A stretch of 25,706 nt of DNA from Promethearchaeota archaeon. Its GTDB lineage: Archaea > Asgardarchaeota > Lokiarchaeia > Sigyniarchaeales > SOKP01. The stretch covers positions 1 through 25,706 of the forward strand of contig RDOE01000049.1 in NCBI GenBank assembly GCA_011364975.1, read 5' to 3'. Position 1 is the first letter of the stretch; every line of letters begins with the position of its first letter. Positions 1-25,706 of the stretch are shown here, in pieces. The notes under the pieces are model-generated. The model made no database searches and was not told the origin of the DNA. It saw only the letters and a list, made by a program, of their open reading frames with translations. Both the position numbers and the translations under genes were made by a program.

Positions 1-375
1 ATTGCTGGACAAAGACCATCCGAGGCTCTCGGGGTCGTTTAACCGCAATTCTACATGCTTCATCGTCCGTATTTTAATGGTGCGGATGGGGCAATATTAG
101 TATTTGATATCACCCGAAGTTCAACATTCAGTAATGTTAACAATTGGTGGCAAACATGTATAAAGTATGCCCTTAGTGGCATCCCAAGAATCTTAATTGG
201 TAATAAGATCGATTTAGAGGAAGAACGCAAAATAATTTTACCTATGGCGGAACACTTAAGCGAAAAATTAAATGCACCTTATTTTGAAACTTCTGCCTTG
301 ACTGGAGAGAATGTAAAGACAATTTTCCAGAAGATAGGTGAATTAGTATATAAATATAAGGAAAATTTTAAATAA
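1..375 (+). CDS. Rab-like small GTPase, 5'-partial, interrupted by a 30-nt putative intron (exons <1..12 and 43..375)
   Basis: Frame 1 reads IAGQ (end of G3 DxxGQ), then 10 extra codons ending in TAA, then PQFYMLHRPYFNGADGAILVFD...GNKID (G4)...ETSAL (G5). The joined sequence AGQPQFYMLHRPYFNGA fits the Rab pattern GQxxFxxLxxxY[YF]xGA. No C-terminal Cys prenylation motif. The ATG at 55 is internal. Confidence 0.9.
13..42 (+). other. Putative bulge-helix-bulge (archaeal tRNA-type) intron in a protein-coding gene
   Basis: Exon stem ATTGC(1-5)/GCAAT(45-49) with a U6-C44 mismatch; 4-bp central helix GGAC(7-10)/GTTT(37-40); 3-nt bulges AAA(11-13) and AAC(41-43); intron stem GACC(14-17)/GGTC(33-36) plus CCGAG(20-24)/CTCGG(28-32). 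Cutting after the 2nd nt of each bulge removes 13-42 and restores the reading frame and motif spacing. Confidence 0.75.
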
Positions 376-559
376 TCTATTTTTACTAACCACTTTCTCA
401 ATTAAATTTGCTCCTAGGTCAATCCTTATCTATTAATTTAATCTTTTATAGTCATCCATTTAATATTCTAAAGCTCAAAAGAAAAAGTGTAACCATAATT
501 TTTACTTATTTTTAGATATTATTAATATCATTGAAAATAGAATTTCTAAGTGATTTTGA

Positions 560-1276
560 TTGATAAAAGCAATAACCTTTGATCTATGGAATACATTATT
601 CGAAACTGTTTCATATTCAGATTTAAGGTTAAATCTTCTCTCTAAATATTTAAAAAAAAGAGGAATCAAAATCCCCCAAACCTCGTTAATCGAGCTATAT
701 AATAACTTTTTTAATTTCATTAATCCTAAGTTTAAAGCTTTACCCCAACATCATGTTTATACAAAGGAAAGAGTTTTCTCCTTATTTGAAGAGTTAGATA
801 TATCCATAAACTCTTTAGAGGTAGATCAAATTGTTAATGGAATTGAAGCTGCGATGCTTGAAAATCCACCAGCCTTGAAAAAGGGAGTAAAAGACACGAT
901 CAGCATTTTAAGTCAGGATTATAAATTAGGCATCATTTCAGATACAGGGATAACTCCGGGGAGAATTATTAGAATAATATTGAAAAAATATGGCATTTTG
1001 AAATTTTTTCTAACAACCATTTTTTCTGACGAAATTGGATATTATAAGCCACATTCAAAAGTTTTTGAAACAGCACTTGACAATTTAAGCTGCCAACCCG
1101 AACATTCTATTCATATAGGAGATCTAATAGAAACTGATATAAAAGGAGCAAAAAATTACAATATGCGTGCTATATGGATAAGTAATTCCCTTCAGATAAA
1201 TAACTTCGATATTCAACCTGATTATAAAATTAACGAGATATCTGAAGTAATAGAAATAGTAAAAAGTATAATTTAA
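560..1276 (+). CDS. HAD-superfamily hydrolase (YjjG/PH0459-like)
   Basis: Motif I FDLWNTL, motif II IISDT, motif III KP, motif IV HIGDLIETDIKGA; TTG start. Confidence 0.9.
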   Translation: MIKAITFDLWNTLFETVSYSDLRLNLLSKYLKKRGIKIPQTSLIELYNNFFNFINPKFKALPQHHVYTKERVFSLFEELDISINSLEVDQIVNGIEAAMLENPPALKKGVKDTISILSQDYKLGIISDTGITPGRIIRIILKKYGILKFFLTTIFSDEIGYYKPHSKVFETALDNLSCQPEHSIHIGDLIETDIKGAKNYNMRAIWISNSLQINNFDIQPDYKINEISEVIEIVKSII

Positions 1277-1295
1277 ATACACAAAAGAATAAGTT

Positions 1296-1946
1296 TTAAT
1301 CTTTAATCATTAATTTATTTATCCAAAAGGTAATTTTCTCATTCAAATGTTCTTCCATTGTACCACTGTCTGGACTATTTTTACTATATAACTCAGATAA
1401 TGTTTCTAATCTATTAAGATGATTAATTGTCTGAGATATTTCATATAATATCCGATGTCCTCCTGTAAATTCAAAAATTTCCTCTTTAATTTTTTCCAAT
1501 ATTGAGACAGCATCTCTTGAACTTTCAATAGTTGATAACTCGGATTTAAAATTACTTAATTGAGAGATGATAGAATCTTTTTTGTCAGTTGCAGATTTAT
1601 CGCGCTCGATTGGCGCTTCTGTCAATTCTGAAACTGCGGTACCAAATCTGAGATTTGTAATTAAAGATCTCAGTAATTCAACCTCTTTTTCTAAATCCTT
1701 TTGATTTTCAATTACATTACTTAACTGAGGAGTTAAACTTTTCACATCTAAAGTTGCTTCATTTAATTCATTAACTTTATCAATTAATTGAGTTATTTTC
1801 AGGTTGGTTTGTCCCATCTTTGTAATAATGTCCAAACCAAACTTTTCTAAAATTGAAGAAAATTTCTCTAATTTTTCTTCAAGATCTTTAAATTTTTCGA
1901 AGATTTTTTCATGAGTTGAATTATTTAACTCTGACATTAGTTTCAT
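1296..1946 (-). CDS. Hypothetical protein, N-terminal coiled coil plus C-terminal helical domain
   Basis: 216-aa ORF filling the gap between neighbours; heptad-like Leu/Ile pattern over the first ~100 aa; no recognisable motif. Confidence 0.75.
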   Translation of the reverse strand: MKLMSELNNSTHEKIFEKFKDLEEKLEKFSSILEKFGLDIITKMGQTNLKITQLIDKVNELNEATLDVKSLTPQLSNVIENQKDLEKEVELLRSLITNLRFGTAVSELTEAPIERDKSATDKKDSIISQLSNFKSELSTIESSRDAVSILEKIKEEIFEFTGGHRILYEISQTINHLNRLETLSELYSKNSPDSGTMEEHLNEKITFWINKLMIKD

Positions 1947-2119
1947 CTAAAAGAGATTTAATTCAAAATATATTTATTATTCTATTGAATGATATGAATG
2001 ATAAATCTTGTAAAAAGATCAATTTTTTATTCCTTTTATATATTAATAAATATAGTACAAAAATATAAAGTCGAGTTTTTGAGTTGTAGATTTTCAGTTA
2101 TAACTAGTGCGTGCTGATA

Positions 2120-3004
2120 ATGATTCAATATATTAATTTATTGACTAGAGATGGTAAATCTCTACTTTTTAGAAATTATGGTACCTCCGATGTCGATCGT
2201 GACTTGCTAGCTGGATTTTTAAGCGCTTTCTCAGGATTCATAAAAGAAATTAGTCAAAGTGATATTAGAAGTACTGCGACAGATGAATTTAAATATTTTT
2301 ATACCGTAATAGATGAGATTATTATCGTTGTATGTGCTGATTTGGATGAAGATGATGCACTAATAAACTCTAAAATAACAACCATCAGAGCTAAATTTAT
2401 CGAAAAATATGGGAAGGTAATTAGCCAAGGTAAGTGGTCAGGTAATAGAGCAATTTTCACGGAATTTGAAAGAGTGCTTGATGATACAATATTAGGCGCA
2501 ATAAAGGTTTCTATAATTGGTGTAGGAGGCGTTGGCAAAACAACTCTATTACATCTTATATGTGGAAAAGATGTAGATTTAGAATATGTGCCTACGATAA
2601 ATGTCGATATCACTAGTTATGATGGAGAGGAGTTGGGAATTCATCGTTCGCTAGTATTATGGGATTTTGCAGGTCAGAAATCATATAGATCCTTATGGAA
2701 AAGCTTGCTTGACAGTACTGATATTGCATTACTCGTTCTAGATTCCAGTTTTGAGAATGTAAGTCAAAGCAAAGAAATTATGAGGGATGTTTTAGATAAG
2801 TATTATAAAAATGTAGTTGTTATTGGAATAGCCAATAAACAAGACTTGCCTAATCGACTCACACCGGAATTTTGTGAGCGAATCTTATCTGAAGCAGAAA
2901 GAAACCCTCCAATTAAGGTATATGGGATGATAGCTATAAAACCAATTTATCGAGAAAAAATTCACGCAATTTTAAGAGATGTAATTAGTAAAATTTCCAA
3001 ATAA
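2120..3004 (+). CDS. Longin-like domain fused to an Arf-related small GTPase
   Basis: N-terminus MIQYINLLTRDGKSLLFRNY...LLAGFLSAFSGF is longin-like. C-terminal half has G1 GVGGVGKT, G2 YVPTI, G3 WDFAGQxxxRxLW and G4 NKQDL. ATG 2120 preferred over GTG 2111. Confidence 0.85.
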   Translation: MIQYINLLTRDGKSLLFRNYGTSDVDRDLLAGFLSAFSGFIKEISQSDIRSTATDEFKYFYTVIDEIIIVVCADLDEDDALINSKITTIRAKFIEKYGKVISQGKWSGNRAIFTEFERVLDDTILGAIKVSIIGVGGVGKTTLLHLICGKDVDLEYVPTINVDITSYDGEELGIHRSLVLWDFAGQKSYRSLWKSLLDSTDIALLVLDSSFENVSQSKEIMRDVLDKYYKNVVVIGIANKQDLPNRLTPEFCERILSEAERNPPIKVYGMIAIKPIYREKIHAILRDVISKISK

Positions 3005-3148
3005 ATATTTTCTTCATCTTAAATTGCAATTATTATCTAAAACTAATTATAATTTAAGGTAATCGGATTTTTGAGTTCAAAAGTAAAAGTTTTATAATTT
3101 TGGAAATTTTTTAGATATAAGCTTGACTTAATAGTCGTGATTTAATTG

Positions 3149-4894
3149 ATGGATTTTAAACTTGAAGAAATTGAAGAGATTGAACGTGAACATGCTAAGA
3201 TTATAAAGTTGCCGCATTTAACTGAAGAAGAGAAGTATTTAATAGATCCAATCGTAGCCCCAACATCAGGATTGAGGATTCAGATCTTAGATGTTATAGA
3301 AAAAAATGGAGTAAAACAGTATTTATTACCAAAAAGAAAGTTATTTCTGTTTTTAAGAGTTTTTAAGGCTATAAGTATATTATATAAAGAACTAAAGAAA
3401 GGAATCAATTTAAAAGTTTTAATTGTTACAGATGATAGACCTACTAAGGACATATTGTTAACATATTGCTCTCAGATATTTGCATACGATTCTTACCAAA
3501 TTTATTATCAAAAAGACGAACCAGGAAAATCAAGAATGTCATCACCTTATGGAGCTGCTTCGGTCGCGCTATTAGAGGAAATTAAATTAACAATTGTATT
3601 AACTGCTTCTCATAACGATTTAACTTGGAATGGAGTTAAGTTTTACATAGACTATCCAATTCCAATGTCAGGTGATATGTTTAAAGATATATCTAAAATT
3701 GCATTAGATCTTAAAGAAATTAATTTGAAAGCGACTTTTAAAACTGAGTTAATTGATATTGAACAAATGAACAATAACTATGTGATTCAGTTATTGTCAA
3801 AGGTTTTGACTTTAGAAAGTATTAAAGAAAGAAATATTGTAATTTGGCCATATTTAGGAAAAGCTAGAGGGATTGTTAACTTATTTCGACAACTTGGAGC
3901 TAAAGTGACTGTAATAGAAGAGGAAATAGACCCTCCAAATCCTATTAAAGAAATTCGAGAAGATAAATTAAAATCGGTTATGGAATCGAATAATTCTACC
4001 ATCGCTTTACTATTGGATGCTGATCGGGACAGAATAGCACTTTATGTGAAGCAAAACGGTAAATACCAATTTTATATTCCGAATGAAATCTATTCTGCTA
4101 TGCATAACATTTTAGCTAAAGAGTATAACAAAAAAATAATTAATGTTAGAACTATCCCTAGCGATTTAAGGGCAGATAATTCAAGCTACATCAATATATT
4201 AACTGGAGTTGGTTATAAACATTTAGGGATTATTTTATATTTCTTACTTGATATTCCTGTAGATCAATCCAAGGTTGATACTGCAATTCTTTATTTTGAA
4301 GATGAAGATAATACTCTAATAAAAATAAAAGAGCCGCAACCTTTAAAAGAAGAATTCTTTAAATTAATGAGTAGGGATGCTTTAAAAGAAGATCAGTTTC
4401 TAATTGTTATGTGGGAGGAATCTGGAGGTCATACGCTTAATGTATTAAATAGTGTATTGAATCAAACAGACCAAGATGTAAAATTTACCACAAGATTTCC
4501 ACTTATTGCTGATAAATATCCTGTTCCTGCGTTAGTATTAGCTACAGAATTAATTGCGAGAGGACATATTATTTCAGAATCTATAGATTGGTCAATCAAA
4601 GGAATTAACAGAACAATTTCTGCTATTGATGAAGAAAAGGTTAAAATCATGAAAAATTTTGAGAAAAATGATAAAAAGTCTATAACAATTAACGGAAAGG
4701 AGTATCACGTTAACGCTTTATCAGATAATAATGGTATTATTGACATATTTCAACTAAAAAGTAATGATTCTACCCTTTATTTCCGACCAAGTGGGACTGG
4801 TCCCGAAGTCCGATTTTATATATTCGGTGCCAAAGAAACTCATTTATCAGAAATAAAAACAGTTCAAAATTTTGTAAAATCTAATTATTCTTAA
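3149..4894 (+). CDS. Alpha-D-phosphohexomutase family protein (PGM/PMM-like), divergent
   Basis: TSGLR, catalytic TASHN, metal loop DADRDR, sugar loop EESGG and phosphate loop RPSGT are all present. Confidence 0.88.
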   Translation: MDFKLEEIEEIEREHAKIIKLPHLTEEEKYLIDPIVAPTSGLRIQILDVIEKNGVKQYLLPKRKLFLFLRVFKAISILYKELKKGINLKVLIVTDDRPTKDILLTYCSQIFAYDSYQIYYQKDEPGKSRMSSPYGAASVALLEEIKLTIVLTASHNDLTWNGVKFYIDYPIPMSGDMFKDISKIALDLKEINLKATFKTELIDIEQMNNNYVIQLLSKVLTLESIKERNIVIWPYLGKARGIVNLFRQLGAKVTVIEEEIDPPNPIKEIREDKLKSVMESNNSTIALLLDADRDRIALYVKQNGKYQFYIPNEIYSAMHNILAKEYNKKIINVRTIPSDLRADNSSYINILTGVGYKHLGIILYFLLDIPVDQSKVDTAILYFEDEDNTLIKIKEPQPLKEEFFKLMSRDALKEDQFLIVMWEESGGHTLNVLNSVLNQTDQDVKFTTRFPLIADKYPVPALVLATELIARGHIISESIDWSIKGINRTISAIDEEKVKIMKNFEKNDKKSITINGKEYHVNALSDNNGIIDIFQLKSNDSTLYFRPSGTGPEVRFYIFGAKETHLSEIKTVQNFVKSNYS

Positions 4895-4999
4895 TCACAA
4901 GATTAATTTCAACTTACAACTAGTTCATATTAAAAATTTAATTGCAATAGAATATTTTCTCTAACTAATTATAATTATATCAATTATACTATTACAAGA

Positions 5000-6274
5000 T
5001 TGGTTTTGACAAAAATTATGCAAGAAAAAATAATTGATGATAAAATCCTTGAAAAAATATCATTGGAAAATGTATTCAAGATTTTTAATGACAATGTTTT
5101 TCCAATGCTAAATGATGAGGAGAAAGCGTATTGCAATGAGCTCCAAACGTTCTGTTTAGACCTTCATCCTAAAATAGATAAATCTAAAGATGTATACATT
5201 CTTTTCCCTGAATTAGGAAAACATGGATACATGCAAAGAATTAATAAATGGAGAGATTTTACACCATACGGCATGAAGAAGGAAATCCTTTTAGGTACCC
5301 ATCTTTCACTTCTTGATCCACAACTCGAATTAGCTCGTTTAGCAAGTGGTATTTTATGCGGAAATCCAACATTTCATTATTATACTCATGGTGGAACTGG
5401 CGATACGATTCAGAAAGTGCAAGATGAGCTAATGTCTGGACAAAAAATAGGATGTATTGGAATAACTGAGCCTGAGAGAGGTTCTGATGCGGTTAATATG
5501 ACAACAGTAGCTACTAAAACAGACGATGGCGTCTTATATAATGGTGAGAAAGTCTATACCACTAATGGGCCAAAAGCCGATTACTTCTGTGCTTATGGAG
5601 TATATAATAAAGAGGATCCGCGAAGTACAATGGTACAAGCCATGATAAAGCGAGAATTTGGGGTTAAAACAGAACGTTTAAAAATCAATTCGGTACCAAG
5701 AGTTCACATTGCTCATACTTTCTTTCAAAACGTAAGGATTCCTAAAGATTATATCTTGGCTGATGATGGATTAGGTTACACTAGATTATTCGAGGGATTA
5801 GTTCCAGAAAGGCTAGGAATTATGGGATCAGGTATAGGAATTTGCTGGTCTGGATTAATCTATGGGATTATCTACACTAACCTAAGGAAGCAATTTGGAA
5901 AGCCTGTAATTAATTATCAAGGTGTTGGGTATGGGCTTGCGGATTTACTAACTAAAGCTACAGCAGCTACAAGCTTAGCTTTACAGTCAGCAACGATTTA
6001 TGATGATAAAATATTGTTTGCAGATAAACCGTCTAAAGAAGCAGAAAAATGGGTTGCAGGTATCTCGTCTCAAGGAAAGTATTACACAGCTAAGCTTACG
6101 CATGATATCTGCTATGAGGTTCAACAGCATATGGGCGGAGTTTCAGTAACTGACAACACACCGGTAGATGAATTAATGGATGTAAGTAAAATCGAAGAAG
6201 TTATCGGTGGGGCCCGAAATATACAACTTCTTCTAATCCAGTCTCAAATTCAAAGATATATGAGACTTCTCTAA
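5000..6274 (+). CDS. Acyl-CoA dehydrogenase
   Basis: ITEPERGSDA, NGEKVYTTNG, RKQFGKPV, QHMGG. Alternative ATG start at 5018. Confidence 0.93.
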   Translation: MVLTKIMQEKIIDDKILEKISLENVFKIFNDNVFPMLNDEEKAYCNELQTFCLDLHPKIDKSKDVYILFPELGKHGYMQRINKWRDFTPYGMKKEILLGTHLSLLDPQLELARLASGILCGNPTFHYYTHGGTGDTIQKVQDELMSGQKIGCIGITEPERGSDAVNMTTVATKTDDGVLYNGEKVYTTNGPKADYFCAYGVYNKEDPRSTMVQAMIKREFGVKTERLKINSVPRVHIAHTFFQNVRIPKDYILADDGLGYTRLFEGLVPERLGIMGSGIGICWSGLIYGIIYTNLRKQFGKPVINYQGVGYGLADLLTKATAATSLALQSATIYDDKILFADKPSKEAEKWVAGISSQGKYYTAKLTHDICYEVQQHMGGVSVTDNTPVDELMDVSKIEEVIGGARNIQLLLIQSQIQRYMRLL

Positions 6275-6284
6275 TTAATCCATA

Positions 6285-6302
6285 TTTTTTAATTTTTTTT
6301 TT
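6285..6302 (+). terminator. Oligo(T) tract, probable archaeal terminator
   Basis: T6-AA-T10 about 10 nt after the acyl-CoA dehydrogenase stop codon. Confidence 0.5.
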
Positions 6303-6459
6303 ACCCTTATCATGAAATCTATTAATTAGAGTTATAATAGATCTTGAGATTGAATATCTAACACTTTAGCTAATTTTTGTTTTTTTCTCTCTATTAGTGG
6401 CCTAGCAGCTCTAGGTCGGTTTAACAAGGAATTAAAGAATAATTAAAAAAAAGATTGAA

Positions 6460-6906
6460 TTACTTTTTTAAGATTTCTTTAGCAGAAAATAATAATCCGA
6501 GATCAAGTAAAATATCACCCACAACGAAAGTAATCATACTGCCTCCATAATATTGTATTACAATTTTATATCCGATAAATGTGACCCAAACTAGAGATCC
6601 CACAATCAATAACGCATACCACGCCCATTTTTCTCTTTTCTGAAAACCCTTTTGGACGATAAAGAGGACGAGGATTCCAATACCGCATACCATAAAGCCC
6701 ATAACTTTTTTTTGTAATATAAAAATCTCCGCAAATGCTTGATCTATCTCAAAGTATTGTTGATATGTTAAACCTGTATACTCAAAAAAATCACTGATAA
6801 ACATGATTTCCGTCACAAATATCATGAGTAAGCCCATTCCGATGATATACCATCCCATAAAATTCATAAAGAACGTTCCTAACTTCATATTATTCATAAT
6901 TCTCAC
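6460..6906 (-). CDS. Hypothetical membrane protein (about 4 TM segments)
   Basis: Four hydrophobic stretches and a GFQKREKWAW loop. Start may be at a downstream ATG. Confidence 0.75.
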   Translation of the reverse strand: MRIMNNMKLGTFFMNFMGWYIIGMGLLMIFVTEIMFISDFFEYTGLTYQQYFEIDQAFAEIFILQKKVMGFMVCGIGILVLFIVQKGFQKREKWAWYALLIVGSLVWVTFIGYKIVIQYYGGSMITFVVGDILLDLGLLFSAKEILKK

Positions 6907-6991
6907 TTGAATATCTCAAAAAAGGTAGTAATCAATATTTGTTTTTACTTATTTAAATAAGTTATTTTCTTATGAGTTTGTTTAATATGTT

Positions 6992-7756
6992 TTAATAAAA
7001 AAGCAGACCAAAAATAGCGGTTATAATTGATTTTAAACTAATTCCAATTAAAAAACAAAAAATTATAATCTCAAAAATTTTTACGGGAATTTTAGGAGTG
7101 AATTTTTGTCCAAACTTCGTACCCAATAATATTACTGGAAATCCCAGAAGAAATAATAATAATAATTCATAAGGAAAGATACCCGTGATAAAATAAAATG
7201 GATTTCTGGCAATTGAAAGAGCAAATCCAATAGCCGCAAAATTTTCAATAAAACTTTCCCTATAGTGTCCTGTTTTTTCAAGTAATGCTACATTAAGGGG
7301 TCCAGCAGCGCTGATCAATGCAGTTAATAATCCGTAGGTAAATCCTCCAAAAAAAATGAGTGTTGATTTTGTATATAATTTTCTTTCCACCATTATTTCC
7401 TTATTTTTCTTATAATATTGATATAATTTCAGGCTAGAATACCCGAGAATAAAAATGCCAAGGATGAGTTCTATCCAATCCAATCCGAACCCGATAATAA
7501 GAAACGTGCCAAAGATTGTAGCAGGAATCCCTAAAGATAAAAATCGGACATAATATCCTTTATCTAAAAATTCCCGATACTTTATAAAATTGAGAAAAGA
7601 TGTAAGAGTCCCCCAAAGATTAACCAATATCACTGCATTTTTAACCCCGATTAAGGGAGTAATAATCGGAATTAAAATCAATGCATCCGCAAATCCGATG
7701 ATACCGTAAACCATACTTGAGAAAAATATGGCAATTAACGAAAGATAAACAATCAT
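6992..7756 (-). CDS. Sulfite exporter TauE/SafE family membrane protein
   Basis: Two-repeat hydrophobic protein with GIIGFADALILIP and ALISAAGP at the positions of the family's GxG(G)xxxxP motifs. Confidence 0.8.
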   Translation of the reverse strand: MIVYLSLIAIFFSSMVYGIIGFADALILIPIITPLIGVKNAVILVNLWGTLTSFLNFIKYREFLDKGYYVRFLSLGIPATIFGTFLIIGFGLDWIELILGIFILGYSSLKLYQYYKKNKEIMVERKLYTKSTLIFFGGFTYGLLTALISAAGPLNVALLEKTGHYRESFIENFAAIGFALSIARNPFYFITGIFPYELLLLFLLGFPVILLGTKFGQKFTPKIPVKIFEIIIFCFLIGISLKSIITAIFGLLFY

Positions 7757-7844
7757 ATAGTGAATAATCCCTTATTTTCCAGATTCTGATGATAATTAAG
7801 TAAAATTATCGTACCTTATACTTTTTTGTTACCTTTCAGAAAAG

Positions 7845-8582
7845 TTAGATATCATCAAGTCTTTTCTGTTTAGTTTTTTCAATATTACCAAATAGTAATT
7901 CTTTATTCTTTTCTACAAATTTCCAACTAATTCCTTTTAATTTTTCTAAGGGGCCTCTTATTCCTTTTGGGTTTCCTGTTCTCGTAAACGTTATCTCTGT
8001 ATGTTTAATGGCTTTTAACACTTTATAAGGTGTTTTATATTTTTCGATTAAAGATTGAGCTTTTTTTGGACCAATATCAACAAGTCCTTCAACTATATAC
8101 GTTCTACGCTCATCTACAGTCATGGTCTTCGGAGCTTTTCTTGATAAGATAGTTGCCCCATCTCTGATTTGCTCCCGATAAGCAATCCGCTCTATAACAA
8201 TTGCAGTATCTTCAATATTCCTCGTGGGAATGACTGCAATTCCCATTTTATATGAAATTTTAGAAAGTGCTCCATATATTGAAGATATCTTCATACCAGT
8301 ATTTTCAAATACATTATCATTTAAACCTTCTAAAATAAGAATTGGCGTCGGATACGTATCTTTTAATCTCATTAATTGTTCAAATAACCTATTATCAATA
8401 ATTGATGCCACAAAATCAAAACCCTCTTTCCTTTCTATTGCAACCTCTTCAGAAACAATGATATCAGCAATATCTAATTGTTTTGCCTCATATTGTATAT
8501 GAGGATACTTTTCATTAAATATACTCATAAGTTTCCGTTCTCTATTGTCTATAAAGATTTTTAGAAGGTTATTCTGGCTCAT
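7845..8582 (-). CDS. xpf: Short XPF/ERCC4 structure-specific endonuclease with HhH domain
   Basis: IFIDNRE, ADIIVSEEVAIERK, DFVASIIDNRLFEQ, ILEG, HhH (DIGPKKA); no helicase domain; C-terminal QKRLDDI resembles a PIP box. Confidence 0.9.
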   Translation of the reverse strand: MSQNNLLKIFIDNRERKLMSIFNEKYPHIQYEAKQLDIADIIVSEEVAIERKEGFDFVASIIDNRLFEQLMRLKDTYPTPILILEGLNDNVFENTGMKISSIYGALSKISYKMGIAVIPTRNIEDTAIVIERIAYREQIRDGATILSRKAPKTMTVDERRTYIVEGLVDIGPKKAQSLIEKYKTPYKVLKAIKHTEITFTRTGNPKGIRGPLEKLKGISWKFVEKNKELLFGNIEKTKQKRLDDI

Positions 8583-8679
8583 TTTACATCAATGATATGT
8601 TAATAATTCTTAATATTCAATATAATATCAATCTATAAAAATAAAAAATAAATTTCAAGAGTATGCAAACAAATTGATT

Positions 8680-9483
8680 TTATTCTTCTTTTTTTAATTT
8701 TTTTGGTTTATAAATAATTAATATAAGGATGATTGCAATTAATGTAATAAAGAAACTGATCCATCGTCCATAATCAGAAACCCAATAGGGAATAAAAGCA
8801 CCGGACATATTTGCGGCGAGATGAATAAGCAATGCTACTGCTATACTTCTTCCTGTGTTGTTATGCAACCATGTATAAATAATTGAGGAAAGTGTGAGAA
8901 TAATCAAATTTTGGTAAAAGGGGACAGCTTGTTGAGTCGTACCCGGAATAAAATGGAGTGGAAGGTGCCACAATCCCCATATTAATCCTAAAATGATGCT
9001 AGAAGTTAATGCATTCCACCTTGATTGCAATCTATCAAGCGCATATCCACGCCATCCATATTCTTCTCCTAATGGTCCTCCAGTAAAAAAGATGATAAAT
9101 AAAAGAGGTATAAACATTACTAAAGATGTAGCATAGCTCAGAACCCATGTACCATCAATAAAAATTACTAGTAGAAGTGATAGAAGTGCGATAAAAGGAA
9201 TCAATCCTAAAATTGGTATTAACCATAGTTTTTTAAATTTAAAATTCCATCCTCTCTTTAATAATGCTTTTAACTCTACTTTTCCTCCCTTAATAGCAGT
9301 TAATATAAGTGCTGCAATTGTTGGACCAAAATTAGCAAACATACTCAAAAACAAGAGAAACTCAGGAACTACGAAACCTATTGAATTTAGGATAGGGGAT
9401 AACCAGAGTAACCACGACCACAAGAATGTAATACTAAAAAATAAGATGAGTTCATTTAAGCCTTTTTTTCTACTTTCATTCAA
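8680..9483 (-). CDS. CPBP family (CAAX protease/Abi) intramembrane metalloprotease
   Basis: GEEYGWRG, WGLWH and HxxxN (HLAAN) motifs in a multi-TM protein. Confidence 0.92.
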   Translation of the reverse strand: MNESRKKGLNELILFFSITFLWSWLLWLSPILNSIGFVVPEFLLFLSMFANFGPTIAALILTAIKGGKVELKALLKRGWNFKFKKLWLIPILGLIPFIALLSLLLVIFIDGTWVLSYATSLVMFIPLLFIIFFTGGPLGEEYGWRGYALDRLQSRWNALTSSIILGLIWGLWHLPLHFIPGTTQQAVPFYQNLIILTLSSIIYTWLHNNTGRSIAVALLIHLAANMSGAFIPYWVSDYGRWISFFITLIAIILILIIYKPKKLKKEE

Positions 9484-10012
9484 CTTGATTTAGTCCTAAT
9501 TGTTTATATTGGTTGAATTTAAGATATGTAATTATATTTTTAATATTAAATAATCGATTTTGAATTATTATGAATATCAGTATTACTAAACCTATCCCTT
9601 CAGAAATTGAAACAATTGGCTCGTTAAATAACACATAGAGCCATAATCCAAAAGGATCATCAATATAGATAAAATCGTAATCAATAAAAGGATAAAATAA
9701 AGGCACTTCAGGTAGATCTAAAACTAAATGGAACAGTAAGCCAATAAGAAAGGGAATTGATATAGATTTCTTCCCTCGTACAGCTAAATGTACAATAATA
9801 AAACTTATTAAAACAAACAACAAAGTATGCGATATACCCCTTCCAGATCCAATACCCATAAACAGAAGAGACTTATCAACAATATCAGCTAGTAAGGAAC
9901 CAACAACTAAAGATATACGATTAAAATCATACTTTTTCTTTATTTGTGGAATTTCGAACAGAAGTAAGGGAATTGCTATGTGAAATATTGGAAAAATAAA
10001 AACATCCCTCAA
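9476..10012 (-). CDS. Membrane-bound metal-dependent hydrolase (YdjM-like)
   Basis: N-terminal His (IFH), GSLLADIVDK, RGISHTLL, FHLVLD. Overlaps the next gene by 8 nt. Start codon uncertain. Confidence 0.8.
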   Translation of the reverse strand: MRDVFIFPIFHIAIPLLLFEIPQIKKKYDFNRISLVVGSLLADIVDKSLLFMGIGSGRGISHTLLFVLISFIIVHLAVRGKKSISIPFLIGLLFHLVLDLPEVPLFYPFIDYDFIYIDDPFGLWLYVLFNEPIVSISEGIGLVILIFIIIQNRLFNIKNIITYLKFNQYKQLGLNQVE

Positions 10013-10165
10013 CTAAATTCTATATATAAAACGAATAACTGCAATAATTTCAGGCAAATAAAAAAGTATTATCAATAATATAACAAATTCTATTGAAATT
10101 TGGAGGGCTCGCTTTATTAGATGACCATAGGTCATAATTTCTTCTTTATATTCTAATTCATCCAT
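10013..10165 (-). CDS. Small single-TM protein (50 aa), missed by the ORF track
   Basis: Hand translation MDELEYKEEIMTYGHLIKRALQISIEFVILLIILFYLPEIIAVIRFIYRI*. It starts 5 nt after the aldolase stop and ends immediately before the TTG at 10012, filling the operon gap exactly. Confidence 0.65.
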   Translation of the reverse strand: MDELEYKEEIMTYGHLIKRALQISIEFVILLIILFYLPEIIAVIRFIYRI

Positions 10166-10170
10166 AGTGA

Positions 10171-10971
10171 TTAATCAAACTTGAATTCTTTTAGAATTTC
10201 CTCAACAGTATAATTTTGATGCACAATTTTAGATAGAGCACTCACTAATTTAGTAGGGTCTTCTGATTGGAATACATTTCGACCAAAAGCAACTCCAGCC
10301 CCTCCTGCTTGAAGAGAATCGTAAACCACTTGAAGTAATTCAGGTATAGTGTCCATTTTAGGTCCTCCAGCAATAATTACGGGAATATGTACACTCTTCA
10401 CAATATATTTAAACGAATCAATATCTCCTGTGTAATTAGTTTTCACAATATCTGCTCCTAACTCCGTCCCAGCTCTCACAGCAATATTCACTACGTCTGG
10501 ATTGTTTTCATCCTCTATCTTTTTTCCTCTTGGGTACATCATCGCGATTAATGGCATGCCCCATTCTCTAGCGGATTCAACAACTTTATGTGCATCTTGA
10601 AGCATTTCAGGTTCTTCATCTGCACCAATATTTATATGGATAGAAACTGCATCAGCTCCCATTTTGAGAGCTCTTTCTACAGAGCATACAAGCACTTTTC
10701 TGTTCGGATCTGGAGTTAAATTGGTAGCCCCTGAAAGATGAATAATTAAACCAATATCCTTTCCATATTGACGATGTCCTGCACCCACATTTCCTGAGTG
10801 CATCAAAACCGCATTCGCACCCCCCAGAGATACTTTATCAACCATCGCAGCAATATCTTCTAATCCCTTGATGGTACCCATAGTTAGACCGTGATCCATA
10901 GGAATAATTATCGTTCTTTTACTTTTACGATCAATTATTCGCTCTATTCTTATGCTCTTTCCTAATTGCAT
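10171..10971 (-). CDS. aroA': 2-amino-3,7-dideoxy-D-threo-hept-6-ulosonate synthase (DhnA-type class I aldolase family)
   Basis: GKSIRIERI...[31 protein letters not shown] (Schiff-base Lys), IAGGPK, GRNVFQ. The family is certain; ADH synthase versus FBP aldolase is less so. Confidence 0.8.
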
Positions 10972-11058
10972 ATTTTATTCTCTATTTTCTGAACTTGAAT
11001 TATTCAATATTAATGAGAGGAAAAATATAAAATTATACTAATATAATAAAAAACATAT

Positions 11059-12630
11059 TTACCATGGTCGTCGAAGTGTGGTTGGTCTACTCATATCTGA
11101 CTTTTCAGGATAATCCAGATTATAATGAATCCCACGACTTTCCTTTCTTGAAATAGCACTTACTATAATAAGTTTTGCTACGGTAGCTAAATTTCTTAAC
11201 TCAATTAAATTTTTCTCTATTTGGAAATCCCAATAATATTGGTCTATCTCGTCCAATAACAAATTGATCCTTTTCTTCGCTCTTTGAAGTCTCAGATCTG
11301 TTCGAACTATTCCTACATAATTCCACATAAATCTCCGAATCTCATCCCAATTCTGAGTAAGAATAACGGCTTCAGTAGAGGGTACGGCATTACCAGGTTC
11401 CCATTCTTCAAATTCATTAAATTTTAATACGTTTAACTTATTTTTTATTTTATTTGCGCACTCATGAGCACATACAAGCCCTTCTAATAATGAATTGCTC
11501 GCCAACCTATTAGCTCCATGTAGACCTGTACAAGAAGATTCGCCAATTACATAAAGGTTTTTAACTTTAGTAGAGCCATCGATTTTTGTTAAGACACCAC
11601 CACAACAATAATGTGCAGCAGGGACTACAGGAATAGGTTCTTTTGTAATGTCAATATTGAACTTTAAACAAGTCTCATATACGCCTGGAAAATGAGTTTT
11701 AATAAAATTCGAATTGCGATAAGATGCAATATCCAAATAAACATAATCGTCACCCGTTCTTTTGAGCTCCGCATCAATAGCTCTAGATACGACATCACGG
11801 GGGGCCAACTCTTTTAAAGGATGATATTTTTGCATAAACTTATTTCCCTTGATATCTTTGAGAATTGCCCCCTCCCCTCGCATCGCCTCAGTTATTAATA
11901 GTGATTTTGCATAAGGATGATAAAGACATGTTGGGTGGAATTGATAGAATTCCATATTTGCAATTATAGCACCAGCTCGGTATGCCATTGCGATGCCATC
12001 TCCTGATGCAACATCCGGGTTAGTCGTATAGAGATATATTTTTCCAGCCCCACCTGTTGCTAAAATAGTAGATTTAGCGGCGATATTATGAATTTCTCCA
12101 GATTTCTGGTCCAATACATAAGCTCCATAGCATTCAAAATTCTTGGCATAAAGATTAATTGCGCACCAAAATTCTTTTATATCAACATTTTTTAATTTCT
12201 TAACCTGTTCAATTAATTTTTGCTCAATACTTTGACCGGTTAAATCATTAACATGCAAAATTCTCCGTTCAGAATGACCTCCCTCCTTACCAAGATCATA
12301 TTGTCCATTTTCATTCCTTGTAAACAATACGCCTAAATCAATCAGTTCTTGGATTCTTTCTGGGGCTTTAGTAATAATAGATCTTACAACTTGCTCATCG
12401 CATAACCCATCACCTGCAATCAAGGTATCTTGGACATGTTTTTCGAAGCTGTCATTTTCATTCCAAACACAAGCGATACCACCTTGTGCATAATACGTAT
12501 TACATTCTGTTACATTCTCTTTAGTGATTAATAAAATCTGAACATCTGGGGCTAACTTGGTTAATTTAACAGCTAATGATAATCCAGAGATTCCTCCTCC
12601 AATTATTAGAATATCAGTTTTAATTATCAA
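11059..12630 (-). CDS. nadB: L-aspartate oxidase
   Basis: GGGISG FAD motif, YAQGGIA, EGGHSERRILH, QFHPT, LITEAMRGEG, ELAPRDVV, HYCCGG, GLHGANRLASNSLLE, ESRGIHY. Confidence 0.96.
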   Translation of the reverse strand: MIIKTDILIIGGGISGLSLAVKLTKLAPDVQILLITKENVTECNTYYAQGGIACVWNENDSFEKHVQDTLIAGDGLCDEQVVRSIITKAPERIQELIDLGVLFTRNENGQYDLGKEGGHSERRILHVNDLTGQSIEQKLIEQVKKLKNVDIKEFWCAINLYAKNFECYGAYVLDQKSGEIHNIAAKSTILATGGAGKIYLYTTNPDVASGDGIAMAYRAGAIIANMEFYQFHPTCLYHPYAKSLLITEAMRGEGAILKDIKGNKFMQKYHPLKELAPRDVVSRAIDAELKRTGDDYVYLDIASYRNSNFIKTHFPGVYETCLKFNIDITKEPIPVVPAAHYCCGGVLTKIDGSTKVKNLYVIGESSCTGLHGANRLASNSLLEGLVCAHECANKIKNKLNVLKFNEFEEWEPGNAVPSTEAVILTQNWDEIRRFMWNYVGIVRTDLRLQRAKKRINLLLDEIDQYYWDFQIEKNLIELRNLATVAKLIIVSAISRKESRGIHYNLDYPEKSDMSRPTTLRRPW

Positions 12631-12757
12631 TTAAATCTTAAGGTTTTGTCCTAACGCTTTTTTTAAATTCTATTAACAAACCAAAATTAAATTAAAGTTT
12701 TATATCTTTTTGTCTTGAACCATAATTTTTTTTTGGTTTATACTACTTTCATAAAAG

Positions 12758-13270
12758 ATGATAAAAAAACCCATTAAGAATGTTCTTTGGGTGTGTTTTG
12801 GAAATACTTCACGTAGCCCCTTAGCATTAGGACTATCTCTTTGGCTTAAAAATACAAAATATAAAGAAGAATTAAAGGAAATCCATTTTGATTCTGCAGG
12901 GTTCGTAAATGTTTTTAAAACGGCTCAACCAGAAACCATAGCCTATTTAAATACGAAAAATGTTGATTTTAGCAATTTTCGTGGTAAAATCATGGATAAA
13001 GAACTGTTAAAAAAACAAGATTTAATACTAGTTATGGAATCCTACCACTTAAAACGCCTATTAAGAAAATTTAAACATGTAAAAAATATCAATAAAAGAT
13101 CGTTTTTATTATTAGATTTTGCTGGAGAGAAAGAGAACCTAGATATTTCTGATCCGGTTAATTTTGGAATTGAAGTATATAATGAAGTTATCGAAGCAGT
13201 AGAGAGAGGAGTCATAAAATCAATTGAAAAGATTATTAAAATTAATAAAGGGGATTTAGCGCCAGAATGA
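12758..13270 (+). CDS. Low-molecular-weight phosphatase (LMW-PTP fold)
   Basis: P-loop VCFGNTSRS, DSAG, DLILVME, general-acid ISDP. Confidence 0.9.
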   Translation: MIKKPIKNVLWVCFGNTSRSPLALGLSLWLKNTKYKEELKEIHFDSAGFVNVFKTAQPETIAYLNTKNVDFSNFRGKIMDKELLKKQDLILVMESYHLKRLLRKFKHVKNINKRSFLLLDFAGEKENLDISDPVNFGIEVYNEVIEAVERGVIKSIEKIIKINKGDLAPE

Positions 13271-13752
13271 ATAAAATAAGAAACATTTTGTGGATATGTC
13301 TAGGAAATACAGCACGTTCTCCTGCCGCGGAATATTTAGCGCGCTATTACGCTCAGAAAAATGATCTTGATTTGAAATTTGAGAGTGCTGGTTTTATTAA
13401 TGCCTTTTCTTATATGCAAAAAGAATCTAAAAAATATCTTGAATCTAAAGGTATCAAATCCTCTGACTTTAGGCCTCAATTAATCACTCGTAACTTACTA
13501 GAAAGACAAGATTTGATTTTAACGATGGAAGCGTCTCATGTAAGAGATATATTAAACAATTATAAGGATATTAAAGAATTAAAGAAAATTCTATTCACTC
13601 TGAAACAATTCAACGGTGAAACTGGAGATTTGGATATTATCGATCCCTATTATACTTCTCATTCAACATTTCTTAAAATACTTCGAATTATTGATGAGAA
13701 TGTTATAAAAGCAATTGAAAGGATTAAAAAAATTAATAGTAGAGAAATATAA
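13267..13752 (+). CDS. Low-molecular-weight phosphatase (LMW-PTP fold), tandem paralogue
   Basis: ICLGNTARS, ESAG, DLILTME, IIDPYY; ATGA overlap with the upstream paralogue. Confidence 0.9.
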   Translation: MNKIRNILWICLGNTARSPAAEYLARYYAQKNDLDLKFESAGFINAFSYMQKESKKYLESKGIKSSDFRPQLITRNLLERQDLILTMEASHVRDILNNYKDIKELKKILFTLKQFNGETGDLDIIDPYYTSHSTFLKILRIIDENVIKAIERIKKINSREI

Positions 13753-13893
13753 TAGAAACTTGACCTTAAGATTCTTAAAAATAAAAATAAAAATAAACTA
13801 AATAAGTTAATTTTTATACTTACCTTAAGATAAGATTGTCTTATTACTAAAAATTTAAAATAATTCAATCTATTAGATTTTTTATAAGAATTA

Positions 13894-14439
13894 ATGATAT
13901 CTATTTTTCTTATGCATCAGATCACGATCAATAATACAATAATTGATTTACTTATTGGAGATTTGACCAAAATAGAGCATGACGCTTTAGTTATCCCTAC
14001 AAATTCTCGACTTTTACCTAGTGGAAATGTAAGATGCAATGTATTAAGAAGTGCTGGTTCTACAGTTCAAGTAGAATGTAATAAAATAATTAGTGAAATG
14101 GCTAATATTCCTATTGGACACGCAGTAATGACCTCCGGAGGCAATTTGGATGTTAAGTTTATCATCCATGCTAGATCAGGTCATGATCAAAAAAAGTTAA
14201 TGTTAGCAGTATGGAATTCTATGAAATTAGCTGATGAGAAGGGTTTAATATCAATAATCTTTCCGCCAATATCCAAAGATGTTTTGGGATTTACTACTCA
14301 ACTTTCTGCTAAAATTATGATACCTACTATTAAAAAGTTTTTAACAGAAAAAAAAAAACATTTGCAGAAAGTGTCAATCTGCCTTGAAACGCTTCCCGAT
14401 TATAAAGATTTCGAAAAAGTATTATCTGATGGATTATAA
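13894..14439 (+). CDS. Macrodomain protein (divergent)
   Basis: GDLT, DALVIPTNSRL, GHAVMTSGGNL, IIHA, SIIFPPIS. Alternative start at 13912. Confidence 0.85.
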   Translation: MISIFLMHQITINNTIIDLLIGDLTKIEHDALVIPTNSRLLPSGNVRCNVLRSAGSTVQVECNKIISEMANIPIGHAVMTSGGNLDVKFIIHARSGHDQKKLMLAVWNSMKLADEKGLISIIFPPISKDVLGFTTQLSAKIMIPTIKKFLTEKKKHLQKVSICLETLPDYKDFEKVLSDGL

Positions 14440-14776
14440 AAGTTATTGAAACTACGCTAGGATTAAAAAGCACTTTGTTATTCGAAATAATTTGAGTCTG
14501 AAAAGCTAGCTTAAATATTAGAAAATTCTATCTGCAATCTATAAACTGAAATTCTTTTAATAAGCTTCAATTTTTAAAAGCTTAAAGTTTTTTTCAAAAT
14601 CTAAAAGTTCAATCTTGATTTACTTAATAACCCGAATTTAAATGAATATAAAGATTTAAAATATTACAATAGATTATTTATTCAAAATTAATTTTTTAAT
14701 GTTATTAAGATTTTGATAAAATAATTATAATATTTACACATCTACAATATTTTTTATTAGATTAGGGGATTGTCAG

Positions 14777-15298
14777 ATGGAACTAGAAAAAATAAATGAA
14801 AGATTGAAAAATGAACCTTCGAATATCAATCCACTTAAAGGATATGAAATAATTTGCGAAGCGATGGTTTATAAAATATTGGATATTTTCGGAAAAAATA
14901 GCCTTTTATCCATGCTTTACCAAACAGGAGCTGGTCCTGGAGAAGTTATCGCAAATAGAATCAAACTAAATTACGGTAAGGACCAATTTGAGATAATTGA
15001 AGCGTTAGAGATTCTCATCTCTGAGTTAAAAGAATTTTACTCTATACAAATACAAACCATAGAAGAAAATCCAGAATTTATAAGAGTTGTTTTACAAAAT
15101 CATTGCTTCTTAAGAGAATCCATAAAGAGAAGGGGTAAATTACAATTTGGTAAAGCCTTCTGTAGAGTAAACAAAGGATATTTCGAAACAGCTCTTAAAA
15201 AATTAATAGGTAATAAAATGAAAAGGATTGACATAAGATTTCTTCGCAATGTACCAGAAAAAGATGTTTGTTTAGAAGAATTGATTTTTTATTTATGA
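14777..15298 (+). CDS. V4R-like small protein
   Basis: Helical N-terminus (IFGKNSLLSMLYQTG) followed by NHCF...FCRVNKGYFETAL...VCLEE, a three-Cys pattern like V4R-fold proteins. The ORF is solid; the fold call is inference. Confidence 0.6.
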   Translation: MELEKINERLKNEPSNINPLKGYEIICEAMVYKILDIFGKNSLLSMLYQTGAGPGEVIANRIKLNYGKDQFEIIEALEILISELKEFYSIQIQTIEENPEFIRVVLQNHCFLRESIKRRGKLQFGKAFCRVNKGYFETALKKLIGNKMKRIDIRFLRNVPEKDVCLEELIFYL

Positions 15299-15326
15299 AT
15301 TAAGTAAAAAGTAAATATAATAATTC

Positions 15327-16451
15327 TTAACACTTTTCTGGATGTAATTGGCAAAATTTTAGTGAAGAAACTAAATCATCTTCTCCAATAAAACCTAATA
15401 CATAATTCTCTCCGCTTTCTTGAACAGCAATTAAATGTGGTTTTGTACTCATATTCACTAATTTCTTCATTGCTTCTTTTCCCGTGTCTTTTTCATCAAT
15501 TCTTGGAAAATTCGATACACTTCTCATCGCATAACCTATAATATATTCTGATCTCTGATAAGAAGGAATTCTTCGAATATCATCAATATGGATTATTCCA
15601 ACAATTCTGCCCCCTTTCGAAACTGGGAAATAAGACTTCTTATAGATCATAAAATAATTACTTAATGCCTCGCTGATGGTTATGTCAAATGGTATTTCTA
15701 AAATCGGCATACTAATCATATCTTTTGCACTTATTTTCGCAAGGGTAACCTCATTAACAATCTGTAAATAAGATTGTTTTGTCTGATTATTCAAAAAAGA
15801 ACCTATTATAATTAACCAAAATCCATTTAAAAAGCCAAATAGTAGTATCTGTATAAATCCATAGGCCATTAGACCGTAAGCAAAAAAGCTACCAATCTTA
15901 GAAGCAGTCTTTGTAGCAGAAATTATATCCTGTCTTCTATACCATAAAAAAGCTCTTAATATTCGTCCACCATCGACTGGAAACGCTGGAAGTAAATTAA
16001 AGAAACCTAATCCAATATTAGAAATTCCCGTATAAAACAGGGGCACAAAAAGAAGAGTAGGTAATTCATTAGGAAATAGAAACACAATCAATAGAAATAA
16101 CCCTCCAATCATAAGACTGGTTAATGGACCTACTGCAGCAATTAACATCTCACTTTTAGGCGTTCTCGGTTCTTCTTCAATCTTAGAGACTCCTCCAAAG
16201 AGATATAATTCAATTTCAGTAACTTTCAATCCATATTTCTGAGCAACAATTGAATGCATCAATTCATGGGCTAATATCGAAAACAATATAATAAAACCAC
16301 TCATGATACCTACTAAAAATAAGTCAAATAAAGAAGCATTCAGAACTATACTAAAGTAAAAATTTGCTGCATAAAATCCAACTAAACCTACTATAAATAA
16401 AGTACTAAAACGTAATTTGATATCAATTCCATAAAATCTTGCAATTTTCAT
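15327..16451 (-). CDS. Site-2 protease (M50) with C-terminal CBS pair
   Basis: HELMH zinc motif, LFGGVS, IAAVGP, NLLPAFPVDGGR; C-terminal FPV...IVGII CBS-like repeats. Confidence 0.93.
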   Translation of the reverse strand: MKIARFYGIDIKLRFSTLFIVGLVGFYAANFYFSIVLNASLFDLFLVGIMSGFIILFSILAHELMHSIVAQKYGLKVTEIELYLFGGVSKIEEEPRTPKSEMLIAAVGPLTSLMIGGLFLLIVFLFPNELPTLLFVPLFYTGISNIGLGFFNLLPAFPVDGGRILRAFLWYRRQDIISATKTASKIGSFFAYGLMAYGFIQILLFGFLNGFWLIIIGSFLNNQTKQSYLQIVNEVTLAKISAKDMISMPILEIPFDITISEALSNYFMIYKKSYFPVSKGGRIVGIIHIDDIRRIPSYQRSEYIIGYAMRSVSNFPRIDEKDTGKEAMKKLVNMSTKPHLIAVQESGENYVLGFIGEDDLVSSLKFCQLHPEKC

Positions 16452-16460
16452 AGTATTTTA

Positions 16461-16466
16461 CACCTC
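16461..16466 (-). promoter_or_regulatory. Shine-Dalgarno-like site of the site-2 protease gene
   Basis: GAGGTG on the minus strand, 9 nt upstream of the ATG at 16451. Confidence 0.55.
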
Positions 16467-16738
16467 TGACTATATAGAATAAAAAACGTTATTAATCTCT
16501 TCACCTTTTTTTTTGAAAGCCTTTTGAGTTAAAATATTATACAATTAAAGCGTATTTTCTCAATTTGTTTAAATTTTAAATTCAAAATTGAGTGAATGGT
16601 GATGAAAAGAATAGTATTTTTGTAGAATTAGATCATATCATTTTACCATTTCAGATAATGAAATGTCAAAATTAAAAAAAAAAATAAGATTCTATAATAT
16701 GTCTATTTAAAATTCAAAAATAAAAAATGAGGATTAAA

Positions 16739-17926
16739 ATGGTTGAAGTTAAAAATATTTTAGTGCTAGGCGCAGGATTAATGGGTTCAGGAATCGGCCA
16801 AGTTGCGCTCCAAGCAGGATATAATGTTACAATGGTAGATGTCGACGATAAGTTTGTTAATAGTGGAGTTGCTAAAATTGAAGAAGGTTTGAAAAAGCTT
16901 GAAGCGAAAGGAACACTAGGAGAAGGTGTTACTGCCTCTGCTTTGTTGGCAAAATGCAATAAGTCCACCAATCTTGCTTCTGCAGTGAAAAATGCAGACA
17001 TTGTCATTGAAGCCGTCGTTGAAAAAATGGATGTGAAACAGAAGGTTTGTAAAACAACGATGGATAATGGACCAAAGCATGTAATATTTGCATCTAATAC
17101 CTCCACGATGAGTATCACGGAAATAGGAAAAGATAGTGGAGCACCGGATAGAGTATGCGGAATGCACTTTTTCAATCCCGTCCCCCTAATGAGATGCATT
17201 GAAGTAATTAAAGGGGCAAACACTTCAGAAGAAACTTTCGAAACTGCAATGAAAATTGCCGAAAAATTGCCATGTCTGCGTGGACAACGATTAATCGCTC
17301 CCGTATTAAAAGATAAACCCGGTTTTATTGTGAATAGATTGAATGCTCCAGCGCAGATCTATTTAAATTGGATATTCGATCAAGCTAAGGAAAAAGGAAT
17401 AGCGTGGGAAAGAATTGATGCCGATGCAGGAGGAAAGATGCCGATGGGACCTTGCACCTTAGCAGATTATGTGGGTTTGGATACAATGATACATGTCGCT
17501 GGTTATTATAAAGAAACACTTTCTCCAGATTTCGAACCTGCTAAAGTTGTCAAAGAATTAGTTGCTGTAGGTAACCTTGGGGCTAAAACTGGCAAAGGCT
17601 TTTATGATTGGAGCAAGGGTAGGGATGCTATCAGTGAAAAGGTGAAAAATGCTCAACCTGCTGGCTTGTTTAATTTAGAAAACACCATGGCGATAATGTT
17701 AAATGAAGGCTGCCGAATTTTAGAGGAGGGAGTTGCTTCAGGATTCAAGATTATTGATGATGCAAACATGGCTGGTATGAATACTCCCGGACCATTCAGT
17801 GGGGGGAAAAATAACTATGAGAAATGGAGCAAAATGTTAAATGAATTAGCTGATGCAACTGGTAAAAATTACTTTAGGCCCTGTGAATTGATGAAAAGTG
17901 GTGGCTTTACTAAAATGAGGAAATAA
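16739..17926 (+). CDS. 3-hydroxyacyl-CoA dehydrogenase (duplicated C-terminal domain)
   Basis: GAGLMGSGI, IEAVVE, ASNTST, GMHFFNP, PGFIVNR, GAKTGKGFY. Start 16739 is supported by GAGGA at 16729-16733 and by the paralogue's MVDIKN start. Confidence 0.95.
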   Translation: MVEVKNILVLGAGLMGSGIGQVALQAGYNVTMVDVDDKFVNSGVAKIEEGLKKLEAKGTLGEGVTASALLAKCNKSTNLASAVKNADIVIEAVVEKMDVKQKVCKTTMDNGPKHVIFASNTSTMSITEIGKDSGAPDRVCGMHFFNPVPLMRCIEVIKGANTSEETFETAMKIAEKLPCLRGQRLIAPVLKDKPGFIVNRLNAPAQIYLNWIFDQAKEKGIAWERIDADAGGKMPMGPCTLADYVGLDTMIHVAGYYKETLSPDFEPAKVVKELVAVGNLGAKTGKGFYDWSKGRDAISEKVKNAQPAGLFNLENTMAIMLNEGCRILEEGVASGFKIIDDANMAGMNTPGPFSGGKNNYEKWSKMLNELADATGKNYFRPCELMKSGGFTKMRK

Positions 17927-17953
17927 AGACTGCCCTCAATTCTAACTTAATTA

Positions 17954-17968
17954 TTTTTTCTCTTTTTT
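17954..17968 (+). terminator. Oligo(T) tract, probable terminator
   Basis: TTTTTTCTCTTTTTT about 28 nt after the stop codon. Confidence 0.45.
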
Positions 17969-18103
17969 GATAAACTATATGATTATTAGTCCTACTTAAG
18001 AAGTTATTCACTTTTTTCAATAGTTTAATAATACATATTTGATTAATTTGAATTGTATTATTAATTTAAAAAACCAAATTAAGCCAGAAAGGTTGAGAAA
18101 ATT

Positions 18104-19276
18104 ATGGTTGATATTAAAAATGTTGTAGTTGTTGGAGCTGGTCAAATGGGCCATGGAATAGCACAAATGGCCCTAATGGCTAATTATAAGGTCACCCTTG
18201 TGGATATCAAGGATGAGTTTATCAACAATGGATATACAAAAATTAAAGAAGGTATGGAAAAGTTAGAAGCAAAAGGGAGCTTACCGGGGGGTAAATCAAC
18301 ATCAGATTTTATGGCGAATTGTAAAAAAACGACTGATTTAGCTTCGGCAGTAAAGGATGCAGATATTATGATTGAAGCGGTTATTGAAAAAATGGATGTT
18401 AAAAAACAAGTATTTAATACTTGTGGACAAAATGCTCCTGAACACTGCATTCTCGCTTCAAATACGTCTACTATGAGTATTACAGATATCGGAAAAGACT
18501 CAGGCAGACCTGATAAATGTATAGGAATGCATTTTTTCAATCCGGTTCCTTTAATGCGGTTAATCGAAGTAATATATAGTTCTAATTCATCAGACAACAG
18601 CGTCGAAAAAGGCATCAAATTCGCTGAAAGTATTCCTTGTCTTAGAGGAAAACGTTACATTGCGAAAGTATTGAAGGATAGGCCTGGTTTCATTTGTAAT
18701 CGTATTACAGCGCCGGTTCAAATATACCAGAATTATGTTTTTGATCAATGTCTTGAAGAAGGAAAATCCTGGGATCAATTGGATAATGACTCTGCAGGTG
18801 GTGCTATGAGTATGACGGTATTAGCAGATTTTGTAGGAATCGATGTTTTATATCATGGTCAAATGTATTATTCTCAAACACTCTCCCCAGATTTCAAGCC
18901 TGGAAAAGTCATAACCCAACTTTATAATGAAGGTAACTTAGGTGCAAAAACAGGTCAAGGATTTCGCGATTGGTCTAAAGGAAGACCTGAGCCTGATAAA
19001 AGCGCAGGTAAAGCAAGAATATATAAAATGAAATATCCGATTGCAATAATGTTGAATGAAGCATGTAGAGTCTTAGAAGAGGGGATTACCACTAGTTGGC
19101 AGATTATTGATAATACGTTAATGGCAGGTATGAACATGCCAGGTCCAATGGCAGCAAATGTAAAAAATTCGGATAAACAAGTTGAAGTATTAAACGAACT
19201 AGTCGAATTGACCGGAAAACAATATTTAAAACCTTGCGAATTATTGAAATCTGGTAAATGGGTCGACATGAAATAA
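18104..19276 (+). CDS. 3-hydroxyacyl-CoA dehydrogenase, tandem paralogue
   Basis: GAGQMGHGI, IEAVIE, ASNTST, GMHFFNP, PGFICNR, GAKTGQGF; colinear with the upstream gene over its full length. Confidence 0.95.
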   Translation: MVDIKNVVVVGAGQMGHGIAQMALMANYKVTLVDIKDEFINNGYTKIKEGMEKLEAKGSLPGGKSTSDFMANCKKTTDLASAVKDADIMIEAVIEKMDVKKQVFNTCGQNAPEHCILASNTSTMSITDIGKDSGRPDKCIGMHFFNPVPLMRLIEVIYSSNSSDNSVEKGIKFAESIPCLRGKRYIAKVLKDRPGFICNRITAPVQIYQNYVFDQCLEEGKSWDQLDNDSAGGAMSMTVLADFVGIDVLYHGQMYYSQTLSPDFKPGKVITQLYNEGNLGAKTGQGFRDWSKGRPEPDKSAGKARIYKMKYPIAIMLNEACRVLEEGITTSWQIIDNTLMAGMNMPGPMAANVKNSDKQVEVLNELVELTGKQYLKPCELLKSGKWVDMK

Positions 19277-19293
19277 TAACATTATGATCAATA

Positions 19294-19315
19294 TTTTTCT
19301 TTTTTTTCCTTTTTT
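19294..19315 (+). terminator. Oligo(T) tract, probable terminator
   Basis: T5-C-T8-CC-T6 about 18 nt after the stop codon. Confidence 0.5.
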
Positions 19316-19462
19316 CAATCATTTCTAAAGTTCTGAAAAGATAAAGAGGCTTAATTTAATTTGAAAATTTTTAATTATACTAAATATAATACTAATTATC
19401 TCTAAAATAAAATCAATAAGAAACTAAAAATTCAAAAAAGAAATGAATTAGAGGGAAATAAA

Positions 19463-20293
19463 ATGTCTGAAAAGAAGTTTAAAGATGTTGAAGTAGAAAA
19501 AGTGGAAGATGGCAATTATGCAGTCATATCTATAAATAGACCTGATAAGTTGAATGCTCTAACAACCGATACTTTAAGAGAAATTTACGAAGCTATGGAA
19601 CAATTTGAGGTTGATAGTAGCGTACGATGTATTGTTCTCCGTGGAACTAAGAATGTTACTAAGAAACCCGCTTTCTCTGCTGGTGCTGATTTAGCAGCAG
19701 GTATGGGAAAAGGTTTAAAACCTAACATTCCATCACACATGGCAATAGGTATGCAACAAAAGCACAAATATTATACGTTAATTGAACAATTTATAAAACC
19801 GGTAATTGCAGCAGTAGATGGATTTGCTTTAGGTGGTGGATGTGAATTAACTTTAGTATGTGATATTGTGATAGCAACAAGAAGGTCCTCATTCGGATTT
19901 CCTGAAATAGCAAGAGGTATCTTTCCGGCAAACGGTGGGACCCAAAGAATGGCTCGCCGTGTTGGTGTAGCAAGAGCTTTGAAAATGTGCCTTTTTGGTC
20001 AACCAGAATCTGCGGAAACTATGCATAATTGGGGTTATGTAAGCTTTTTATGTAATGAAGGAGAGGAGTTTGAAAAATTAATTCATGAAAAGGCATCTTG
20101 GTTAGGAAATGCTGCCACTACGAGCTTGTATGTTATCAAAAAAGCGGTAAAATTTGGAACCCAAATCCCTATTGAAATAGGAAATATTTTTGAAATGTTA
20201 GGATTTGGTGTTAATGCAGGGTCTAAAGATGTTAATGAAGGTATAATGGCCTTCTTACAAAAACGAGAACCCAAATTTACCGGTGGAATGTAA
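19463..20293 (+). CDS. Enoyl-CoA hydratase/isomerase (crotonase)
   Basis: INRPDKLNAL, AFSAGADL, KPVIAAVDGFALGGGCEL, FGFPE (both catalytic Glu present), AFLQKREPKF. Confidence 0.95.
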   Translation: MSEKKFKDVEVEKVEDGNYAVISINRPDKLNALTTDTLREIYEAMEQFEVDSSVRCIVLRGTKNVTKKPAFSAGADLAAGMGKGLKPNIPSHMAIGMQQKHKYYTLIEQFIKPVIAAVDGFALGGGCELTLVCDIVIATRRSSFGFPEIARGIFPANGGTQRMARRVGVARALKMCLFGQPESAETMHNWGYVSFLCNEGEEFEKLIHEKASWLGNAATTSLYVIKKAVKFGTQIPIEIGNIFEMLGFGVNAGSKDVNEGIMAFLQKREPKFTGGM

Positions 20294-20317
20294 AAAAAAA
20301 TAATTTTTATTTTTTTT
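20292..20317. terminator. A/T inverted repeat with T tract after the enoyl-CoA hydratase gene
   Basis: A9-TAA-TTT-TTA-T8, self-complementary, overlapping the stop codon. Confidence 0.35.
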
Positions 20318-20386
20318 ATTCTTATTAGATTAAATTTATTAAAGTTAGAATATAAAATTACAGCAATTAGTCCTTTTCTGTGGATC

Positions 20387-20938
20387 ATGTTTGATGAAAT
20401 TGAAATTGTCAATGAAATAAATGAAGGAGATCTTTTTTTAAGAAAAATTTCTAAAAATGATGTACACTTTTTTTATGAAAGCCTTAAAGTAAGAGAGATG
20501 GTAGGATATTTATCCCTAGGCCCTTTAAGATCATTAGAACATGCGAGAAGATTGATTAAAAATTATTTAAAAGCTTGGGATAAATACCAACAATTTAATT
20601 ATATAATCGAATTATATCAACATAGAAATCCTGAAAAAATAGGTTCTGTAAGTTTATGGAACGTAAGTTGGTTGCATAGTCGTTCGGGGCTAGGGATTTG
20701 GCTATTACCCGAATATTGGAATAGAGGTATTGGAAAGACGGTTCTAAAACTCATTAAAAATATCGCATTCATCCATTTGAAGCTACATAGAATTGAAGCT
20801 CATGTCGCTGTTGAAAATCTTAGGTCTATAAAATTATTTTCAAATTCTAATTTTAAAAATGAAGGTAGACTAAGCGAATACCTCAATATTAACGATAAAT
20901 TTCAAGATGCTTACATTTTTGCCTGCCTAAGTAGTTAA
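20387..20938 (+). CDS. GNAT acetyltransferase, RimJ/RimL type
   Basis: LGIWLLPEYWNRGIG acetyl-CoA motif, LHRIEA, ENLRSIKLF, FKNEG. Confidence 0.9.
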   Translation: MFDEIEIVNEINEGDLFLRKISKNDVHFFYESLKVREMVGYLSLGPLRSLEHARRLIKNYLKAWDKYQQFNYIIELYQHRNPEKIGSVSLWNVSWLHSRSGLGIWLLPEYWNRGIGKTVLKLIKNIAFIHLKLHRIEAHVAVENLRSIKLFSNSNFKNEGRLSEYLNINDKFQDAYIFACLSS

Positions 20939-21381
20939 AACGCTTCAGGATTCAAAAGGGAAGGTTTTGTATCCCCCTTAGAATTTATTAAAGAATCAAG
21001 TTCTTCTGAAAAGGATTTGAATGGAGTAATATTTCCCTTAAATGTCTTTAATTCAGTGTTATACCGAGCCACAAATTTTTCCAGGATAATAGATGCACAA
21101 TTATCAGTTGCAGTCTTCTTACTTCTATTTTCATCTGTTTCTGCATCACATTTTAGAATTAGATGGAGATTAGAGGGAGTATGGGTATAAAAATAAAATA
21201 CACTTTTGTCCATTTTTAAGGAATTTAAGCTTTCTTTAAATCCATATTTAGTAAACCGGCAGATTTGATCAAAATAACTCGCAATTAATTGATAATTATA
21301 TTTATCAATAGGGCTAATACCGATGCTATAATGAAAAATTGGGATTCCTTTATCATTAAGAATCATGATTTCTTGTATCAA
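20935..21381 (-). CDS. Stand-alone longin-like domain protein
   Basis: MIQEIMILNDKGIPIFHY...LIASYFDQI...FVARY...FKGNITPFKSF parallels the N-terminal domain of the 2120..3004 protein (MIQYINLL...FIEKY...WSGNRAIFTEF). Confidence 0.75.
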   Translation of the reverse strand: MIQEIMILNDKGIPIFHYSIGISPIDKYNYQLIASYFDQICRFTKYGFKESLNSLKMDKSVFYFYTHTPSNLHLILKCDAETDENRSKKTATDNCASIILEKFVARYNTELKTFKGNITPFKSFSEELDSLINSKGDTKPSLLNPEAF

Positions 21382-21526
21382 TGTTCATCGAAAAATTCTA
21401 TTAATTGATAAATATTTAATACCTTCCCTTATGATCCATATCTTTCTTAAAATTAATTAAAGTGGTTATTAACCCCAAAATAAAGTATAGCTACTTCATA
21501 ATTTGGGAAAAAAGATTCATATAAAA

Positions 21527-22648
21527 TTAGATTATATTTCTTAATTGGATTACAATTTCTTCAAATTTTTCCAAAGCATTTGGATAATCTCCCTTTTTCA
21601 AGGCTCGAACAGCCTTAATATTTAATACTTTCACATAATCCTTAACTTCCTGTCCCGCTCTTATTCTTTTTATTTTATTCTCGATTTCTTCAATATATTT
21701 TGTATATCTTTCTAAATGTTGTGATTTTCCAATAAATCGTGAGATTTTAATAATTTGGTTTATATTATTAATAGCTATTTGAAATAGATTGTTCGATACA
21801 TTATCATTAACTTTCTTTTCTAGTTCAATTAATTCAAGTTCTAATTTTTTGTATTTAGCTTCGGCATCTAACACATTTTTTAACTTGTTTTCTAATACGG
21901 TTAAGTGGTCAAAAAAATCTTTTAACTTCACTGTTTCTATTAAATTCTTCAATAATATTTTTGCTGGCTCAAATTGATATTTATCCGTTAATTCTGACAC
22001 ACTCTTCAAGGCACCTTCTATTTGATTGCCGATATCAATCTGATTTTTAAGTGCAATAAACATTGCTTCAGAAGTTTCCCACCTTTTCAATAACTCCTCA
22101 TTTTTTAGATTTCTTAAAAGGGGCTTAGCTTTGTCTAATACATTCTTCGCTAAAACCAAATTATTAGTACTTAAATAACTATTTAATTGAATTTCTAACG
22201 GTTCAAGTTGTTTTTTCAAGCTTGATTCTTTAATATTATATTCATTCCAATTGCTTTCATCAGTTTGAATAAACTGTTGAACAACATCTATTTCCTGTAG
22301 CTTAATATGTTTTTCCAGTTTTTCTCTAAAGCCAATAACTAATTGATGTGCATCCTGAAGTTTCTCATCTCTAATTAGTGCCTCATATTTTTGTTTGATA
22401 GTTTCAAACTCATCCATTATTATGGATAAACGATCCTCTTCTTTGATTTTTTTATAAATTTCTCCTATAAAATCACTTTCTTCTCTCGCTACCGAATACA
22501 GCTTTGCCTTTTCCGCAATATCAATTATTTTTTCTGAAACTTTAATAGCCTCATCAAATTTTCCCATAAGATAATGATTATTTGCAATTACTTTTAATTC
22601 ATCTATTTCTGATAAAATCAACAGTTTTTTTGTATTATCTTGTTCCAT
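21527..22648 (-). CDS. All-alpha helical-repeat (TPR-like/coiled-coil) protein, paralogous to the C-terminal part of the neighbouring gelsolin-domain protein
   Basis: LSEIDELKVIA...FDEAIK...DAHQLV aligns with LSEINKLKEKA...FENVIK...EAHKMV; both proteins end LNxxA...KG[DN]xxxALxxFExI. Confidence 0.8.
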   Translation of the reverse strand: MEQDNTKKLLILSEIDELKVIANNHYLMGKFDEAIKVSEKIIDIAEKAKLYSVAREESDFIGEIYKKIKEEDRLSIIMDEFETIKQKYEALIRDEKLQDAHQLVIGFREKLEKHIKLQEIDVVQQFIQTDESNWNEYNIKESSLKKQLEPLEIQLNSYLSTNNLVLAKNVLDKAKPLLRNLKNEELLKRWETSEAMFIALKNQIDIGNQIEGALKSVSELTDKYQFEPAKILLKNLIETVKLKDFFDHLTVLENKLKNVLDAEAKYKKLELELIELEKKVNDNVSNNLFQIAINNINQIIKISRFIGKSQHLERYTKYIEEIENKIKRIRAGQEVKDYVKVLNIKAVRALKKGDYPNALEKFEEIVIQLRNII

Positions 22649-22674
22649 CTTTTTAATTATACCTCTTTTATTCT

Positions 22675-23718
22675 CTAATAAAAATTTTTTAACTCTTTAA
22701 TAATAACTTCAAAACGTTTTAACGCATCCTCTAAATTACCTTTATCAATTTGTTCAATTGCGGCATTATTTAGGTGAAAAATTTCTTCCAATTTTTCTTC
22801 TTGAAGTTTTAATAATTTCTCCTCATTTTTTATCCACTTGGATATTACATTTTCATCAATTATTTTTATTGTTTCCTTCTTAGCACTAGATAATAGATTT
22901 TTAGCATCATAAAGATTTCTCTCAATTAATGCTTTATTAAATTGCCTTTCTACATCATCTAGATTTTCTTTTATTTCCTTTTCTTTAACTTTTAAAGAAT
23001 AGATCATATTTTCATCTTTTAGGAGTAATTGTTGCGCTTTAGGAATTGACGACAAATTATATTGCGCCTCAAATTTTAGTTTAAAATCCTTAACCATTTT
23101 ATGAGCTTCTTGATGGTATTCCATTTTAATTAATTGGTTGAATTCATCGAGAACTTTTTTAGCTTCAGATTCTATTTGGGAGATTAGCTCTGATTTTGTG
23201 GATCTTGAGCTTGCTTCTTCTATTAAATCAATTTGATCTTGCTCTAGAGTATTATCATTAATTTGTTCAGCAATTTCTTTTATTCTTTCAGCAAATTTGA
23301 TCACATTTTCAAAATTCTCGGAAATAAAAGCATTATCCGCTTTCTCTTTCAATTTATTTATCTCGGAGAGTGAAGGTAATAAATTAGTCTCAAGTTTAGC
23401 TATTCGTCGACTTAACTCTTTATTAGTAATTTGTAATAATTCTAAGAAATCAGCTGTTTCGAAACCAGATTCAACAGTGATTGTTCGTAGAATTATCAAA
23501 TTGGGTTCATAATCCGCTAGTATTTCACGCACTTTTGGTATATGATTTTTAAGGTTTTGAGATGCTTTTTTTCCAATCCAAATATATATCCTTTTCTGAC
23601 TCGGAAGATAAAATAGCAAAACGTCAAATAACGTAAAATTATTGAGTAAATTATCATTTGGGAGTCTTTTTGCTTTTCCGGAATATGTTAATTTATAAAT
23701 TTTTATACCTGAATTCAT
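22675..23718 (-). CDS. Single gelsolin-like domain fused to a helical-repeat region
   Basis: FDVLLF...RIYIWIGKKAS...TVESGFETADFLELL matches the gelsolin-repeat pattern (xYxWxGxxAS...xxGxExxxF) in the first ~100 aa. Confidence 0.8.
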   Translation of the reverse strand: MNSGIKIYKLTYSGKAKRLPNDNLLNNFTLFDVLLFYLPSQKRIYIWIGKKASQNLKNHIPKVREILADYEPNLIILRTITVESGFETADFLELLQITNKELSRRIAKLETNLLPSLSEINKLKEKADNAFISENFENVIKFAERIKEIAEQINDNTLEQDQIDLIEEASSRSTKSELISQIESEAKKVLDEFNQLIKMEYHQEAHKMVKDFKLKFEAQYNLSSIPKAQQLLLKDENMIYSLKVKEKEIKENLDDVERQFNKALIERNLYDAKNLLSSAKKETIKIIDENVISKWIKNEEKLLKLQEEKLEEIFHLNNAAIEQIDKGNLEDALKRFEVIIKELKNFY

Positions 23719-24045
23719 AAAGATATGTTATTTTTTCTAATTTTTATTTTCTAATTAAATAATATTTTTAATTGCGGTTCAAAAATTTTATTGTATATGA
23801 ATAAATAATTGATTAGTATTAAAAATTAATTTAAATCGGAATATGGTTAAGTTATAATCTATTTGGGAGTAGTTTTCAGTAATTATTTTGTAATCTTAAA
23901 GTTTTTAGCTTCACTTTTTTGGCTATGACTTATTTAATAAAATTAACTATTTGATATTATTCAAATTTCTAAAATGAATATTGTTTCACGCTATTAGATG
24001 ATTAAACTAAAAGAATAAAAAATAAGAATAAATGTTTTATTCAGA

Positions 24046-25704
24046 TTATTTTTTTACCAAAATCTTCTCTGTAGTTCCGGATGGTTCGGAAGCTTTAATA
24101 CGTACACCTTTTGATGCTTTATCTAATTCTGATTTATATGTCCCCTCAAACGCTTTATTCCGACTAATAATACTTACGCTTGGAGCTTTTGTTCGTCTTA
24201 ATGTTTTACTATATTTACGAACTTTTCTTACAGGTTTTGGATACTTTAAGATCTTTTGATATAAAATTAAGTATGTGACCAATGCCGCTGCAGCAATGGC
24301 GCCTATAATGGCTAAGGCTTGAAAAAGATATAACTCTTCTGGAGGTCTGATGACACTTATGACTATCTCATAGCTCTCGAAATCATAATTATCCCCTTTA
24401 TAAGCAGTTATTATTAATGAATAACTTCCTTCTGGAATGTTCGTCAAAGTTACCGTATAAATACCATCATTATTACTATCACTAAGAGATCCATCCCCAA
24501 AAACCCATCTATAATTTACTTCAGCGCCTTTAATTGTTCCTCCAAAATCTAAATCATCCAAGACTATATTTAAGGTAATACTTTCACCAGGTTTTATTAC
24601 AAACGTGGATTCTTTCGATAAAGTTGTTATGTTAGTACTTATTCTTTTCACACTTAAGTACATTTTCTGAATAATGAATAATTCAAAATTTGCTCTTTCA
24701 GCAATTATGGTAAAAATACTTAGACCTACTCCCAATTGTGATGTGTTTATTGTCATAGAATATTGAGTATATACAAGATTCTCGGTCAAGAATCCCGTAA
24801 GGTCTCCGCTTAGTTGAACTGTTGCCCCATCAATAGGGATACCCGTTCGATTATCGTAGTAATTAAGTGTTACATTCAAAAAACTACCAATCGTTAGTTC
24901 GATATACGGATCACTTGTTTTTAGAGCTCCGTTTAGAAACAAAATCCCATCTGATTGTCTTTCAACAACTTGTATGAAAAATTCTATTAGTGCAGTTTGA
25001 AAATTAGGTAATTGAGCCCGGATCATTATTCGATTTAAGGTACTACTTAAATCAAGAATATTTATAGTTATATTATAATGCTCGTTTAAAGCATCCTCAG
25101 TTAATACCGCACCTCCGATTAAATCAACTGTTGCTCCACTTAGAAAGTTCGTTGTGATTGCATCTAGGTATTTAACTGTTATATTCAATTTATCTGTTAC
25201 TTCTAGTTGTATAGTCTGACCATTAAGATATTGAGTTCCATTAAGATATAATAATAATTGCGTATTCTTTTCATTTATGATAAGGGTTATCAATTCCGAT
25301 GATAAAGTGTAATTAGTCTGTTTGGCTGAAATAGTTAAAAATTTAACTCCTGCTCCTAAATCTTCTGCCAATATAGAAATATTATATTGATCTAAAACTG
25401 GATGTTTAGTTAAATTTTGAGGGACGCCAGATTCAATTAGTCTGACATTAGCTAAATCAATAAATGAATCTGTACCTAAATCCTTATAAAGAACAGTTAT
25501 ATTCAATTCTTCTCCAATAGCTATAGTATAAAAGTCAAAAGTAGACGACAGAGTACCGTTTAGATAAACGTCAATAAACGCATCTCTTTCAATAACTGAT
25601 ATAGATATTATGCGCGTAGCTAAAGTATAGTTCTCCTTCGTAGCTGAAATAGTCAGGAAATTAACTCCAAGCTTAAGGATTTCAGTATCTATAACTAAAG
25701 AATA
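24046..25704 (-). CDS. Large cell-surface glycoprotein with ~100-aa Ig-like repeats, C-terminal TM helix and basic tail (5'-partial)
   Basis: The frame stays open from 25506 to the window edge (YSLVIDTEILKLGVNFLTISATKENY...). Repeated unit LNG...LNITVxYxD...GATVxL...YxITI...LGxG...A...N[YF]; many NxS/T sequons; TM at about 24259-24334. Confidence 0.9.
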   Translation of the reverse strand, partial: YSLVIDTEILKLGVNFLTISATKENYTLATRIISISVIERDAFIDVYLNGTLSSTFDFYTIAIGEELNITVLYKDLGTDSFIDLANVRLIESGVPQNLTKHPVLDQYNISILAEDLGAGVKFLTISAKQTNYTLSSELITLIINEKNTQLLLYLNGTQYLNGQTIQLEVTDKLNITVKYLDAITTNFLSGATVDLIGGAVLTEDALNEHYNITINILDLSSTLNRIMIRAQLPNFQTALIEFFIQVVERQSDGILFLNGALKTSDPYIELTIGSFLNVTLNYYDNRTGIPIDGATVQLSGDLTGFLTENLVYTQYSMTINTSQLGVGLSIFTIIAERANFELFIIQKMYLSVKRISTNITTLSKESTFVIKPGESITLNIVLDDLDFGGTIKGAEVNYRWVFGDGSLSDSNNDGIYTVTLTNIPEGSYSLIITAYKGDNYDFESYEIVISVIRPPEELYLFQALAIIGAIAAAALVTYLILYQKILKYPKPVRKVRKYSKTLRRTKAPSVSIISRNKAFEGTYKSELDKASKGVRIKASEPSGTTEKILVKK

Positions 25705-25706
25705 TT

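What the first reader, a model, noticed from the sequence alone, without database searches (positions are those of the whole stretch)
1..49. Candidate bulge-helix-bulge intron in the mRNA of a Rab-like GTPase
Seen in sequence: nt 13-42 (AGACCATCCGAGGCTCTCGGGGTCGTTTAA, 17/30 GC in an AT-rich window) sit between the codons for G3 'IAGQ' and 'PQFYML' and end in an in-frame TAA. The RNA can fold as exon stem 1-5/45-49, central helix GGAC/GUUU (7-10/37-40), bulges AAA (11-13) and AAC (41-43), and a 9-bp intron hairpin. Established knowledge: the archaeal splicing endonuclease EndA cuts after the 2nd nt of each 3-nt bulge and RtcB ligates. Here that rule gives cuts at 12/13 and 42/43, the same 30-nt deletion the protein motif GQxxFxxLxxxY[YF]xGA independently requires. 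BHB introns are typical of tRNA and rRNA; the well-known mRNA case is crenarchaeal cbf5. I know of none described in an Asgard small GTPase. Inference: tRNA-type mRNA splicing of a eukaryotic-signature gene. Caveats: two G-U pairs in the central helix, a U6-C44 mismatch (relaxed motif), and only 12 nt of exon 1 visible.
Basis: partly seen in the sequence, partly recalled or inferred. Interest (0 to 1): 0.95.

Follow-up and report, generated by a model that had tools for sequence, protein, structure and literature searches.

The report
tRNA-type intron in Asgard GTPase mRNA
A 30-base insert that breaks a Rab-like GTPase gene of an Asgard archaeon has the shape cut by the tRNA-splicing enzyme, and relatives keep that shape through many paired changes, so the mRNA is very probably spliced, which is rare in archaea.

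Summary
Window 13-42 is a 30-nt, 57% G+C insert with an in-frame TAA, between the codons for IAGQ and PQFYML of a Ras/Rab-family GTPase. It can fold as helix, 3-nt bulge, 4-bp helix, 3-nt bulge, helix.

A pattern scan found 20 other loci with an insert at exactly this site (15 metagenome contigs, 5 genomes). With the window they give 14 distinct insert sequences of 30, 31 or 33 nt. All have a stop or a frameshift, and all fit the bulge-helix-bulge geometry. Cutting after the second base of each bulge restores GQ|PQF in every one.

Pairing is 84% against 22-44% in slid controls, with compensatory changes in all five intron-helix pairs and between the Gly codon and the intron. Both exons are under purifying selection (dN/dS 0.035-0.126; window against its nearest relative, 9 synonymous and 0 non-synonymous changes). 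In 5 of 135 family genomes, and in the window's own genome, the interrupted gene is the only copy. 109 of 135 carry the uninterrupted form.

The genome has two EndA subunits and RtcB. One relative has five such inserts in three GTPase genes. No RNA data could be obtained. It is a new member of a known kind (cbf5-type mRNA intron).

The parts
1..12 (+). Last 12 nt of exon 1 (codons for I-A-G-Q of the G3 motif DxxGQ). Nt 1-5 are the 5' strand of the exon-exon helix h. Nt 7-10 (GGAC) are the 5' strand of the central 4-bp helix H. Nt 11-12 are the first two bases of bulge 1. The predicted 5' cut is between 12 and 13.
   Evidence: The contig starts here. The full exon 1 is seen in L056:3014-3241 (Ras profile positions 1-58).
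13..42 (+). The 30-nt BHB intron, with an in-frame TAA at 40-42. Because of the AA repeat at both borders, 11-40 or 12-41 would give the same spliced sequence.
   Evidence: It is homologous in position to 13 other distinct inserts of 30-33 nt.
14..36 (+). Intron-intron helix h' (14-17/33-36 and 20-24/28-32, AU bulge 18-19, loop 25-27).
   Evidence: In one search, all 5 outer pairs show changes on both sides across relatives. RNAalifold predicts the helix independently.
37..40 (+). 3' strand (GUUU) of the central helix H, pairing with exon bases 7-10.
   Evidence: (helix 2: 91.7% of cells paired; pair 9/41 seen as A-U, G-C and U-A).
41..43 (+). Bulge 2 (AAC). The predicted 3' cut is between 42 and 43.
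   Evidence: The cut rule is from PMC2738675.
43..375 (+). Exon 2: 110 codons (PQFYMLHRPYFNGADG ... NKID ... ETSA ... KENFK) plus the stop at 373-375. Nt 45-49 are the 3' strand of helix h.
   Evidence: Ras PF00071 positions 60-160, E 9.4e-26; 9 synonymous and 0 non-synonymous differences from L056.

Best explanation
Window 13-42 is an archaeal bulge-helix-bulge (BHB) intron inside the coding region of a Rab-like small GTPase gene of an Asgard (Promethearchaeota) archaeon. It sits directly after the Gln codon of the G3 motif WDxAGQ.

Proposed mechanism (inferred, not observed). In the pre-mRNA, exon bases 7-10 (the Gly codon plus the first base of the Gln codon) pair with intron bases 37-40 to form the 4-bp central helix. 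This helix is flanked by an exon-exon helix (1-5/45-49) and an intron hairpin (14-36). That leaves two 3-nt bulges, 11-13 and 41-43. The two-subunit splicing endonuclease EndA cuts after the second base of each bulge (12/13 and 42/43). RtcB joins the exons, giving ...WDIAGQ|PQFYML... and a full GTPase of about 186 residues. The 30-nt intron is released, probably as a circle.

Unspliced mRNA would end translation at the TAA (40-42). That would yield only a G1-G3 fragment.

The intron is old in this family. It is homologous by position and by its 3' end to inserts in at least two other genera, and it has been lost precisely in most lineages.
For: Recurrence at one site. The degenerate pattern WDxAGQ-N(9-39)-PQFYM matched 15 metagenome contigs and 5 of the one-per-species genome set. 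With the window these give 14 distinct inserts: nine of 30 nt, four of 31 nt and one of 33 nt. All 14 carry an in-frame stop or shift the frame.

Geometry. In 15 of 15 distinct rows the BHB register (H = exon -6..-3 with intron -6..-3) places the cuts so that GQ|PQF is restored. H is fully paired in 10 of 15 rows and 3 of 4 paired in the other 5.

Covariation. 84% of 225 cells are paired, against 21.8-44.0% when partners are slid 1-3 columns. 33 cells have changes on both sides, against 4-12. 0 of 500 shuffles reach the observed score. The third base of the Gly codon covaries with intron position -5 (A-U 11, G-C 1, U-A 1, unpaired 2). RNAalifold recovers H, the 3-nt bulge and h' without being told.

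Exon constraint. The Pro codon is CCG, whose G pairs in helix h, in 13 of 15 intron-bearing rows (pair 5/48). It is CCG in 21 of 117 uninterrupted junctions (my hand count of the rows printed).

Not a pseudogene. dN/dS is 0.035-0.126 for exon 1 and exon 2 in the 10 of 18 exon comparisons where dS was not saturated. Window against L056 exon 2: 9 synonymous, 0 non-synonymous. Exons were intact in 18 of the 21 loci examined; the three exceptions are explained below or are a probable chimera.

Sole copy. The 5 insert-bearing genomes and G000 have no uninterrupted copy. 109 of 135 family genomes have the uninterrupted form. G000's next-best paralogue is 44% identical.

Machinery. Two EndA paralogues of 200 and 205 aa, each with N- and C-terminal endonuclease domains, and one RtcB. 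PMC5829648 (passages) reports (alpha-beta)2 EndA with the broad-specificity L1 loop in Asgard archaea.

Independent introns obeying the same rule.
- L072: a second insert of 38 nt at PY|FNG, with H 4/4 and h' 8/8.
- L060: a second insert of 32 nt, where the rule yields PTVGV|NIVKE, which is the orthologue consensus.
- L081: 30 nt at WD|IGGQ.
- L082: 32 nt at GQ|SQF, and about 30 nt at RYI|KDYF, in two other GTPase paralogues of the same genome as L072.
Against: There is no RNA evidence of any kind. No RNA run holds the locus, so splicing, cut sites and a circular intron are all inferred.

In the window's own sequence H has two G-U pairs. The strict BHB conformer is 3.6 kcal/mol above the MFE. 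Base 6 and base 44 do not pair.

Only 12 nt of exon 1 exist in this assembly, so the integrity of exon 1 in this very strain rests on L056 (97.5% identical).

An uninterrupted protein whose second half is 110/110 identical to window exon 2 exists in other assemblies (P0001). The intron is therefore dispensable, and its presence is polymorphic among close relatives.

A genome-wide scan for further BHB motifs that join open frames gave no excess over shifted controls in G000 (294 against 248-298; paralogue-spanning 5 against 4-7). In this genome the case stands alone as far as that crude scan can tell.
Confidence: 0.85

Rival explanations
1. Dead gene. The insert is a scar or a small insertion that inactivated the GTPase. 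The hairpin is incidental, so this is a pseudogene.
For: There is an in-frame stop. The gene is cut by the contig end and its 5' half is missing from the assembly. Uninterrupted alleles exist in close relatives.
Against: Both exons stay open and evolve with dN/dS 0.035-0.126 in insert-bearing lineages. Window against L056: 9 synonymous and 0 non-synonymous changes. Inserts of 30, 31 and 33 nt at the same site in three genera keep a common fold through compensatory changes. The interrupted gene is the only copy of a gene present in at least 115 of 135 family genomes.
Confidence: 0.04
2. Translational bypassing. The ribosome hops over the insert, as in phage T4 gene 60 or the yeast mitochondrial 'byp' elements (recalled knowledge), without any RNA cutting.
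For: The gap is short, with a stop codon and a hairpin. In three variants (L059, L060, L069) the last three bases of the insert repeat the take-off codon CAA.
Against: In 11 of 14 distinct variants the last triplet of the insert is not CAA or CAG. Bypassing does not explain two 3-nt bulges exactly 4 bp apart. It does not explain the covariation between the Gly codon and the intron, or the exon-exon helix. The other five inserts have different flanking codons but the same BHB geometry.
Confidence: 0.03
3. Split gene. The two halves are made as separate polypeptides (G1-G3 plus a 9-residue tail, and a second product starting at the ATG at 55-57) that assemble into a GTPase.
For: the ORF listing finds an ATG-started ORF at 55-375. 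A gene caller produced such a 106-aa protein from a related contig (P0013).
Against: That ATG is the conserved Met of PQFYML. It is equally present in the 117 uninterrupted junctions, so it is not a special start. The four codons before it (PQFY) stay conserved in insert-bearing genes. The BHB covariation has no role in this model.
Confidence: 0.03
4. Assembly artefact. The G+C-rich 30 nt at the very start of the contig is a chimeric end.
For: The insert lies 12 nt from a contig end.
Against: The same insert, with one loop change, lies in the middle of an independent 9.3-kb contig (L056). Homologous inserts lie inside contigs of up to 111 kb.
Confidence: 0.01

Closest known systems
BHB intron in the cbf5 (pseudouridine synthase) pre-mRNA of Crenarchaeota (Watanabe et al. 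2002; Yoshinari et al. 2006; Yokobori et al. 2009, PMC2738675; passages read)
   Same: Both are short introns inside a coding region, bounded by a BHB-like motif. Cuts are predicted between the 2nd and 3rd base of each bulge. Both are linked to a hetero-oligomeric EndA with relaxed specificity. Both sit at or next to the codon of a catalytic residue (Asp in Cbf5; here directly after the G3 Gln). Both show a patchy distribution explained by gain and secondary loss.
   Different: The host gene is different (a Ras/Rab-family GTPase, a eukaryotic-signature protein) and so is the phylum (Asgard). There are several positions and up to two introns per gene in a relative. For cbf5, splicing was shown by cDNA and by in-vitro cleavage. 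Here nothing has been shown at the RNA level.
BHB intron in the 5' UTR of Haloferax volcanii HVO_1309 mRNA (PMC7714728; passages read)
   Same: It is an mRNA substrate of the tRNA-splicing endonuclease outside tRNA and rRNA.
   Different: It lies in the untranslated leader, so it does not interrupt a reading frame. It is in a euryarchaeon with a homodimeric enzyme.
[quoted passage not shown]
   Same: Same motif, same size range, and the same enzymes presumed. Gains and losses are repeated. aragorn finds introns in 9 of the 24 tRNA genes it calls in this genome.
   Different: The host RNA is a translated mRNA, so splicing must compete with ribosomes and decides whether a protein is made.
HAC1/XBP1 unconventional mRNA splicing in eukaryotes (recalled; RtcB-HAC1 link cited in the reference list of PMC5829648)
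   Same: A spliceosome-independent endonuclease cuts at stem-loops in a coding mRNA, and a tRNA ligase (RtcB in animals) joins the exons. Splicing changes the protein made.
   Different: The endonuclease there is Ire1, not EndA/TSEN, and the process is stress-regulated. No regulation is known here.

Membership tests
Archaeal bulge-helix-bulge (BHB) intron | Two 3-nt bulges on opposite strands, separated by a 4-bp helix | tested here: met
   Window: bulges 11-13 and 41-43, helix 7-10/37-40 (two G-U). Across 15 rows, H is 4/4 paired in 10 and 3/4 in 5. Helix 2 has 91.7% of cells paired.
Archaeal bulge-helix-bulge (BHB) intron | Flanking helices h (exon-exon) and h' (intron-intron) | tested here: met
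   h is 1-5/45-49, with 6/44 unpaired. h' is 9 bp. All 5 outer pairs of h' show compensatory changes, and h has 77.8% of cells paired.
Archaeal bulge-helix-bulge (BHB) intron | Cuts after the 2nd base of each bulge give a functional mature RNA | tested here: met
   The rule restores GQ|PQF in all 14 distinct variants, including the 31-nt ones. It restores canonical motifs in five further inserts. The rule itself comes from PMC2738675.
Archaeal bulge-helix-bulge (BHB) intron | The structure is conserved by covariation among homologues | tested here: met
   33 cells changed on both sides, against 4-12 in slid controls; 0 of 500 shuffles reach the score. RNAalifold finds H, the bulge and h'.
Archaeal bulge-helix-bulge (BHB) intron | Splicing endonuclease and RNA ligase are encoded by the organism | tested here: met
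   EndA at C126:33135-33734 and C191:47632-48246, and RtcB on C124. From my own reading of the sequences, the C126 product keeps the Tyr/His/Lys positions and the C191 product lacks Tyr and His. The identity of that triad is recalled, not tested.
Archaeal bulge-helix-bulge (BHB) intron | Excision and exon ligation observed in RNA | not testable with these tools
   No RNA run is listed for the locus. Contigs of four DNA runs do not cover the insert.
Ras-superfamily small GTPase (Rab-like) | G1-G5 motifs and a match to the Ras profile over its whole length | tested here: met
   Exon 2: Ras PF00071 positions 60-160, with NKID and ETSA. Exon 1 of L056: positions 1-58, with GDPAVGKT, PTVG and WDIAGQ. 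An uninterrupted orthologue matches positions 1-160 at E 1.2e-46. NCBI names for close relatives read 'Rab family GTPase'. G1-G3 could not be seen in the window's own strain.

The most novel reading that the evidence does not exclude
In this Asgard family, tRNA-type splicing of protein-coding mRNAs may be a recurrent and evolutionarily active process, not a one-off. Introns sit at five or more positions in at least three small-GTPase genes, and some genes carry two. Presence or absence varies among near-identical alleles. A mosaic stretch lies right beside the intron: 11 of the 21 residues upstream differ, while 45 residues before and 110 after are identical. That hints that introns move or are removed by recombination. 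Because the unspliced message yields only a truncated G1-G3 fragment, splicing could also gate production of the GTPase. That would be an archaeal counterpart of HAC1/XBP1-type regulated splicing in the closest prokaryotic relatives of eukaryotes.
Probability: 0.3. Interest if true: 0.9.

Novelty: new member of a known kind. Interest (0 to 1): 0.75.

Why it matters
By the papers read here, only one protein-coding gene family (crenarchaeal cbf5) was known to carry a BHB intron inside its reading frame, plus one 5'-UTR case in Haloferax. PMC7714728 says so as of 2020. A 2023 review (PMC10732040, passage) states that there is no evidence for eukaryote-like introns in archaeal protein-coding RNAs.

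This finding adds a second host family. It lies in Asgard archaea, in a eukaryotic-signature GTPase, with a good comparative series: 14 variants at one site and five more inserts elsewhere. That series gives concrete substrates for testing three things:
- how a broad-specificity EndA finds mRNA;
- how splicing coexists with coupled transcription-translation;
- how such introns are gained and precisely lost.

It also matters for annotation. Gene callers split or truncate these genes, for example the 106-aa P0013.

Tried and rejected
RNA evidence. The look-up of sequencing runs (L056:1-9329, kind any) listed 20 runs from 7 studies, and no RNA holder was listed. Read laying (runs X1, X2, X3, X8 on L056:2800-3800) used Logan contigs only. 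No contig covered 3174-3275, where the insert lies, so it neither confirmed nor denied the insert. One loose end in X3 showed an uninterrupted WDIAGQ|PQ junction from another organism.

The 5' half of the gene in G000. tblastn with an orthologue's N-terminus found only paralogues (best 47%). The GTPase N-terminus at the start of contig C102 is a different, degenerate gene (GKKGVGIS, IWT) and not the partner.

Genome-wide search for more mRNA introns. I scanned for the BHB motif (H 4/4, h' 4/4, h at least 4/5, intron 12-120 nt) joined to open frames.
- G000: 294 hits against 248-298 in ten shifted-cut controls.
- G000, paralogue alignments spanning the junction: 5 against 4-7.
- 400 kb of G059: 69 against 59-70. 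This scan missed the known two-intron gene on L098.
The scan therefore has high background and low sensitivity. It shows no excess and proves nothing either way.

Read-through of the stop, or translation of the insert, is rejected: there are 31-nt variants, some variants have multiple stops, and the insert peptides are not conserved.

A repeat or mobile-element copy is rejected: the insert is not repeated in the genome and has no Rfam family.

The mosaic reading beside the intron therefore rests on protein sequence only. Supplementary files of the cited papers were not seen. They may list further mRNA substrates.

Rows dropped before the tree and dN/dS:
- L069 (exon 2 diverges after LLVFD, a probable chimeric contig);
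- L051 and L075 (identical to L063);
- L064, L066, L067, L068 (partial, or duplicates of L065 and L057);
- the window itself (exon 2 only).

Full report
WHAT IS THERE.

The window is contig C150 of a 3.74-Mb, 200-contig genome with 30.6% G+C, and it begins at base 1 of that contig. Frame 1 reads IAGQ, then ten codons ending in TAA (RPSEALGVV*), then PQFYMLHRPYFNGADG... through NKID and ETSA to a stop at 373-375.

Exon 2 matches the Pfam Ras family from profile position 60 to 160 (E 9.4e-26). The match thus begins just after the G3 motif. The 30 nt at 13-42 are 57% G+C. They are unique in the genome and match no Rfam family.

Taken alone, the sequence is only moderately convincing. The fold has z = -2.51. 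The central helix has two G-U pairs. The strict BHB conformer (-13.3 kcal/mol) lies above the MFE (-16.9 kcal/mol), which uses an alternative pairing.

THE MISSING EXON.

The 5' half of the gene is not in the assembly. A metagenome contig, L056, is 97.5% identical to window 1-6099 and runs 3.2 kb further upstream. It carries the same insert with one change in the hairpin loop. Its exon 1 is intact: a TTG start, GDPAVGKT, PTVG and WDIAGQ (Ras profile 1-58). Its exon 2 encodes the same 110 residues as the window, through 9 synonymous and 0 non-synonymous differences.

RELATIVES WITHOUT THE INSERT.

Orthologues in the same genus are 78-87% identical in exon 2. In 18 of the 19 best loci they read ...WD[VIL]AGQ|PQFYML... 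without interruption. Across the family, the uninterrupted junction pattern is found in 109 of 135 genomes (117 copies).

RELATIVES WITH THE INSERT.

One congener (G016) has a 30-nt insert at exactly the same place, with a different sequence. I then scanned with a degenerate pattern that allows 9-39 nt between the two exon motifs. It found 15 metagenome contigs and 5 genomes of the one-per-species collection, three of them titled Promethearchaeota. All five genomes belong to the window's family but to three genera: 1 of 41, 1 of 1 and 3 of 54.

With the window there are 14 distinct insert sequences: nine of 30 nt, four of 31 nt and one of 33 nt. Every one has an in-frame stop or shifts the frame.

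None of the five insert-bearing genomes, nor G000, has an uninterrupted copy. The interrupted gene is therefore the sole copy of a gene kept by at least 115 of 135 family members.

STRUCTURE.

I defined the register from the tRNA paradigm. The central helix H pairs exon positions -6..-3 with intron positions -6..-3. Bulge 1 is the last two exon bases plus the first intron base. Bulge 2 is the last two intron bases plus the first base of exon 2.

In this register all 15 distinct rows fit. H is 4/4 paired in 10 rows and 3/4 in 5. The intron helix starts at intron +2/-7, and the exon-exon helix starts at exon -7/+2.

On a MAFFT alignment (A1), 84% of cells are paired, against 21.8-44.0% when the 3' partners are slid by 1-3 columns. 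33 cells have changes on both sides, against 4-12. No shuffle out of 500 reaches the observed covariation. All five outer pairs of the intron helix show compensatory changes.

The most telling pair links the third base of the Gly codon to intron position -5. It occurs as A-U (11 rows), G-C (1) and U-A (1), and is unpaired in 2. This is covariation between a synonymous exon site and the intron, which only a BHB-type central helix predicts.

RNAalifold, given no structure, returns H, the 3-nt bulge and the intron helix.

The Pro codon after the junction is CCG in 13 of 15 intron-bearing rows. Its G closes the exon-exon helix next to bulge 2. It is CCG in only 21 of 117 uninterrupted junctions (hand count of the rows). 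Relatedness inflates this contrast, but its direction is as predicted.

The cut rule, between the 2nd and 3rd base of each bulge, is the one stated for cbf5 in PMC2738675.

THE GENE IS ALIVE.

Exons were intact in 18 of the 21 insert-bearing loci examined. The three exceptions are:
- L069, whose exon 2 turns into unrelated sequence (a probable chimeric contig);
- L072 and L060, which turned out to carry a second insert each.

dN/dS between insert-bearing genes is 0.035-0.126 in both exons, wherever dS is not saturated (10 of 18 exon comparisons).

MORE INTRONS, SAME RULE.

- L072 (genome G059) has a 38-nt insert 30 nt downstream, at PY|FNGADG. Its motif is perfect: H 4/4, h' 8/8, h 5/6.
- L060 has a 32-nt insert in exon 1. 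Among all frame-restoring deletions, the BHB register tied for the top score (14) with a 71-nt deletion that removes conserved residues. It yields PTVGV|NIVKE, the orthologue consensus, with the Asn codon split.
- A Ras-profile search of G059 flagged two further GTPase paralogues.
- L081 has a 30-nt insert at WD|IGGQ, with H 4/4 and h' 8/8.
- L082 has a 32-nt insert at GQ|SQF, the same site in a paralogue. It also has an insert of about 30 nt at RYI|KDYF, whose motif is weaker (H 3/4).

So one genome has five such inserts in three GTPase genes. In G000, none of the other 70 Ras-family hits has an internal stop, apart from a contig-end fragment.

MACHINERY.

G000 encodes two EndA-family proteins of 200 and 205 aa, each with the N-terminal and catalytic-type C-terminal domains. 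It also encodes one RtcB. Two different subunits fit the (alpha-beta)2 enzyme that PMC5829648 assigns to Asgard archaea, with the L1 loop tied to relaxed BHB recognition. aragorn calls introns in 9 of the 24 tRNA genes it finds.

HISTORY.

I built a protein tree of 14 insert-bearing and 21 uninterrupted genes (dropped rows are listed under Tried and rejected). The insert-bearing genes form two all-intron clades outside the window's genus. The rest are the G016 lineage (sister to an uninterrupted gene, support 99/99), the window lineage (L056) and L072.

At least 3 changes of state are needed, and 2 are forced by well-supported branches. The inserts share position, length class, an apical GAG...CUC stem and a G-U-Y-Y-A-A-type 3' end. 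One old gain with several precise losses is therefore the simplest reading, as was proposed for cbf5.

An uninterrupted protein, P0001, is 110/110 identical to window exon 2. It is also 45/45 identical to L056 over GRTES...NIVKE. Yet 11 of the 21 residues just upstream of the intron site differ. This local mosaic next to the intron is unexplained. Recombination that adds or removes the intron is one possibility.

RIVALS.

- A pseudogene is contradicted by selection on both exons, sole-copy status and structural conservation.
- Translational bypassing is contradicted because the putative landing triplet matches the take-off codon in only 3 of 14 variants. It also predicts none of the BHB covariation.
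- A split gene expressed as two polypeptides does not explain the conserved PQFY codons before the internal Met, or the structure.
- An assembly artefact is excluded by independent contigs.

WHAT IS NOT SHOWN.

No transcript, cut site, ligated junction or circle has been observed. No RNA run holds the locus, and the DNA contigs laid do not cover the insert. A crude genome-wide scan gave no excess of further candidates in G000 or in 400 kb of G059.

NOVELTY.

The mechanism is the known archaeal BHB pathway, and the closest precedent is the cbf5 mRNA intron. Seven full-text searches and passages from six papers turned up no report of a BHB intron in an Asgard protein-coding gene or in any GTPase. 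I rate it a new member of a known kind, of high interest to archaeal RNA biology and to discussions of intron origins. It is directly testable with the substrates listed.

Noticed in passing
L072 (G059:C2) + strand coordinates 3943-3980; L060 about 2298-2329: Second BHB-type inserts in the same GTPase gene in two relatives. One is 38 nt at PY|FNGADG, with a perfect motif. The other is 32 nt at PTVGV|NIVKE, in phase 1. These genes therefore have two introns each.
   Followed up: yes
L081 (G059:C62:11100-12400, minus strand) and L082 (G059:C13:11000-12300, minus strand): Two other GTPase paralogues of genome G059 carry inserts that obey the BHB cut rule. L081 has 30 nt at WD|IGGQ. L082 has 32 nt at GQ|SQF and about 30 nt at RYI|KDYF.
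   Followed up: partly
P0001 versus L056:3014-3241: An uninterrupted full-length protein is identical to window exon 2 (110/110) and to most of L056 exon 1 (45/45). It differs at 11 of the 21 residues directly upstream of the intron site. This is a local mosaic beside the intron.
   Followed up: partly
L083 (G059:C34:6100-7400, minus strand): One open frame reads G3-G5 of a small GTPase (LWDTGGQ ... NKSD ... ETSA), followed by G1-G2 of a GTPase (GAAAVGKSS ... TVGLDF). This is either a circularly permuted GTPase or a tandem fusion.
   Followed up: no
G000:C121:20500-20664 (minus strand): A GTPase N-terminal fragment (G1-G2, Ras profile 1-53) ends in a stop after KFQIYRN. It is followed by an unrelated membrane-like ORF, so it looks like a truncated gene remnant.
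   Followed up: no
G000:C102:1-420 (minus strand): A GTPase N-terminus runs off the contig start with a degenerate P-loop (GKKGVGIS, no Lys) and IWT in place of IWD. It is not the partner of the window's gene.
   Followed up: partly
window 2111-3004 (+): A 297-aa ORF with an N-terminal region of about 130 residues that has no Pfam match, followed by an Arf/Ras-type GTPase domain (GVGGVGKTT, WDFAGQ). This is a second small GTPase 1.7 kb downstream. Between them lie a HAD hydrolase (560-1276) and an unannotated 216-aa ORF on the minus strand (1296-1946).
   Followed up: partly
L069 (metagenome contig, 1470 nt): Exon 2 of this insert-bearing gene turns into unrelated sequence after LLVFD. This is probably a chimeric assembly or an insertion.
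   Followed up: no
G000 whole genome: aragorn finds only 24 tRNA genes in a genome rated 99% complete, and 9 of them have introns. Many tRNA genes are probably missed because of non-canonical or multiple introns.
   Followed up: no
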